NCBI GenBank assembly: GCA_965116475.1
Contig: OZ220691.1
Span: 1,248,001-1,312,000, forward strand
Source of the DNA: Gemmatimonadota bacterium
Lineage (GTDB): Bacteria; Gemmatimonadota; Gemmatimonadetes; Palauibacterales; Palauibacteraceae
Direction of reading: 5' to 3'
Length of the DNA stretch: 64,000 nt
Every line of letters starts with the position of its first letter. The first letter of the stretch is position 1. Below, piece by piece: positions 1-64,000 of this stretch. The notes under the pieces were generated by a model, which worked only from the letters and a program-made list of their open reading frames with translations, had not been told where the DNA came from and made no database searches. The translations under genes and the position numbers were made by a program.

Positions 1-1188
1 CTCGGCGTGGAGCGCGGCGACATCGTCCGCGTCGAGTCCGCCCACGGCGCCATCGAGGCGCCGGTCTACGTCTACCGCGGCATCCGCCCGGATACGGTGG
101 CGATCCCGCTCGGACAGGGACACACGGAGTACGGCCGCTACGCGCGGAACCGCGGCGTGAACCCGCTGAACCTCCTCGCGGCGGACGCGGACCCCGGCTC
201 CGGCGCGCTGGCCTACGCCGGGACGGCGGTCACCGTCGCGGCCACCGGGGAGACCGCCCGGCTCGTCGTCACGCAGGGGTCCACCGACGACCTCGACCGC
301 GAGATCGTCCACGCCATGAACGTCGAGGACGCGCTGCACGAGATCGAGGCGCACGAGATCGACCTCGTCGAGATGGTCGAGGCCGCGTGGGACTCCGATC
401 CGAACAGCCCGTACCGCTGGGGCATGACCATCGACCTCAACGCCTGCACCGGCTGCGGCGCCTGCGTCACCTCCTGCTACTCCGAGAACAACATCCCCAC
501 CGTGGGCGAGGAGCAGGCGGCGCTCCGGCGGGAGATGTCGTGGATGCGGATCCACCGCTTCGAGGAGGAGACGGAAGACGGCGGCTTCCAGACGGTGCAG
601 CAGCCGATGCTGTGCCAGCACTGCGGCGACGCGCCGTGCGAGCCGGTGTGCCCGGTCTACGCGACGTACCACAGCCCCGAGGGGCTCAACGTCCAGGTCT
701 ACAACCGCTGCGTCGGCACGCGGTACTGCGCGAACAACTGCCCCTACAAGGTCCGCCGCTTCAACTGGTTCAACCATGACGCGCGCGGCCGTGGCGACGG
801 AGGAGCCTTCGCCTGGCCCCTGAACCTCCAGCTCAACCCGGACATCACCGTCCGCGAGGTGGGGGTGATGGAGAAGTGCACGATGTGCGTGCACCGGATC
901 AACAAGGCGAAGATCGACGCCAAGGACGAAGGGCGGATGGTGAGAGACGGCGAGGTGATGACGGCCTGCCAGTCCAGCTGCCCGTCGAACGCGATCACCT
1001 TCGGCAACCTCAAGGATCCGGAGAGCGAGGTCTCCCGCAAGGCCAAGAGCGCCCGCGGCTACCACGCGCTCGGAGAACTCGGCGTGCGCCCCGCGATCAC
1101 CTACCTCGAGGACGTCACGCACAAGCACATGGCGGCCGGCGGGCACGGCGAACCGGCGGCGGCCGGGGAAGGCGAAGAGGCGCACTGA
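1..1188 (+). CDS. actB: Alternative complex III subunit ActB, C-terminal part (molybdopterin-oxidoreductase-like domain plus Fe-S domain); truncated by window start
   Basis: Cys motifs CTGCGACVTSC, CQHCGDAPCEPVCP, CVGTRYCANNCPY and CTMC...CQSSCP; GMTIDL and NPDITVRxxGVMEKC motifs; followed by an NrfD-type gene. Confidence 0.9.
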   Translation, partial: LGVERGDIVRVESAHGAIEAPVYVYRGIRPDTVAIPLGQGHTEYGRYARNRGVNPLNLLAADADPGSGALAYAGTAVTVAATGETARLVVTQGSTDDLDREIVHAMNVEDALHEIEAHEIDLVEMVEAAWDSDPNSPYRWGMTIDLNACTGCGACVTSCYSENNIPTVGEEQAALRREMSWMRIHRFEEETEDGGFQTVQQPMLCQHCGDAPCEPVCPVYATYHSPEGLNVQVYNRCVGTRYCANNCPYKVRRFNWFNHDARGRGDGGAFAWPLNLQLNPDITVREVGVMEKCTMCVHRINKAKIDAKDEGRMVRDGEVMTACQSSCPSNAITFGNLKDPESEVSRKAKSARGYHALGELGVRPAITYLEDVTHKHMAAGGHGEPAAAGEGEEAH

Positions 1189-2564
1189 TGGCGACCGCAG
1201 AGGCGAAGGTGCCCGCCACGCCGACGCTGGCCGACGCGAACCGCGACATCACGCGGCCCATCGCGATGCCCGAGAAGCGCTTCTACCTCGTGCTCGGGGT
1301 CGCGGCCGCGGGTCTCGCCCTCATGTTCGGCGCCTGGTTCTACCAGATCGGGGCCGGCATCGGCGTCGCGGGCATCACGCACCCGGTCTTCTGGGGCGTG
1401 TACATCACGACCTTCGTCTTCTGGGTCGGGATCGCCCACTCCGGGACGCTGATCTCGGCGATTCTCTACCTCTTCCGCTCCGGCTGGCGCACGACGATCA
1501 ACCGGACCGCGGAGGCGATGACGATCTTCGCGGTGATGACGGCGGGGCTCTTCCCTCTCATCCACCTGGGTCGCGTCTGGTACTTCTACTACCTGATGCC
1601 GTATCCGTCGCAGCGGCAGATCTGGCCCGACTTCCGGTCGCCGCTCGTGATGGACGTGTTCGCGGTGTCGACGTACCTCACGATCTCCGCGCTCTTCTGG
1701 TACACCGGCCTCATCCCCGATTTCGCGATCCTGCGCGACCGGGCCAAGGGCTGGATGTACAAGATCTACGGCGCTTTCTCGCTCGGATGGCAGGGGACGG
1801 TGAGCGAGTGGCGGCACTACCGCCGCATCTACCTCTACATGGCGGGGATCGCGACGCCGCTGGTGCTCTCGGTGCACTCCGTGGTTTCGTGGGACTTCGC
1901 CCTCTCGATCGTGCCGGGGTGGCACTCGACGATCTTCGCCCCGTACTTCGTGGCCGGAGCGATCTTCAGCGGGGTCGCCCTCGTGATCACGATCATGATC
2001 CCGCTGCGGTGGGCGTTCGGGCTCGAGGCGTACATCACCGAGAACCACTTCGAGAACATGGCGAAGCTGGTCCTCCTCACGTCGCTCATCGTGGGCTTCT
2101 CGTACGGGACGGAGTTCTTCCTCGCCTACTACTCGGCGGACCCGATCGAGATCGAGAGCTTCCGCTGGCGGGCCATGGGGGCCTACGCGCTCCCCTTCTG
2201 GGTCATGGTGTTCTGCAACGTGGTCGTGCCGCAGGCGCTGTGGTTCAAGAAGGTGCGCACGAGCCTGCCGGCGCTGTTCGCGCTCACGATCTTCGTCAAC
2301 ATCGGGATGTGGTACGAGCGGTTCGTGATCATCGTCACGTCGCTCGCCCACGAGTACGAGCCGGGCGGATGGGGCCTGTACACGCCGAGCTGGGTGGAGA
2401 TGTCGATTCTCGTCGGCAGCTTCTGCTGGTTCTTCTTCTGGTTCCTCCTCTTCTCGCGCAGCCTGCCGGTGATCTCGATCGCCGAGGTGAAGGAACATCT
2501 CGCGCACGAGCACGCGCACGGGAGCGACGGAAACGACGGAGAAAACGGGGATGGCCATGAGTAG
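1188..2564 (+). CDS. actC: Alternative complex III quinol-binding membrane subunit ActC (NrfD family)
   Basis: ATG overlaps the actB TGA; motifs WGVYITTFVFWVGIAHSGTLISA, HLGR, SVHSVVSWDF, PGWHSTIFAPYF and MWYERF. Confidence 0.92.
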   Translation: MATAEAKVPATPTLADANRDITRPIAMPEKRFYLVLGVAAAGLALMFGAWFYQIGAGIGVAGITHPVFWGVYITTFVFWVGIAHSGTLISAILYLFRSGWRTTINRTAEAMTIFAVMTAGLFPLIHLGRVWYFYYLMPYPSQRQIWPDFRSPLVMDVFAVSTYLTISALFWYTGLIPDFAILRDRAKGWMYKIYGAFSLGWQGTVSEWRHYRRIYLYMAGIATPLVLSVHSVVSWDFALSIVPGWHSTIFAPYFVAGAIFSGVALVITIMIPLRWAFGLEAYITENHFENMAKLVLLTSLIVGFSYGTEFFLAYYSADPIEIESFRWRAMGAYALPFWVMVFCNVVVPQALWFKKVRTSLPALFALTIFVNIGMWYERFVIIVTSLAHEYEPGGWGLYTPSWVEMSILVGSFCWFFFWFLLFSRSLPVISIAEVKEHLAHEHAHGSDGNDGENGDGHE

Positions 2565-3060
2565 CGGCGTCCTCGGGCAGTACGACACGCTGCACGGCAC
2601 GCTCGACGCCATTGCGCGCCTGCGGGAGGCGGGACACCGGGACATCGAGGTCTTCTCGCCGATCCCGTCGCCGGAGATCGAGGAGGCGATGGACATCCAC
2701 TCCTCGCCGGTGCGCGTGTGGGCGCTGACGGGCGCGATCACCGGGTGTACGCTCGGGGTGCTGCTCACGGCGGGCACGTCGCTGGCCTACCCGCTCGTCA
2801 CGCAGGGCAAGCCGCTCGTGTCGCTGCCTCCGTTCGTCGTGTTCATGTTCGAACTCACGGTGCTGCTCACGGGAATCTTCGGGCTGGTCGCGCTGCTCGT
2901 GCACACGAAACGGCCGGTGATCAACCTCGACCCGGCGTATCGGACGTCGTTCTCGGTCGACCGCTGGGGGATCTTCGTGCCGGTCAACGGCGAGGGACAC
3001 GCCGCCGCCGAGGCGCTCGTGCGGGAGACCGCCGCCGTGGACGTGGAGGTGCAGGGATGA
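2551..3060 (+). CDS. actD: Alternative complex III subunit ActD (DUF3341)
   Basis: EVFSPIP, YPLxxQGKP and FELTVL motifs; two TM helices; operon position. Confidence 0.88.
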   Translation: MAMSSGVLGQYDTLHGTLDAIARLREAGHRDIEVFSPIPSPEIEEAMDIHSSPVRVWALTGAITGCTLGVLLTAGTSLAYPLVTQGKPLVSLPPFVVFMFELTVLLTGIFGLVALLVHTKRPVINLDPAYRTSFSVDRWGIFVPVNGEGHAAAEALVRETAAVDVEVQG

Positions 3061-3722
3061 CCGCCCGCGCCGCCCGGACCGCCCGCGCCGCCGCGACCGT
3101 GGTCCTCGCCGCCTTCGCGCTGGGCGGCTGCGACGACCAGATCAAGCATCTGGATCAGCGGACGCCGTTCTTCAACACGATGTCCTGGCAGCCCTCGGTG
3201 GAGGCCTTCGAGGAGCGGGCGCGGGCGCCGGTGCCGGGCACGATGCCGATCGACGGCGAGCGCACGTACGACCTGATGGCGGCCGACACGATGCTGGTCA
3301 GCCCGATCTCCGGCACCGAGGCCGACCTGGCCCGGGGAGCGGAGCTGTACAGCCAGTTCTGCATCGTCTGTCACGGCGTGACGGGGGCCGGCGACGGCTC
3401 CGTGGTGGGGCAGAACCGGATTCCCGACATCCCGCTCCTCAACATCCGGGGCGAACTCACGCGCGGATACACGGACGGATACATCTGGGGCATGATCGGG
3501 AACGGACGCGGGCTGATGCCGCCCTACCGGCGCATCCCGGCCATGGACCGCTGGTACCTGGTCGCGTACGTGCGGCAACTGCAGGCCGAGGCGATGGCCG
3601 AGGAAGCGGCGGCGGCCGAGGCTGCGGCGGCTGAGGCGGCAGCGGCCGAAGCGGCGGCGGAGTCCGAGACGGGCGAGACGGGCGAAACGGGCGAGGTCCC
3701 CGGGACGGGAGGAGGACTGTGA
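3057..3722 (+). CDS. actE: Alternative complex III monoheme cytochrome c lipoprotein ActE, with Ala/Glu-rich C-terminal tail
   Basis: Lipobox-like LGGC; heme motif CIVCH; axial Met in GLMPPY; RWxLVAYVRQLQ. Confidence 0.88.
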   Translation: MTARAARTARAAATVVLAAFALGGCDDQIKHLDQRTPFFNTMSWQPSVEAFEERARAPVPGTMPIDGERTYDLMAADTMLVSPISGTEADLARGAELYSQFCIVCHGVTGAGDGSVVGQNRIPDIPLLNIRGELTRGYTDGYIWGMIGNGRGLMPPYRRIPAMDRWYLVAYVRQLQAEAMAEEAAAAEAAAAEAAAAEAAAESETGETGETGEVPGTGGGL

Positions 3723-4999
3723 GCGGCGGCGGCGACCGTCCGGCGCTCACCACGGGCGAGGCGCTGCAGACGATCAGCGGCCGCATTCCGACGGTGTGGC
3801 TGGCCGTCTGGCTGGCGGCGGTCGCGATCGGGGCCGTGGGCTTTGCGACCACGGTCGGCGGCGACGCCCAGCGCGCCTGGATGAGCGTGTGGTCGAACTT
3901 CCTCTTCTGGACGGCGATCTCGATGGCCGGGGTCGTCTTCGGGGCCGTCCTCCAGGTCGCGAAGGGGCACTGGGGCAAGAGCTTCCGCCGGCTGGCGGAG
4001 GCCGCGGGCGCCTTCCTCCCCATCTCCTTCGCCCTCTTCTTCGCGCTCCGGCTCGGCGCCGAACACGTCTTCCCCTGGATCGGGCCCGTGGAGACGGAAC
4101 ACCTGAACCGCGACTGGCTGACGCTCGAGGGCGTCTTCATGCGGAACGGGGTCCTGCTCGCGGTGCTCTATCTGCTCGGCTTCGTGTGGCTCTTCTACTC
4201 GATCCGGGCCGACGCGCCGCTGGTCGCCGCGGAGAGCCGGGGCTGGCGCAAGGCCGTCGTGTCCCTCTTCGCCCGGGGCTGGCGCGGCGACGACGTGGAG
4301 GTCGAGCGCTGCCGGGCCCGCATCGGGCGGCTGTCCGCCGTGCTGATCCTGAGTTGGGCCGTCATCTTCTCGCTCCTGTCGTTCGATTTCGGGATGTCGC
4401 TCACGCCGGGCTTCATGAGCATGGTGTGGGGGCCGTACTACTTCATCGGCGGCTGGCTCGGCATGCTCGCGCTCGTCGCGGTCATGGCCCACCGCTTCAA
4501 CGGGCAGGCCGACGGCATCCGGCTGTGGGGCAAGTACGACTTCCACGATCTCGGCAAGCTGACGTTCGCCTTCGTGGCGTTCTGGACCTACCTCTGGTTC
4601 GCCCAGTATCTCGTGATCTGGTACGGCAACATCCCGCGCGAGACGAACTTCTTCATGCCGCGCTCGACGGGCGGCTTCGGGCGCATGTTCTGGCTCCAGA
4701 TGGTGCTCATCTTCGCCCTCCCCTTCCCCTTCCTCCTGGGGCGGAGCCCGAAGATGAGTTCGCGCTGGCTGGCGTTCGTCGGGCTGCTGATCCTGGTCGG
4801 TTTCTGGGTCGAGCGCTGGAACATGGTGGCGCCGTCGATCTGGCACGGGGAAGGACTGCCGCTCGGCGTGCCGGAGGCGATGATCTCGATCGGTTTCGTC
4901 GGCCTGTTCGCCCTCGCCTACGGCGCCTATTCGACGACCTTCCCGAAGGTTCCGATGCGCGAGACGATCGCGCTGGGGAGTCCCGGCCGCGGCCCGTAG
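3719..4999 (+). CDS. actF: Alternative complex III membrane subunit ActF
   Basis: About 10 TM helices; HDLGKLxFAFxxFWTYLWFAQYLVIWYGNIPxE motif. Confidence 0.9.
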   Translation: MSGGGDRPALTTGEALQTISGRIPTVWLAVWLAAVAIGAVGFATTVGGDAQRAWMSVWSNFLFWTAISMAGVVFGAVLQVAKGHWGKSFRRLAEAAGAFLPISFALFFALRLGAEHVFPWIGPVETEHLNRDWLTLEGVFMRNGVLLAVLYLLGFVWLFYSIRADAPLVAAESRGWRKAVVSLFARGWRGDDVEVERCRARIGRLSAVLILSWAVIFSLLSFDFGMSLTPGFMSMVWGPYYFIGGWLGMLALVAVMAHRFNGQADGIRLWGKYDFHDLGKLTFAFVAFWTYLWFAQYLVIWYGNIPRETNFFMPRSTGGFGRMFWLQMVLIFALPFPFLLGRSPKMSSRWLAFVGLLILVGFWVERWNMVAPSIWHGEGLPLGVPEAMISIGFVGLFALAYGAYSTTFPKVPMRETIALGSPGRGP

Positions 5000-5149
5000 G
5001 CGGCCGCCGATTTCGGGCCGACGGACGACGGGGGTGCCCCGGCTGCCCTCCGGCCTCTACTTTCAAGGTCGGCCGTATGACGTGACGGTGCGGACCATGC
5101 CGATGTGGCGTGGCCTCGTGCCGCGAAGTTCTTGACCGAGGCGGTTTGG

Positions 5150-5449
5150 ATGGAGCTTTCCGACAACTACGAGCAGTTGCTGCAGCGAACGACCGCGACG
5201 GTCGAGAAGTACCGCGAGGGGGCCGAGGAGCTGAGGGTGAAGCTCCGCGAGGCCCGCGCCGGCCGAAAGGTTCAGATCATGGCCATGATCGACCGGCTGG
5301 AGCGCAAGTACGACGGGGCGAAGACGCGCCTCGAGGAGCTTTCGGACTCCGAGGAAGACGGCAACAGCCAGGCCCTCGGCGTCCTCCACCAGAAGGTGGT
5401 CTCCGAACTCTCGGACATGAAGCGGACGATCCAGACCCGCATCCGCTGA
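5150..5449 (+). CDS. Small helical/coiled-coil hypothetical protein (resembles Sll1863-type stress proteins)
   Basis: GAGG RBS before ATG 5150; GC3-biased codons; amphipathic charged helices. Confidence 0.6.
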   Translation: MELSDNYEQLLQRTTATVEKYREGAEELRVKLREARAGRKVQIMAMIDRLERKYDGAKTRLEELSDSEEDGNSQALGVLHQKVVSELSDMKRTIQTRIR

Positions 5450-5472
5450 CCTCGTCCTCTCGAGTCGTCCCG

Positions 5473-5673
5473 ATGCGAAAGATCGATGGCGAAGCGGTCG
5501 ACCGCAGTTCGGATTCCGAGTCGCCGAGTTGCCTCGAACTTGCCGGGGATCTCGCCGGTTGCTTCGAGAGCGGTCGTGCCGATGCGGCGACGGATCCGCG
5601 CTTGCTCGAGGAGGCCATGCTCCTTGACGCCCGACCATCGGCCCCTGCGCTCGAGCAGGCGGGGGCTGACTAG
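5473..5673 (+). pseudogene. Possible relic of an RHH/CopG-type (VapB-like) antitoxin C-terminus
   Basis: SCLELAGDLAGCFESGRADAATDPRLLEEA resembles the SxLDLAGDLxGCxxGxxDLSTNPxxL tail of RHH antitoxins; no N-terminal RHH domain seen. Confidence 0.35.
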
Positions 5674-6095
5674 GCCGAATCCGTGCCGGTATCCGGCAGT
5701 GGGATGCCCAGGACACTGCCCTCGATTCTGGCCACCGCCATGCGCGTCCGAGTCAACTCTGTGGCGACCCCGTCGATCCGGCCCCCGAGTTCCGTTCGCA
5801 CACCCTTGATCTCGCCGCGAAGCTCCGTGCGCATGCTCGTCATCTCGCCGCGCACCCCTTTGATCTCGCTCCGAAGCTCGTCGCGCAAACTGCTGATATC
5901 GCTCCGAAGCTCGTCGCGGAGGCCCGTGATGCCGCCCTGAAGCTCCCCGCGCAGACCCTTGATGTCTCCCTTGAACTCCCCGCGCAGGCCGTCGAGCTTC
6001 TCGTCGAGCTTGCGCATAAAGCGGCCCAGCGTCAGGCCCACGCCGATGATTGCCAACGTAATGGTGACGAGTCCGATGATCACGTCCAACCCCAT
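5670..6095 (-). CDS. Membrane-anchored coiled-coil protein with 11-residue (LRGEIKGxxxE-type) repeats; paralogue of 49828-50319
   Basis: MGLDV start, N-terminal TM helix, about 6 hendecad repeats, C-terminal VARIEG. Confidence 0.75.
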   Translation of the reverse strand: MGLDVIIGLVTITLAIIGVGLTLGRFMRKLDEKLDGLRGEFKGDIKGLRGELQGGITGLRDELRSDISSLRDELRSEIKGVRGEMTSMRTELRGEIKGVRTELGGRIDGVATELTRTRMAVARIEGSVLGIPLPDTGTDSA

Positions 6096-6180
6096 CTCTA
6101 CCGGCTCCCGTTGAAGGCTCCGTGCGACGCCCGGCCTACCGGCCGCGACCCCGATCTGCACGAACCTCCACGTCCCGATC

Positions 6181-6209
6181 AAGGTGGTATCAAACGGCGA
6201 ACACCTCAA
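6181..6209 (-). promoter_or_regulatory. Putative sigma70-type promoter TTGAGG-N17-CACCTT of the coiled-coil gene
   Basis: Conserved with identical spacing upstream of the paralogue (50404-50432). Confidence 0.5.
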
Positions 6210-6236
6210 GCCGAAGGACCGGAAACGGGGTCGTCG

Positions 6237-9053
6237 TCAGTCCAGGCGCAGGGCGGTTCTGAGGAGCCTGCGCTGGCGGTGGACGTGTTTGCCGAAGTAG
6301 CCCTCCGCCGGGCTGGCGCGCTCCGGGCGGCCCACGTAGACCGGTTCGCGGCCGATGAGTGCTCGCAGGTGCGGGCGCATGAACGTCCAGGCGCCCATGT
6401 TCTCCGGCTCCTCCTGCACCCAGCAGATCTCCGCCTCGCGGGGATAGGGGGCCAGGGCCGCAGCCAGTTCCAGGGCCGGGAAGGGATACGGCTGTTCCAC
6501 GCGCAGGATCGGGATGTCGTGGGCCTCGGGAGCTTCCGCCAGCAGGTCGAAGTAGACCTTTCCGCTGCACACGATGACCCGGCTCACGCTCGACGGGTCG
6601 GCGCGGAAGTCGGGGTCCGGGAGGACGGGGCGAAAGGGGCCGCCGGTGAGGTCGCCGATGGACGAGCGGGCGCGCGGGTGGCGCAGCAGGCTCTTCGGCG
6701 TCATCACGATCAGGGGACGGCACGTGGCGCGCAGCGCCTGCCAGCGCACGGCGTGGAAGTACTGCGCGGGCGTCGTGCAGTTCACGACGCGGATGTTGCC
6801 TTCGGCGGCGAGTTGCAGGAAGCGCTCCAGCCGGGCGCTCGAGTGTTCCGGGCCCTGGCCCTCGTAGCCGTGGGGGAGGAGCAGGACGAGCCGCGACTCC
6901 AGACCCCACTTCGTGCGGCCCGACACGATGAACTGGTCGATGATCGCCTGCCCGACGTTGGCGAAATCGCCGAACTGCGCTTCCCACATCACGAGCGCGT
7001 TGGCGGCGATCGTGGAGAAGCCGTACTCGAAGCCGAGCGTGGCGATCTCGGACAGGGGGCTGTTGGCGATGCGGAACGCCGCCTGCCCCTCCTCGAGGTG
7101 GGCCATGGGCGTGTACGGACGCCCGTCCTCGGCGTCGTGCAGCACGAGGTGGCGGTGGCTGAACGTGCCGCGCTCGGTGTCCTCGCCGGTGAGACGCACG
7201 GGGACGCCCTCCGTGAGCAGGCCCGCCAGTGCGAGCGCCTCGGCATGCCCCCAGTCGATCCCGTCGTCCAGCGCCGCGCGACGCCGTTCCAGTTGCCGCC
7301 CGAGCTTGTGGAAGGGCTTGAAGTCGTCGGGCCAGCGGTGGACCGCCTCGTTGAGTTCCCGCAGCCGCGCCTCCGGAATGCCGGTCGGCCGCTCCGGCTC
7401 CGCCGGGTCCAGCAGCCGCTTCGGGTCCGGCGCCGCTCCCGTCTGTGCGTCCGCCTCCTTGTGCGCGGCGATCGCCCCCCTCGCCGCTTCGAGTTCCGCG
7501 TCCACATCCGCGACCATGGCGTCGACTTCGTCGTGGGAGAGAAGCCCCCGCTCGACGACGCTGTTCGCGAACTGCGCGCGCACCCTCGGGTGCGAGGCGA
7601 CCCGCTCGTACATCATGGGCTGGGTGTAGGAGGGTTCGTCCCCCTCGTTGTGCCCGTAGCGCCGGTAGCCCACGAGGTCGATGACCAGGTCTTCTCCGAA
7701 CTCGAACCGGTAGTCGACGGCGAGCCGCACCGCGGCCATGCACGCCTCGGGGTCGTCCGCGTTCACGTGCACGACGGGTAGCCGGAAGCCGAGCGCGAGG
7801 TCGCTCGCGTACCGGGTCGAGCGGCTGTCGCCGGGCAGGGTCGTGAAGCCCAGCTGGTTGTTGGTGATGATGTGGAGCGTGCCGCCCGTCTCGTAGGCGC
7901 GCAGCCGGCACAGGTTCAGCGTTTCCGCCACGACGCCCTGCCCCGCGAAGGAGGCGTCGCCGTGGATGAGGATGGGGAGGATGGCCGACGAGTCGGAGGC
8001 TTCGCCGGTGAAGCGGGCGGCCCGGGCCATGCCGAGGACGACGGGGTTCACGTGCTCGAGGTGGCTCGGGTTGGGGGCGAGCCGGACGTCCAGTTCCACT
8101 TCGTCCTCCGCGACCTGGGATCTGCCGCCCACGTGGTACTTGACGTCGCCGGATCCGTGCTCCGGGAGCGCGGTCATGATGCCGCGCGCGGCCTGTTCCT
8201 CGAACTCGGCCACGATCGACTCGTAGGAAAGCCCCATAACGTGGGCCAGCACATTCAGGCGCCCGCGGTGCGCCATCCCCAGGAACACCTGCCGCGCCCC
8301 GCGCCGCCCCGCGCTACCGATGATCCCCCGCAGCATGGGCACGAGCATGTCGAGGCCCTCGACGGAGAACCGCTTCTTCCCGAGGTAGGTGCGGTGCAGG
8401 AACGTCTCGAGCCCTTCCACGCGGGTCAGCCACTCGAGGCACGCCTTCGCCCGTTCGCGGCTCATGAGGAGCCGGTGGCGGTGCGACTCGATGTAGTCCA
8501 CGAGCCAGTCGCGCTGGGTCGGGTTCTCCATCTGGTCGAGTTCGTAGCCGATCGGGCCGCAGTAGATCTCCTCGAGGCGGTCCACGACCTCGGCCGCGTT
8601 GTCGCCCAGGTGCTTGAGCCAGACGGCGGAGGCGGGCACGCGCGCGAGTTCCTCGCGGCGGATGCCGTGGTATTCCGGTTCGAGCACCGGGTGCCTCGGA
8701 GGTTCGGAGCCGAGCGGGTCGATGCGCGCCCCCAGGTGTCCGTACGCGCGGTAGTCCTCGACGAGGGCCCCGGCGATGGCGGCAAGCCGCAGGTCCTCCG
8801 TCGCCACCACCTCCGCCTCGGCAGGCACAGGCAGGGGGACGGGAGGAGCCGCGGGAGGAGCCGCAGGAGGAACCGCTTCGACAGTTGCGTCTGCCGATGG
8901 ATCCCAACCCGCCAGCGGCGGCGGAATCACGCCCCGGTCGCGCAGCGTCCGTTCGACGAGCCCCTCGGCGTATCCCGCGTTATAACCGTCGGCGACCCAG
9001 CCGCGGTCGTCGGCCGAGCGGCTTCCGTCCTCGCTCACCCGGGAGTCGCTCAC
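6237..9053 (-). CDS. sucA: 2-oxoglutarate dehydrogenase E1 component
   Basis: KRFSVEG, GMAHRGRLN, GDVKYH, NPSHLE, HGDASFAGQG, RRYGHNEGDEP, RGTFSHRH, WEAQFGDF, LPHGYEGQGPEHSS, PKSLLR. Confidence 0.96.
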   Translation of the reverse strand: MSDSRVSEDGSRSADDRGWVADGYNAGYAEGLVERTLRDRGVIPPPLAGWDPSADATVEAVPPAAPPAAPPVPLPVPAEAEVVATEDLRLAAIAGALVEDYRAYGHLGARIDPLGSEPPRHPVLEPEYHGIRREELARVPASAVWLKHLGDNAAEVVDRLEEIYCGPIGYELDQMENPTQRDWLVDYIESHRHRLLMSRERAKACLEWLTRVEGLETFLHRTYLGKKRFSVEGLDMLVPMLRGIIGSAGRRGARQVFLGMAHRGRLNVLAHVMGLSYESIVAEFEEQAARGIMTALPEHGSGDVKYHVGGRSQVAEDEVELDVRLAPNPSHLEHVNPVVLGMARAARFTGEASDSSAILPILIHGDASFAGQGVVAETLNLCRLRAYETGGTLHIITNNQLGFTTLPGDSRSTRYASDLALGFRLPVVHVNADDPEACMAAVRLAVDYRFEFGEDLVIDLVGYRRYGHNEGDEPSYTQPMMYERVASHPRVRAQFANSVVERGLLSHDEVDAMVADVDAELEAARGAIAAHKEADAQTGAAPDPKRLLDPAEPERPTGIPEARLRELNEAVHRWPDDFKPFHKLGRQLERRRAALDDGIDWGHAEALALAGLLTEGVPVRLTGEDTERGTFSHRHLVLHDAEDGRPYTPMAHLEEGQAAFRIANSPLSEIATLGFEYGFSTIAANALVMWEAQFGDFANVGQAIIDQFIVSGRTKWGLESRLVLLLPHGYEGQGPEHSSARLERFLQLAAEGNIRVVNCTTPAQYFHAVRWQALRATCRPLIVMTPKSLLRHPRARSSIGDLTGGPFRPVLPDPDFRADPSSVSRVIVCSGKVYFDLLAEAPEAHDIPILRVEQPYPFPALELAAALAPYPREAEICWVQEEPENMGAWTFMRPHLRALIGREPVYVGRPERASPAEGYFGKHVHRQRRLLRTALRLD

Positions 9054-10004
9054 CTAGGGGTGACCGTGGCTGTGGCTGGAGCCGTGGCCGTGGCTGGGGC
9101 CGTGGCCGTGTTCGACGTTCCCGGCGCCCGCCGCGCCCGAAAGGCTGCGGTGCACGGTGTCGAGCCAGCGTTCCGTCGAGATGAACCCGGCGCCCCAGTC
9201 CGCCCACTCCTCGGCGACGCCCTCGCCCTGGATCTGTTCGCTGCTCAGCCCCGCTTCGATCTTGCCGCGGACCATCGCGATCGTCTCGGTGATCATGCGG
9301 TGGTACGTCCGCAGGTCGTCCACGGTGGAGAGCGGACCGTGCCCGGGGATGATCCGGATGTCGGCCGGCACGTTGGCCAGCACCTGCGAGATCCCGTTCG
9401 CGAGCCCCTCCACGTTCCCGCCACTGTCGATGTCGACGAAGGGGAAGCGGCCGGCGAAGAAGTCGTCTCCCATGTGGAGGACGTTCGAGCCCGTGAAATG
9501 GATGAGCGCGTCCCCGTCGGTGTGTCCGTGCGGGATGTGGAACGCCCGGATCTCCTCGCCGTTGAAGTGGATGGAGACGGCGTCGTCGAAGGTGACGACG
9601 GGCAGGGCCACGTCGGGCGATCCGCCCGCCTGGAGCCTCGTGCGCACGTTCGTGTGCGCGACGATCGTGGAGGCCTCCCCGAACTCGGCGTTGCCTCCCG
9701 TGTGGTCGCCGTGAAAATGCGTGTTGATGAGGAACTGCGGCTCCGCAGCCGCCTCCGACTGTCCCACTTCCCGCAGTGCGTCCCGGATCTTGTCCGCCAG
9801 CGGCGCGAACTGGTCGTCGACCATCACGACGCCGTCGGGGCCCGAGGACACGCCGATGTTGCCGCCGCTCCCGACCAGCATCCAGACGTTGCCGGCGACG
9901 TGCGTCGCCTCGATCTGGACGGCCGCGAAGTCACGCTGCGAGAATGCGGGGGTGGAGAAGAGACCCGCGCAAAGGGTCGCGAGAAAAAGCGATCGAACTT
10001 TCAT
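9054..10004 (-). CDS. Secreted MBL-fold metallo-hydrolase (cyclase-like) with His-rich C-terminal tail
   Basis: THFHGDHTGGN, GHTDGD, HMGD and PGHG motifs; signal peptide; tail HGHGPSHGHGSSHSHGHP. Confidence 0.88.
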   Translation of the reverse strand: MKVRSLFLATLCAGLFSTPAFSQRDFAAVQIEATHVAGNVWMLVGSGGNIGVSSGPDGVVMVDDQFAPLADKIRDALREVGQSEAAAEPQFLINTHFHGDHTGGNAEFGEASTIVAHTNVRTRLQAGGSPDVALPVVTFDDAVSIHFNGEEIRAFHIPHGHTDGDALIHFTGSNVLHMGDDFFAGRFPFVDIDSGGNVEGLANGISQVLANVPADIRIIPGHGPLSTVDDLRTYHRMITETIAMVRGKIEAGLSSEQIQGEGVAEEWADWGAGFISTERWLDTVHRSLSGAAGAGNVEHGHGPSHGHGSSHSHGHP

Positions 10005-10178
10005 GGAAAGAAACTCCTGAATACGGGCGCCGCGTGGCGCCGAACGCGTATCTCCGGGCACGTACCGCCGGGCGCCCGAAGATGGGGCAGGGCGCGGGCC
10101 AATGCCACCTTTGGCCGCCGCCGGCCGAAGCGCCGGAACTCTTGACCACCCGAGGATCCCCGAAGCACACTGCGCAAA

Positions 10179-10871
10179 ATGCGCAGCTATGTCGTTTTTC
10201 TCCTGCTCTTTTCGGTCAAGGTCGCGGCAAAGGCGCTCTGCCGGGTGCGGCTGGAGTGGCTCCGCGAAGCCGACGATCCCTGGGCGGGGCTGCGCGTGCT
10301 CGCCCTGCTCAACCACACGAGTCTCTTCGAACCGGTATTCCTCGCCGCGGTCCCCAGCCGCGTGCTGTGGCAACTCGCGACGCACGGCGTCGTGCCGCTC
10401 GCGGACAAGACCGCGGCCCGACCGATCCTGGGTCGGCTCTTCCTGCTCTTCGCCAAACACGTGGTGCCGGTGACGCGCGAGAAGGATGACACGTGGGAGG
10501 AAGTGCTCCGGCAGGTCCGGGATCCGGAGGCCGTACTCCTCATCCTGCCGGAAGGGCGGATGATGCGGCGCACGGGGCTGGACGTTCAGGGGAATCCCAT
10601 GACGATCCGCGGGGGAATCGCGGATATCCTCCGGGCGATGCCGGACGGTCGGCTGTTCATCGCCTACAGCGGCGGGCTTCATCACATCCAGGCCCCCGGG
10701 GAACGGTTCCCGCGACCCTTCCGGAGCGCCTGGCTGGGCGCCGAGGTCGTGGATATCGAGGAATACTGCGGAGAACTGGGCGGCACGGAGTGCGCGGAGA
10801 CCTTCAAGGTGGCCGTGATCGAGGACCTGACGCGCCGGCGCGACGCGTACTGCTACGGCAACCGGAAGTAA
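10179..10871 (+). CDS. Lysophospholipid/1-acyl-sn-glycerol-3-phosphate acyltransferase family protein
   Basis: NHTSLFE (HX4D/E) and LPEGR motifs. Confidence 0.75.
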   Translation: MRSYVVFLLLFSVKVAAKALCRVRLEWLREADDPWAGLRVLALLNHTSLFEPVFLAAVPSRVLWQLATHGVVPLADKTAARPILGRLFLLFAKHVVPVTREKDDTWEEVLRQVRDPEAVLLILPEGRMMRRTGLDVQGNPMTIRGGIADILRAMPDGRLFIAYSGGLHHIQAPGERFPRPFRSAWLGAEVVDIEEYCGELGGTECAETFKVAVIEDLTRRRDAYCYGNRK

Positions 10872-10888
10872 GCCGGAGGGGCGCCCCG

Positions 10889-12214
10889 TCAGTTGAAGCG
10901 GGCGCGCCTCCAGTCGCCCTCCCGGTCGAAGGTCCACGCATCCCCGTCGATCACGACGAACGAGATGCGGCGCGCGTTCCGGATGTCGGCAAGGGGGTTC
11001 GCCTCCAGGACGACGAAGTCGGCACGCTTCCCGATCTCGATCGTCCCCCGCTCGTGCAATTGGCCGAGCGCGATCGCGCCGTTCCTCGTGGCCATGCCGA
11101 GGACTTCGAGGGGCGGGATGCCGGCCGCCACGAGCAACTGCATCTCACTGTGGAAACCCTCACCCCACGGCGTCGTGCGCGGAGCGTCGGATCCCACGAG
11201 CAGGCGGACGCCGTGGCCGTGAAAAGTCCGGACCAGCGCCTCGGCCTTGGGCCACACCGCCTCGAGCGCCGTCCGGTCGTCGTTGGACAGCGGAGCGCAG
11301 GTGGCGACGCCGGCCGGACAATCGAGGGAGGCGGACGCGCTGGCGAGCATTGGCAGGAGGGCCGAGTCGTTCGAGAGGAGCGCGGTGACGGCGCGGTCGA
11401 CGTCGGGCCCCTGCGGCTCCAGCCGCTCGAGCCAGGCGACCTGGGCCGGAACCTGCCCCGCCTCGGCCAGCGCCTCGAAGGGTCCGCGTTCTCCCTCGGG
11501 AAGCAGCTCGGCGTCGCCGGAGACGAGCGGACCCGCGACGGTGGAGCCCGCACGGAGGGCCAGCAGCCACCCGCCATCGCGGCGATCGGCCCACAGCGGC
11601 ACTTCCGCGCGGCGCGCGGCCCGCGCGATCCCCACCAGCCACGACGGAGGCACGCCGGAAGCGACGGAGACGAAGCCGGCCCCATCCGCCGCCTGCCGCT
11701 CCACCTCCGCGACGGCGGCGGCTTCCGACTCCAGCGCGACGCCGCGCGTAGCGCTCCCGGCATCGAGGACGGGCCCGCCGACGTAGACGGAAGGAACGGG
11801 ATCATCGCCGAACCCTCCGCGGCCCCGCTCCTCGAAGGCGGCCAGGGATGTGGCTCCGTCGCGCACGCCCGTGATTCCGGCGGCCAGCAACGCGCGCAGT
11901 TCTTCCGTGGTTTGGGGCGAGGCGTGCGCATCGATGAACCCGGGCATGAGGTACGAGCCCGAGAGGTCCACGACGACGGTGCCCTCCGGGGCGGCCACGG
12001 AACCCTGGGCGCCGATGTCCCGGATTCGGCCGCCCCACACGAGGACGGCCGAGGAAGGCCTGGGCGGCCCGCCGCGGCCGTCGATCACGGTCACGTTGGT
12101 GAACAACTCGGATTGCGGCGTGATGAACGTGTCCTGGCCGACGCCCGCCAAACCGCCGGGGAGGCCCAGCCCCGCCAGGATCGCGGAGGCGGCGAGGCGC
12201 GGCCGGCGTCTCAT
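10889..12214 (-). CDS. Secreted amidohydrolase-fold protein with degenerate metal-binding motifs
   Basis: VIDGRG, PGFIDAH, GSDAP and GTIEIGKRADFVVL motifs; signal peptide. Confidence 0.8.
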   Translation of the reverse strand: MRRRPRLAASAILAGLGLPGGLAGVGQDTFITPQSELFTNVTVIDGRGGPPRPSSAVLVWGGRIRDIGAQGSVAAPEGTVVVDLSGSYLMPGFIDAHASPQTTEELRALLAAGITGVRDGATSLAAFEERGRGGFGDDPVPSVYVGGPVLDAGSATRGVALESEAAAVAEVERQAADGAGFVSVASGVPPSWLVGIARAARRAEVPLWADRRDGGWLLALRAGSTVAGPLVSGDAELLPEGERGPFEALAEAGQVPAQVAWLERLEPQGPDVDRAVTALLSNDSALLPMLASASASLDCPAGVATCAPLSNDDRTALEAVWPKAEALVRTFHGHGVRLLVGSDAPRTTPWGEGFHSEMQLLVAAGIPPLEVLGMATRNGAIALGQLHERGTIEIGKRADFVVLEANPLADIRNARRISFVVIDGDAWTFDREGDWRRARFN

Positions 12215-12233
12215 CGTCGCGGCGCGTCGCAAC

Positions 12234-13358
12234 TCAGACGCCGTCCGCCGCTGGTCCATCCGCTGGTCCATCCGCCGGTCCATCCGCCGGTCCATCCGCG
12301 GACCGGATGAAGAGTTCCCGCTTCGGGTAGGGGATCTCCACGCCGGCCTCCGCGAAGGCGCGGAGCGCCCCCTCGCTGATGTCGTCCGCGATGCGCCGTC
12401 GCGCCCTCGCCTCCACGATCCAGACGCGCAGTTGGAGGTTGACCTCGGAGGGGCCGAAGCTGCGGGCGATGACGATCGGCGTGGGATCATCCTTGACCCC
12501 CTCGACGCCCAGGGCGATGTCCACCAGCAGCGACTTCGCCCGCTCGATGTCCGATTCGTACGCGACCGAGAAGGGGATGCGAAGCCGGATGTCCTGGCCG
12601 GACATCGTGTAGTTGACGATGTCGCGCAGCATGAGCTGACTGTTGGGGACGACGATGACGAGATTGTCGGGATTGCGGATCTTCGTGGCCCGGAGACCGA
12701 TCTCGATCACGTCGCCCCAGGACCCCGTCTCGTTGGGCGCGGTCCACAGTTCGATTCGGTCCCCGACCTGGAAGGGGCGATCGACGATGAGGAGCACTCC
12801 CGCGATCACGTTGGAGAGCGTGTCTTTGGCGGCGAGCGACAGGGCGAGACCCATGACGCCGGCCCCGGCGAGGAGAGGCGCGATGTTGATGCCCAGTTCC
12901 GCGAGCGCGAGGACGATGCCGAGGGCGATGACCGCGAAGCGGATCGCCTTGTTGATCATCGGGAGCGCCGTCTTGTCGAGCGGTGTCGACGTGCGCGAGA
13001 CGACCTCGGTTTCGAGCGCCGTCAGGAGATCTCCGATGAAGCGGCTCAACGGGAAGAAGAGGACGCCGATCCAGATCGCGTAGACCCACTGGGCCGCGGT
13101 CGCCAGAGTCCAGATGTCCAGCAGACGCCAGACCGCCCACGCCCCGCTCGACAGCAGCAGGGCCTGGCGGAGCAGCCGCACGGCCAGATCGTCGACCTGC
13201 GTCGCGGTTCGCGTGACCCACTGCTTCTGGGCACGGCCCAGGACCATCAGGGCCACGAGGTAGACGAGGCCGGCGACCACGATGTGGATCAGGCTGGGCA
13301 GCCAGCGCGGAGCCATGAAGGCGACCGCTTCGCTCCACAGTTGTGACAGTGTCTCCAT
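12234..13358 (-). CDS. mscS: Small-conductance mechanosensitive channel (MscS family)
   Basis: LLAGAGVMGLALSLAAKDTLSN, RPFQVGDRI, IGLRATKIR, VPNS and GVEIPYP. Confidence 0.92.
   Translation of the reverse strand: METLSQLWSEAVAFMAPRWLPSLIHIVVAGLVYLVALMVLGRAQKQWVTRTATQVDDLAVRLLRQALLLSSGAWAVWRLLDIWTLATAAQWVYAIWIGVLFFPLSRFIGDLLTALETEVVSRTSTPLDKTALPMINKAIRFAVIALGIVLALAELGINIAPLLAGAGVMGLALSLAAKDTLSNVIAGVLLIVDRPFQVGDRIELWTAPNETGSWGDVIEIGLRATKIRNPDNLVIVVPNSQLMLRDIVNYTMSGQDIRLRIPFSVAYESDIERAKSLLVDIALGVEGVKDDPTPIVIARSFGPSEVNLQLRVWIVEARARRRIADDISEGALRAFAEAGVEIPYPKRELFIRSADGPADGPADGPADGPAADGV
12249..12299. repeat. 12-nt tandem repeat (GGTCCATCCGCY x4) encoding ADGP repeats at the MscS C-terminus
   Basis: Units at 12253, 12265, 12277 and 12289. 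Confidence 0.85.
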
Positions 13359-13540
13359 CGGGCCTCGCCTCTCTCAAGCTATTGCAGCCACGCGCCGGGC
13401 TCTCGCACCCGCGGGGCACCTGCACCCCTGCGCGCGGGTGCCGCACGATGCCGCGCAGAATCGTATCGTAATGGTACCGTGGCAGCCTTCTTGCGGATAA
13501 CTTGGGGGATCGAGCGGCAGGAATCGAACCGGGAGCGGTG

Positions 13541-14104
13541 ATGTTGAACGGAAAGTTCGGAAATGCGGTTGTCGGAGCGGCCTTCCTCGGGTTGGCGATG
13601 CTCGTCAGCGCGTGCGCGCCGGAAGCAGCGGGGGAGAGCGGGCGCACGGCGGCCGCGGTCTCGTCAACGGCCGCGGCCTCGTCGACGGCCATGGTCGATG
13701 CGACGCTGGCCGCGACCATCGCGGAGACGCCGACGATCAAGGTCTACAAGTCTCCCACCTGCGGGTGCTGCGCCCTCTGGGTAGACCACATGCGGGAGGC
13801 GGGGTTCGAACTTGACGTCCTCGACGTGGACGATGCGGAACTGGTCCGCGTGAAGCTCGACGGGGACGTACCGCTGCGGATGCAGACCTGCCACACGGCG
13901 TTCGTGGGCGACTACGTGTTCGAGGGTCACATCCCCGCGGACGTCATCGCCCGGTTCCTCGCCGAGAAGCCCTCCGCGCGCGGACTCGCGGTGCCCGGGA
14001 TGCCGATCGGGTCCCCGGGCATGGAGTTCGGCGATCGCGTCGACCCGTACGACGTGATCCGCTTCGACGACGCCGGCAACACGTCGATCTACGAGAGCCG
14101 CTGA
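13541..14104 (+). CDS. DUF411 metal-binding lipoprotein
   Basis: VYKSPTCGCCxxW, CHTA, EGHIPA and GLAVPGMPIGSPGME; lipobox LVSAC. Confidence 0.9.
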   Translation: MLNGKFGNAVVGAAFLGLAMLVSACAPEAAGESGRTAAAVSSTAAASSTAMVDATLAATIAETPTIKVYKSPTCGCCALWVDHMREAGFELDVLDVDDAELVRVKLDGDVPLRMQTCHTAFVGDYVFEGHIPADVIARFLAEKPSARGLAVPGMPIGSPGMEFGDRVDPYDVIRFDDAGNTSIYESR

Positions 14105-14234
14105 CTGCCGTGATCCGATGGTCCCTTGACTACCGATCTCGAATCGTACTTTTTCGGGAAGGCAGGGCTGTCGGCGCGCGCAGGGGGGGCGGTAGCTTTT
14201 CCGCTGCGGCAGCCAGTCCCACCAACCATCTCGG

Positions 14235-15332
14235 ATGGCGGTGGTTTCCATGAGCTCCAGCGATGGTCACGGACACGATCATGACCACGATCATGGGCAT
14301 GATCACGACCACGCGCATGATCACGACGATGATCACGACCATGATCACCACCACCACGGGCATGATCACGACCACCATCACCACCACGGTATTTTCGGCG
14401 CCCACGATCATTCGGACGAACTGAGGAACGCCAGCAAGCGCGACCTGACGGTCGCCCTGCTGATCATCGCCAGCTTCATGTTCGTAGAGGTGGTCGGGGG
14501 CATCCTGTCCGGAAGTCTGGCGCTCATCGCCGACGCGGGGCACATGCTCACCGACGCGGCTTCCATCGGCCTCGCGCTGTTCGCCGTGCACTTCGCGACG
14601 CGTGCCGCCTCGGTGGAGCGCACGTTCGGCTACCACCGGCTTGAGATCCTCGCCGCCCTCATCAACGCCCTCACGCTGTGGCTGATCTCGGCCTGGGTGA
14701 TCTTCGAGGCGTACCACCGCTTCCAGGATATCCCGGAGGTCGAGGGCGGCCTGATGCTGATCGTGGGGACCCTCGGGCTGCTCGCCAATCTCGCCGCGGC
14801 CTGGGTGCTGCACCGGTCGGCGAAGCACAGCGTGAACGTCGAAGGCGCCCTGGCCCACGTGATCGCCGACATCCTCGGGTCGGTGGCAGTCATCGTGTCC
14901 GGCGTGCTCGTATGGGCCTTCGGCTGGTACATCTCGGATCCGATCCTCAGCGTCCTCATCGGGATACTGATCCTGCTCAGCACATGGCGCCTGCTGGCCA
15001 AGGTTGTACACGTGCTGCTCGAGGGGACGCCGGATCACGTCGACGTGTACAAGCTCTGCCACCAGATCGAGGATCTTGAGGGGGTCACGGTGATTCACGA
15101 TGTCCATGTGTGGACGCTCGCACCGGGCTACGACGCGCTCACGGCGCATGTCCTGGTGGATCCGGAGCACGGGGGCGATACGACGAAGCTCCTCGACAGG
15201 ATCCGGGAGATCGCCTACGACGACTTCAACCTGCAGCACGTCACGGTCCAGGTGGAGACCAGTGCCGCGCAGTGCAACGAAGACCACCACGTCGACCATT
15301 TGGTCGCAACGGCGCGACCTCACTCTCACTAG
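14235..15332 (+). CDS. czcD: Cation diffusion facilitator (CzcD/ZitB-like Zn/Co/Cd exporter) with long His/Asp N-terminal tract; alternative start 14250
   Basis: SLALIADAGHMLTD, TFGYHRLE, HVIAD, LLEGTP, HDVHVW and HVTVQ. Confidence 0.92.
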   Translation: MAVVSMSSSDGHGHDHDHDHGHDHDHAHDHDDDHDHDHHHHGHDHDHHHHHGIFGAHDHSDELRNASKRDLTVALLIIASFMFVEVVGGILSGSLALIADAGHMLTDAASIGLALFAVHFATRAASVERTFGYHRLEILAALINALTLWLISAWVIFEAYHRFQDIPEVEGGLMLIVGTLGLLANLAAAWVLHRSAKHSVNVEGALAHVIADILGSVAVIVSGVLVWAFGWYISDPILSVLIGILILLSTWRLLAKVVHVLLEGTPDHVDVYKLCHQIEDLEGVTVIHDVHVWTLAPGYDALTAHVLVDPEHGGDTTKLLDRIREIAYDDFNLQHVTVQVETSAAQCNEDHHVDHLVATARPHSH

Positions 15333-15347
15333 TCAAGGAGAACGCAA

Positions 15348-15671
15348 ATGGGCGGCCACGACCACAACTGCGAGGGTCACGACAGCAGCCATAAGCACGG
15401 TGACGGTTGCGGCCACGAAGCCGTGGAGCATGATGGCCATACGGACTACGTCGTCGATGGCCACCTGCACCATGTGCACGGAGATCACTGCGACGACCAC
15501 GGCCCGGCCGAGGGTCATGGCCACGATTGCGATGGGCACGCCAGCGACCACACGCACGGCGACGGCTGCGGCCACGAGGCCGTGGAGCACGATGGCCACA
15601 CGGATTATGTCGTCGATGGCCGCTTGCACCACGTGCACGCCGGGCACTGCGACGATCACGGTCCGGCTTAG
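15348..15671 (+). CDS. His/Cys-rich metal-binding mini-protein made of two approximately 53-aa repeats
   Basis: AAGGAG RBS; 27 His and 6 Cys in 107 aa; repeat HxHGDGCGHEAVEHDGHTDYVVDGxLHHVHxxHCDDHGPA. Confidence 0.85.
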   Translation: MGGHDHNCEGHDSSHKHGDGCGHEAVEHDGHTDYVVDGHLHHVHGDHCDDHGPAEGHGHDCDGHASDHTHGDGCGHEAVEHDGHTDYVVDGRLHHVHAGHCDDHGPA

Positions 15672-15782
15672 CGGTCCGTCAGCTTTTTTCGGGAGCAGCC
15701 GTCGGCCGGGGTCGGAGGCGGCTCCTCCCGATCCACCTCCGCCGCGAGCTTCCGGCGCGGGACGCCACCTGACAGGTTCTGA

Positions 15783-16382
15783 ATGACCCCGTTCATCCTT
15801 GCGCTGTTGGCGCCGGTTGCCGGAGTGCTTCTTTACGTCTGGCTACACAACCGCCCTCACACCATGCGGATGATCGACACGATCGTCTTCGTGGCGCTGC
15901 CGCTGCTGGTCGCGTGGCAAATCTTCCCGCACGTCTGGCTGGAACGTCAGATCACGCCCCTCCTCGCCGTGATCGCGGGGGGCGGCGTCCTCTATCTCAT
16001 CGAGAAGATCTCCCACAGAATGGCGCAGCACACGGACAACCTCACGATTCTACTTGGCGTGGCGTCGATGGTGCTGCACGCGTTGCTGGAGGGCGGCGCC
16101 CTGACGCCCGCCCTGGCGAGCACTCCTTTCGCCTTCGCCGTCATCGTGCATCGGGTCGCCGTGGGGCTGCTCATCTGGTGGCTGCTCGAGCCTCGGCATG
16201 GTGTCATCGTGGCCATTGGCGGGGTCGGCGCCATCCTCCTGGCGACGATGATCGGCTTCGCGGCGGGGACGGAGATACTCCCGGATGAGCACGCGGCCAT
16301 CGAACTCTACCAGGCCTTTATCGCGGGGTCTCTGCTACACGTCGTGTTTCACCAGGGGCGCCACGACCACGTTCACGACTAG
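15783..16382 (+). CDS. Small ZIP-like metal permease
   Basis: Multiple TM helices; HALLEG, VHRVAVG and GSLLHV resemble ZIP TM4/TM5/TM7 motifs; C-terminal HDHVHD. Confidence 0.6.
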   Translation: MTPFILALLAPVAGVLLYVWLHNRPHTMRMIDTIVFVALPLLVAWQIFPHVWLERQITPLLAVIAGGGVLYLIEKISHRMAQHTDNLTILLGVASMVLHALLEGGALTPALASTPFAFAVIVHRVAVGLLIWWLLEPRHGVIVAIGGVGAILLATMIGFAAGTEILPDEHAAIELYQAFIAGSLLHVVFHQGRHDHVHD

Positions 16383-16404
16383 CAGGCCCGGCCGCCGGGC
16401 CGGC

Positions 16405-18723
16405 TCACCGCCTCGGCGAGGTGCGCCACGGACTTCCTCGTCGCCAGCCTCGGACCGGGTAGCCGCACGAAGCCTCGGGCGCCGTGCCCGCGAGGAAGAG
16501 TTCGGGCTGGCCCCGACATCCCCACCCGGCGCGCAGGCCGGTCCGGGGCTCGACTTCGACCCATTCCACGCCTGCCGGGAATCGGAAGTCGCTTCCGCCG
16601 TCGCGTCCGAGGACCCGGATGAGGAAGTCCGTGAAGATCGGCTGGGCGGCGCGCGACCCGGAGAGGCCCAGACGCGTCCCGTCGTCGAAGCCGACCCAGA
16701 CGCCGATGGCCAGTTCCGGCGTGTAACCGACGAACCAGGCATCGCGCGAGCCGTTCGTGGTCCCGGACTTTGCCGCGAGGGGACCCCTGTACCCGGCCGC
16801 GCGCACGCCGCTCCCGGTGCCGCGCTCCACCACGCCGCCTAGCGCGGACGTCACGAGGTACGCCTCCGCCGGGCTGATGACGGCCTCGCGATGAAGCTCG
16901 GCCGGTCGGATGGGCTCGCCCTCTCGACCCAGAACCGCGCGGGCGGCGCGCGGAGGCGCCCGTCTTCCCTCCGCCGCGAACACCGCGTAGGCCGCCGTCA
17001 GCTCGAGCAGCGTCACCTCCGAGGCGCCGAGGGCAAGACTCGGATATGGGGCCAGGGGACTCTCGACACCCAGCCGTTGCGCTGTTTCCACGATCCGCTC
17101 GGGACCGACGGCGAGTCCCAGCCGGGCGAACGGCACGTTGCGAGACCCTTCGAGCGCGTCGCGCAGCCGTACGGGACCGAGGAACTCGCGATCCGCGTTG
17201 GCGGGCCGCCACATCCCGGCCGGCGTCTCGAGCGCCAGCGGTTCGTCCCGCAGCGTGGAAGCCAGGGTGAACGGGACGTCCGCCCGCGGATCCAGCGCGG
17301 CCAGCGCCACGATCGGCTTGAAGGCGCTTCCCGGCTGACGCAGCGCGTCCGCGGCGCGGTTGAACTGCGACGTGCCGTAGGAACGTCCGCCGACCATCGC
17401 GAGGATGTCGCCGCTCCGCGGATCGAGGGCGACGAGGGCCGCCTGGAGAGGCCCCGCCTGCTCGCTGAGGCGGGGACGGATGCGCTCGAGCCTCCGGATG
17501 CCGTCCGACACGGCCAGCTCCGCCGCCCGCTGAATCTCCGGCTCCAGTGACGACACGACGGTCAGGCCCGCGCCCTCCAGGCTCAGCGGCCGCGCTCCGG
17601 ACCCCAGCTCTCGCCGCAGGAAGTCCAGGTACCAGCGGGCATCGGCGCTCCGCTCCCGCGGGGAACGGAGCGTCAGACTCGCTTCGAGTTCGGCGTCCAG
17701 CCGGTCCGCGTCGATGTGCCCGAGCGCGTGCATCTGCCGCAGGACCACGTCCCGCCGGGCCCGGGCGCGCTCCGGGTGCCGGTGCGGCGCATACATGCTG
17801 GGACCTCGAATGATCCCCACGAGCATGGCGGACTGCCCCAGCGTCAACCCGGACACGTCGCGGTCGAAGAAGAACGGCGCGGCGCGGCCAACGCCGTGAA
17901 TCGCCACGCCTCGATCCTGCCCGAGGTAGATGTGGTTCACATACGCTTCGAGGAGACGCCGCTTCGAGAACCGCCTCTCCAGGGCCACGGCGATGGCCGC
18001 CTCGCGCGCCTTCCGGAGCAGCGTGCGATCGGTCGACAGGAAGAGCGTGCGCGCGAGCTGCTGGGTGAGCGTGCTGCCGCCTTCAGCGATCCGCCCCTGA
18101 CGCAGGTTCGAGAGCATGGCGCCGGCGATGCGGCGGGGATCCAGCGCGCCGTGTTCGTAGAAACGGCGATCCTCCACGGTCAGGAGCGCGTCGATGAGAT
18201 GGTCGGGCACTTCCTCGAGCCTCACCGGGATGCGGTCGCGGCCGTGCTCGCCGGGCACGGCGCCGATGACCTCGGGATCCAGGATGAGCGTCTCGATGTG
18301 TTGCCCGTCCGCGTCACGAATCGATGCCACGCGACCCGCCCCGGCGTACCCGCGGAACCGGACGCGCACCAACCCGCCGGGATCCATGTAGCCGCCCAGC
18401 CGCAGCGCCCGCCGGCCGAGCCTCAGTTCTCCGCCGCGCCACGCGAACTCTCCGCGGTCGGGTGCGCGCTTCGAAACGGACCGATAGCCGGCTCGCGTCA
18501 GATGGCCTGCGACCTGCCGGGGCTCCGCGCGGTCGCCCGGACGGAGGACCAGCGGCCGAGCGACGACGCGGGTCGGGGAGACCCCATCGATCGCCTCGAA
18601 GTCGCGCACAACCTTTGCCTCGAAACCGAGATACCCGAGCCAGCCCGCCGCGACGACGCCGGCCAGGATCCCCAGCCTCCGCCAGATTCTGCGCCGGCCT
18701 TTCCTGCCTCTCTTGCGTTTCAC
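16405..18723 (-). CDS. mrcB: Class A penicillin-binding protein (PBP1B-like transglycosylase/transpeptidase)
   Basis: EDRRF, GGSTLTQQL and RKAREA; SAFK, SRN and KSG triad; UB2H-like region after the TM anchor; GTG start approximate. Confidence 0.88.
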   Translation of the reverse strand: MKRKRGRKGRRRIWRRLGILAGVVAAGWLGYLGFEAKVVRDFEAIDGVSPTRVVARPLVLRPGDRAEPRQVAGHLTRAGYRSVSKRAPDRGEFAWRGGELRLGRRALRLGGYMDPGGLVRVRFRGYAGAGRVASIRDADGQHIETLILDPEVIGAVPGEHGRDRIPVRLEEVPDHLIDALLTVEDRRFYEHGALDPRRIAGAMLSNLRQGRIAEGGSTLTQQLARTLFLSTDRTLLRKAREAAIAVALERRFSKRRLLEAYVNHIYLGQDRGVAIHGVGRAAPFFFDRDVSGLTLGQSAMLVGIIRGPSMYAPHRHPERARARRDVVLRQMHALGHIDADRLDAELEASLTLRSPRERSADARWYLDFLRRELGSGARPLSLEGAGLTVVSSLEPEIQRAAELAVSDGIRRLERIRPRLSEQAGPLQAALVALDPRSGDILAMVGGRSYGTSQFNRAADALRQPGSAFKPIVALAALDPRADVPFTLASTLRDEPLALETPAGMWRPANADREFLGPVRLRDALEGSRNVPFARLGLAVGPERIVETAQRLGVESPLAPYPSLALGASEVTLLELTAAYAVFAAEGRRAPPRAARAVLGREGEPIRPAELHREAVISPAEAYLVTSALGGVVERGTGSGVRAAGYRGPLAAKSGTTNGSRDAWFVGYTPELAIGVWVGFDDGTRLGLSGSRAAQPIFTDFLIRVLGRDGGSDFRFPAGVEWVEVEPRTGLRAGWGCRGQPELFLAGTAPEASCGYPVRGWRRGSPWRTSPRR

Positions 18724-18761
18724 ATCGTCTAGGACGCTCCGGGTCGAAAAAAGGTTCCGGA

Positions 18762-19763
18762 TCAGTCGGCCGCTCGCATGTGTGTCGCGAACGTGTCCAG
18801 ATCGATGTTCGAGCCGGAGAGGACGAGGCCGACGCGACGGCCTTCCAGCCTCTCCCGGAGGGGACCGCACGCGGCGGCCAGCGGAGCGGCGGACGCGGGT
18901 TCGGCGACCAGTTTCGCGTCGAGGAACAGCGCTTTAAGGGCGGCGCGGATCGCGTCGTCATCGACGAGCACGACGTCGTCCACGTAGCGCTGCACGAGTC
19001 CGAAGCTGTACGGGGCCGCGTGGGGGGCGCCGAGGCTGTCCGCGATGGTGTCGATGCGATCGAGCGCCACCGGCTCGCCCGCAGCGAGGCTGCGTCGCAT
19101 GGAGTCGGCGCCGACGGGCTCCACGCCGTAGACCCTGCACGCGGGCGCAAGCTGTTTCACGATGCTCGACGTGCCGGAGATGAGACCGCCGCCTCCGATG
19201 GGGACGACGAGCGCGTCGAGGTCGGGAAGCTGTTCCGCGACCTCGAGACCTACGGTCGACGTGCCGAGAACCGTCGCCTCCCCCTCGAACGGGTGGATCG
19301 CGAGCCGGCCCTCTTCCCGGGCAATCTCCTCCATGCGCGCAAAGCCGCTCGCCCCGTCTGCGGCGAACTCGATCTCCGCCCCGAAGTTCCGGCAGCGGGC
19401 GACGCGGGCCGGGTTGGCGGAGGAGAGCATGACGACCCTGGCGGTCGTGCCGCCGGCCCGAGCGGCGTAAGCCACGGAAATGGCATGGTTCCCGGCGCTC
19501 ACGGCCGTGACGCCCCGCCGCAGCGTCTCCGTCTCCGCGCAGAGCACGTTGTTCAGGGCGCCCCGGACCTTGTAGGAACCCGTGCGCTGGAAGAGTTCCA
19601 GCTTGAGAAAGAGCTCGACACCTTCGGGCAGGAAAGCGACGCCGCGGTCGGGAACCCAGCGCCTCACCGGCGTGCGTTCGATCCATTGCGCGACGCGCGC
19701 GCGTGTCTCCCGGCTCTGTGTCGGCGTCGGGGGCCGGGGGCTGGCGGCCGGAGGTTCGGTCAT
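18762..19763 (-). CDS. PLP-dependent threonine/serine dehydratase (or serine racemase) family, no ACT domain
   Basis: LKLELFQRTGSYKVRG, SAGNHA, PIGGGGL and SGSN. Confidence 0.88.
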   Translation of the reverse strand: MTEPPAASPRPPTPTQSRETRARVAQWIERTPVRRWVPDRGVAFLPEGVELFLKLELFQRTGSYKVRGALNNVLCAETETLRRGVTAVSAGNHAISVAYAARAGGTTARVVMLSSANPARVARCRNFGAEIEFAADGASGFARMEEIAREEGRLAIHPFEGEATVLGTSTVGLEVAEQLPDLDALVVPIGGGGLISGTSSIVKQLAPACRVYGVEPVGADSMRRSLAAGEPVALDRIDTIADSLGAPHAAPYSFGLVQRYVDDVVLVDDDAIRAALKALFLDAKLVAEPASAAPLAAACGPLRERLEGRRVGLVLSGSNIDLDTFATHMRAAD

Positions 19764-19840
19764 GGTTTCCCCGGGGTTGAGGTGGAGCTGGGCGCGGGCC
19801 GGCGCCGGTCGACGGCGCAGGGCCCCGCCGGGTCGCCGGC

Positions 19841-19869
19841 TTGACAAGCTAACGGCGCGATGCGATCCT
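19841..19869 (+). promoter_or_regulatory. Putative his operon promoter TTGACA-N17-GATCCT with TG upstream of the -10
   Basis: Perfect -35 at 19841; the -10-like hexamer ends 8 nt before the leader ATG. Confidence 0.55.
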
Positions 19870-19877
19870 CCGCGCCC

Positions 19878-19940
19878 ATGACGAACACCCATCCGTTTTT
19901 CGGCCATTATTGCTACCACCGCGTGCGCGGAGGCCGGTGA
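19878..19940 (+). CDS. hisL: his operon leader peptide MTNTHPFFGHYCYHRVRGGR
   Basis: 20-codon ORF with 3 His codons directly upstream of an antiterminator/terminator and hisG. Confidence 0.75.
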   Translation: MTNTHPFFGHYCYHRVRGGR

Positions 19941-19979
19941 TCGTCTAACTGTATCCCGAACACAGATTGCGAACGATCG

Positions 19980-20008
19980 AAGCCGGCCCGGGGTGGCCGG
20001 CTTTTTTT
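19980..20008 (+). terminator. Attenuator intrinsic terminator
   Basis: AAGCCGGCC-cggggt-GGCCGGCTT followed by a T run; its 5' arm can alternatively pair with GGCCGGTGATCGT (19932-19944). Confidence 0.85.
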
Positions 20009-20051
20009 GTCGCTGCCTCCCCTCCGGCCTCGGCCTTCCCGGGCCCAGGAC

Positions 20052-20918
20052 ATGAACCACAAAACGACAAGACTCGCCCTGCCCAAGGGGCGGATGCAGT
20101 CCGGCGTACTCGAACTGCTGACCGCCGCCGGCGTGCGCGTGGATCTCGGGGAGCGCCGCTACCGCCCGGTCATCTCGGTCCCCGGCTTCGGCGCCAAGCT
20201 GCTAAAGCCGCAGAACGTCGTGGAGATGCTGCATGCGGGATCCCGCGACCTGGGATTCGCGGGCGCCGACTGGGTGGCGGAACTGAACGGATCGCTGGTC
20301 GAACTGCTGGACACGGGGCTCGACCCGGTGCGCGTCGTGGCGGCCGCTCCGACGCAGATCGCCGGGGCGGGACTGCGCGCCGCCGGCCGTCGTCTCACCG
20401 TCGCGTCCGAATACGCGCGGCTTTCCGCGCGCTGGATCGACGAGCGGGGACTCGACGCGACGCTCGTGCGGTCGTACGGGGCGACGGAGGTGTTTCCGCC
20501 GGAGGACGCCGACGTGATCGTCGACAACACCGCGACGGGCGCGACGCTCGACGCCAACGGGCTTGAGATCGTCGACGAACTCATGGCCTCCTCGACCCGC
20601 CTCTACGCGAACCCGCGGGCGCTCGAGGACCCGCGGCACCGCGAGCGAATCGAGAACCTGGTCGTCGTGCTAAAGTCGGTCGTGGAAGCCCGTCAGCGGG
20701 TCATGCTGGAAGTCAACGTGGACGCGGCGCGGCTGGATGACCTGGTGGCCGTGCTCCCCTGCATGCGCAAGCCGACGGTTTCGCGCCTGCACGGTGAAGG
20801 GGGCTACGCCATCCGGGTCGCCGTGCTGCGCGAAGCCCTCCCGGGCCTGATCCCGCGCGTGAAGGCGCGGGGCGGGACCGATCTCGTCGTGACGACGCCG
20901 GGACAGATCGTCGCATGA
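20052..20918 (+). CDS. hisG: ATP phosphoribosyltransferase, long form
   Basis: LALPKGR, DLGFAGADW, SYGATE and DNTATGATL; C-terminal regulatory domain with PTVS. Confidence 0.93.
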   Translation: MNHKTTRLALPKGRMQSGVLELLTAAGVRVDLGERRYRPVISVPGFGAKLLKPQNVVEMLHAGSRDLGFAGADWVAELNGSLVELLDTGLDPVRVVAAAPTQIAGAGLRAAGRRLTVASEYARLSARWIDERGLDATLVRSYGATEVFPPEDADVIVDNTATGATLDANGLEIVDELMASSTRLYANPRALEDPRHRERIENLVVVLKSVVEARQRVMLEVNVDAARLDDLVAVLPCMRKPTVSRLHGEGGYAIRVAVLREALPGLIPRVKARGGTDLVVTTPGQIVA

Positions 20919-21931
20919 GCGGGATGGCGGTGGCCGCACCACCGGGCGAACGGCTCCGGCTCGATCACAACGAGCGCCTGTTTCCGGCGCCGGAACTCGT
21001 CCGTCTCCTCGCGCGCGTCCCGGCGAGCGCCCTGACGCGGTATCCGGAGACGGCCGCCCTGGAAGAGTCCCTCGGTGCGGTTTTGGGGCTGGACGCCGAC
21101 CGCGTCCTGGTCACGGCGGGGGCGGATGACGCGATCGACCGCGTGTGCCGCCGCTACCTGTCCGGCGGACGCGAGCTGATCACCGTGACCCCCACATTCG
21201 AGATGATCCCGGCTTTCGCGTCGCTCGCGGGCGGCCGCGTGCGGTCGATCCCCACGCTGAACGACCCCGCTCCCCTCGGACCCATACGCGACCGTATCGG
21301 GGGACGGACGGGGCTGGTCGCCGTGATCTCGCCGCACAACCCCACGGGAGAGGCGGTCCCGGCCGCGCGAATCCTCGAGATCGCCGACAGCCTGCCGGAC
21401 GGCGCGGCCCTGCTCGCGGATCTCGCCTACGTCGAGTTCGCCGACCGCGATCCGACGGCGGAACTGCTGGGGCGCGACAACGTCCTCGTCGCGCGGACGC
21501 TGTCCAAGGCCTGGGGCCTCGCGGGGCTTCGGGTGGGGTTCGTGCTGGGCCCGCCCTCGGCGATCGCGGACCTCCGCACCGGCGGTGCGCCCTTCCCTCT
21601 TGCGGCCCCCTCCATCTGGCTGGCGGAGCAGGCGCTGGCGTTGGGCGACCGGGTCACCTCGACGTACGTCGCCGCCGTGCGCCGCGAGCGCGAGAGGCTC
21701 GTCTCGGCGCTGCGCGCGGCGGGGGCGGAGCCCTTCGAGTCGCAGGCGAACTTCGTGCTCGCCTCCACCGACCGGGCCGCCGCCCTGTACCGCGGCTTTC
21801 GGCAGCGGGGCGTCGCGATCCGGCGCTTTCCGAACTTCCCGGACCTGGTCCGGATCACGCTTCCGGGGGACGAGGCGACGTTCCGCCTCCTCCTCCGGGT
21901 GCTCGACACGACGGTTGGACACTTCTCGTGA
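20915..21931 (+). CDS. hisC: Histidinol-phosphate aminotransferase
   Basis: RLDHNE, SPHNPTG, DLAYVEF, RTLSKAWGLAGLRVG and SQANF. Confidence 0.92.
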   Translation: MSGMAVAAPPGERLRLDHNERLFPAPELVRLLARVPASALTRYPETAALEESLGAVLGLDADRVLVTAGADDAIDRVCRRYLSGGRELITVTPTFEMIPAFASLAGGRVRSIPTLNDPAPLGPIRDRIGGRTGLVAVISPHNPTGEAVPAARILEIADSLPDGAALLADLAYVEFADRDPTAELLGRDNVLVARTLSKAWGLAGLRVGFVLGPPSAIADLRTGGAPFPLAAPSIWLAEQALALGDRVTSTYVAAVRRERERLVSALRAAGAEPFESQANFVLASTDRAAALYRGFRQRGVAIRRFPNFPDLVRITLPGDEATFRLLLRVLDTTVGHFS

Positions 21932-21942
21932 AGGGGATTCCC

Positions 21943-22647
21943 ATGAATGCGAATTCCGAAGACAGTCGCTCGGCCGGCGGACGGGTGGGAGAACGGTCCC
22001 GGCGGACGCTCGAGACCCGCATCGAAGCCGGGCTTGATCTGGACTGCCGCGGGCGCAGCCGCATCGACACGGGGCTCGCGTTTCTCGATCACATGATCGG
22101 CGCCTCGGTGTTTCACGCCGGCATGACGCTGGATCTGCGCGCGCAGGGCGACCTCGACATCGACGATCACCACACGGTGGAAGACTGCGGACTCGTGTTC
22201 GGGTCGGTCATCCGCGACGCACTCGGGGACCGGCAGGGGATTCGCCGCTTCGGGTACGCCTACGCGCCGCTCGACGAAGCGCTCGCCCGCGCGGTCGTCG
22301 ACCTCTCCGGGCGTCCCTTCGCCGAGGTGGACCTCGGCCTCCGGCGCGAGATGCTGGGGGCCGTGGCGACCGAGAACCTCAGCCATTTCTTCGCCTCGCT
22401 CGCGACGGCGGGAGGTCTCACGCTGCACGTCGATGTCATCCGCGGAGACAACGACCACCACAGGGCGGAAGCCGCCTTCAAGGCGTTCGGTCTCGCCCTC
22501 GCCGAAGCGGTAGCCGAACGCTCCGCGGCCGGAGTTCCGAGCACGAAAGGGGTGCTCGGATCGGGCGACGTGCCCGCAGGCGACGTGCCCGCAGGCGACA
22601 TGGAAGAGGACTCGGGGGCGGAGACCCTCGAGAGGGTGTCTCGATGA
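21943..22647 (+). CDS. hisB: Imidazoleglycerol-phosphate dehydratase (monofunctional)
   Basis: FLDHM, DDHHTVED, PLDEAL, NDHHRAEAAFKA and PSTKG. Confidence 0.95.
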   Translation: MNANSEDSRSAGGRVGERSRRTLETRIEAGLDLDCRGRSRIDTGLAFLDHMIGASVFHAGMTLDLRAQGDLDIDDHHTVEDCGLVFGSVIRDALGDRQGIRRFGYAYAPLDEALARAVVDLSGRPFAEVDLGLRREMLGAVATENLSHFFASLATAGGLTLHVDVIRGDNDHHRAEAAFKAFGLALAEAVAERSAAGVPSTKGVLGSGDVPAGDVPAGDMEEDSGAETLERVSR

Positions 22648-23327
22648 GCGCCGCGCGGGTGGCCACGGGCCCGGAAGACGTGGGGATCGTTCCGACCGGA
22701 GTGGCGAACCTGGAGGCGGTGGCGGCCGCCTTCCGGCGGTTGGGGAAGACCCCGCGGCTGCTGGACTCCGCCGCCGGAATATCGCGCGCCGACTACGTCG
22801 TCCTCCCCGGCGTGGGGTCTTTCGCCGGAGGCATGGCGGAGCTGCGCCGGCGCGGATGGGCGGAGGCCGTCTGCGGGCGCGTGGAGGAGGGACGGCCGAC
22901 GCTCGCCATCTGCCTCGGACTGCAGCTTCTGTGCGAGGAGAGCGAGGAAGCTCCGGGCACCGCCGGGCTTGGGTGTGTGCCGGGCCGCGTGGTCCGGCTG
23001 GCGGAGAGTTGCCGGGTTCCCCAGTTGGGCTGGAACCGCGTCGCGGCTCCGGGCGGGACCGCGTTCCTGCGGTCTTCTGTCGTCTACTTCGCCAACTCCT
23101 ACGGGCTCGAAGCGGGTCCCGCCGGCTGGACGGCCGCGATGGGACGGCACGGGAGCCGCTTCGTGGCGGGGCTGGAGCGCGGCGGCGTCCTCGCCTGCCA
23201 GTTCCACCCGGAGTTGTCGGGGAAGGTCGGCGCGGGCCTTCTGAAGCGATGGCTCGAAGAGTCGCCGGGCGCGGCGGAGGCGTTCGAACGGCGCGCGCAA
23301 TGGCCCACGCTCGCGGCGGCATGCTGA
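22644..23327 (+). CDS. hisH: Imidazole glycerol phosphate synthase glutaminase subunit
   Basis: LPGVGSF, ICLGLQLL, PQLGWN and QFHPE. Confidence 0.93.
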   Translation: MSAARVATGPEDVGIVPTGVANLEAVAAAFRRLGKTPRLLDSAAGISRADYVVLPGVGSFAGGMAELRRRGWAEAVCGRVEEGRPTLAICLGLQLLCEESEEAPGTAGLGCVPGRVVRLAESCRVPQLGWNRVAAPGGTAFLRSSVVYFANSYGLEAGPAGWTAAMGRHGSRFVAGLERGGVLACQFHPELSGKVGAGLLKRWLEESPGAAEAFERRAQWPTLAAAC

Positions 23328-24112
23328 ACGTTCGGGTCATTCCGTGCCTGGACGTGAGGGACGGCAGGGTCGTGAAGGGCGTCCGGTTCGACAACCTCGC
23401 GGATCAGGGCGACCCCGCCCGGCTCGCGCGACGCTACGAGCGCGAGGGGGCGGACGAACTCGTGATCCTCGATGTCTCGGCCACGGCGGAGGGAAGAGTG
23501 GCCCGGTTCGAAACGGTGGGCCGCGTGCGTGACGAGATTTCGATTCCGCTCACGGTCGGCGGCGGCGTGCGGACGGCGGAAGACGCGGGCGCCCTGCTGG
23601 AGGCGGGGGCGGACCGGGTCGCGGTGAACACGGCGGCGGTCGAGCGACCTGAACTCCTGTCGGAGATCGCGAGCCGTTTCGGCGCCCAGTGCGCGGTCCT
23701 GGCGCTGGACGCCGGCGCGGCGGCCGACGAGGGGGACGCCGGCGCGGCCAGCGGGGCGTGTCCGAGCGGCTTCGAGGTTCTGACCCACTCCGGAAGCCGA
23801 CGCACGGGCCTCGATGCCGCGGAGTGGGGCCGCCGCGCGGCGGAGCTGGGCGCGGGCGAGATCCTCCTCACGAGCTTCGACCGCGACGGCACGCGGAGCG
23901 GCTACGACCTGGCCCTGGTCGGCGTCATCCGCGAGGCCGTGCCGGTGCCGATCGTGGCTTCCGGCGGGGGAGCCCATGCGGGTCACATGTGCGCGGCGGT
24001 CGAGGCCGGCGCCGACGCGGTCCTGGCGGCGTCGATTTTCCATCAGGGCGACTGGTCGATCGGCCGACTCAAGGATCGACTGCAGCAGCTCGGCGTCGCG
24101 GTGCGTCGATGA
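23321..24112 (+). CDS. hisF: Imidazole glycerol phosphate synthase cyclase subunit
   Basis: RVIPCLDV, VVKGV, GADEL, TVGGG, GEILLTSFDRDGT and ASIFH. Confidence 0.95.
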   Translation: MLNVRVIPCLDVRDGRVVKGVRFDNLADQGDPARLARRYEREGADELVILDVSATAEGRVARFETVGRVRDEISIPLTVGGGVRTAEDAGALLEAGADRVAVNTAAVERPELLSEIASRFGAQCAVLALDAGAAADEGDAGAASGACPSGFEVLTHSGSRRTGLDAAEWGRRAAELGAGEILLTSFDRDGTRSGYDLALVGVIREAVPVPIVASGGGAHAGHMCAAVEAGADAVLAASIFHQGDWSIGRLKDRLQQLGVAVRR

Positions 24113-26760
24113 TCGTCCCATCCATCGACCTGATGGGCGGCCGGGCCGTGCAGCTTCGGCAGGGCTCGACGCTCGAAATCGACGCCGGCGACCCGCGGCC
24201 TCTCGCCGAACGGTTCGCCGTCGCGGGAGAAGTCGCGGTCATCGATCTCGACGCGGCGCTCGGCCGCGGAGACAACGCCGCCGTCATCCGGGAACTGCTC
24301 CGGCTCGCCCCGTGTCGGGTGGGAGGCGGCATCCGGTCCCGCGAGGCGGCGCTCGACTGGCTCGACGCGGGAGCGCGGCGCGTGATCCTGGGCACGGCGG
24401 CGAATCCCGACATCCTGAGCGGACTCCCTGCGGAACGGGTGATCGCGGCGCTCGACGCGCGCGATGGCGAGGTCGTCGTGGAGGGCTGGCAACGCGGGAC
24501 GGGCCGTGACGTCCTCGGGCGGATGGCGGAACTCGACGGCCTCGCGGGCGGCTACCTGGTCACCTTCGTGGAGGTCGAAGGGACGCTGGAGGGGATCCCG
24601 CTGGATCGCGTCGCCGCCCTCGTCGCGGCCGCGGGATCCGCGCGGGTGACGGTGGCGGGAGGTGTCCGCGAGGTGTCGGAGATCGCGGCGCTGGACCGGA
24701 TGGGCGCCGACGCGCAGGTGGGGATGGCGATCTACAGCGGGCGCATGGACCTCGCCGACGCCTTCTCCGCTCCGCTGCGGTCCGACCGGGCCGACGGGTT
24801 GTGGGCGACGCTGGTCGAGGACACGGCCGGTCGCGCGCTCGGGCTCGCGTGGTCGAGCGCGGAGAGCCTCCGCACCGCCGTCAGTGAACGGCGCGGCGTC
24901 TACCAGAGCCGCTCGCGGGGACTCTGGAGGAAGGGCGAGACCTCCGGCGCCACGCAGGAACTCGTCCGCGTGGCGGCGGACTGCGACCGCGACACGCTGC
25001 GCTTCACGGTGCGGCAGCACGGGACCGGCTTCTGCCACACCGGCGCCGCGACGTGTTTCGACGCCGCGCCGTCGCGGATGTCGGCGGCGCTGCCGTCCCT
25101 GTCGGGCATGGGACTGTCCGACCTTGAAACCCGCCTCCGCGATCGGCTCGCCGACGCGGAGGCGGGCTCGCTGACCGCGCGGCTCGCGGGGGACCCCGAA
25201 CTGCTGCGGGGGAAACTCGTCGAGGAAGCGCAGGAACTGGCGGAAGCCGGATCGAAGGCGGAAGCGGTGGCGGAGTTCGCGGACCTGCACTACTTCGCCC
25301 TAACGCGGCTCGTGAACGCCGGCGGCTCACTCGAAGACGTACGCCGCGAACTCGAGCGGCGCGCCCTCAAGGTGCGCCGACGGGCCCCGCGGCTGCCGGG
25401 AGGGCAGACGGGGCGGGCGGCGGCGCCCGCTCCGGCCGCGGCGGGCGCCGCGGGCGCGGTCCTGCCGCCGATCGGCCTCGAGGAGGCCGTGCGGGCGGTG
25501 CGCTCGCCGGCGCTCGATCCCGCGGCCCTCGAGGTCGCGCGGACGATCCTCGACGATGTCGAGCGGCGGGGAGAGCCGGCGCTCCGCGAGCACGCCGAGC
25601 GGCTGGGCGACATCGAGCCGGACGACGACCTACTCCTCGACCGGGCGGCTCTCAAGCGCGCGGCAGAGGCACTGCACGCCGACGACCGCGCGTTGCTGCG
25701 CCGCGTGGCCGACCGGATCCGCGCGTTCGCGGAGGCCCAGCGGGCATCCGCGGATGACCTCGACACGCCGGTCGCCGGCGGCCGCGGCGGCCATCGCCTC
25801 GTACCCGTCGGAGCGGCCGGCTGCTACGCGCCCGGGGGGCGCTTCCCCCTCCCATCCTCGGTGCTCATGACCGCCATTCCGGCGCGGGTGGCGGGCGTGG
25901 CCGGCGTCTGGGCGGCATCGCCGCGCCCGACCGCGGCGGTCCAGGCCGCGGCGTTCATGGCGGGGGCGGACGGCCTGCTCGCCATCGGCGGCGCGCAGGC
26001 GATCGGCGCGCTCGCCTTCGGCGTCGGCGGCGTCTCCCGCTGCGAGAAGATCGTGGGGCCGGGCAACCGGTTCGTCACCGGGGCCAAGCGCCTCCTCTAC
26101 GGCCGGGTAGGCCTCGACACCATCGCCGGCCCGTCCGAGTTGCTCGTCGTCGCCTCGCCGGATGCGTCACCGACGCGCGTCGCGGCCGACCTGCTCGCCC
26201 AGGCCGAGCACGACCCCGACGCCGTCCCGCTTCTGTGCGTCTTCGACGAAGCGACCGTCGAGGCCGTCCGCGAAGAGGCCGGGCGGCAGTTGGCCGCGCT
26301 CCCGACCGCGCCGATCGCGCGTCAGGCCCTGGCGGCCGGCGGCACCCTCCTCGCGGCCAGCCCCGACGAGGCCGCCGCCATCTGCGACGCGTTGGCGCCG
26401 GAGCACCTGCACCTGCACGGGGAGCGGGCCGAGGCCCTCGCCCCCCGCGTCCACCGCTACGGATCGCTCTTCCTGGGCGCGGCCACGCCCGAGGCGGCGG
26501 GCGACTACGGAGCGGGACCGAACCACACGCTGCCCACATCGGGCGCGGCGGCGTTCGACGCGGGACTCTCGGTGTTTTCGTTCCTGCGCCGACCGACGTG
26601 GCTGTCGCTGTCGTCCGACGAGGACGGTTACGAGGAGCTGCTGCGCGACACCGCCGCGCTCGCCCGGCTGGAGGGACTGGAAGCCCACGCGCTTTCAGCG
26701 GAACTGCGGCTCACGGTAGCGGCCCGGGAGGGTCCCGGTCGGACGGCCCGCGCTTCGTGA
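24109..26760 (+). CDS. Fused HisA-HisI-HisE-HisD multifunctional histidine biosynthesis protein (883 aa)
   Basis: HisA: PSIDL, VGGGIR. HisI: SRSRGLWRKGETSG, DCDRD, CHTGxxTCF. HisE: KLVEEAxE, ADL. HisD: YAPGGRFPLPSS, VGPGN, AGPSE, QAEHD, APEH, GDYxxGPNHTLPT, EGLEAH. One open frame. Confidence 0.9.
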   Translation: MIVPSIDLMGGRAVQLRQGSTLEIDAGDPRPLAERFAVAGEVAVIDLDAALGRGDNAAVIRELLRLAPCRVGGGIRSREAALDWLDAGARRVILGTAANPDILSGLPAERVIAALDARDGEVVVEGWQRGTGRDVLGRMAELDGLAGGYLVTFVEVEGTLEGIPLDRVAALVAAAGSARVTVAGGVREVSEIAALDRMGADAQVGMAIYSGRMDLADAFSAPLRSDRADGLWATLVEDTAGRALGLAWSSAESLRTAVSERRGVYQSRSRGLWRKGETSGATQELVRVAADCDRDTLRFTVRQHGTGFCHTGAATCFDAAPSRMSAALPSLSGMGLSDLETRLRDRLADAEAGSLTARLAGDPELLRGKLVEEAQELAEAGSKAEAVAEFADLHYFALTRLVNAGGSLEDVRRELERRALKVRRRAPRLPGGQTGRAAAPAPAAAGAAGAVLPPIGLEEAVRAVRSPALDPAALEVARTILDDVERRGEPALREHAERLGDIEPDDDLLLDRAALKRAAEALHADDRALLRRVADRIRAFAEAQRASADDLDTPVAGGRGGHRLVPVGAAGCYAPGGRFPLPSSVLMTAIPARVAGVAGVWAASPRPTAAVQAAAFMAGADGLLAIGGAQAIGALAFGVGGVSRCEKIVGPGNRFVTGAKRLLYGRVGLDTIAGPSELLVVASPDASPTRVAADLLAQAEHDPDAVPLLCVFDEATVEAVREEAGRQLAALPTAPIARQALAAGGTLLAASPDEAAAICDALAPEHLHLHGERAEALAPRVHRYGSLFLGAATPEAAGDYGAGPNHTLPTSGAAAFDAGLSVFSFLRRPTWLSLSSDEDGYEELLRDTAALARLEGLEAHALSAELRLTVAAREGPGRTARAS

Positions 26761-27160
26761 GGTGGTCGAGGGCACGGTCCACGGCGTCCTTCGTCGAGGC
26801 CGTCATCCCGCCCCGCTCGTACTCCTGCACCGCCAGCCGCTCCAGGCGGTCGACGAGCGCATCGACGCCGGGCCGCGGGGACGACGGCAGGGCGCGGACG
26901 TGATCCGTGGCGCCGAAGAGGTTGATCCAGTACTCCGTCCGGCGCCCCCACTCCAGCAACCCGTAGAACTGCCGGCCCGCCCGGGGCCCGACGCCGAGCA
27001 CATCGAGCAGGGCGACGAAGAGCGAGATCGGCAGCAGCAACGCATCCCTCAGGCCATCGAGAATGAGCTTCAGCTGAAAGACGGCCACGTCGCGGATGAG
27101 CGTCCAGCGCGAGGGCACGATTTCGGGATGCAGGGTTGCTCTGGCCGGAAACTCGTTCAT
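26711..27160 (-). CDS. Conserved hypothetical membrane-associated protein
   Basis: RDxxVFQLKLxxDGLRDxxLxP and WINLFG motifs; GC3-biased codons; convergent overlap with the end of the his fusion gene. Confidence 0.65.
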   Translation of the reverse strand: MNEFPARATLHPEIVPSRWTLIRDVAVFQLKLILDGLRDALLLPISLFVALLDVLGVGPRAGRQFYGLLEWGRRTEYWINLFGATDHVRALPSSPRPGVDALVDRLERLAVQEYERGGMTASTKDAVDRALDHLTKRGPSDRDPPGPLP

Positions 27161-27273
27161 CCTGTGTCTCGATTCCTTGATCCGCAAAATAAACTCCGCG
27201 GCTTCGTGTAACCCTCACGTAGCACACAGCCACCACAGATCTACGCCGGTGCCCGCGACCATGGGAGCCATCA

Positions 27274-27876
27274 TTGAACAGCTCGGAGGCAACCGACCGC
27301 ATGCTCGTTCTTCGCGCGCAGGACGGCGAGCGTGCGGCCTTCGGCGAACTCGTCACGCGATACATGCAACGTGCCTACTATACCGCGCTCGGCCTCGTCG
27401 GGAACCACGACGATGCGCTGGACCTCTCCCAGGAGGCCTTCGCCAGGGCGTTCCGCGCCCGCGCCAGGATCGACCCCGAACGTCCCTTCTTCCCCTGGCT
27501 GTACCAGATCATCCGACGACTCTGTTTCAACCATACGCGGGACCAGCGCTTGCACCGCCTGAAACTCGAGACGGCGGGCAGCTGGCTCACGGACACGACG
27601 ATGGGGCGGCGCCCGCTCAGCCCCGATCAGGCGGTGTTGCGTTCCGAGTTGCGCGAACAAGTCGGCGCGGCCATCGAACGTCTGCCGGAGCGGGAGCGGG
27701 AGACTCTCGTCCTGCGAGAGTTCGAGGAACTGCGTTACCGGGAGATCGCCGAGTTGCTGGGCATCCCCATCGGCACGGTGATGTCGCGCCTCTATCGGGC
27801 GCGGCGGTCTCTCGCACGCGAGATGGAGGCGGCGGGAACACGCCCCGACCAGGGGGGAGGTGCCGGCGATGAGTGA
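27274..27876 (+). CDS. ECF-family RNA polymerase sigma factor
   Basis: DALDLSQEAF and FxxWLYQI; region 4 YREIAELLGIPIGTVMSRLYRAR. Confidence 0.93.
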   Translation: MNSSEATDRMLVLRAQDGERAAFGELVTRYMQRAYYTALGLVGNHDDALDLSQEAFARAFRARARIDPERPFFPWLYQIIRRLCFNHTRDQRLHRLKLETAGSWLTDTTMGRRPLSPDQAVLRSELREQVGAAIERLPERERETLVLREFEELRYREIAELLGIPIGTVMSRLYRARRSLAREMEAAGTRPDQGGGAGDE

Positions 27877-28339
27877 GAGAAACGTGCATCCGCCCGGCGA
27901 CGAGCGGGTGCGCCAGTTGATGATGGCCGAACTGGACCGGGAGATTTCGGGAGAGGGACGGCGAGAACTCGAGTCCGCACTCGACGAGAACCCGGGTCTT
28001 CGCGACGAACTGGCGACATACCAGCGCCTGAAGGAGGTCACCGACACCATGACTCCGCTGAAGCCGCCGGAGGAAACCTGGGACAGCTACTGGGAACACG
28101 TCTATCGCCGGCTCGAACGCCGCATCGGCTGGGTCCTGGTATCGCTGGGAACGATCATCGTGGGGACATGGGCGCTGTGGACCGCCGTGAGTGAGCTGAT
28201 TCGGGACACGACGCTGCCCGCGTACATTCGCTGGAGCATGCTCGCGCTGGTCGCGGGCTTCGTGATCCTCTTCGTGTCCGTGGTGCGCGAGCGCCTGTTC
28301 ATGCAGAAGAAAGACCCCTACAAGGACGTGGTCCGATGA
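27869..28339 (+). CDS. Membrane-bound anti-sigma factor
   Basis: Overlaps the sigma gene; ASD-like N-terminus (LDxEISxExxxELExxL) without HxxxCxxC; two TM helices. Confidence 0.75.
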   Translation: MSERNVHPPGDERVRQLMMAELDREISGEGRRELESALDENPGLRDELATYQRLKEVTDTMTPLKPPEETWDSYWEHVYRRLERRIGWVLVSLGTIIVGTWALWTAVSELIRDTTLPAYIRWSMLALVAGFVILFVSVVRERLFMQKKDPYKDVVR

Positions 28340-28656
28340 TCATCACCTCCCGAAACGACCTCGCCGGACACCGGATCGTCGAGGAATTCGGCCTCGTCCG
28401 CGGCAGCACGATCCGGGCGCGCCACCTGGGCCGCGACATTCTCGCCGGCCTGAAGACCATCGTGGGTGGCGAAATCCAGGAGTACACGAAGATGATGGCC
28501 GAGGCGCGGGAGCAGGCGGTCGACCGGATGGAGGCCGAGGCGGCCGCGGCCGGCGCCAACGCGATCCTCTGCGTCCGCTTCTCCACCTCCTACATCCTGG
28601 GAGGGACCGCCGAAATCGTGGTCTACGGCTCCGCCGTCAAGGTCGAGGAGGCCTGA
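28336..28656 (+). CDS. YbjQ/UPF0145 family protein
   Basis: GRDILAGLKTIVGGE, AREQAxxRM, GANA and YGSAV. Confidence 0.92.
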   Translation: MIITSRNDLAGHRIVEEFGLVRGSTIRARHLGRDILAGLKTIVGGEIQEYTKMMAEAREQAVDRMEAEAAAAGANAILCVRFSTSYILGGTAEIVVYGSAVKVEEA

Positions 28657-28658
28657 CC

Positions 28659-30089
28659 GTGGTCCTGAGAATGATGGTCGCGGCCGGATGTGCGCTCGCC
28701 TCTCCGGTGCTGGCGCAGGAGCCGGATCCGGACCCCGAGGGAAGCGGCGGAGGCGTCGAGGGCAGGTGGGCGGGGTCCGTCGTTCTCCCCACGGGCGAGC
28801 TGCCCTTCTCGGTCACCTTCGAGCGCACGGATGGAGCGAATAACGTGTTCTCCGCCACGATGGACATCCCGGCGCAGGGCGCGATGGGGCTACCCCTCAC
28901 GGCCGTGTCCCACGAGGACGGCCGCGTGCATTTCGAACTCGATACGCCGATCGGTCTCGCCGTGTGGGACGGAGCCCTCGCGGGGGACACGATCGAGGGC
29001 GAGTTCACCCAGGGGGCCGCGGCCGGCACGTTCTCCGTGTCGCGGGCCGACCTTCCGGAAGCGGAGGCGGAAGAACCGCCACCGTACCGGGAGGAAGAGG
29101 TCTCGTTCGAGAATGGTGACGTGCATCTCGAGGGGACGTTGACGCTGCCGGAGGGGACGGGACCGTTCCCGGGCGTCGTCCTGATCACGGGCTCGGGACC
29201 CCAGGACCGGGACGAGGTCGTGGCCGGTTTCGCCGTCTTCCGCCTTCTCTCCGACCACCTCACCCGGCAGGGCATCGCCGTCCTCCGCTACGACGACCGC
29301 GGCGTGGGCGGCTCGACGGGCAGCGTCTCCGGCTCCACCTCGTCCGACTTCGCGGGCGACGCGCTGGCGGGGATCGCCCGACTCTCGGAGCACCCGGACG
29401 TCGACCCCGCGCGTGTCGGCCTCGTGGGACACAGCGAGGGAGCCATCGTGGCGCCCATTGCGGCCTCGCGGTCGGACGCCGTCCGCTTCGCCGTGCTGCT
29501 GGCCGGCTCGACCGTGCCCGGCACCGAGATCCTGTACGAGCAGTCGGCGGCCATCCAGCGCGCGAGCGGCGTGCCCGAGGATCGCATCGAATGGAACACC
29601 GACTTCCAGCGCCGGCTGTTCGCGGCCCTCGACGCGGGGGAGGATATCGAGGCGTATCGCGAGGAGCTCGGGGCCGCAATCCGCGAGGGCATCGAGACCC
29701 TGCCCGAGGCGCAGCGGGCGGCGATCTCCGACGTCGACGCCTACGTACAGGCCCAGATCGACGCGCAGATCGACCGCGTCGAGACGCCCTGGTTCCGCTA
29801 TTTTCTCACGTACGACCCGACCGAAGGTCTCCGGGGCACGCGGGTGCCGGTGCTCGCGCTCTTCGGCGGGCTCGACCTGCAGGTGCTCGCCGACCAGAAC
29901 CGTCCTCCGCTGGAGGAGGCGCTGGCCGGGAACCCGGACGTGACGGTCGAGGTGCTCCCGGGCGCCAATCACCTCTTCCAGGCCGCCACGACCGGGTCCC
30001 CGGCCGAATACGCGCTGCTCGAGAAGCGCTTCGTCGACGGCTTCCTCGAAACGATCTCCGACTGGATCCTCGCCCGCTTCGGGGGCTGA
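28659..30089 (+). CDS. Secreted alpha/beta hydrolase with N-terminal beta domain
   Basis: GSGPQDRDE, DDRGVG, GHSEG nucleophile, DLQV and NHLFQ. Confidence 0.88.
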   Translation: MVLRMMVAAGCALASPVLAQEPDPDPEGSGGGVEGRWAGSVVLPTGELPFSVTFERTDGANNVFSATMDIPAQGAMGLPLTAVSHEDGRVHFELDTPIGLAVWDGALAGDTIEGEFTQGAAAGTFSVSRADLPEAEAEEPPPYREEEVSFENGDVHLEGTLTLPEGTGPFPGVVLITGSGPQDRDEVVAGFAVFRLLSDHLTRQGIAVLRYDDRGVGGSTGSVSGSTSSDFAGDALAGIARLSEHPDVDPARVGLVGHSEGAIVAPIAASRSDAVRFAVLLAGSTVPGTEILYEQSAAIQRASGVPEDRIEWNTDFQRRLFAALDAGEDIEAYREELGAAIREGIETLPEAQRAAISDVDAYVQAQIDAQIDRVETPWFRYFLTYDPTEGLRGTRVPVLALFGGLDLQVLADQNRPPLEEALAGNPDVTVEVLPGANHLFQAATTGSPAEYALLEKRFVDGFLETISDWILARFGG

Positions 30090-30119
30090 CGGTTCGGAGC
30101 TACTGCCGTCGCAACCCGT

Positions 30120-31154
30120 TCACCCGCCGGGCCAGAGGGCGGCCCGCTGCCGGAAGACGGACGGGTTGGCGAGCCACTCCGCAAACCCGGTGCGGCGTTC
30201 GTCGGTCAGCCAGTCGATTCGGGCATCGATGCAGGCCAACAGGTCACGGTCGTCCGCATCCAGCGTGAAGCCTCCGAACTCGACGAGAGAGTCCTGGGCG
30301 GCCACGACGAACGCTCCGCCTGAGCTGTGCGCGGCCTCGCCGCCACGGATCTCCCCGCTGGCCACGGCGTCGATGCGTCCGTCGCGCAGGGCGTCGAACA
30401 ATTCCGTCTCGCCCGACTCCCGGCCGAGGTACACCACCTCGGGCATGTCATCGGATGGGGGGTGAAGGCGGGTCCGGCCCTCCAGGACGGACGATGCCAT
30501 CGCGGGCGTGATCGTATACGTGCCCGTACCGTCCGCCACGACGGTGCCGGCGGGCGTCTCCACGCGCGTCCCCGCTCGGAGCACGCCGGAACCGTCCACG
30601 ATTCCCGTGATCTGGAGCAACCGTGCCTCTCCGGTGCTCCCCGGAAGGACGCCCACGCGCACCGCGCTCGTGAGCGCGTCGTAGGAGGAGAGCCGCGCGG
30701 CGTCCCCGCTTCGTACGAGGAGCGACTGGCGGAACGTGATGTGGCCGGACGTGAACGCGACCGCCGGCGCGCCGGCATCGTCAACCGTCCGCGACTCGAG
30801 AATCGTGATGCCGCCGCCGGCCATGTCGAAGCTGGACGTGGCGGGCAGGAGCCAGATTCCGGGCCAGTCGGCGATCGGGCGGCGCACGAAGGAGAGCCCC
30901 GTGCCGGGCATGGCTTCGAGCGCGCTGAGGAGGTCGGCCTCGTAGCCCATGTGCAGACTGAACCCGGGCGAGTTCGGGTCCTCGTCCGCGCTGTAGCTGA
31001 CGGGGGGGTAATATGCGTAGAACGCCACCGTAAGCCGAGCATCGCCGCACGCCGCCGACGGCTGCGGCTCCACGGCGTCCCCACAGCCCGCACCGACGAG
31101 AGCGAGCCCGGCCAGAAGGGGCCGCACGATCGACTCTGTCACCTTGAACTTCAC
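30120..31154 (-). CDS. Family-3 (polar amino acid-type) substrate-binding lipoprotein
   Basis: Lipobox GAGC; GYEADLL, DMAGGGITILESR, VGVLPGSTGE and ALRDGRIDAV. Confidence 0.75.
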   Translation of the reverse strand: MKFKVTESIVRPLLAGLALVGAGCGDAVEPQPSAACGDARLTVAFYAYYPPVSYSADEDPNSPGFSLHMGYEADLLSALEAMPGTGLSFVRRPIADWPGIWLLPATSSFDMAGGGITILESRTVDDAGAPAVAFTSGHITFRQSLLVRSGDAARLSSYDALTSAVRVGVLPGSTGEARLLQITGIVDGSGVLRAGTRVETPAGTVVADGTGTYTITPAMASSVLEGRTRLHPPSDDMPEVVYLGRESGETELFDALRDGRIDAVASGEIRGGEAAHSSGGAFVVAAQDSLVEFGGFTLDADDRDLLACIDARIDWLTDERRTGFAEWLANPSVFRQRAALWPGG

Positions 31155-31316
31155 CTCGGCACCGCTCCCAGCGGTCGGTCCTCAGCGGGCCCGCGTTTTC
31201 GACATGTGTTCGGAAACGGTATTCTTGACGAGCAGGCTCCCGCCAGAGACCGGCATCCCGTGCCCCTGGCGGCCGACGACCGCCCAAGAGACCTGACGCC
31301 AGGAGACTCAGCCGCC

Positions 31317-32657
31317 ATGTACGCCCGATATGCCCGGACCATCACCGGATTCATCGTCCCCGCCCTCTTCGGCATGGCCGTCGGCGGGGGTGCCCCGGCT
31401 GTAGCGAAGGCCCAGTCTCCGGGTGACGACGTGCGGCGCCTCGCCGAGCATCCCGCGGTGCGGAGCGCCTTCGAGATCATCGAGGAACTCGAGCCGAGGA
31501 CGATCCGCGAACTCATCGAGCTCACGGAAGTTCCGGCGCCCCCCTTCATGGAAGACGAGCGCGGCCGGATCTACGCAGAGTGGCTCCGCGAGGCCGGGGC
31601 CGACTCCGTGTTCATCGACGAGGAGGGCAACGCGGTCGGGATCCGGTACGGGCGGGGAGGCGCGCGGGGATCGACGCCGGAGGGGGAGCGGCGGACGGTG
31701 GCGCTGTCGGGACACCTCGACACGGTCTTCCCGGCGGACGTCGACGTGACGGTCACGCAGCGCGGCGACACGCTCTTCGCGCCCGGCATCGGCGACGACA
31801 CGCGCGGCCTCATCGCGGTCCTCACCGTGCTGCGGGCGCTCGAGGCCGCCGGCATCGAGACGGAGGCGGACGTTCGGTTCATCGGGACGGTCGGGGAGGA
31901 AGGGCTCGGCGACCTGCGCGGGATGAAGTACCTGTTTCGCGAGGGCGCGGACCCCATCCACACATGGATCGACATCGATGGCACGGGGCTGGGGAGGATC
32001 GTGAACAAGGGGCTCGGCTCCCACCGTTTCCGCGTGACGTTCCGGGGCCCCGGCGGGCACTCCTGGGGCGCCTTCGGGATGGCCAGCCCCGCCCATGCGC
32101 TGGGCCGCGGGATCCGTCATTTCCAGGACGTGGCCGACACGCTCACGCGATCGGGGCCGCGCACGAGCTACAACGTGGGGCGGCTCGGCGGCGGCACCTC
32201 GGTCAACTCGATTCCGTTCGAGGCGTGGATGGAAGTGGACATGCGCTCCGAGAGCGAGGAGAGCCTCGGGCGCATCGACGCCGCCTTCCGGGACGCGATG
32301 CGCCGGGCGCTGGCGGAGGAGAACACCCTGCGTCGGACAGGACCGGAGATCGAACTCGAACTGGACCAGATCGGAGACCGTCCCTCGGGAGAGGTCGCGG
32401 ACGACCATCCCCTTGTCGAGCGCGCCATCGCGGTCATGCCCCTGTTCGGGGCGGTGCCCGCGCTGACCCGTTCGTCGACGGACTCGAACATCCCGATCTC
32501 GCTGGGCATCCCGGCGGTGACGATCGGGAGCGGCGGCATCGGGAGCGGGGCCCACTCGCCCGGCGAGTGGTGGATCAACCGTGACGGCCACCTCGGGATC
32601 CAGGCGAACCTCCTCCTGCTGGTGAGCGAGGCGGGCCTGGCCGAGCCCATCCCCTGA
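31317..32657 (+). CDS. M20/M25/M40 family metallopeptidase, secreted
   Basis: GHLDTVF, GIGDD, GEEG, GGHSW, STDSN and GAHS. Confidence 0.9.
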   Translation: MYARYARTITGFIVPALFGMAVGGGAPAVAKAQSPGDDVRRLAEHPAVRSAFEIIEELEPRTIRELIELTEVPAPPFMEDERGRIYAEWLREAGADSVFIDEEGNAVGIRYGRGGARGSTPEGERRTVALSGHLDTVFPADVDVTVTQRGDTLFAPGIGDDTRGLIAVLTVLRALEAAGIETEADVRFIGTVGEEGLGDLRGMKYLFREGADPIHTWIDIDGTGLGRIVNKGLGSHRFRVTFRGPGGHSWGAFGMASPAHALGRGIRHFQDVADTLTRSGPRTSYNVGRLGGGTSVNSIPFEAWMEVDMRSESEESLGRIDAAFRDAMRRALAEENTLRRTGPEIELELDQIGDRPSGEVADDHPLVERAIAVMPLFGAVPALTRSSTDSNIPISLGIPAVTIGSGGIGSGAHSPGEWWINRDGHLGIQANLLLLVSEAGLAEPIP

Positions 32658-32715
32658 AGACTCTACTCCGCTGAAGACTCCAAGGGCCGGGTTCGGGCTC
32701 CACACGGCGGCGGCG

Positions 32716-34068
32716 GTGGTCGTCGCCAACATGATCGGGACCGGCGTCTTCACCAGCCTCGGGTTTCAACTCGAGTCTCTGAGATCCGGGTTCTCGCTGC
32801 TCATGCTGTGGGTCGTGGGCGGCGTCGCGGCCGTGTGCGGCGCCCTCACGTACGCCGAACTGGGATCGACGATCCGGCGCTCGGGCGGCGAATACACCTT
32901 CCTCTCCCACATCTACCACCCCGCCGCCGGCTTCGTGTCGGGCTGGATCTCGGCCACGATCGGGTTCGCGGCCCCCACGGCGCTGGCAGCGATCACGTTC
33001 GGGACGTACCTGTCGTCCGTCTTTCCAGTGCTTCCGGCCCGGTGGCTCGCGGTGGGGCTCGTCGTGCTGCTTTCGGTCGTCCATGGCCGCACCCACCGCA
33101 CCTCGGGCGGCTTTCAGCGCTGGTCGACGACGGCCAAGGTGGTCCTGATCGTCGCCTTCGTCGCGGCCGGGCTGGCCCTCGTCGGGGAACCCCGGGACGT
33201 CGGCGTGCTCCCCTCGGCGGACGGCGTCTCGAACGTGTTCTCCGCCGGGTTCGCCGTGTCGCTCATCTTCGTGTCGTACTCGTATTCGGGCTGGAACGCC
33301 GCGACGTACGTGACGGGCGAACTCCGCGACCCGCGGCGGACGCTCCCCCGCGCGCTGGCGGCCGGGACGCTGCTCGTGATGCTGCTCTACGTCGGCCTCA
33401 ACTACGTCTTCCTGCGCGCCGCCCCCGCCGAGGAAATGGCGGGACGGCTCGAGGTCGGATACATCGCGGCGGGGTACATCTTCGGGCCGGTGGGGGCCGA
33501 CCTGATGGGGATCACGCTCGCGCTCCTCCTCGTCTCCACCGTGAGCGCCATGGTGCTCGCGGGTCCGCGCGTCCTTCACGCGATCGGCGAGGACTACCCG
33601 ACGTTCCGGTTCCTGAGTTCGATCAACGCGCGCGGTACGCCCGGCGTGGCCATCTTCACGCAGGCCGCGATCAGCCTCCTCTTCATCCTCACGGAATCGT
33701 TCGAGACGATCCTCGTCTTCTCGGGCTTCACGATGGGCCTCAACACGTTCCTGGCGGCGGGCGGGGTGTTCCTCCTGCGACGGCGGCAGGCGTCGGGCCG
33801 GACCGTGGGCGGGACCCCGGACCACGACGCCGACGGCCGGGGGGACGGGGTCGGGGGTCCCGAGGCGGGCGAACCGTACCGGGCGTGGGGATACCCGGTG
33901 ACACCCCTGATCTTCCTGGCGGTCACGGGCTGGACGCTGGCCTACATCCTGCGCGACCGGCCGCTCGAAGCGGGGCTGGGACTGGGGCTCATCGCGGTCG
34001 GTCTCGCCATCTACGCCGTCACGCGGGCGCGCGACCGACGGACAGACGGCCGACGGACCCGCACTTGA
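32716..34068 (+). CDS. APC-family amino acid permease (true start may be slightly upstream, about 32671)
   Basis: NMIGTGVF, YAELG, SGGEY, YSGWN and PYRAWGYP. Confidence 0.9.
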   Translation: MVVANMIGTGVFTSLGFQLESLRSGFSLLMLWVVGGVAAVCGALTYAELGSTIRRSGGEYTFLSHIYHPAAGFVSGWISATIGFAAPTALAAITFGTYLSSVFPVLPARWLAVGLVVLLSVVHGRTHRTSGGFQRWSTTAKVVLIVAFVAAGLALVGEPRDVGVLPSADGVSNVFSAGFAVSLIFVSYSYSGWNAATYVTGELRDPRRTLPRALAAGTLLVMLLYVGLNYVFLRAAPAEEMAGRLEVGYIAAGYIFGPVGADLMGITLALLLVSTVSAMVLAGPRVLHAIGEDYPTFRFLSSINARGTPGVAIFTQAAISLLFILTESFETILVFSGFTMGLNTFLAAGGVFLLRRRQASGRTVGGTPDHDADGRGDGVGGPEAGEPYRAWGYPVTPLIFLAVTGWTLAYILRDRPLEAGLGLGLIAVGLAIYAVTRARDRRTDGRRTRT

Positions 34069-35045
34069 CCACCCGCACCACAGCCGCCGGATCCACAGCC
34101 GCCACCAGGGATCTGCTGCTGGCGTTTGCCGCCGTGTACCTCGTGTGGGGATCGACCTACCTCGCGATCCGCTTCGGCGTCGAGACGATTCCGCCCTTCC
34201 TCCTCGGGGGAACGCGCTTCCTGGCGGCGGGCGTGATTCTCGCCGTCGTGTCCCGCCGTCGGGGCGCGCCGGTCCCGAAGCCGTCCGAGTGGAGGGCCGC
34301 CACCGTCTCGGGCGTGTTCATGGTCGCGGGCGGCAACGGACTCGTGTGCTGGGCGGCGCAGTACGTGCCTTCCGGGCTCACGGCCCTGCTTGTGGCCACG
34401 GTGCCGCTGTGGCTGGTCGCGATCGCGCGCCTCGGACCGGACCGCGAGACGACGAGCCCGCTGGAGGTCGCGGGCCTCGTGCTGGGGCTGGGCGGCGTCG
34501 TGCTCCTCGTGAGCAGTTCCGGGGCGGACATCGGGATCGGCGGGGCGAGCGCGAACCAGGTGGTGGCGGGGGCCCTCGTCGTCGTGGGGGCGTCGATCAG
34601 CTGGGCGATCGGCTCCATGTACAACCGGCGGGCCGCGTTGCCGCAACCGCCGCTTTATGGCACCGCGCTCACGATGGCCGCCGGGGGCCTGATCCTCGTG
34701 CTGATCGGAGCGGCGACGGGAGAGTTCGGCCGCCTGTCGCTCGGCGACGTGTCCCTGCGGTCGTGGCTGTCGCTGATCTACCTGGCCGCCATGGGGTCGA
34801 TCGTGGCCTTCTCGGCCTACATGTGGCTCCTGCGCAACGTCCGGCCCGCGGCGGCCGGGACGTACGCGTACGTCAATCCGGTCGTGGCGCTGTTCCTGGG
34901 CTGGTGGCTGGCGGACGAGGCGTTCACGCTGCCGATGCTGGCGGGCACCGTGATCATCGTGGCGGGCGTCGTGCTGGTACAGCGGGGGCGGGCGCCGAAG
35001 GGCGGCCCGAGGCCGGCGACCGTGCGGGCACCGGCCTCGAGGTAG
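34065..35045 (+). CDS. EamA/DMT-family transporter (YedA-like)
   Basis: VYLVWGSTYLAIR, GSIVAFSAY and YAYVNPVVA; TTG start overlaps the upstream TGA. Confidence 0.9.
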   Translation: MTTRTTAAGSTAATRDLLLAFAAVYLVWGSTYLAIRFGVETIPPFLLGGTRFLAAGVILAVVSRRRGAPVPKPSEWRAATVSGVFMVAGGNGLVCWAAQYVPSGLTALLVATVPLWLVAIARLGPDRETTSPLEVAGLVLGLGGVVLLVSSSGADIGIGGASANQVVAGALVVVGASISWAIGSMYNRRAALPQPPLYGTALTMAAGGLILVLIGAATGEFGRLSLGDVSLRSWLSLIYLAAMGSIVAFSAYMWLLRNVRPAAAGTYAYVNPVVALFLGWWLADEAFTLPMLAGTVIIVAGVVLVQRGRAPKGGPRPATVRAPASR

Positions 35046-35058
35046 CCGCCCCGCGCGG

Positions 35059-35445
35059 TCAGAGGGAGAGCGGAGGCCGGCGCCGCTGCCGCAACTCGGC
35101 CACATACTCCCGGTACTTCTCCATCTGCTCGTCGCTCAGCACTTCGGCGAGCCTGGTCTCCGTCTCCTGCTGGAGTTCCTGCATGAGCTGCATCATGGCG
35201 TTCCGGTCCCCCGACCCGCGCGCGCCCTGAAGACGCTCGCGCCGGCTCTCCGCCTGGGTCTCGAGGATCCCGCGGACCTGCACGACCTGCTCCTCGTCGA
35301 GCGTGAGCCGTTCCGTGAGGGCCGTCACCTGGTCGTCGAGGCTCATGCCGACACCGCGGCCACCCCGCTGAGCCTGAGCCTCCACCGGCGCCGCGGCGGC
35401 GAGTGCGACCATTACGAGAGCGAATGCCCCGATCATCTTTCTCAT
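35059..35445 (-). CDS. Secreted small helical protein (Spy/CpxP-like LTxxQ motifs)
   Basis: GGAGGA RBS; signal peptide; LTLDEEQ and VLSDEQ motifs. Confidence 0.7.
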   Translation of the reverse strand: MRKMIGAFALVMVALAAAAPVEAQAQRGGRGVGMSLDDQVTALTERLTLDEEQVVQVRGILETQAESRRERLQGARGSGDRNAMMQLMQELQQETETRLAEVLSDEQMEKYREYVAELRQRRRPPLSL

Positions 35446-35473
35446 CGATATCCTCCGTTTCCTGCGTTCTATT

Positions 35474-35540
35474 CTGCCCGTTCCCCTGCCTGTTCCCCTG
35501 CCTGCTGCTCTGCCTGCTGCTCTGCCTGCTCCCCTGCCCA
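35474..35540. repeat. Intergenic imperfect 12-nt tandem repeat (CTGCCTGYTSCY-like, about 5-6 units)
   Basis: ctgcccgttccc ctgcctgttccc ctgcctgctgct ctgcctgctgct ctgcctgctccc. Confidence 0.8.
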
Positions 35541-35734
35541 CTTCCCCCGACTTCAGGCGCGGGTTCCTCAGTGGAAACGACACGGGGCCCGCCGGAAACG
35601 TTATGGACCCTTGCGCCGGACGCTTCGGATGCGCTCAGCTAGTGTCGTGTCCCGGAAGTACGCGAGCTACCGAGAGTGCCGAGGCGCACGTTCGGCCGCC
35701 GCAACAAGGCCTGGGGATTCGCACGGGGGTTCGC

Positions 35735-37219
35735 ATGAAGATGCTGCTGGGGATTTGTCATCGGTTCCGGATCCGTGCGGCGACGGGAGGCGTCCTGGTG
35801 GTCGCTGCGTGCGTCACCGGGTGCAGGGAACCGCAAACCGTGGCCGAGGACGACGGGGCGGCCCACGAGCGCTCGCACATCGCGGGCATGGCGGCACACC
35901 ACATCTGCTCGGGCGTGTTCGTCGTGGGGCGCGACTACGAGCGTTCCGTCGAGGAGGTCGTGGCGCAGGACATCCGGCGCTTCGAACTGTTCAACTGGCA
36001 GGACGACTTCGAGTACGCGGTGAACTTCGAGACGGGCACCGCCTCCGTTTCGGGAGAGGACTTCGGCACGCGCTCCGCCGAGTACAACGGGGACCAGGGC
36101 TGCACGATCCTGCCGGCCGATCTCGACGACGTGACGTACGAGCCGCGGGTCGTCGAGCGGCTCAGCCCCGACCCGGCCGTCACGCCGTGGCCGACGGGCG
36201 ATGTCGGCGCGTACCACGACCCACCGCCGCCGGAGGTCGACATGGCGGCGCTCGAGGCGGCCCTCGATTGGACGATGGCGCAGACCGAGCACAACACGCG
36301 CGCGCTCGTCGTCATCTACGCCGGCAAGATCCTCGGCGAGCGCTATGCGCCCGGCTTCACGCGCAACACGCCCCAGATCTCGTGGTCCCAGGGGAAGAGC
36401 ATCGCGAGCGCGCTCGTCGGCGCGGCGATCCAGGCCGGTCACCTCGACGCCGGACTCGACGATCCCGTGCCCGTGCCAGAATGGCAGGGAGAGGGCGACC
36501 CGCGTCGGGAGATCCGCATCCGGGACATCCTGAACATGAGTTCGGGGCTCGACTTCCTGAACCTGGGCCTGACGGACTCGCTGTCGTGGACGCACACGAA
36601 CGAACACTTCCGGATCTACTTCGAGGGGATCGATGTGTTCGAGCATGCGATCGACCAGCCGATGGACACGCTGCCCGGCGCCATCTTCCGCTACCGGAAC
36701 TCCGACCCGCTGACGGCGAACCACATCGTGCGGGAGGCGGTCGAGGCGCGCGGCGAAGACTGGCTCACATACCCCCAGCGCATCCTGTTCGACCGCATCG
36801 GGGCGCGGAACTACGTCCTCGAGACGGACGCCTGGGGCAACTTCATCATCACCGGCTACGACTACGGGAGCGCGTGGGACTGGGCGAGGTTCGGCCTCCT
36901 CCACCTGTGGGACGGCGTGTGGCCGACGCCCGATGGCGGCAGCGACCGCATCCTGCCGGAGGGCTGGGCGGAGTTCGTCAGCACCCCCGCGCCGGGCGCC
37001 GAAGCCCTCGAGTACGGTGGGCTGTTCTGGCTCAACCGCGGCGGCTCCCTGCCCCGCGCGCCGGAGGACGCCTACTGGGCGGCGGGATTCATGGGACAGT
37101 ACACGGCCATCATCCCGTCCCGCGATCTGGTGATCGTCCGCCTCGGGCCGAGCCCCGGGAACACCGGCGCCTATCTCTCGGACATCATCGGCGAGGTGAC
37201 GGCGGCAATCGACCGGTAG
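35735..37219 (+). CDS. Serine hydrolase, beta-lactamase class C / NylB-like
   Basis: SQGKS (SxxK), LNMSSG, YRN, DWARFG and GFMGQ. Confidence 0.88.
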   Translation: MKMLLGICHRFRIRAATGGVLVVAACVTGCREPQTVAEDDGAAHERSHIAGMAAHHICSGVFVVGRDYERSVEEVVAQDIRRFELFNWQDDFEYAVNFETGTASVSGEDFGTRSAEYNGDQGCTILPADLDDVTYEPRVVERLSPDPAVTPWPTGDVGAYHDPPPPEVDMAALEAALDWTMAQTEHNTRALVVIYAGKILGERYAPGFTRNTPQISWSQGKSIASALVGAAIQAGHLDAGLDDPVPVPEWQGEGDPRREIRIRDILNMSSGLDFLNLGLTDSLSWTHTNEHFRIYFEGIDVFEHAIDQPMDTLPGAIFRYRNSDPLTANHIVREAVEARGEDWLTYPQRILFDRIGARNYVLETDAWGNFIITGYDYGSAWDWARFGLLHLWDGVWPTPDGGSDRILPEGWAEFVSTPAPGAEALEYGGLFWLNRGGSLPRAPEDAYWAAGFMGQYTAIIPSRDLVIVRLGPSPGNTGAYLSDIIGEVTAAIDR

Positions 37220-37301
37220 TGTCGTGTCGTTGTAATGTGTTGTCCCTTTCCCTCGGCGCCCCCGGGGGAAGTCGTCCGGTTCCTGTCGGCAGGAGGCGTC
37301 T

Positions 37302-39899
37302 GTGTACCCCGTGACCCGTTTCCGACTGCGGCTTATCGCGTTTCTCCTCGTCCTCAGCCCCGCGGCGGCGACCGCGCAGGGCTCCGGGGGCGAACTCCCC
37401 TCCATCGAGGAGAAGACGGCCTCGATGCGGGCCATCGACGGCTTCATCCCCATGTACTGGGAAGCTTCGAGCGGCAAGCTGTGGCTCGAGATCTCACGCT
37501 GGGATTCGGACATCCTTCACATGACGGGGCTCGCCTCGGGGCTGGGGTCGAACGACATCGGGCTCGACCGCGGAGCGCTCTCGGGCTCCCGCCTCGTGCG
37601 CTTCCACCGGGTGGGGCCGAAGGTGCTGATGATCCAGCCCAACCTCGACTTCCGGGCGAGCAGCACGAACCCGCGCGAGGTGCGGGCGGTGACGGACGCG
37701 TTCGCCCCCTCCACGCTGTGGGGCTTCACGGCGGCGGCGGAGACGGACGGGCGGGTGCTCGTCGACGCGACGGACTTCGTGGTCCGGGACATGATCAACT
37801 GGGCGCAGCGGCTGCGGCCGGGGACGTACCGGTTCGACGCGAGCCGGAGCGCGGTGCACCTGCCGATGACGATGGGGTTTCCCGAGAACACGGAGATCGA
37901 GGCGTCGCTCACCTTCGTCCGTCAGCCGGGCGGCGGGGGCGGCGGCTTCGGCGGGTTCGGAGGCGGCAGCGGGACGTTCGAAGGCGTCGGGAACGTGGCC
38001 TCGACCGGCGAGGCGGCCACGATCCGTCTCCATCACTCCTTCGTGCAACTGCCGGAATTGGGGGAGTACACGCCGCGGGCCTTCGATCCCAGGGCCGGCT
38101 ACGGAGCCATGAGCTTCGCCGACTACTCGGCACCGCTGGGCGAGGACATGCGGCAGCGGTTCATCCGGCGGCACCGGCTCGAGAAGCGGGACCCGTCGGC
38201 GGCCATGAGCGAGCCGGTCGAACCCATCGTCTACTACCTGGATCCGGGGGCGCCGGAGCCGATCCGGACGGCGCTGCTCGAGGGGGCGCGCTGGTGGAAC
38301 CAGGCGTTCGAGGCGGCGGGGTTCCGGGACGGGTTCCGCGTGGAGATGCTGCCGGACGGCGTGAGTTCGCACGACGTGCGCTACAACGTGATCAACTGGG
38401 TGCACCGCTCGACGCGCGGCTGGAGCACGGGCGGCTCCGTCACCGACCCGCGCACGGGCGAGATCCTCAAGGGGGTGGTCACGCTCGGCTCGCTCCGGTG
38501 GCGGCAGGACTACCTGATCGCCGAGGGCCTCCTCTCGCCCTACGCCAACGGCGACGAGGTGCCGGCGGATCTGGCGGAATGGGCGCTGGCCCGGATCCGG
38601 CAGCTGTCCGCGCACGAGGTCGGGCACACGCTGGGCCTGGGCCACAACTACTACGACAGCAGCCGCGGCCGGATCTCGGTCCTGGACTATCCCCACCCGC
38701 TCGTGACGCTGGGTGACGACGGACGGCTCGACTACTCCGAGGTCTACGACGTGGACATCGGGGAGTGGGACAAGGTCGCGATCGTGTACGGGTATTCGGA
38801 CTTCCCGGAGGGGACGGACGAAACCGCCGAGCTGCAGCGGATCCTCGACGAGGCCTGGGACGAGGACCTCATCTACTTTACGAATCAGGACATCAACATC
38901 CACGCGCGCGCCGACCAGTGGTCGAACGGGGTGGACGCGGCGGCGGAACTCGAGCGGATGATGGACGTGCGGCGGCACGCGCTGGACCGCTTCGGGGCGG
39001 GCGCGATCCGGGCCGGGCGGCCGATCGTGACGGTGGAGGAGGCGCTGGTGCCGCTGTACATGCACCACCGCTACCAGGTGGACGCGGCCGCCTCGCTGCT
39101 CGGGGGCCAGGAGTACGTCTACGCCTTCCGCGGCGACGGGCGGACGCCCATGAAGCGCGTCGCCGGCGAGTGGCAGCGCGCGGCGCTGGGCGCGCTGGCG
39201 CGGACGATGCGGCCGGCGGAGCTGGAGGTCCCGGCTGGTGTGCTTGAACTGCTGCCGCCTCGGCCCCCGGGCTTCGGGCGCTCGCGCGAGATGTTCCCGC
39301 GCTACACCGGGCCGGCCTTCGATGCGGTCACGCCGGCGGTCGTGGCGGCGGACCACACGGTGTCGCGCGTCCTCGAACCGTCGCGGGCCGCGCGGCTCGT
39401 GCAGCAGCACGCGCTCGATCCGAGCCTGCCGGGCCTCGCCGAGGTACTGACCGCGCTGGTCGATGCGGTCCGCCCTGAACCCGACGAAACGCTCTATCGC
39501 ACCGAACTGCGGCTCGCGACCTACCGCGTGCTCGTGGACCGGATCATGGCACTCGCCGATCAGGCCTCCATGCCGCACGTGCGGGCCCTGGCCACCCGGA
39601 AGCTGGTGGACCTGAGAGCCGAGATGGCGGCGAATCCCCCGCCGGAGCGCGACGCAGCCTTCGTGCAGCTGGTCGACCGGGACATCGAGCGCTTCCTCGA
39701 GAAGCCCTCGGCCCCCTACGAGATGCCGGGGACGCCGAACGCGCCGCCGGGCGCGCCGATCGGGGAGCCCGCGCTGGACTGGCTGGCGCGCGACACAGGG
39801 ACCGCCGGCAGCGCCTGGATCGCCGCCGGCCCGGCTGGCTGGGCGACGGGCTGGCTCGGGACTTCGCCGGCCTGTTCGGCCGACCGCCGGAACTTCTGA
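37302..39899 (+). CDS. Secreted zinc-dependent metalloprotease (DUF5117/DUF4953-type Met-zincin)
   Basis: HEVGHTLGLGHN, DPRTGEI and SVLDY; signal peptide. Confidence 0.88.
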   Translation: MYPVTRFRLRLIAFLLVLSPAAATAQGSGGELPSIEEKTASMRAIDGFIPMYWEASSGKLWLEISRWDSDILHMTGLASGLGSNDIGLDRGALSGSRLVRFHRVGPKVLMIQPNLDFRASSTNPREVRAVTDAFAPSTLWGFTAAAETDGRVLVDATDFVVRDMINWAQRLRPGTYRFDASRSAVHLPMTMGFPENTEIEASLTFVRQPGGGGGGFGGFGGGSGTFEGVGNVASTGEAATIRLHHSFVQLPELGEYTPRAFDPRAGYGAMSFADYSAPLGEDMRQRFIRRHRLEKRDPSAAMSEPVEPIVYYLDPGAPEPIRTALLEGARWWNQAFEAAGFRDGFRVEMLPDGVSSHDVRYNVINWVHRSTRGWSTGGSVTDPRTGEILKGVVTLGSLRWRQDYLIAEGLLSPYANGDEVPADLAEWALARIRQLSAHEVGHTLGLGHNYYDSSRGRISVLDYPHPLVTLGDDGRLDYSEVYDVDIGEWDKVAIVYGYSDFPEGTDETAELQRILDEAWDEDLIYFTNQDINIHARADQWSNGVDAAAELERMMDVRRHALDRFGAGAIRAGRPIVTVEEALVPLYMHHRYQVDAAASLLGGQEYVYAFRGDGRTPMKRVAGEWQRAALGALARTMRPAELEVPAGVLELLPPRPPGFGRSREMFPRYTGPAFDAVTPAVVAADHTVSRVLEPSRAARLVQQHALDPSLPGLAEVLTALVDAVRPEPDETLYRTELRLATYRVLVDRIMALADQASMPHVRALATRKLVDLRAEMAANPPPERDAAFVQLVDRDIERFLEKPSAPYEMPGTPNAPPGAPIGEPALDWLARDTGTAGSAWIAAGPAGWATGWLGTSPACSADRRNF

Positions 39900-39930
39900 C
39901 TCGGACGTTCCCGCGGGAACGTGGTGAGGG

Positions 39931-41307
39931 TCAGCTGTAGCCGACGGCGAGGGCGATGACGAGGGCGATGGCGCCGAGCGCCATCAGCATGAGGTAGCGC
40001 GGGATGACGAAGCGCAGCCACGACTCGTAGCGGACGCCGCTCGCCGCGAGGATCGCCATCAGCGCGCCGTTGGTGGGCGTGATCAGTTCGCACAGCCCGG
40101 CGCCGTACTGGTAGGCGAGGATCGTGATCTGCCGCGAGAGTCCGAGCAGGTCCGAGAGCGGGACGAGAACCGGCAGCGTCAGCACCGCCTGACCGCTCAC
40201 GCTGGGCACGGCGAAGTGCAGGACGCCCTGCGCGGCGGACATGCCGATGGCCGAGAGCGCGAGCGGCAGGTCGGCGAGCGGGATGAAGAGCCCGCGCACG
40301 ATCGTGTCAATGATCCGCGCGTCATCCATGACCACGTAGATCGCGTTGGCGAAGCCGATGAGCAGCGCGGCGTACCCCATCGACCGGAAGCCCTCCGCGT
40401 AGGCCTGGGCCGTCCCGGTCACGCCGAGCCGGCCGATGATCCCCACCACGACGCCCATGATGAAGAAGAGGGCCGACATGTGGTCGAACTCCCATTCCCA
40501 ACGGAGCAGCCCCAACACGAGGATGGCGAAGGTCGATGCGACGATCGCGAAGATGGTCACGTCCCGAAATCCGAGTGCCCCATCCGGCTCCGACACGTCC
40601 GTCGTCTCCTCCGTCTCCTCCGTCTCGGGCCCCGCTCGGGTGCGGGCGGCATACCGCATCGTCCACCAGATCCAGAGACCGACGGCGATGGCCAGGAACA
40701 CCAGTCGGAACGCCCAGCCCGAGAGCAGCGCCACGTCGGACACCTTCTGGGCGATCTGGACCTGGAACGGATTGATGGGACTGAACGCCGACCCCACGAA
40801 GGCGGAGCCCGCGCTGACGGCCACCCCCACCATCGGCGAGTAGCCGAGCCGCTTCGTGAGCAGCATGAGCGCGGGAACGAGGGGGATGATCTCCTCCTGC
40901 ATGTTCTCGGTCACGCCTCCCGCCGCGAAGGCGAGACAGACGACCGGGATCGCCAGGATCTCGCGCCCCTCGAGCCCCCGCACGAGCCAAGCCACCCCGC
41001 GCCGGAGCGCCCCCGTCGCATCGAACACGGCGAATGCCCCGCCGATGAGAAAGATGAGGAACACGACATCCGCGCGATCCGCCATCCCCCGCGGGATCGC
41101 GACGATCGCCTCGAACGCGCCGATGCGGTTGGGTTCCACCTCGTGGAAGGTCCCCGGCACCACCACGCTGCGCCCCGTTACGGGATCGTCCCGCCGCTCG
41201 TACTCCCCCGCCGGCAGCACGTACGACAGCGCCGCGGCCGCCAGGATCGCGACCGTGAGTAGCGTCAACGGATGCGGAAACCGCAACGATCGGAGCCGGG
41301 GCCTCAC
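39931..41307 (-). CDS. YfcC/DcuC-family membrane transporter
   Basis: FPHP, LPAGEY, INPF, VPSVSGQA and ITPTNG; many TM helices; start approximate. Confidence 0.85.
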   Translation of the reverse strand: MRPRLRSLRFPHPLTLLTVAILAAAALSYVLPAGEYERRDDPVTGRSVVVPGTFHEVEPNRIGAFEAIVAIPRGMADRADVVFLIFLIGGAFAVFDATGALRRGVAWLVRGLEGREILAIPVVCLAFAAGGVTENMQEEIIPLVPALMLLTKRLGYSPMVGVAVSAGSAFVGSAFSPINPFQVQIAQKVSDVALLSGWAFRLVFLAIAVGLWIWWTMRYAARTRAGPETEETEETTDVSEPDGALGFRDVTIFAIVASTFAILVLGLLRWEWEFDHMSALFFIMGVVVGIIGRLGVTGTAQAYAEGFRSMGYAALLIGFANAIYVVMDDARIIDTIVRGLFIPLADLPLALSAIGMSAAQGVLHFAVPSVSGQAVLTLPVLVPLSDLLGLSRQITILAYQYGAGLCELITPTNGALMAILAASGVRYESWLRFVIPRYLMLMALGAIALVIALAVGYS

Positions 41308-41344
41308 GCGCTTCCCGGTCCTTGTCGCGTGAACCTGCCGTCGC

Positions 41345-42640
41345 TTACGAGCGGCATGCCTCAGCGGTGACGGCGGTGCCGCTCGCACTCTCAAGATGCA
41401 GGCGGAGCACGTAGCTGATGTCGAGGGCGTCGCGGGCGATTCCGTGAACGATGCCCCGCAGACCGACGTCCATGGGGACGAGGGGGCCGCGCGGGTACGA
41501 GTAGGCCTGGAGGCGCGCCGGTGTCGACACCTCGCCACGGAAGCGACCACAGTTGTCGAACAGGTTCCAGACCGGATCGTCGTCAACATCTTCGGGATGC
41601 CGCCGCACCCACAGCCAGCCCTCCGGCGACACTTCCAGGCCCGCGATTAGGGGCTTGAACTCCGATTCGTCGGAATCGTCGGGCGGGGGTGGCGGAGGAC
41701 TACCGAGCTCGACCGTGCGGACGGTGTCCCCGGCGAAGGTGACCTCGTGGAAGCGCTGGACCGCCCTGTTCGCCACCCAGACGGTTTCGCCGCCCGCGAA
41801 CGCCCAGACTCGCCTCGGAACGGGGACCCTGAAGGTACCGCTGACGGTGACGTTCCCGCCGCTGCCCGATCGAGTCTGTACCGTACTCGTGGAGATCTGG
41901 CTGTCGAGCACGACAGAGTCGCGCGGCAGAACCGGGTTGGGATGCTCCGGGTATACGGGCAGGCGCACGCCATGAGTGCGGCTGTGAGAAACAGTCTGAT
42001 CTCCCGAAGTCGTGCGGTCGCTGACCCTCACCTGCTGATAGGCGAATCCGTCGGCGTCGGCGGCGACGATTCTGCTCCGCGGGCCGCGGAACCCCCTACT
42101 TACCCGACTCAGTTCGTTCCCCAGCGAATCGAAGCTCAGCTGCTGGGAGCCGTCGCCGATCCAAAGCCGGTTCGGCGGCTGGAACACGATTCTCTGCTCC
42201 GAAGAGAAATCTCGGTAGCGCACCTCGCCGGGACCCTCGCCCCCGCGCGCGATGTTTCGGAGATGCCGGCCTTCGCGGTCGAAGACGCGGACCTCCTTCG
42301 AGCCAACATCCAGGACGTAGATGTTGCCGCGCTCGTCCACGGCGACGTCGTGCACGTTCCCGAACACTTCCGGCCCGGGGCCGTCCACCTCGCCGAGCCG
42401 GAGTTCCTCGACGAGGCGCCACTCGTCGGGTCCGCCGCCACGTCCCGGGGCGGGGTTCCTTACGAGGATGCGCCCGCCCTCGAGGGTGTCGACGGTCGCC
42501 TCCTGCCGGGGGTGCGGAGGCCCTGCACCCTGCGCGGACTCTGGCGTCAGGCGGAGCGCGAGACCGATGGCGATGGCGGCTCCGGTCGGACGGACGGCAC
42601 AACGAAACGCCTCGGGCAACGTCCGTCGGCCCCTACCCAC
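41345..42640 (-). CDS. 6-bladed beta-propeller (NHL-like) protein
   Basis: EELRLG, DVAVDERGNIYVLD, VFDREG, GEGPGE and GWLWV. Confidence 0.8.
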   Translation of the reverse strand: MGRGRRTLPEAFRCAVRPTGAAIAIGLALRLTPESAQGAGPPHPRQEATVDTLEGGRILVRNPAPGRGGGPDEWRLVEELRLGEVDGPGPEVFGNVHDVAVDERGNIYVLDVGSKEVRVFDREGRHLRNIARGGEGPGEVRYRDFSSEQRIVFQPPNRLWIGDGSQQLSFDSLGNELSRVSRGFRGPRSRIVAADADGFAYQQVRVSDRTTSGDQTVSHSRTHGVRLPVYPEHPNPVLPRDSVVLDSQISTSTVQTRSGSGGNVTVSGTFRVPVPRRVWAFAGGETVWVANRAVQRFHEVTFAGDTVRTVELGSPPPPPPDDSDESEFKPLIAGLEVSPEGWLWVRRHPEDVDDDPVWNLFDNCGRFRGEVSTPARLQAYSYPRGPLVPMDVGLRGIVHGIARDALDISYVLRLHLESASGTAVTAEACRS

Positions 42641-45600
42641 CGCTGCCGCCGCGCCGGCTGGAGACGCCGCCTTCTTCGGAGACTGGCTTGCCGATGAGTT
42701 CGAGGCCGAGGTCGCGGCCCTTCACGACGGCCGGGACGCCCTCCTCCATCCAGCGCGGCGCCGGGGCGTCGATGAGGTAGTGGTCGAAGAACTGCTGCAT
42801 GCGGATCGCCCAGTCCTCCTGGTTCGCCTGGCGCCCGAGCCCGTGTCCCTCGCCGTTGTAGTTCAGCATGAACACCGGCAGCTCCAGCCGCCGCATGGCG
42901 ACGAACATCTCGATCCCCTGGTACCACGGCACCGCGCCGTCCTCGTCGTTGTGGAGCATGAGGAGCGGCGTCCGGATCTTGTCGGCGAAGAAGACGGGCG
43001 AGTTGTGGATGTAGCGGTCGCGCTCGTCCCACAGCGTCCCGCCGATTCGGCTCTGCGTGCGCTCGTACTGGAACATGCGGCTCATCCCGCTCTGCCAGCG
43101 GATGCCGCCGTACGCGCTCGTCATGTTCGACACGGGGGCACCGGCCTCGGCGGCGGCGAACACGTTCGTCTTCGTGATCATGTAGGCGATCTGATATCCG
43201 CCCCACGAGTGGCCCTGCACGCCGACCCGGTCCGGGTCGATGAACCCCTGCGCGATGAGCGCCTGCACGCCGGGCACGACGGCGTCGAGCGCGCTTTCGC
43301 CCGGATAGCCGATCTCGTACGGGATGTCGGGGACGAACACGACGTAGCCGCGGCTCGCGTAGAAGGAGAAGCGCACCGACGCCCGGTTCGGCAGGGGCGG
43401 CTGGTAGCTGTGCAACCCGTCGGACATGCGCTCGTAGAAGTAGACCATGAGCGGATACTGCTGCGAGGGGTCGAAGCCGTCCGGCTTGATCAGGATGCCG
43501 TCGAGCGGCGTGCGGTCGTTGGACATCCAGTGGACCAGTTCGGCGCTCCCCCAGCGGTACTCCGCCTGCTGCGGGTTCGCGTCGCTCACCTTGCGCGCGT
43601 TCCCGAAGTCGGCGTCGCCGACCCACAGGTCCGGGAACTCGACGAACGTCTGGCGCGTCCACACGTAGCGCTCGGCGTCCTCGGCCTTCGTCGGCGCCGC
43701 ATAGCGCACGTCGCCCATGATCAGTTCTTCGACCCGGCCCGCCTCGTCCGTCCGGCCGCGCGCGAACCCGGACGCCTTCGTGCCCATGTCGAACACCGAG
43801 AACAGGACCTCGCCCTCCTCGATGCCCTCGCCCGCGCCGCCGCCGAAGCCGAACCCGAAGAAGTTCCCGCCCCCGCCCTCGGCCACGCGCTGCACACGGT
43901 AGCGGAGGTCGGCCTCCCTTCCCTCCGTCAGACGCACGGCGGGGTCATCGCCGCCCGGGTCGACGCGCCACACGTCGTTGCGGTCGTACACGAGCATCGC
44001 GGCGTCCCCCTCGACCCAGGTCGCGCCGCCGTAGGGGGGCGGTCCCTGCGGGTGGTCGTCGAGTTCGTTGTAGAAGGCGACGGGAAGACTCCCGGTCAGG
44101 CTGCGCGCCGGTCCGGAGCCGTCCATCGGCGCCGCCTTCCAGTCCCGGTCCGTCTCGTCCCACCAGTAGGCGTAGGTCCCGTCCGGCGAGAGGCTGGCGC
44201 CCCCGAAGCCGCGCACGGCCTCCACGATCGTGCGGCGTTCGCCGGTCAGAACGTCCACGGCGTAGGCGTCCTCGTAGCGGCCGTCCCACGAGATCTTCTG
44301 GCGGTGCGGCACGTCGCTCGTGGCGAGGACGTAGTCGCTCATGCCGGTCTCGGGGCGCGACACGTCCGGGATGCTCGCGCTGCCCAGCTGCACGACGGCG
44401 TCCCGGCCCTCGTGCGCCACGGCCAGGTACGACCGGTTGCGTTCGCGGTTCGCCTGCACGAGCTGCATGGGCTGCAGGTACGGGTCGCGCCAGTTCCAGA
44501 TGTCGAGCGTCACGCGATCCGCGTCGAGGATCTCCTCGTCCGGCTCGGGTTCGGGACGCGGCGCGGTGCCGAAGAAGAGGCGGTCCCCGTCCTCGCTGAA
44601 GGAGACGGAACCGTGCTCGCTGATCCACCAGCCCGCGGGCACGCCGACCGTCTCGTGGTCCGCCACCTTCTCCGCCGCCCCGCCGTTGGACCGGTAGAGC
44701 GCGAAGGACGGCTGGTCCATCTCCCACTCGTCCACGTTGCTCAGGAAGGCGAGGCGTTCGCCCGATTCGTCGAAGGCGACCCGCTCGTAGTGGCCCTCCC
44801 CGGCGAGAACCTCCACGCTCTCGCCGCTCGCCGGATCCACCAAGTGGATCCCGTCCCCACCGTCGTCCTCGGTCGAGGCCACGTACGCGAGCCCGTTCCC
44901 CGCATCGGCGACGGTGTAGGAGACGACGTCGGCGAAGCTGTGCTCCTCCCCCGTGTCGAGATTCAGGAGCACGAGCGGTGTCCCATCTTCCTTCTCGTGC
45001 CGCTTCTCGTATTCCGCGGAGCGCTCTTCTTCCTCCTCTGCGGCTTCCTCGCCCTCTTCCTCGCCCTCTTCCTCGGTCTCGGTCTCTTCTTCCTCCTCTT
45101 CCCCTTCTTCCTCCGCCTCTTCTTCCTCCTCGGGATTCTCGGACAGGAGGTAGGCGACAAAAGCGCCGCCGTCCTCCGGGACCCGGAAGGAGTCGATGGG
45201 GCCGGCGCGCCGGACCCCGCCGTTATCTCCAGCGCCGTCGGCGAATGCGTCGGCCAGGTTCACGACGGCGAGCGAGTCGCCGGGCAGATCGTCCCCGCGC
45301 TTCCCCTCGAGGCGCAGCGAGTCGACCACGGCCTTCACCGGCGGCACGCGGAAGGCGAGGTGCCGCGAGTCCCGCGTGAAGGAGGGCGAGCGGCCCCGGA
45401 AGCGGCGTTCCGCCGAGCCGTCGCTGCGGGTGATCACGAGCGTGGGGTCGCCGTCCCAGGGCGTCAGGACGTAGGCGAGCCAGGCCCCGTCCGCCGAGAT
45501 CGCGCGGCCGCCGATGGAGTTCCAGCGGTACGTGTCCTCGTGATCCAGCGCCGGCTTGACTTCCTGCGCGGCCAGGTGCGCGGCCGGAGCGGCGGGTACG

Positions 45601-45674
45601 AGGAGGAGGGCGGCCGCGGCGGCAAGCCAGCGCCGACGGAAGGAAGGACGGGACGGATCAGGGACCGGAAGCAT
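42633..45674 (-). CDS. S9 prolyl oligopeptidase family serine peptidase with poly-Glu insert
   Basis: GHSWGG, DGAV and GHG catalytic motifs; N-terminal propeller; signal peptide. Confidence 0.92.
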   Translation of the reverse strand: MLPVPDPSRPSFRRRWLAAAAALLLVPAAPAAHLAAQEVKPALDHEDTYRWNSIGGRAISADGAWLAYVLTPWDGDPTLVITRSDGSAERRFRGRSPSFTRDSRHLAFRVPPVKAVVDSLRLEGKRGDDLPGDSLAVVNLADAFADGAGDNGGVRRAGPIDSFRVPEDGGAFVAYLLSENPEEEEEAEEEGEEEEEETETEEEGEEEGEEAAEEEEERSAEYEKRHEKEDGTPLVLLNLDTGEEHSFADVVSYTVADAGNGLAYVASTEDDGGDGIHLVDPASGESVEVLAGEGHYERVAFDESGERLAFLSNVDEWEMDQPSFALYRSNGGAAEKVADHETVGVPAGWWISEHGSVSFSEDGDRLFFGTAPRPEPEPDEEILDADRVTLDIWNWRDPYLQPMQLVQANRERNRSYLAVAHEGRDAVVQLGSASIPDVSRPETGMSDYVLATSDVPHRQKISWDGRYEDAYAVDVLTGERRTIVEAVRGFGGASLSPDGTYAYWWDETDRDWKAAPMDGSGPARSLTGSLPVAFYNELDDHPQGPPPYGGATWVEGDAAMLVYDRNDVWRVDPGGDDPAVRLTEGREADLRYRVQRVAEGGGGNFFGFGFGGGAGEGIEEGEVLFSVFDMGTKASGFARGRTDEAGRVEELIMGDVRYAAPTKAEDAERYVWTRQTFVEFPDLWVGDADFGNARKVSDANPQQAEYRWGSAELVHWMSNDRTPLDGILIKPDGFDPSQQYPLMVYFYERMSDGLHSYQPPLPNRASVRFSFYASRGYVVFVPDIPYEIGYPGESALDAVVPGVQALIAQGFIDPDRVGVQGHSWGGYQIAYMITKTNVFAAAEAGAPVSNMTSAYGGIRWQSGMSRMFQYERTQSRIGGTLWDERDRYIHNSPVFFADKIRTPLLMLHNDEDGAVPWYQGIEMFVAMRRLELPVFMLNYNGEGHGLGRQANQEDWAIRMQQFFDHYLIDAPAPRWMEEGVPAVVKGRDLGLELIGKPVSEEGGVSSRRGGSGG

Positions 45675-45724
45675 CCGACGCTCCTGTTTCGTGAGTTTCG
45701 TGAGTTGTTGCCGGTTTCATGAGA

Positions 45725-47260
45725 TCAACGCTTGAAATAGACGGGTTCGGTCGGCAGCGCGTCGACATCGACGATCCTGCCGGCGGCCATGACGACCGAC
45801 TGTTTCCTGATGTTCGCGATGTCGGCGAGCGGATCGGCGTCGAGCACGAGGAGGTCGGCGAGCTTGCCGGCTTCGATCGTGCCGAACTCGTCGAGCGCGC
45901 CCGCCGCGATGGCGCCGTTGCGCGTGGCGGCGACGATCGCCTCGCCCGGCGTCATCCCCAGTTCGACGAGACCCTCGATGGCGAGGATCGTCCCGATGCC
46001 GGGCTCCTGCCAGATGGGCTTCGGCGTGCGTCCGTATTCCGGCGCCACGCCCGCATAGTTGTCCGTGCCGAGCGTGGTGATGCATCCGCCGTCGATCAGC
46101 TTCCGGGCGTTCAGGCGGCGCATCTCCGTCCCGTATCCCAGCGCCCGCTGCTCACGGCGAATCTGGTAGCTCGTCTTCTCACGCTCCACGGGACGCCGCA
46201 GCCGCCCCCACTCGCGGGCGCGGGCCCCCTCCGCCTCGCGGGCCAGGCGTTCCTCGGCCGCCGCCTTGTTCGCCAGGTGGTTCTCCCAGGCGGGACCGGT
46301 GATCGTGTTCACGAGCATCGAGCACACGATGCCGCGGTCCACGATCTGCTGGACGAGAGCGTCCGACATCTCGCGGTTCGCAAGCACCTCCGGGTGCTGG
46401 ATGAGATCGATCCCCGCCTCGACGGAGAGCCTGAGCCCCTCCGGGTTCGTGGAGTGGGTCTCCGCCACCAGGCCCCGCGCGTGCGTCTCCTCGACGATCA
46501 CGCGCTGCGCCGCCGGCGAGAATCCGATCAGTGTGGGGAACGCCCAGTGACTCGTCCCGCCGTACTTGAGGAAGTCCACCCCCTTGTCGAGGTACTCGCG
46601 GATCCGCACCCGCAGTTCCTCGGGATACAGGTCCATCAGGTCCTCGCCCGCCCCCTGGGCGATGTGATCGGAGAACTGTTCCTCGTAGAGCGAGAGGTCG
46701 TCCTCCGGGATGAGGGCGAAGGTGATCGAATAGGGCCCGCCCCAGCCGACGATGTTTCCGGCGATCTGGAGCCGCGGCCCGATCGCCTTGCCCGAGGCGA
46801 TCGCGTCCCGCACCTGCTGGAGTTCCGGGAGCGCGCCGTAGCTGTCCCGGAGGTGGGTAACGCCGAACTTGAGGTGCATCTGCGCGGCCTCGAGCGTGAG
46901 TTCGGGCCCCATCGAGCGGTAGAAGACGGAACTCTCCTTCCGGTCCTTGTTCCCGCCGCCGTACAGGGAGATGTGGACGTTCGTGTCGACGAAGCCGGGC
47001 GTGACGAACTTGCCGGCGCCGTCGATGACGCGCGCGCCATCCGGCACCTCGACATCCGCGCGCGGGCCGGCGGCCGTGATGCGGTCCCCTTCCACGACGA
47101 CGGTGGCATCGGCGAGGGGACGTCCGCCGTTCCCGTCGATGAGGGTCGCGCCGACGATCGCGGTCGCCTGGCCCAGCAGCGGACCGCCGCCCGGGACGAG
47201 GAAGACGAGGAAGGCCAGCGTGGCGGGGACGGGGAGAGCGCGGCGGGTGGCGCGAAACAT
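45725..47260 (-). CDS. Secreted amidohydrolase family protein
   Basis: LIDGNG, PGFVDTNVH, VAETH, IQHPE, LGTDN and GTIEAGKLAD. Confidence 0.88.
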   Translation of the reverse strand: MFRATRRALPVPATLAFLVFLVPGGGPLLGQATAIVGATLIDGNGGRPLADATVVVEGDRITAAGPRADVEVPDGARVIDGAGKFVTPGFVDTNVHISLYGGGNKDRKESSVFYRSMGPELTLEAAQMHLKFGVTHLRDSYGALPELQQVRDAIASGKAIGPRLQIAGNIVGWGGPYSITFALIPEDDLSLYEEQFSDHIAQGAGEDLMDLYPEELRVRIREYLDKGVDFLKYGGTSHWAFPTLIGFSPAAQRVIVEETHARGLVAETHSTNPEGLRLSVEAGIDLIQHPEVLANREMSDALVQQIVDRGIVCSMLVNTITGPAWENHLANKAAAEERLAREAEGARAREWGRLRRPVEREKTSYQIRREQRALGYGTEMRRLNARKLIDGGCITTLGTDNYAGVAPEYGRTPKPIWQEPGIGTILAIEGLVELGMTPGEAIVAATRNGAIAAGALDEFGTIEAGKLADLLVLDADPLADIANIRKQSVVMAAGRIVDVDALPTEPVYFKR

Positions 47261-47513
47261 GCGGGAACCTCCTCGTTTCAGCGGAGCTTGCGTAAATTGA
47301 GACTAACAGCTTGCTCGGCTCGCGAGTAGCCGCCCGCTCCAGCGGGGACGGCGGCGGTTGGCAGGGCGTGACAGTCCGCGTTAGGCTGTCGCATCCTGCT
47401 CATCCCGAACTCCGCACAGGGCGTGACGCGGGCATGACGCCAAGGCATGACGCGGCATCGCCGGGCAGGCCGACGACGACCGATTACCGACAAGCGACTA
47501 CAGGCGAGAGATA

Positions 47514-48584
47514 ATGGCGACGATCACCACGAGATTCCCCCTCAGACACGTCGAGCGTTCGCGGCTCGAATCCGTCGACTTCGACAACCTTCCGTTCGGC
47601 TCGATCTGGTCGGACCACATGTTCGTGGCCGACAACATCGACGGCGAGTGGACGGACGCGGAGATCCGGCCCTACGGCCCGATGCCGATCTACCCGAGTT
47701 CGAAAGGGCTCCAGTACGCCGTCTCGATGTTCGAGGGGTTCAAGGCGCACATGACGCCCGAGGGCGACCTCGCGGTCTTCCGGCCGGACATGAACCAGAA
47801 GCGGTTCAACCGCACGGCGGCCCGGTTCGTGATGCCGGAGCTCCCGAAGGAGCTGTTCCTCGACGCATTGCGGGAGCTGCTCGACGTGGACCGCGGCTGG
47901 CTTCCCACCGCCGAGCAGGGTGCGCTCTACATCCGCCCGAGCTACTTCAGCACGGATCCGACGCTCAGCGTCGTGTCGGGCCGCTCGTTCCGGTTCGTCC
48001 TGATGACGGCGCCCGTCGGACTCTACTTCACCGGATCGGAGACGGTGAGCCTCGTGGCGACGCGCAAGTTCGTGCGGGCCTTCCCCGGCGGTACCGGCGG
48101 CCACAAGCCCGCGGCCAACTACGGGCCGACGATGCTCGCCTCGCAGCAGGCGCAGGCGCAGGGGTACGACAACGTGATCTGGCTCGACGGCCACGAGGGC
48201 CGGTACGTCGAGGAGTGCGGGGTCATGAACATGTGGTTCGTCATCGACGGGACCGCGATCACGCCTCCACTCGAGGGGACGATCCTTCCGGGCGTCACGC
48301 GCGACTCGCTGATCCGGCTGTGCGCGGACTTCGGGGTGCCGTGCGAGGAGCGCCGCATTTCGGTGGACGAACTCCTCGAGGCGCACGCCGCCGGCACGCT
48401 GAACGAAGCGTTCGGCTCGGGCACGGCCGCCACGGTCCAGCCCATCGACCGCCTCGGCCTCGACGGGACGGACGTTCTGCTTCCGCAGCGGCCCGACTCG
48501 CTGGCGGCGCGGCTCAAGGCGGAACTCCACGGGATCCAGACCGGGCGGATCGCGGATCGCCACGGCTGGCTCTGGCGACCCTAG
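47514..48584 (+). CDS. ilvE: Branched-chain amino acid aminotransferase
   Basis: SDHM, LQYAxxMFEGFKA, LYIRP, KPAANY, EECGVMN, ILPGVTR and SGTAA. Confidence 0.93.
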   Translation: MATITTRFPLRHVERSRLESVDFDNLPFGSIWSDHMFVADNIDGEWTDAEIRPYGPMPIYPSSKGLQYAVSMFEGFKAHMTPEGDLAVFRPDMNQKRFNRTAARFVMPELPKELFLDALRELLDVDRGWLPTAEQGALYIRPSYFSTDPTLSVVSGRSFRFVLMTAPVGLYFTGSETVSLVATRKFVRAFPGGTGGHKPAANYGPTMLASQQAQAQGYDNVIWLDGHEGRYVEECGVMNMWFVIDGTAITPPLEGTILPGVTRDSLIRLCADFGVPCEERRISVDELLEAHAAGTLNEAFGSGTAATVQPIDRLGLDGTDVLLPQRPDSLAARLKAELHGIQTGRIADRHGWLWRP

Positions 48585-48609
48585 CACTCCTGGAGGAGGT
48601 GTCGTAAGC

Positions 48610-49779
48610 GTGTCTTCGGATCCGCCGTTCAAGGCCACGCTCGGGATCAGGCCCGCGTCGCGCACGGACTTCATCGACGTGCGGGCGCGGCTGGCCGAGG
48701 AGTTCGGGTCCGAGTTCGCCCGGTATCCGAAAGCGCTCTACGTCTCCCACCATACGACGGCGGGATACCTCGACCAGCGCCTGGCGCAGCGGCTCGGCTA
48801 CGACCGGAAGCGGCTGCGGGAATACATCAGGGTCTTCCACGAGATCTTTCCGCCCAACGCGGGATACGAGCACGACGAACTCGAGCTGCGGACCGAACTG
48901 TCGGAGGAACAGAAGGCCACGGAGCCGGAGAACGCGGACTCGCACCTGACCTTCATCGGCGCCGGGCTCCAGAGCGCCACCTCGTACGACAACGAAGAGG
49001 GTCGACCCGTCTGGTTCGTCGATCTCGACGGCGTTCACCGGGGCGGGACGCGCGACCGGCGGACGACGGTCGTCGGATACGGTTCGGAGGAAGTCGTGGC
49101 CCGAACGCAGTTGAGCGTCAAAGCCTCGCCGCGGGCCATCGCCGCCATCGACCTTCGGGAACCCGAGGCCGGCTTCGTGGACCGGCTGCAGGACCTGGTG
49201 GAGGAACACGGGATCTCCTTCGGGCGGCTCGATGTCTCGCTCGTGCCGGAGGAAGCCAACGCCAGCCTGACGGTCAACGAGTACGAGCCCCTGCTGATGA
49301 CGCGCGACCTCCGCGGCGCGCTCCTCAGCCCGCTGCGCTTCATGGCCGACCAGGGCCGCGAGATCCTGCGGACGCCGCTGTCGCTCCCGGGGAAGGCGCT
49401 ACGGCTGCCGGGGAAAGCGCTGCGCCTGTCCGGGAGAGCGCTCAACGTCGCGAAGATGGGCACGACCGTGCTGCGCACCTCGCCCGGACCCGTCATCGAC
49501 ACCGCCACGGTGGAGGCCGTCCACATCATGAACCGCGTCCTGGAACGGATCGGCGTGGACGAATCCGTGATCGCCCGGGTGCTGAACCGGGCGCTGGCGC
49601 TCCCGGTGCGCCGCTTCCACGGCCTGAGGCGGGAGATCAGCCTGCCCGTGATCGACCGTGACGGGGACGGAAACGGCGAGATCCCGTGGGGAACCTACCA
49701 GAGCCCCATCCTCATCCAGTGGAGAGCCCCGACCGAACCGACCCGCGAGCTGGACGTGAAGCTGGTCCGCTTCGCCTAG
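48610..49779 (+). CDS. Protein with two tandem YjbQ/UPF0047-like domains
   Basis: Domain 1: FIDV, HTTAG, PPxAGYEHD, NADSHL, VDLDG. Domain 2: ASLTVNEYEP, SLPVID, GTYQS. Confidence 0.7.
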   Translation: MSSDPPFKATLGIRPASRTDFIDVRARLAEEFGSEFARYPKALYVSHHTTAGYLDQRLAQRLGYDRKRLREYIRVFHEIFPPNAGYEHDELELRTELSEEQKATEPENADSHLTFIGAGLQSATSYDNEEGRPVWFVDLDGVHRGGTRDRRTTVVGYGSEEVVARTQLSVKASPRAIAAIDLREPEAGFVDRLQDLVEEHGISFGRLDVSLVPEEANASLTVNEYEPLLMTRDLRGALLSPLRFMADQGREILRTPLSLPGKALRLPGKALRLSGRALNVAKMGTTVLRTSPGPVIDTATVEAVHIMNRVLERIGVDESVIARVLNRALALPVRRFHGLRREISLPVIDRDGDGNGEIPWGTYQSPILIQWRAPTEPTRELDVKLVRFA

Positions 49780-49827
49780 CAGCCAGGAGCGGCGCGCGGC
49801 GAAGTCCGCCGCAACCCCGCGGGCGTG

Positions 49828-50319
49828 TCAGGCCGGGCCGACGGCGGGATCCTGAAGGGGGACTCCGAACACCCTGTCCTCGAGGCGGGCCACGCGATCG
49901 GTCTGCCGGCCCTCGACCGCGCGGAACTCAGTTCGCACTTCCACGATTTCGCCCCGCAGTTCGTCGCGCACACCGCGTATCTCGCCCCGAAGCTCATCGC
50001 GCACGCCGTGAATCTCGCCCCGAAGTTCATCGCGCACGCTGCTTATCTCGGCTCGCAGCTCATCGCGCACGCCGCGGATCTCACCTCGGAGCCGTGCCTC
50101 GAGGCCCTTCATCTCGCCCCGGAGCCCTGTCTCGAGGCCCTTCATCTCGCCTCGCAGCCCTGTCTCGAGGCTCTTCATCTCGCCTCGGAGCCCTGTCTCG
50201 AGGCTGTTCATCTCGCCGCTGAGCTTGCGGATGGCGGCGTAGGTGAGACCGCCGACCGCTGCGCCCACGCTGATGATGGTCAGCATCAGAGTGATGATTC
50301 CGGCCACGTCCAATCCCAT
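49828..50319 (-). CDS. Membrane-anchored coiled-coil protein with 11-residue repeats; paralogue of 5670-6095
   Basis: MGLDV start, TM helix, 8-9 LRGExxxxxxx repeats, C-terminal VARLE. Confidence 0.8.
   Translation of the reverse strand: MGLDVAGIITLMLTIISVGAAVGGLTYAAIRKLSGEMNSLETGLRGEMKSLETGLRGEMKGLETGLRGEMKGLEARLRGEIRGVRDELRAEISSVRDELRGEIHGVRDELRGEIRGVRDELRGEIVEVRTEFRAVEGRQTDRVARLEDRVFGVPLQDPAVGPA
49945..50220. repeat. 33-nt tandem repeat array within the coiled-coil gene
   Basis: Near-identical units such as TTCATCTCGCCYCGSAGCCCTGTCTCGAGGCYC, then a second sub-type encoding LRGEIxGVRDE. Confidence 0.85.
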
Positions 50320-50403
50320 GGTTCGGGCTCCCCGTCGAGGTTTCCGTACAGCGGCGACGCGACGGCCGCGTGCCGTTTCCGTACCAACCTCCGGGTATGG
50401 ATC

Positions 50404-50432
50404 AATGTGGGATCAAACGGGCGTCGCCTCAA
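50404..50432 (-). promoter_or_regulatory. Putative promoter TTGAGG-N17-CACATT of the coiled-coil gene
   Basis: Homologous to 6181-6209. Confidence 0.5.
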
Positions 50433-50469
50433 CCGGAAACCGAGCGACGCCGGGGTTCAGCGGCTGTGG

Positions 50470-51249
50470 TCAGACGAGGGAGCGTCCCTGGGAGCCGTCC
50501 ACGGCGATGCAGGCACCGGTGATCAGGCTGGCGCGCTCGGAGGCCAGGAACGTCACGACGTCCGCCACCTCATCGGCCCGCCCGAAACGTCCCAGCGGCA
50601 GATTCGCGTCGACGAACTTCCGCATCCCCTCCGGGTCCGACTTCACGCGCTTGTCCCAGCTCCCGCCGGGGAACTGGATCGAGCCGGGCGCGACGCAGTT
50701 CACGCGGATGCCGTCCTCGGCGAGTTCGAGCGCCATGATCCCGGCAGCCGAAATCAGCGCCGTCTTCGTCGTGTTGTAGATCGACAGCCCCGGCCCGCCC
50801 TTCTCCCGCCCGAAAACCGACGACACGAAGACGATCGACCCGCCGCCCCCCGCCCGCATGTGGGGGATCGCCAGCCGGCTGGCCCGGAAGCCCGACAGGA
50901 CGTTGAGTTGGAGGATGTCCAGCCAGTCCCGGTCGCTCGTCTCCTCGAACTTCCCCCGACGGTTGCCCCCGACGTTGTTCACGAGGACGTCCAGCGCCCC
51001 GTAGCGGTCGACCGCCGCGTCGACGAGCTGCGCGGCACCGCCTTCCTCGGCGACGTCACAGGCCACGGTGAGGACGTCCGCGACGCCGTCGGCCCGCAGC
51101 GACTCGGCCGCTTCTTCGAGCGGCTCCCGGTTGCGCGCACACAGCGCCAGCCGCGCGCCTTCCGCCCCCAGCGCCCGCGCGATGTAGAGGCCGATCCCCC
51201 GGCTCCCGCCGGTGACGACCGCAACCTTCCCCTTCAGCATGAGATCCAT
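50470..51249 (-). CDS. SDR-family oxidoreductase
   Basis: TGGSRGIG, NNVGG, YNTTK and VAPG. Confidence 0.93.
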   Translation of the reverse strand: MDLMLKGKVAVVTGGSRGIGLYIARALGAEGARLALCARNREPLEEAAESLRADGVADVLTVACDVAEEGGAAQLVDAAVDRYGALDVLVNNVGGNRRGKFEETSDRDWLDILQLNVLSGFRASRLAIPHMRAGGGGSIVFVSSVFGREKGGPGLSIYNTTKTALISAAGIMALELAEDGIRVNCVAPGSIQFPGGSWDKRVKSDPEGMRKFVDANLPLGRFGRADEVADVVTFLASERASLITGACIAVDGSQGRSLV

Positions 51250-51414
51250 GCGCGAGACTCTACCGGACGTCCCGCCCCTCCGCCAGCCCGCCTGAGTTCA
51301 TGAAGATGTGGTCGGTGGGGAGCGCCGTGGGTATCCGCTATCTTCCATCCCGATCCCGGATCGGACGCTGCCGAAGTCGCTTTATTCTCGGAACTATGCA
51401 CGGAAAGGCGCAAA

Positions 51415-52626
51415 ATGTACGGAAACCTCGTTCAGTTGAACGAAGACCTCACGGCGAAAGCCACTTGGCAGCACGTCCCCCTTGGATCTACCGGGGGCGA
51501 AGGTCCGATCGACGAGGGCCGCCTGCAGGAAATCCTGTTCCGGCACGCCGACATCCTGCCGCTCGGTGAGATCGACCCGGCATATGACGACCCGATTCCG
51601 GTCTGCATGGAACTCGGCACGCGGGCCGGGTGGGCCGACGCTTTGTACCTGACGCCGTCCGGAAGAATCATTCTTGCGGAGTTCAAGCTCTGGAAGAACC
51701 CGGGTGCGCGCAGGGAAGTAATAGGCCAGATCCTCGACTACGCCCGCGCCCTCGCGTCGTGGGGTTACGACGACTTGGAACGGGAGGTCAGGAACCGAAC
51801 CAAACGGTCGCCATTCGAGATCGTTGCCGCAGCGCGCGGCGACGTCCACGAGCACGTCTTCGTCGATAACGTCGCTCGCCGGCTGAAACGCGGCGAATTC
51901 CTGCTCCTGATCATCGGCGACGGCATCCGCGAGGGAGTCGAGGACATCGTGTCCTACGTGCAGGAACACAGCGGCCTCCGGTTCAATCTCGCACTCGTCG
52001 AAGCCGCCGTCTTTCGCCGTGCGGATCAAGGAGAACTGATCATCCAGCCGCGCGTCCTGGCGCGGACCGAACTCCTGCCTCGCACGGTTCTCGTTCGCGG
52101 GACGATTCGCGAAGATGCCGACGACGACCCGATTGAAGAGCACGAGTCATCGCCGAGAGAGGATGAGAACGAACGATTCTGGACGGCGGTGTTGAGGGAC
52201 TTCGCCTTTGACGATCCCGCACCCGAGGTGCCGCGACCTTCCAGAGACCCGGGAGTCTGGGTCACGGTTGAAGGATCCGGGTTCGGGGGCTGGGGCATCT
52301 CGTTTGGCGCCCACCTGAAACGCAATCAAACCAGCATCGCATGTTACCTGACATGGCGAGCAGGCTTCCCGGAATGCGAGCGGGTCTACGATGAGATCGT
52401 CAGCGCCGTGAGCGAAGACGACGAACTTCGACGCGGGCTCGTTGGGTTGACGCGGTGGTCAACCTCCACCGGACGGCCGCGGCTTGGGTTTCAACGCGAC
52501 ACGGAGTTCGTGGAGGAAACGATTCGCGACTTCGACGAAGCCGTCGAGTGGATGCGCGAGCACTTCAATCGCTTGGTGTCCGCGCTGCATCCTGAGTGTC
52601 GGCGCCGGCTACGCCGGGGTCGCTAA
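51415..52626 (+). CDS. PD-(D/E)xK endonuclease (NucS/Mrr-like) with possible DUF4268-like C-terminal domain
   Basis: ExxLQE, ADALY...AEFK and REVIGQILDY; less GC3-biased codons. Confidence 0.75.
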   Translation: MYGNLVQLNEDLTAKATWQHVPLGSTGGEGPIDEGRLQEILFRHADILPLGEIDPAYDDPIPVCMELGTRAGWADALYLTPSGRIILAEFKLWKNPGARREVIGQILDYARALASWGYDDLEREVRNRTKRSPFEIVAAARGDVHEHVFVDNVARRLKRGEFLLLIIGDGIREGVEDIVSYVQEHSGLRFNLALVEAAVFRRADQGELIIQPRVLARTELLPRTVLVRGTIREDADDDPIEEHESSPREDENERFWTAVLRDFAFDDPAPEVPRPSRDPGVWVTVEGSGFGGWGISFGAHLKRNQTSIACYLTWRAGFPECERVYDEIVSAVSEDDELRRGLVGLTRWSTSTGRPRLGFQRDTEFVEETIRDFDEAVEWMREHFNRLVSALHPECRRRLRRGR

Positions 52627-52838
52627 TCACTTGGTCGACGCTGCTCCATCATTTTAGCTACGCGGTTGAGCACTTCGGACGACTCCGGGATCCGTTCGCG
52701 GCTCAACCCGAAGTAGTGTTCCATGAATCGGTCGTCGAGCTCTTCGTAGACAAACCGCACGAGATCTCTGGGTAGCGGCTGTTCCGCGGAGGGGTCGCCG
52801 CGGCTGCAATCGGGCAGGCGGTACTTTTTCTTCTTCAT
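52623..52838 (-). CDS. Small hypothetical protein (71 aa)
   Basis: GAGG directly before ATG; lower GC; fills the gap between the nuclease and the amidohydrolase. Confidence 0.4.
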   Translation of the reverse strand: MKKKKYRLPDCSRGDPSAEQPLPRDLVRFVYEELDDRFMEHYFGLSRERIPESSEVLNRVAKMMEQRRPSD

Positions 52839-52874
52839 CCTCGAATACTACGCGGTCGAGCCTGCCCCCGCGCG

Positions 52875-54390
52875 CTAGCGGACGAACATGACGGGGCTTG
52901 TGGGGAGGGCGTCGACGTCGATCACCTCTCCTTCCTTCATCACCATCGTTTGCAGGCGGATGTTGCGGATGTCGTCCAGGGTTGGCGTCGAGGAGGACGA
53001 GGTCCGCGAACTTGCCGGCCTCGATCGTGCCGAAGTCATCGAGGCCGCGGGCGGCGAAGGCGCCGTTGCGGGTGCCGGCCACGATCGCCTCGGACGGGGT
53101 CATGCCGAGTTCGACGAGGCCTTCGATCGCCATCAGGGTGCCGATCCCCGGCTCCTGCCAGATCGGCTTCGGCTCGCGCAGGAACTGGATGTCGGCGGCG
53201 GGGAAGTTATCCGTGCCCAGCGTGACGATGCAGCCCGCGTCGATGAGGCTCTTCGCGTTCTGGCGGCGCATGGCGTTGCCGTGGCCCAGGGCGTTGCGCT
53301 CACGGCGCAGCTCGAACGACGTCTTCTCCCGCTCGACGGGCCGGCGCAGGCGCCCCCATTCGGCGGACTTCCCCTCGCTCGCGAGACGTTGTTCGGCGGC
53401 CGCGACATCCGCCAGGTGCTGCTCCCATGCGGCGCCCGTGATCGTATTCACGAGCATCGAGCAGATCACGCCGCGTTCACGGATCTGCGTCAGCAGTTCT
53501 TCCGAATAGGGACGGCCGGCCAGGACTTCGGGGTGCTGGATGAGGTCGATGCCCGCTTCGACGGCGAGTCGCAGGCTTTCCGGGTTGGTGGCGTGCGTTT
53601 CGGCAACGAGCCCGCGCCGGTGGGTCTCCTCCACGATCACCCTCTGTGCCTCGGGAGAGAAGCCGATCATGGTCGGATAGGACCAGTGGCTGCTCCCCCC
53701 GTATTTCACGAAGTCCACGCCCTTGTCGAGATAGTCGTTGATCGCGACGCGGAGTTCCTCGGGGTACATGTCCATGAGGTCCTCGCCGGCGCCCTGCGCG
53801 AGGTGGTCGGAGAATTGCTCCTCCCACAGGGACAGGTCCGAGTCGGCAATCAGCGAGAACGTGACGGAGAAGGCCCCGCCCCAGCCGACGATGTTGCCGG
53901 CGACCTGCATCCGCGGGCCGATCTCGCGTCCCTCCGCGATGGCGTCGCGCACCTCGATGAGTTGCGGGAGCTGGCCGTAGCTGTCGCGGAGGTGGGTCAC
54001 GCCGTGCTTCAGGTGCATCTGCGCGGCTTCGAGAGCGATCTCCGCCCCGCGCTCCCAGTAGAAGACCGCGTTCTCCTTCCGGTGCTTCCCGAAGCCGGCG
54101 CCGTACAGGCTCGTGTGCACGTTCGTGTCGACGAAGCCGGGCGTGAGGAACTTCCCCGCCCCGTCGATGACCCGCGCTCCGTCGGGCACCGCGACCGAAG
54201 CGCTTGGCCCCACAGCGACGATGCGGGCGCCTTCCACCAAGACGGTGGCGTCGGGCATGGGTTCGCCCCCGTTCCCGTCGATGACCGTAGCCCCAACGAT
54301 GGCCACGGTCTCCTGCGCGACACCCGGCAACGGCGGCACGCAAACTGCTAACGCGACAGCAAGTAGAGGGACGGATCGGCGAGTCAGCAT
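52875..54390 (-). pseudogene. Amidohydrolase paralogue of 45725-47260, frameshifted near 52980 (real lesion or sequencing error)
   Basis: High similarity to the paralogue up to LDAN; the homologous tail LDDIRNIRLQTMVMKEGEVIDVDALPTSPVMFVR* continues in another frame to TAG at 52875. Confidence 0.8.
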
Positions 54391-54409
54391 GGTGCGCCTC
54401 CCACTTCGA

Positions 54410-54796
54410 TCAGGCGTCGAACAACTCCTCGCAGAGGTCCCGGATCCTGTGGATGGTGAACGGGGACCGAAGCAGGCCGTCGCGAACCTCGTCGAGGAGT
54501 GTCTCGCTCATGTCCTGTCGGAGATGGCACTCACCCCTTTGCATGGCATCGAGGAGCTTGTCGACTTGAAACAAATCCGCAGTCGAGTAATGAACTGCGG
54601 TTGCGTGACGAATGAAGGGATGGTCTCCCGGCTGCAGGACGACCGTATCATCGGTGAATTCCGTTGCGGTTCGCAGCATGACCGCTACTACCTCCCGTCC
54701 GCTACGGATTGGATCGGTCAGTACGAAGTAGAGATGGAATCCGTCGACCGCCGGGGCCCGGTACAGGATGGCTCGACCCGCGCCGAGAACATTCAC
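54410..54796 (-). CDS. Putative toxin, PemK/MazF-like
   Basis: GTG overlaps the antitoxin TGA; HLYFVL...DxTVVLxxGDHPFIRHxTxVxY pattern; 128 aa. Confidence 0.6.
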   Translation of the reverse strand: MNVLGAGRAILYRAPAVDGFHLYFVLTDPIRSGREVVAVMLRTATEFTDDTVVLQPGDHPFIRHATAVHYSTADLFQVDKLLDAMQRGECHLRQDMSETLLDEVRDGLLRSPFTIHRIRDLCEELFDA

Positions 54797-55350
54797 GCAC
54801 CGTAGCGATCGGCGAAGGCCGATTCGGCCTCCATCGTCCGCTCGATTTCCAGAGCCGCATCCCTTGAAAATCCTTCGCTCATCAGGATGTCCTGCAGGTG
54901 GATGGGCCGCCGCGATCCCTCGGGATCCTGCCATTCCGGAAGACCGTGCGAGTAGTCGCGCAGGTCCCAGCCGCTCATCGCCCCGAACTCAGCCCAGATC
55001 CGATCGATCAACTCCTCGTCCGCCGGCGACAGGTCCGTGTTCGGGGGGGTGTCGGACCCCAGGAGCCGGACATGGTTGCCACTTCGTTCGGAGATGACGG
55101 TATGCCAATAGGACGGGCCCTCGGGCGCAACCGGTTCGTTGATCCTGTCGAGCGTCGCGCTGAGAATCGGCCCCTGAGGCAGGGAGAAGTACGTATCGAA
55201 GGTGAGCGGGCGACCCCATTTCAGCAGGGCCGTTCGATCCGTGAGGTAGAGCAGCTTGACGAGCTTGAGGACGCTCATGCGGCCGCCGCCACGGTGGAGC
55301 AGCCGGGCAGCCGCCTGCGTCGTTCTTGTCTCGTCGAACCGGAAAGTCAT
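54793..55350 (-). CDS. Panacea-domain (DUF4065/SocA-like) antitoxin
   Basis: LKLVKLLYLTDR...GRPLTFDxYxSLPQGP, LSxADxELI and LRDYSHxLPEW. Confidence 0.85.
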   Translation of the reverse strand: MTFRFDETRTTQAAARLLHRGGGRMSVLKLVKLLYLTDRTALLKWGRPLTFDTYFSLPQGPILSATLDRINEPVAPEGPSYWHTVISERSGNHVRLLGSDTPPNTDLSPADEELIDRIWAEFGAMSGWDLRDYSHGLPEWQDPEGSRRPIHLQDILMSEGFSRDAALEIERTMEAESAFADRYGA

Positions 55351-55386
55351 GCGACAAACGATGGTCGCGTGCCCTGCAAGGGGCAA
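55351..55386 (-). promoter_or_regulatory. Putative leaderless promoter TTGCCC-N17-CATCGT with overlapping inverted repeats
   Basis: -10 lies 7 nt before the ATG; palindromes GCGAC..GTCGC and TGCCC..GGGCA overlap the -10 and -35. Confidence 0.4.
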
Positions 55387-55507
55387 GCCAACCAGACGGT
55401 GAACTGGCGGCCCACGCTCCGGATGGGACGTGCGGCGGAGTGGGGTCGGATGGCACGTTGGTCATTGATCGAGACCATGGTAGTCCGTGGCAAAAACCGA
55501 GGTGCCG

Positions 55508-57241
55508 ATGAAATACGCCCAATTCTCGTTGTTGGCCTCAGCATTCGCACTCGGTTCGGTCGACGCCGGACCGTGGCAGGGGCCGGAGCCGTTGCTGGAG
55601 CCGTCTTCGGAGCGGGCGGCGGAACGGGCGCTGGACACGTATCCGAAGAACCCGGCCATCGATGCGCTGAACTATGCGTTCGCGCTCGCGCTGAGCGATG
55701 AGACGGACATGATCGCGGGCGAGGCGACGATCGATCTTCGTTTCCTCGAGGCGGGGATCGACGAGGTGCGGCTGGACCTGATCGAGCCGAAACCCGACGG
55801 GACCGGCATGCGGGTCGTGGCCGTCACCGGGGCCGATGGCGCGCTGCGGTTCGAGCATCGGGACGACGCGCTCTTCATCGCGCTCGCCAGTCCAACGGAG
55901 GCGGGCGAGCGGCGGCGGGTCACGGTCGCGTACGAGGGCGTTCCGGCCACCGGTCTCATCATTGGGCCCAACAAGCACGGCGACCGGACCTTCTTCAGCG
56001 ACAACTGGCCCAACAAGGCCCGGAACTGGCTGCCGACGATCGACCACCCGTACGACAAGGCGACGAGCGAACTCATCGTCACGGCGCCGGCCCACTACCA
56101 GGTCATCTCCAACGGCCTGCTCATCGAAGAGAGCGATCTCCTGGACGGCACGCGCCGCTCACACTGGAAGCAGTCGGTCCCGATCGCGACCTGGCTCTAC
56201 GCGCTCGGCGCGGCCCGCTTCGCCGTGCAGACCGTGGACTACTACAACGGCGTGCCGATCCAGACCTGGGTGTACGCGCAGGACCGGGACGCCGGCTTCC
56301 ACGACTTCGCGGTGCCGACGAAGCAGGCGATGGAGTTCTACGCCGACATGGTCGGCCCCTATTCGTACGAGAAGCTGGCGAACGTGCAGTCGAACAGCGT
56401 GGGAGGCGGCATGGAGGCGGCCACCGCCATCTTCTACGGCGACGCCTCGGTCACGGGCGAGCGGGACGTGCGGTGGCGGAACGTGATCATCCACGAGGTC
56501 GCGCATCAGTGGTTCGGGAACGCCGTCACCGAATACGACTGGGACGACGTCTGGCTGAGCGAAGGCTTCGCGACGTACTTCACGCTGCTCTTCATCGAAC
56601 ATCAATACGGGCGCGACGAGTTCATCGAGCGGTTGAAGGTGAGCCGCGACCGCATCCGGGACTTCATGCTGGTGAACCCTGACTATCGGATCGTGCACGA
56701 CAATCTCTCGGACATGGGCCTCGTCACGAGCGGGCCGGGGACGTACCAGAAGGGGTCGTGGGTGCTCCACATGCTGCGCGGAGTGGTCGGGGAGGACGCG
56801 TTCTGGGCCGGGATCCAGGCGTACTACCGGGAGTTCCGGAACCTGAACGCGACGACGGCCGACTTTCGGCGGGCGATGGAGGAGGCGTCGGGCCTCGATC
56901 TGCGGACGTTCTTCGACCAGTGGCTCTACCGCGGCGGGTGGCTGGAGTTCGAGGGCGGCTGGAGCTACGACGCGGCGGCGGGGGCGATTCACATCGACCT
57001 CCGGCAAACGCAGGACGAACGCTACACATTCCGCATGCCGGCGGAGATCGCGATCCACCTCCCTCCGGATGGCCCGATCGAGGGCGGCGTGCACGGGGGC
57101 GTGCGCGCGCCTCGATTCGAGGTGATCGAGGTCGACGGGCGGCAGGGTCGCTTCACGATCCCCGTTCCGGCGGAGCCGCTCGATGTCGTCTTCGACCCGA
57201 ACACGTGGCTTCTCATGGATGCGGCGTTCGAGCGTCGGTAA
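55508..57241 (+). CDS. M1 family aminopeptidase, secreted
   Basis: GGMEA, HEVAHQWFG...WLSEGFA and YQKG. Confidence 0.93.
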   Translation: MKYAQFSLLASAFALGSVDAGPWQGPEPLLEPSSERAAERALDTYPKNPAIDALNYAFALALSDETDMIAGEATIDLRFLEAGIDEVRLDLIEPKPDGTGMRVVAVTGADGALRFEHRDDALFIALASPTEAGERRRVTVAYEGVPATGLIIGPNKHGDRTFFSDNWPNKARNWLPTIDHPYDKATSELIVTAPAHYQVISNGLLIEESDLLDGTRRSHWKQSVPIATWLYALGAARFAVQTVDYYNGVPIQTWVYAQDRDAGFHDFAVPTKQAMEFYADMVGPYSYEKLANVQSNSVGGGMEAATAIFYGDASVTGERDVRWRNVIIHEVAHQWFGNAVTEYDWDDVWLSEGFATYFTLLFIEHQYGRDEFIERLKVSRDRIRDFMLVNPDYRIVHDNLSDMGLVTSGPGTYQKGSWVLHMLRGVVGEDAFWAGIQAYYREFRNLNATTADFRRAMEEASGLDLRTFFDQWLYRGGWLEFEGGWSYDAAAGAIHIDLRQTQDERYTFRMPAEIAIHLPPDGPIEGGVHGGVRAPRFEVIEVDGRQGRFTIPVPAEPLDVVFDPNTWLLMDAAFERR

Positions 57242-57399
57242 ATGCCGGGCCTGTTCACGGACGGCGAAACGCGGGGCGTGGTCCGGCCGTCCTGTTACGG
57301 GCGCCCCGCCGGACGCTTGCACGGAGTCCGGCGCATGGGTCAGCTTTGACGCCGCTTTGGCGCCGGATTGACTCGCTTCGGGAGGGGACGCGCCACCTG

Positions 57400-58761
57400 G
57401 TGATCGATCGACGGGAGTTCCTGAAGAGCGCGACGGCCGGCGCGGCTGCGGCCGGACTGTCGCTCGGCGGCGCATCTCCCCTCATCGGCGCGCCTCCGCC
57501 CCCGCGCTCGGCTCCCGTGCGACGACCCGCCGGCCAGCCCCCCGACATCGTCGTGATCGGCGCCGGAAACTTCGGGATCTGGACGGCGCTCAACCTCGTC
57601 CGGCTCGGGGCCACCGTGACCGTGCTCGACGCCTACGGCCCCGGCAACTCGCGCTCCACCTCGGGCGGGGAAACGCGCGGCGTCCGGTCCTCCTACGGGG
57701 GGCGCCCGGAGGGCTTCGTGTGGAATCGCTGGGCCAACGAGGCCATCCGGCGCTGGATCCAGTGGGACGAGGAGGGACAGGAACTCCTCCTGCCGCGCGT
57801 CTTCTATCAGACGGGCGATCTCATCCTGCGCGAGGAGATGGTCCCCTATCTCGAAGACACGATGGGCCAGTGGGACCGGCTCGGCGTCGACTACGAGCTG
57901 CTTGACGTGGACGAGATCAACTACCGCTGGCCCTGGATCCGGACGGAGGAGGGGGTCTCCCTCGGGCTCCACGAACCCAACGCGGGCGTCGTGCGGGCGC
58001 GGCGGGCCATCGAATCCGTGGCGAAGCGGTTCGAGATGGAGGGGGGCGAGATCCGGATCGCGCGCGCCGCCCTCGGGGGATCGGACGGCCGGCGGCTGAA
58101 CGACGTGACCCTCGGCGGCGACGAACGTATGGCGGCCTCGACGTTCGTGTTCGCGGTGGGGCCCTGGATGGGGAAGACGTTCCCGGAACTGTTCGGGGAC
58201 AGGATCCGCATCCCCGTGGGCAACGTGTTCTACTTCGCGGTACCTGATCAGCGCTTCATGTTCCCCAACATGCCGAGCTACGGCGTGCCGGGCTGTACGG
58301 GCTGGCCGGCCTTGGGCCCGGACCACCGCGGCTTCCGGGTGCGGGTCGGCGGGCAGGCCGGCGACGATCCGGACACGAGCGACCGCTGGGTGCCGCCGGA
58401 GGCCCACGAGCGGCCGCGCGAGATCCTCGAGCGCTACTTCCCCGACATGATGGGCGCGGCCGTCAACGAGACGCGCGCCTGCCACTACTGCTTCGGCCCC
58501 AGCCGCAACTTCCTCATCGACCGGCATCCCGACTTCGACAACGTGTGGCTCGCGGGCCTGGGGACGGCCGAGTCGTTCAAGCAGGGGCCGGTGCTCGGCG
58601 AGTACATCGCCAAGCGCGTGCTGGAGATCGAGGACGATCCCGAACTGGCCGAACAGTTCAGGTTCTCGCTCGAGGCGCCGGAAGGCCGGGAGCCGGGACC
58701 GCAGCCAGGGCCGGAGCCATGGCCGGACTCAGGGCCGGACCCGGACGATCTGGGCGGTTGA
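57400..58761 (+). CDS. Tat-exported FAD-dependent oxidoreductase (sarcosine oxidase/SolA-like)
   Basis: DRREFLK Tat motif; GAGNFG, SGGETR, ACHY and FLIDRHP. Confidence 0.85.
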   Translation: MIDRREFLKSATAGAAAAGLSLGGASPLIGAPPPPRSAPVRRPAGQPPDIVVIGAGNFGIWTALNLVRLGATVTVLDAYGPGNSRSTSGGETRGVRSSYGGRPEGFVWNRWANEAIRRWIQWDEEGQELLLPRVFYQTGDLILREEMVPYLEDTMGQWDRLGVDYELLDVDEINYRWPWIRTEEGVSLGLHEPNAGVVRARRAIESVAKRFEMEGGEIRIARAALGGSDGRRLNDVTLGGDERMAASTFVFAVGPWMGKTFPELFGDRIRIPVGNVFYFAVPDQRFMFPNMPSYGVPGCTGWPALGPDHRGFRVRVGGQAGDDPDTSDRWVPPEAHERPREILERYFPDMMGAAVNETRACHYCFGPSRNFLIDRHPDFDNVWLAGLGTAESFKQGPVLGEYIAKRVLEIEDDPELAEQFRFSLEAPEGREPGPQPGPEPWPDSGPDPDDLGG

Positions 58762-60686
58762 CCGTGCGACGTTTCTTCCCCACGGCAGCCCTCGCCTCCG
58801 TAGCCGCCGCTGTCGCGGTCGCCGGCTGCTACGGGCCGCTGCAACTCACGCCGTCGGACCACGCCACGGTCCTCGCCGAGCAGTCGCTGGACGCCGACCA
58901 CCCCGCCCTCCCCGGGCCCTACCGCGTCTCGCGCCTCTACTACGGGAGCGGCACGGACCGGCGCCGGCCCGAGTACCGGGACTCCGTGTCGATCGTGACG
59001 GAGACCGTCGACGCCTCCAAGCTCGTCTCCCTCGGCGCGACCGCGAGCGAACGGAACGGCTACTGGGGCTTCACGCCGAAGGAATTCCCGATCAACGGAC
59101 GCGCGTGGTATCCCGAGGGCGATGGTCCCTTCCCGCTGGTTCTCATCGTTCACGGGAACCACGACATGAGGGACTTCTCCGACCCCGGGTACGGCTATCT
59201 CGGCGAGTTGCTCGCCAGCCGGGGCTACGTGTTCGCCTCCGTCGACATGAACTTCATCAACGGCGGCATCCGCAACGAGAACGACGGGCGGGGGTGGTTT
59301 CTCCTCAAACACATCGACGCCTTCAAGGAATTCGCGGCGGACGAAGCGACCCCGTTCCACGGGAAGATCGACTTCGACCGCATCGCTCTCATCGGTCATT
59401 CCCGCGGGGGCGAAGCCGTGGGGCATGCCGCCGCCTTCAACCGGCTGTCCCGGTATCCGGACGACGCTTCGCTGGAGTTCGACTTCAACCACGGCATCCG
59501 CGGCATCATCGCCATCGCCCCGGTGGACGGCCAGTATCTGCCCACCGGACGGCTCGTCCCGGTCGAGAACGTCAACTACATGGTGTTCCACGGCTCGCAC
59601 GACGGCGACGTGACGAGCTTTCACGGCCTGCGCCTCTATAATCGCCTTTCCTTCACGGATGGGGGTGACTACTTCAAGACGGCCATCTACATGTACCGGG
59701 CCAATCACGGACAGTGGAACACCGTCTGGGGGAACAAGGACAATGGACCCCGCAGCGCGCGGCGCCTCGACCTGCGCGGTCTCATAGACGGCGAGGGACA
59801 GCGGGAGTTCGGGAAGATCTATATCTCCGCCTTTCTGGAGACCGTGCTGCGCGACCGTCCCGACTACCTGCCGATGTTCCGGGACCATCGCACGATCGGG
59901 GGCTGGCTGCCGGAGACGATGTACATCACGCAGTTCGAGTCGAGCGGCTTCCGGCCGCTCGCGTCGTTCGAGGAGGACATCGACCTCAACACGGGCACGG
60001 CGCCCGGCGTGACGCTGGAGGGAGATTCGCTCGGGACGTGGCGGGAGAACCTCCTCGACCTCCGCTCGCGGAACCGGCCCACGACGTCGAGTTCGCAGGA
60101 CAACAACGCGCTCTGGCTGGGCTGGAACAACCGCGTGGCCGGCGACGGGGGCGCGGACGGGGCCGCGGTCGGGACGCCCGCCAGCTACGCCATCTCCCTG
60201 CCGGACGGGCTGGCCGCGGATTGGGGGTTGAGCGCGGCGTCGCGGCTGGACCTGCAACTCGGGGCCCTGGAGGGCCGGCCCCCGCCGAGAAGGCCGGAAG
60301 GCGACGACGAGGCGCAGGGCGGAGGAGGCGACGGGCGGGACGGAGATGCCAGGCGGGACGGAGACACCGATCAGGACGGAGACGACGAGCCCGTGGACCT
60401 GTCCGTTGTCGTGATGGACGCCCACGGCGAGTCGGCAGCCGTGCGCCTGTCGGACTACGGGCCCATCCGGCGCCCCCTCGAGACCGTCGTGCGGCGCCGC
60501 AACGACGCGGAATCGTTCGACAACCAGTGGGAACTCGTGCTCCAGTCCTTCTCCATCCCGCTCGCCGACTTCGTCGCGGCCAATCCCTCATTCGATCCGA
60601 CCGGCCCGCGAGAGATCCGCCTCCTCTTCGACCGCACGGCGGCCGGCACCGTCGTGGTGGACGACATCGGCTTTTCCGGAAGCTGA
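58758..60686 (+). CDS. Alpha/beta hydrolase lipoprotein with C-terminal beta domain
   Basis: Lipobox VAGC; HGNH, GHSRGG, HDGDV and ANHGQWN. Confidence 0.85.
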   Translation: MTVRRFFPTAALASVAAAVAVAGCYGPLQLTPSDHATVLAEQSLDADHPALPGPYRVSRLYYGSGTDRRRPEYRDSVSIVTETVDASKLVSLGATASERNGYWGFTPKEFPINGRAWYPEGDGPFPLVLIVHGNHDMRDFSDPGYGYLGELLASRGYVFASVDMNFINGGIRNENDGRGWFLLKHIDAFKEFAADEATPFHGKIDFDRIALIGHSRGGEAVGHAAAFNRLSRYPDDASLEFDFNHGIRGIIAIAPVDGQYLPTGRLVPVENVNYMVFHGSHDGDVTSFHGLRLYNRLSFTDGGDYFKTAIYMYRANHGQWNTVWGNKDNGPRSARRLDLRGLIDGEGQREFGKIYISAFLETVLRDRPDYLPMFRDHRTIGGWLPETMYITQFESSGFRPLASFEEDIDLNTGTAPGVTLEGDSLGTWRENLLDLRSRNRPTTSSSQDNNALWLGWNNRVAGDGGADGAAVGTPASYAISLPDGLAADWGLSAASRLDLQLGALEGRPPPRRPEGDDEAQGGGGDGRDGDARRDGDTDQDGDDEPVDLSVVVMDAHGESAAVRLSDYGPIRRPLETVVRRRNDAESFDNQWELVLQSFSIPLADFVAANPSFDPTGPREIRLLFDRTAAGTVVVDDIGFSGS

Positions 60687-60704
60687 CGGATGCCGAGCCG
60701 GCCG

Positions 60705-62342
60705 TCAGCCGGCGAACTCCAGGCGTTGCAGACGGGGAGCGATTTGGCGGGCCACGAGCCTGGGCGCCACCGCGTTGGCGAGGACCAGCGCCACGATAGT
60801 CGAGATGGTCGCGGTGGTGCTGGCGTAGGCGGCGCCGAGGGGCAGGGGCAGCAGCGCGATCAGGATTCCGGATACCACCATCGCCGAGAACACGCCGACG
60901 CTGAAGCCGCCCTTGGCCGGAGGCTCGGAGAAGGGGAGGCGCGGCGCCAGCAGCAATCTCACCTGAACGGCCAGGTTGGAGATCAGCCCCAGAACGACGG
61001 CGTGCGCGACGGCATGCAGGATGTCCCCGAAAGCCCACACGAAGACCCCGGCCAGGATCGTCAGGTACGGAACCAGTACGAAGAGCGCGATGCAGTGACC
61101 CGCGCCGGTGACGAGCCTGGCGCGGTCCACCGGGAAGGCGAAGAAGATCCAGCCGGCGCGAAAGGACTCGCTGCGGAAGAGGCTCTCCAGCAACATCTGC
61201 GGCCCCCCGATCGCCACGAAGTGGATCGCCCAGAGGCGACCGGCTCCGATCCCCGGTTCGACGAACGGGTCGGGCAGCGAACCCCCGCGCAAGGACATAT
61301 AGACATAGAGCAGCGTCATCGGGGCGATGCTCAGCACCGACATCCGGAAGTTCCTGTCGTGCCTGAAGTTGCCCTTCAGCAACGTGGCCACGGCCCGCAC
61401 TTCCACGGGGAATCGGCGCCGCGCGGACCGCATTGGCGAGACCTTGCTGCGGTCGGCGGCAGAGGCGGTGAGCAGGGCACCCATCCGTTCGGCGTAGGAG
61501 AGCGACAGACGTCGGCTCACGATGTAGAAGAGACAGACGGTACTCCCCGCCGCAGTGAGGACGGCAAGCACCCCGGTAAGGCTCCACTCCCCGTTGACCA
61601 GCGGCAGGGCGCTCGCAAACCAGGCGGCGGGAAGGGCATACACGGCCGGAGATGTGCCGATTTCCACGGCTTCCAACCGATCCTCCAATTCGCCCAGGAG
61701 CAGCGGCGCGGCCACGACGCCCGTCACAAGCAACACCTGGATGTACGAGAGGATGCGGTCGAATCGGGCCGGCCGAACGACACGAATGAGCCACGCGTAC
61801 ACAGAGACGATGGCGAGGGCCGTCCAGGCGATGGCGGCGGCCGCTATGACGGGGAAGACGACCGCGGTGATGAGGCCGTGCCTGACGCCGAGGAATATCC
61901 ACGTGGGTCCCGTGACGAGGGCCCCGATCATCCCCGCGTAGAGGAGAACGTTCGTGAGCTTGACGAGAAAGTACGTCCGCGACGAAACGGGTTGGTGGGC
62001 GAGAATCTCGTAGTCGGTCGGCGAGATGACGACGGATCCGTAGTCGATGAGAATGACCATCGCCACGACGAGTCCCGTCATGCTCAACGACCAGACGGCA
62101 GAAAGAAAGAGATCCGGAAGCACGAAGACCACCGCCAGGCTGTACAGGCCGAACGCGCCGTACAGGATCAGCGTCATCCACTGTGTGCCGGCACCTTCGC
62201 GGGCGGGAGAGTTCCCCATCTGCAGTGCCGAGGCGGAACGGAAGTCCGTCTTCAGCATCACGCGCGTGAGCACCCGCCACTGGGTGTAGTCCGCGCCGAG
62301 CTTCTCGACACACCACTCCACGAGCCGTGCCGCGGCGTTCAT
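60705..62342 (-). CDS. ABC exporter permease
   Basis: About 12 TM helices; DYEILAHQPVS; coupled to an ABC ATPase. Confidence 0.8.
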   Translation of the reverse strand: MNAAARLVEWCVEKLGADYTQWRVLTRVMLKTDFRSASALQMGNSPAREGAGTQWMTLILYGAFGLYSLAVVFVLPDLFLSAVWSLSMTGLVVAMVILIDYGSVVISPTDYEILAHQPVSSRTYFLVKLTNVLLYAGMIGALVTGPTWIFLGVRHGLITAVVFPVIAAAAIAWTALAIVSVYAWLIRVVRPARFDRILSYIQVLLVTGVVAAPLLLGELEDRLEAVEIGTSPAVYALPAAWFASALPLVNGEWSLTGVLAVLTAAGSTVCLFYIVSRRLSLSYAERMGALLTASAADRSKVSPMRSARRRFPVEVRAVATLLKGNFRHDRNFRMSVLSIAPMTLLYVYMSLRGGSLPDPFVEPGIGAGRLWAIHFVAIGGPQMLLESLFRSESFRAGWIFFAFPVDRARLVTGAGHCIALFVLVPYLTILAGVFVWAFGDILHAVAHAVVLGLISNLAVQVRLLLAPRLPFSEPPAKGGFSVGVFSAMVVSGILIALLPLPLGAAYASTTATISTIVALVLANAVAPRLVARQIAPRLQRLEFAG

Positions 62343-63148
62343 GCCGAACGCTCGGCGGACCCCGGGGCGTCGGCGGCCGGAACGGAATCATCGAGCGCGC
62401 GAAGGAGGTCCCGGGTGACGTCTCCGGCGTCTCTCACGCCCGTGAGCCGGGCGAACGCCTCCTCGAGGCTCGCGGCGCCGGCCTCGGCGGCGATGCGATC
62501 CGGCACGCCCTCGATGATCTTTCGGCCCCCGTCCACGATCACGATGCGCGTGCAGATCCGCTCCACGACTTCGAGGATATGCGAGCAGAAGAGAATCGTC
62601 CGTCCCTTCGCGGCGAGTTCGCGCAGGAGTTGCTTGACGACGAGGGCGGCGTTCGCATCGATCCCGCTCAGCGGCTCGTCGAGGAACAGCACGTCCGGGT
62701 TGCCCAGCAGCGCGGCGCTGATCAGGACCTTCTGCCGCATCCCCTTCGAGTGGCCGACAAGGCGCCGGTCCCGCGCATCGAGAATGTCGAAGAGATCCAG
62801 AAACTCGTTGATCTTCCGGTCCGCGCGCTCTCCGTCGATGCCCCGCAGGTTCGCGACCATGTTCAGGTATTCGCCGGCGGTCAGGGTTTCGTACAACGCC
62901 CCGGCCTCCGGGACGTAGCCGATCCGGCGCTTGACCTCCAACGGATCCTCCTCGACATCGAAACCGGCGATCGATGCGGAACCGCTCGTCGGTTTGATCA
63001 TGCACGTGAGGATCTTCACGGTCGTCGTCTTGCCGGCTCCGTTCGGCCCCAGCAGGCCGAGGATCTCGCCGGGCTCGACGCGGAGATCGAGATCCTGGAC
63101 GGCCTTCGTGGCGCCGAAGTGACGGGTCAGACCGCGGGTCTCGATCAA
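62339..63148 (-). CDS. ABC transporter ATP-binding protein
   Basis: GPNGAGKTT, SKGMRQK, LDEP and SH. Confidence 0.95.
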   Translation of the reverse strand: MIETRGLTRHFGATKAVQDLDLRVEPGEILGLLGPNGAGKTTTVKILTCMIKPTSGSASIAGFDVEEDPLEVKRRIGYVPEAGALYETLTAGEYLNMVANLRGIDGERADRKINEFLDLFDILDARDRRLVGHSKGMRQKVLISAALLGNPDVLFLDEPLSGIDANAALVVKQLLRELAAKGRTILFCSHILEVVERICTRIVIVDGGRKIIEGVPDRIAAEAGAASLEEAFARLTGVRDAGDVTRDLLRALDDSVPAADAPGSAERSA

Positions 63149-63151
63149 GGT

Positions 63152-64000
63152 CTAGCGGAAGGTGAGGCCGAAGCGGTGGGCGTTTCCCTCCACGTCGAAG
63201 GCTTGGAACGCGTACTCGAGGGTCAGGGCGTCACCCGTGAACGCGAGACCGAAGGTGAACGGGCTCCTTTTGTCCTCCACCACGCGCTGGAGTCCGGCGC
63301 GGAGGCGGAACGTGTAGCCCTGCACGGGCCAGTAGGAGATCTCCAGGCCGCCGGCCGGGATGATTTCGCCGTCCCGGCGCCGCGCGATCTGGCTGGTGAG
63401 AAACATGTCCAGCTCCCCGACCTCGAAGCTCTCCGTCGAAATGCCCAGGGCCAACTGCGTGGGGATTCTAAGCTCCCGTCCACTGTGGTTCAGATCAGAC
63501 CCCAGGTTGCGGGCGGCGAGACTGACCATCGCCGGTCCGAATCGTCGCGCGACGCCTACGTCCAGCAGCGTCGCTCGCTCCGTCCGGCCGAGGTACTGGT
63601 ACTCGAGGTGCTTCGCGACGATTCCCGCACCCACCGCACCGAAGAGTTCTCGCGCATAGCCAAAGGAAACGACGAACTCGGTCAGCGGCGGGCCATCCCC
63701 CTCAAGGGCCGGAAACTGGAGGTTCGGTGCCCCGGGGAATCGTTCGGTGTTGTAGCGGAAGTACTGCAGGCCCACCGCGAAATCCCCGAGTCCTGTGGAT
63801 CCCGTGCCGGCGAGCGTCGCCAGCGTGCCCTCGGAACCGTAACGGTGGAGACCCGCCGCAAAACCATCGGTGCGGTCGATCAGGGCGGGCGCGTAGAAGA
63901 TCAACTCCGCCCCGCGGCCTAGCAGATAGGGCGCGTTCCCGTAGGACGCGGCTTCGACGCCGGCGGGAGCTTCGAACACGAGTCCGGCGTATCCGGCGAA
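63152..64000 (-). CDS. PorV/PorQ-like outer-membrane beta-barrel protein; N-terminus outside the window
   Basis: Alternating beta-strand pattern; FYAPA, DVG, RNLG and LRAG motifs; C-terminal HRFGLTF. Confidence 0.65.
   Translation of the reverse strand, partial: FAGYAGLVFEAPAGVEAASYGNAPYLLGRGAELIFYAPALIDRTDGFAAGLHRYGSEGTLATLAGTGSTGLGDFAVGLQYFRYNTERFPGAPNLQFPALEGDGPPLTEFVVSFGYARELFGAVGAGIVAKHLEYQYLGRTERATLLDVGVARRFGPAMVSLAARNLGSDLNHSGRELRIPTQLALGISTESFEVGELDMFLTSQIARRRDGEIIPAGGLEISYWPVQGYTFRLRAGLQRVVEDKRSPFTFGLAFTGDALTLEYAFQAFDVEGNAHRFGLTFR

Follow-up and report, generated by a model that had tools for sequence, protein, structure and literature searches.

The histidine operon and its last gene

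The window analysed here is a 64,000-nucleotide stretch of a Palauibacter-like Gemmatimonadota genome, and all features described below lie on its plus strand. It contains a hisG-C-B-H-F operon whose last gene is a hisA-hisI-hisE-hisD fusion (24109..26760). The long form of hisG (20052..20918, likely start ATG 20052), a monofunctional hisB (IGPD; 21928..22647), hisH (22644..23327) and hisF (23321..24112) were assigned by Pfam and NCBIfam. The best NCBIfam match of the aminotransferase gene at 20915..21931 was hisC, below the cut-off, and we refer to it as hisC-like. Upstream of hisG, a short ORF with three His codons (19860..19940; second ATG at 19878) likely encodes an attenuator peptide. The interval between this ORF and hisG holds a terminator-like GC-rich hairpin with a T run (19980..20008), and the arrangement as a whole has the features of a putative attenuator. 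The leader layout was the same in all four same-genus loci examined, and only 1 of the 22 terminator-like sites of the genome carried such a His-rich ORF. An Rfam search of the leader gave no family at gathering score. In RNA runs of related strains, contigs cover some of the operon; they say nothing on transcription or on a single transcript.

The fusion gene is one ORF of 883 aa, from ATG 24109 to TGA 26758-26760, with no internal stop, and its ATG overlaps the hisF stop by 4 nt. A Pfam scan found four domains, all above their cut-offs: His_biosynth (residues 1-213, E 9.6e-40), PRA-CH (246-317, 3.6e-25), PRA-PH (337-418, 7.6e-13) and Histidinol_dh (473-868, 2.8e-118). The HisA (ProFAR isomerase) TIM barrel occupies 24109..24774 (residues 1-222), as delimited by Pfam, alignment to E. 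coli HisA, and a structure model with Foldseek. It is followed by HisI (PR-AMP cyclohydrolase; 24775..25068, residues ~223-320), placed by Pfam and an alignment of relatives, and by HisE (PR-ATP pyrophosphohydrolase; 25117..25362, residues 337-418), placed by Pfam, NCBIfam and the alignment. Next come the HisE tail, an Ala/Pro/Gly-rich linker and the start of HisD (25363..25524), the site at which, in most bacterial relatives, one gene stops and an overlapping hisD begins. The last domain is a clade-specific, divergent HisD (histidinol dehydrogenase; 25525..26712, residues 473-868), assigned by Pfam, TIGR00069 and its place in the tree. The domain order and length claimed by an earlier sequence-only reading were thus confirmed, and the motifs it quoted are present in the protein.

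Contigs of two studies cover the junction regions. A 3,198-nt contig of run X1 spans 22873-26070 without a difference, and a contig of run X2, from a separate study, crosses the E-D linker in frame (25200-25754), with 18 letters substituted and gaps that total 21 letters, divisible by three. Run X1 is possibly the source sample. Among 24 same-genus genomes, 17 had a full-length match, 1 had a match split over two contigs and 6 had none. All four domains occurred in 119 of the 120 best homologues listed, the remaining one being without the N-terminal part. The low complexity of the GC-rich linker, and the stop found there in most distant relatives, might suggest an artefact of assembly or a frameshift. 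The in-frame contigs and the many homologues refute this, and the four-domain fusion is a genuine bacterial gene. In the same-genus genome G019, an apparent TGA was considered as a gene split and rejected, since A-I-E-D is one ORF there.

The genome is 96% complete, and the fusion gene was the sole copy found of each of its domains: PF00977 occurred only in hisF and the fusion gene, and PF01502 and PF00815 only in the fusion gene. No HIS6-type gene was found over the cut-off in the genome. A HisN over the cut-off lies elsewhere, unlinked to the operon. The HisIE part was matched in 23 of 34 other same-genus genomes (identity 64-93%) and in 15 of 50 genomes of other genera of the family (E 1.5e-25 or weaker), a pattern that points to a gene limited to the genus. 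The Palauibacter copy was probably acquired sideways at the base of the genus.

Bacterial relatives and the place of the eukaryotic proteins

The fusion belongs to a bacterial clade of hundreds of homologues, whose usual form is hisA-I-E with a separate, often overlapping hisD. Among 80 GTDB loci with flanks, 56 had A-I-E with an adjacent separate hisD, 17 had A-I-E without an adjacent hisD, 4 were fully fused and 3 were not scorable. The A-I-E stop and the hisD start overlapped by 4 nt in 33 of the 56 pairs, and the start lay at -11 to +20 of the stop in 50. This start-codon count was used in place of an open hisD frame ahead of the stop (49/56), which is expected in GC-rich DNA and was discarded. 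On a 67-row tree the fused/split label needs 11 changes, 6 of them forced by starred branches, and constraining all fused forms to one clade cost 708 log units in a fast search. The E-D join arose repeatedly, probably from the 4-nt gene overlap. A rare or single bacterial fusion is not supported, given hundreds of homologues, a separate hisD in most relatives and a label that changes at least six times on starred branches.

A motif scan located the A-I-E unit in nine named phyla. The clade proteins bear only the database name 'histidinol dehydrogenase', and metabolic reconstructions may therefore miscall histidine auxotrophy. When short relatives of HisIE were sought, most of the matches were fragments on short contigs. 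Among the matches listed from plasmids, a HIS4-type protein was not seen; all were ordinary HisD and HisIE, and these records were reused as outgroups. In the ESM Atlas only HIS4-like clusters at scores below 0.8 were found, which gave no lead.

The HisIE part of the Palauibacter protein shares 52% identity with that of 11 named fungal HIS4 proteins and 35% with 9 ordinary HisIE, which agrees with the proposal that its HisI and HisE are more like HIS4 than like enterobacterial HisIE. In the trees it was set apart from ordinary HisIE (SH-aLRT 99), and eukaryotic HisIE (amoebozoan, choanoflagellate, sponge and fungal) grouped inside the bacterial clade. A 52-row tree united all 14 named eukaryotes (100/100) and placed them within a bacterial core (100/100); three bacterial rows branched deeper. 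This tree was built under LG+G4 with no mixture model, the fungi fill 24% of its columns, composition is uneven and the bootstrap is unsettled. The HisIE trees comprised 111 of 151 rows in one case and 85 in a quick mixture tree. Palauibacter loci that nearly duplicate one another, and some of the GTDB loci, were left out, and the decayed barrels are in no tree. With HisIE alone, fungi outside the bacterial clade were not rejected by a thorough AU test (p 0.42). With fungi and ordinary HisIE joined, the thorough test gave a cost of 10 log units (p 0.42) and the fast search one of 136 (p 0.005). Fast constrained searches thus overstate rejection, and therefore we relied only on the gaps of 708 and 486 log units (the latter given below) and treated the other fast-search p-values as weak.

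The bacterial sister of the eukaryotes was unstable between trees: fused deltaproteobacterial proteins, next to amoebae, in the 67-row tree (SH-aLRT 99), and unfused Myxococcota/deltaproteobacterial proteins in the 52-row tree (92/78). The Palauibacter lineage was the sister in no best tree, its placement there having a p-AU of 0.30 (not rejected), and the Palauibacter protein as the nearest relative of HIS4 is not borne out. The choanoflagellate rows grouped with Discosea, apart from sponge and fungi, and therefore protist-to-protist transfers may complicate the history.

The HisD part behaved differently from HisIE. Fungal HisD is 35% identical to Palauibacter HisD and 44% to ordinary HisD, and fungal and sponge HisD formed a clade of their own outside the family in free and constrained trees. 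Placing all eukaryotic HisD together cost 486 log units in a fast search, which did not reject a sister relation between fungal HisD and the family as a whole (p 0.64). Two kinds of HisD in P0151 were considered as an explanation of a HisD swap, and this was dropped, the two copies being near-identical and of the clade type. Because fungal HisD falls outside the clade, HIS4 is not simply the four-domain form with its N-terminal barrel inactivated. Descent of HIS4 as a whole, directly from one bacterial A-I-E-D fusion and with change in the barrel only, would account for the same domain order, the similar length (840-900 aa) and the HisIE of the same clade. It would also fit the choanoflagellate protein P0292, a single chain in which a decayed barrel is combined with HisIE and HisD of the clade, and the fused deltaproteobacterial proteins beside the amoebae in one tree. 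Given the place of the fungal and sponge HisD, the cost of uniting eukaryotic HisD, and the scatter of fused bacterial forms among split ones, we consider such whole descent very unlikely. A softer variant, an ancestral four-domain protein with a later HisD swap in the fungal and animal line, is compatible with the data and forms part of the explanation that we prefer.

The HisA barrel and the N-terminal region of HIS4

Aligned to E. coli HisA, the HisA part keeps D7, R76, T96, D116 and W127, of which R76, T96 and W127 match R83, S/T103 and W145. D7 is presumably the catalytic base. Glu157 (codon 24577-24579) sits at the position of the catalytic acid D176, so that the motif reads VEGT rather than RDGT, as had been noticed earlier. 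The sections of PMC9088769 concerned with these residues give D176, W145, R83 and S103 known roles, W145 in stacking and R83 and S103 as phosphate grippers. At the acid position, five named amoebal proteins share the Glu with 77 of 78 GTDB clade members, against Asp in all 14 ordinary HisA. The clade members and the five amoebal proteins keep D7, W127 and the GGGIR, GT, AGG and GMA motifs alongside the Glu.

A HisA domain that is decaying or changed in function, made inactive by the Glu, would fit a score of 136.9 bits against the TIGR00007 equivalog, below the cut-off of 228.95, the contrast with Asp in ordinary HisA, and a length about 20 residues short of E. coli HisA. This is very unlikely: the trait is clade-wide and therefore no sign of decay, the other motifs are kept, the genome search turned up no further HisA or HIS6-type gene, the rest of the operon is complete and has a His-rich leader, and the best Foldseek matches of the HisA model are HisA/PriA at a TM of ~0.83. 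The same 136.9 bits exceed the Pfam His_biosynth cut-off of 23.6, and the HisA part belongs to a divergent subfamily, not the canonical equivalog. The bacterial clade likely uses a Glu-acid HisA subfamily, so far uncharacterised. A literature search on the catalytic residues of HISN3/His6 found no paper, and we make no claim of Glu as a known acid there.

The remaining domains also keep their active-site residues. In HisI, D291-C292-D293, D295, C309-H310 and C316 are invariant in 74 aligned relatives, as are E372, E373, E376, E389 and D392 in HisE; we take these Cys/Asp and Glu/Asp residues to bind metal. The HisIE part scored 110.2 bits against the NF002747 equivalog, below its cut-off of 187. 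The HisD part scored 378.1 bits against TIGR00069 (cut-off 243.8), and its Q698, H701, E765, H766, D799 and H860 correspond to E. coli Q259, H262, E326, H327, D360 and H419, which we assume to be the Zn ligands and the catalytic Glu-His pair. All four domains are predicted to be active.

In Fani et al. 2007 (PMC1963479), no homologue of the HIS4 N-terminal region and no prokaryotic HIS4-like protein was found. When an HMM of 54 named fungal N-termini was searched against 29,760 six-frame segments of the genome, the only one reported was the HisA domain of the fusion (E 0.017). In hhalign, the fungal N-terminus matched the HisA part at 92.6% (local) and 95.6% (global), vs 0.1-0.3% for the controls. 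The fungal HMM gave at least 10 bits with 75 of 78 clade HisA, 2 of 14 ordinary HisA and 3 of 92 HisF. In the reverse direction, the clade HisA HMM scored 309-327 bits with amoebae, 63 with the sponge (full length), 41 with Salpingoeca, 30 with Steccherinum, 15 with Hartaetosiga and at most 8 with named ascomycetes. The HisA match decays stepwise, from intact in amoebae through partial in sponge and choanoflagellates to faint in ascomycetes. Built from a fungi-only alignment, a model of the Didymella N-terminus (pLDDT 91) has eight strands alternating with helices, as in a TIM barrel, and the 14 Foldseek matches listed among ranks 1-16 were all HisA (best E 1.9e-6, TM 0.62). A (beta/alpha)8 fold is thus predicted for the fungal and the Palauibacter barrel alike.

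Several results might point instead to a different TIM barrel as the source, whether HisF or one without kinship, or to convergence on HisA. In VIA-align, HisA 4gj1 (Z 14.6, rmsd 3.3, 184 aligned) tied with GlpP-type barrels such as 1vkf (Z 15.1, rmsd 2.5, 162 aligned). An ascomycete-only profile of 40 columns slightly favoured HisF (63%, vs 38% for clade HisA and 53% for ordinary HisA) and gave no discrimination. Pfam His_biosynth was absent at E 0.1 in 14 of the 16 proteins sent, with all the fungal ones included. Against these stand the pooled and basidiomycete profiles, which strongly favour clade HisA (94% and 96%) over HisF (37% and 24%), the first place of HisA in Foldseek, the position of the N-region ahead of HisI, colinear end to end with HisA, and the graded intermediates in sponge, choanoflagellates and early-branching fungi. 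We regard a source in another barrel as highly unlikely. The fungal region is without the catalytic and phosphate-binding motifs, whereas the N-region of the Palauibacter protein is a homologous, conserved and undecayed barrel with its motifs. The proposed origin of the HIS4 N-terminal region as a HisA barrel that has decayed held in both profile and fold tests, and this region very likely descends from the clade HisA barrel. Our literature search did not find the four-domain bacterial form or the dead-barrel origin in print; a search for the fused gene names returned only unrelated text among the matches listed.

Proposed history and comparison with known systems

We consider it quite probable that the gene encodes a four-domain enzyme for steps 2-4 and the two last steps of the pathway, that it formed by joining A-I-E to an overlapping hisD, and that its clade is the source of the HIS4 dead barrel. 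HisE would strip pyrophosphate from PR-ATP and HisI would then open the ring to give ProFAR. The HisA barrel would isomerise ProFAR to PRFAR, with Asp7 as the base and Glu157 replacing the usual Asp acid. The separate HisF/H, HisB, HisC and unlinked HisN would act next, and lastly HisD would oxidise histidinol, yielding histidine. The steps of HisA and HisD do not follow one another, and therefore the E-D join would give fixed stoichiometry and co-expression, not channelling. The hisA-I-E gene likely joined to the hisD that overlapped its stop.

With somewhat less confidence, we favour a history in which a bacterial H-F-AIE-D operon, probably myxococcotal or deltaproteobacterial, entered the amoeba-opisthokont ancestor. 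The amoebal domain order H-F-A-I-E-D equals the gene order of the Palauibacter operon. Amoebae would have kept the barrel intact and fused on more genes. In opisthokonts the barrel would have lost its catalytic and phosphate-binding residues after a HIS6-type isomerase took over, and would have been kept as a structural part, with HisD in the fungal and sponge line coming from an ordinary-type hisD. The Palauibacter copy would be a cousin of the eukaryotic forms, and the Glu-acid HisA and repeated bacterial re-fusion belong to the same account. Transfer from protists to bacteria, or an older link with an ancient common form, might be suggested by the fungi left unrejected at the base in HisIE alone, by a bacterial distribution that is patchy and does not follow phyla, and by a bacterial backbone that is mostly unresolved. 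This is extremely unlikely, since bacterial rows branch deeper than eukaryotes (100/100), bacteria formed one clade in 0 of 200 bootstrap trees of the 52-row set, the majority of the bacterial members are unfused genes in operons, with codons that overlap, and the amoebal proteins repeat the operon order in their domains.

The operon-derived history would identify the 160-220 residues at the front of HIS4 left unassigned by Fani et al. 2007 and supply the prokaryotic HIS4-like protein that they could not find. It would provide a clean natural series from enzyme to pseudoenzyme (bacteria and amoebae, sponge and choanoflagellates, ascomycetes), testable in yeast and E. coli, and trace the histidine pathways of early animals, fungi and amoebae to a single bacterial operon. 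A further outcome is a HisA subfamily in which the acid is likely Glu. The chemistry of the four-domain protein itself is ordinary.

Both the A-I-E fusion and the giant protein of amoebae have been published. Witek et al. 2021 (PMC8102479), in the sections concerned, mention a bacterial trifunctional PRA-PH/PRA-CH/ProFAR isomerase in some Gammaproteobacteria and Spirochaetia, and their similarity network ties fungal HIS4 to lineages near Myxococcales; those sections draw no link to the HIS4 N-region. The A-I-E unit is common to their proteins and ours, and HisD is joined on only in the Palauibacter form. The Acanthamoeba heptafunctional His protein (P0146) has an intact clade A-I-E-D core (319, 279 and 596 bits on the clade HMMs) and shares the Glu at the acid position with the amoebozoan fusions P0103, P0105 and P0109. 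These fusions also carry HisH, HisF and HisG (or HisC with a HAD domain), which are separate genes in the Palauibacter operon. The relevant text of Rice et al. 2018 (PMC6029752) leaves the origin of the Acanthamoeba protein open and names no bacterial counterpart.

The enterobacterial HisA, HisIE and HisD have the same folds and most of the same active-site residues as the Palauibacter protein, and the hisGDCBHAFIE operon likewise has a leader peptide and terminator ahead of hisG. They differ in being separate proteins, in Asp176 in place of Glu and in gene order, which is G-C-B-H-F-[A-I-E-D] in Palauibacter; their HisIE and HisD are ~35% identical to the Palauibacter domains and fall in separate clades, and the Palauibacter leader is without an Rfam match. 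Fungal HIS4 shares the order of N-region, HisI, HisE, linker and HisD (PMC1963479), a HisIE of the same clade (52% identity; full-length fungal HisIE scored 241-288 bits on the clade HMM) and an N-region homologous to the Palauibacter HisA barrel. It differs in the missing motifs of that region, in its HisD of ordinary-type lineage (35% identity) and in lying outside any operon. The HIS4-type architecture also occurs in animals: corals have a trifunctional His protein and a separate yeast-like isomerase, as described in part of Ying et al. 2018 (PMC6214176). In the sponge Corticium (P0150), the N-region matches the clade HisA profile along its whole length (63 bits, E 2e-18), but the barrel is decayed, without Asp7, GGG and the acid residue, and the HisD is of the fungal type.

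The fusion gene, its operon and its predicted activities

The fusion gene (24109-26760, +) is a single 883-aa ORF, and its start codon, an ATG, overlaps the stop codon of hisF. It is the last gene of the operon hisG-C-B-H-F-[A-I-E-D], in which there is an overlap at each gene junction. The sequence-only reading had described one ORF carrying HisA, HisI, HisE and HisD, and the Pfam scan bore this out, with all four domains above the cut-offs (His_biosynth, 1-213; PRA-CH, 246-317; PRA-PH, 337-418; Histidinol_dh, 473-868). The continuity of the linker was upheld by contig data: a contig from sequencing run X1 covers 22873-26070 with 0 differences from the window, and a contig from run X2, a separate study, reads through the E-D linker in frame. 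The same fusion was also present in relatives. All four domains were present in 119 of the 120 best homologues, and a full-length match was obtained in 17 of 24 same-genus genomes; the nearest named homologues came from Candidatus Palauibacter and other Gemmatimonadota (88-91% identity). Since contigs from both runs cross the linker, and homologues and same-genus genomes share it, the A-I-E-D fusion is real.

The surroundings of the gene were also inspected. A convergent 158-aa ORF (26711-27187, -), for which Pfam gave no match, overlaps the final 50 nt of the fusion gene. About 4 kb upstream of the his operon lie a 107-aa His-rich repeat protein and a membrane-protein ORF (14235-15671, +) with a long His/Asp-rich N-terminus, which presumably resembles a cation-efflux transporter. 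On the 5' side of hisG, a leader ORF containing three His codons is followed by a terminator-like hairpin (19860-20008, +). This layout recurred in all four same-genus loci examined, with 3-7 His codons and a shared end motif, and 1 of the 22 terminator-like sites in the window's genome has such a His-containing ORF. Rfam gave no match for the leader region. The ordinary his operon of a sister-family genome is also preceded by a similar leader.

The window's genome is a single contig and 96% complete. In family searches of it, the only HisA-type barrels were hisF and the fusion gene, HisI and HisD occurred in the fusion gene only, and no HIS6-type isomerase gene scored above the cut-off. An IMPase-type HisN above the TIGR02067 cut-off, encoded outside the window at G000:C1:1992003-1992740 (G000, the window's genome), supplies the his step absent from the operon. 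The HisA barrel of the fusion protein retains D7, R83, the G102-S/T103 pair, D129, W145, G177, G204 and G225 (E. coli HisA numbering). Glu157 stands where E. coli HisA has D176, the catalytic acid according to the available text of PMC9088769. Glu was found at this position in 71 of 71 aligned homologues and in 77 of 78 GTDB domains of the clade (the fusion protein and its bacterial A-I-E relatives), and Asp in 14 of 14 ordinary HisA proteins; Glu is the rule for the clade's HisA. The Cys/Asp residues of HisI and the Glu/Asp residues of HisE did not vary across 74 relatives. Six HisD residues agree in the alignment with E. coli HisD positions that we take to be key. The predicted model of residues 1-425 (pLDDT 94, pTM 0.89) gave HisA/PriA as its first structural match, and the high pTM suggests that the barrel and HisIE may be held in a fixed mutual arrangement. 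All four domains are predicted to be enzymatically active.

Distribution and recurrence among bacteria

A GTDB motif scan for clade-type HisA recovered at least 120 stretches, 80 of them with flanks, a motif-selected and therefore non-random sample in which nine named phyla were represented. A separate hisD adjoined A-I-E in 56 of the 80 loci, and in 33 of these 56 its start overlapped the A-I-E stop by 4 nt. A-I-E was without an adjacent hisD in 17/80, fully fused as A-I-E-D in 4/80, and 3/80 were unscorable. Mapped on a concatenated tree of 67 rows, the fused/split label requires 11 changes, 6 of these forced by starred branches, counts that do not distinguish fusion from fission. Holding all fused forms in a single clade cost 708 log units (fast search). 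Because the label needs many changes and a single fused clade is very costly, the E-D join is recurrent. The implied rarity of the four-domain protein was not upheld: this fusion of known enzymes is real, widespread and under-annotated.

Nine of ten Pseudomonadota loci had A-I-E without an adjacent hisD, and these were alphaproteobacterial (L011, L012, L038, L051, L062, L079, L080, L085 and L088). In several GTDB loci, including L013, L017, L020, L025 and L028, a single open frame holds both the HisH and the HisF match, and in two (L044 and L048) one holds HisF together with A-I-E; these may be more fusions or mere GC-rich open frames.

Of 34 further genomes from the window's genus, 23 yielded clade-type HisIE, as against 0 of the 68 genomes searched from other genera of the order; 15 of these 68 gave only weak ordinary-type matches. 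A sister-family genome carries an ordinary G-D-C-B-H-A-F-IE operon. This distribution, together with the ordinary operon, points to a probable sideways gain at the base of the genus. The HisIE query had no match in 10 of the 34 same-genus genomes and a weak match in 1 (together G009, G013, G015, G018, G024, G098, G099, G101, G102, G103 and G021), some of which are single-contig. These genomes are possibly histidine auxotrophs. The available text of PMC10469786 places histidine among the frequent putative auxotrophies of Palauibacterales.

Eukaryotic relatives and the N-terminal region of HIS4

An intact A-I-E-D core was found in Acanthamoeba (H-F-A-I-E-D-G), Paramoeba (H-F-A-I-E-D), and Protostelium and Copromyxa (both A-I-E-D-C-HAD). 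The amoebal order H-F-A-I-E-D is the gene order of the window's operon. A search with Paramoeba HisIE gave 761 matches among 1,475 candidates, and the best 120 were mostly fungal HIS4. Fungal HisIE was 56% identical to that of amoebae, 50% to the bacterial clade and 34% to ordinary HisIE. In a careful 52-row tree, limited by fungi filling 24% of columns, uneven composition and an unsettled bootstrap, 14 named eukaryotes formed one clade (100/100) within a bacterial core (100/100), with three bacterial rows deeper. On HisIE alone, fungi at the base of the tree were not rejected (p 0.42). The bacterial sister of the eukaryotes was Myxococcota or deltaproteobacterial in every best tree, its identity varying by tree, and testing did not reject a sister position for Palauibacter (p 0.30).

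For the HIS4 N-region, the available text of Fani et al. (PMC1963479) reports no conserved domain and no PSI-BLAST hit and proposes a structural role, and Pfam still gave no match to it. The clade HisA HMM scored 309-327 bits in amoebae, 63 over the entire profile in the sponge Corticium, 41 in Salpingoeca, 30 in Steccherinum, 20 in Kwoniella shandongensis, 15 in Hartaetosiga and at most 8 in named ascomycetes, the weak matches lying in one register. Conversely, an HMM from 54 named fungal N-termini matched 1 of 29,760 six-frame segments of the window's genome, which was the fusion's HisA domain (E 0.017). Profile-profile alignment of fungal N-termini with clade HisA gave 92.6% (local) and 95.6% (global), colinear up to the HisI junction, and the controls (reversed, HisD, HisIE) gave 0.1-0.3%. 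The fungal profile matched clade HisA at 94% (126 columns; 93-94% with size-matched subsets), ordinary HisA at 74% (52) and HisF at 37% (45); an ascomycete-only profile did not discriminate among the three.

We modelled Didymella residues 1-202 with AlphaFold2, from an alignment of 110 fungal or fungus-like rows and without templates. The model (pLDDT 91) has eight strands alternating with helices. HisA accounted for 14 of the 14 Foldseek rows listed among ranks 1-16, and VIA-align returned a TIM barrel, on which HisA (Z 14.6) ties with GlpP-type barrels (Z 15.1). The decayed barrels are without the GGG, GT, acid and GMA motifs and retain the strand-4 'LDxG' motif. The proposal that the N-region is a decayed HisA barrel is therefore well supported, by profile matches in both directions and by a TIM-barrel model whose top Foldseek matches are HisA, and homology of the fungal region to the clade barrel is very probable. 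A HIS6-type isomerase may have made the clade barrel redundant and so allowed its decay in HIS4, because yeast His6 is a separate protein (PDB 2agk, among the Foldseek matches) and robust corals have a trifunctional His protein plus a yeast-like isomerase (available text of PMC6214176).

Separate history of HisD and comparison with known systems

Family HisD from bacteria, amoebae and choanoflagellates formed one group in the tree, and fungal and sponge HisD formed their own clade (SH-aLRT 99) among ordinary HisD. Fungal HisD was 44% identical to 53 ordinary HisD and 35% to family HisD, and forcing all eukaryotic HisD together cost 486 log units (fast search). Given this position outside the family clade, the lower identity and the costly joint placement, HIS4 and the fusion protein have the N-I-E part in common and not the D part. 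Ancestry of the whole HIS4 protein, implied by the sequence-only reading, is not supported at this domain. In Hartaetosiga, a decayed barrel is accompanied by HisIE and HisD both of clade type, which suggests that opisthokonts once had a four-domain form and that the line of fungi and sponges exchanged its HisD part. A separate event joining N-I-E with a different hisD is also compatible with these data; in S. pombe the two are apart (available text of PMC1963479).

P0150 of the sponge Corticium candelabrum (6.3-Mb contig) is the clearest intermediate among those found: its decayed barrel, the best preserved of its kind, is joined to clade-type HisIE and to HisD of the fungal type. Other architectures of the eukaryote type also occurred. 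P0151 has two near-identical HisD copies; Salpingoeca P0162 has about 450 unrelated residues, then a decayed barrel and HisIE, without HisD; P0233 is decayed barrel-HisIE-aminotransferase-HAD; and Clastostelium P0381 has intact A-I-E plus about 350 residues other than HisD. Many proteins of 750-830 aa (including P0294, P0297, P0300, P0301 and P0305) begin with ordinary HisD, followed by about 370 more residues.

Among the available texts, PMC8102479 notes from a similarity network both the A-I-E fusion and an affinity of HIS4 of the Myxococcales-like kind, and PMC6029752 describes the seven-domain His protein of Acanthamoeba with its origin left open. The available text of PMC8305728 contributes no further fusion of this sort. 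No published report of a bacterial four-domain protein or a dead-barrel origin of HIS4 was found in the literature covered, which omits most subscription journals and structure-database HIS4 annotations. The component enzymes are themselves known, and the worth of the bacterial A-I-E-D fusion lies in its explanatory power for HIS4.
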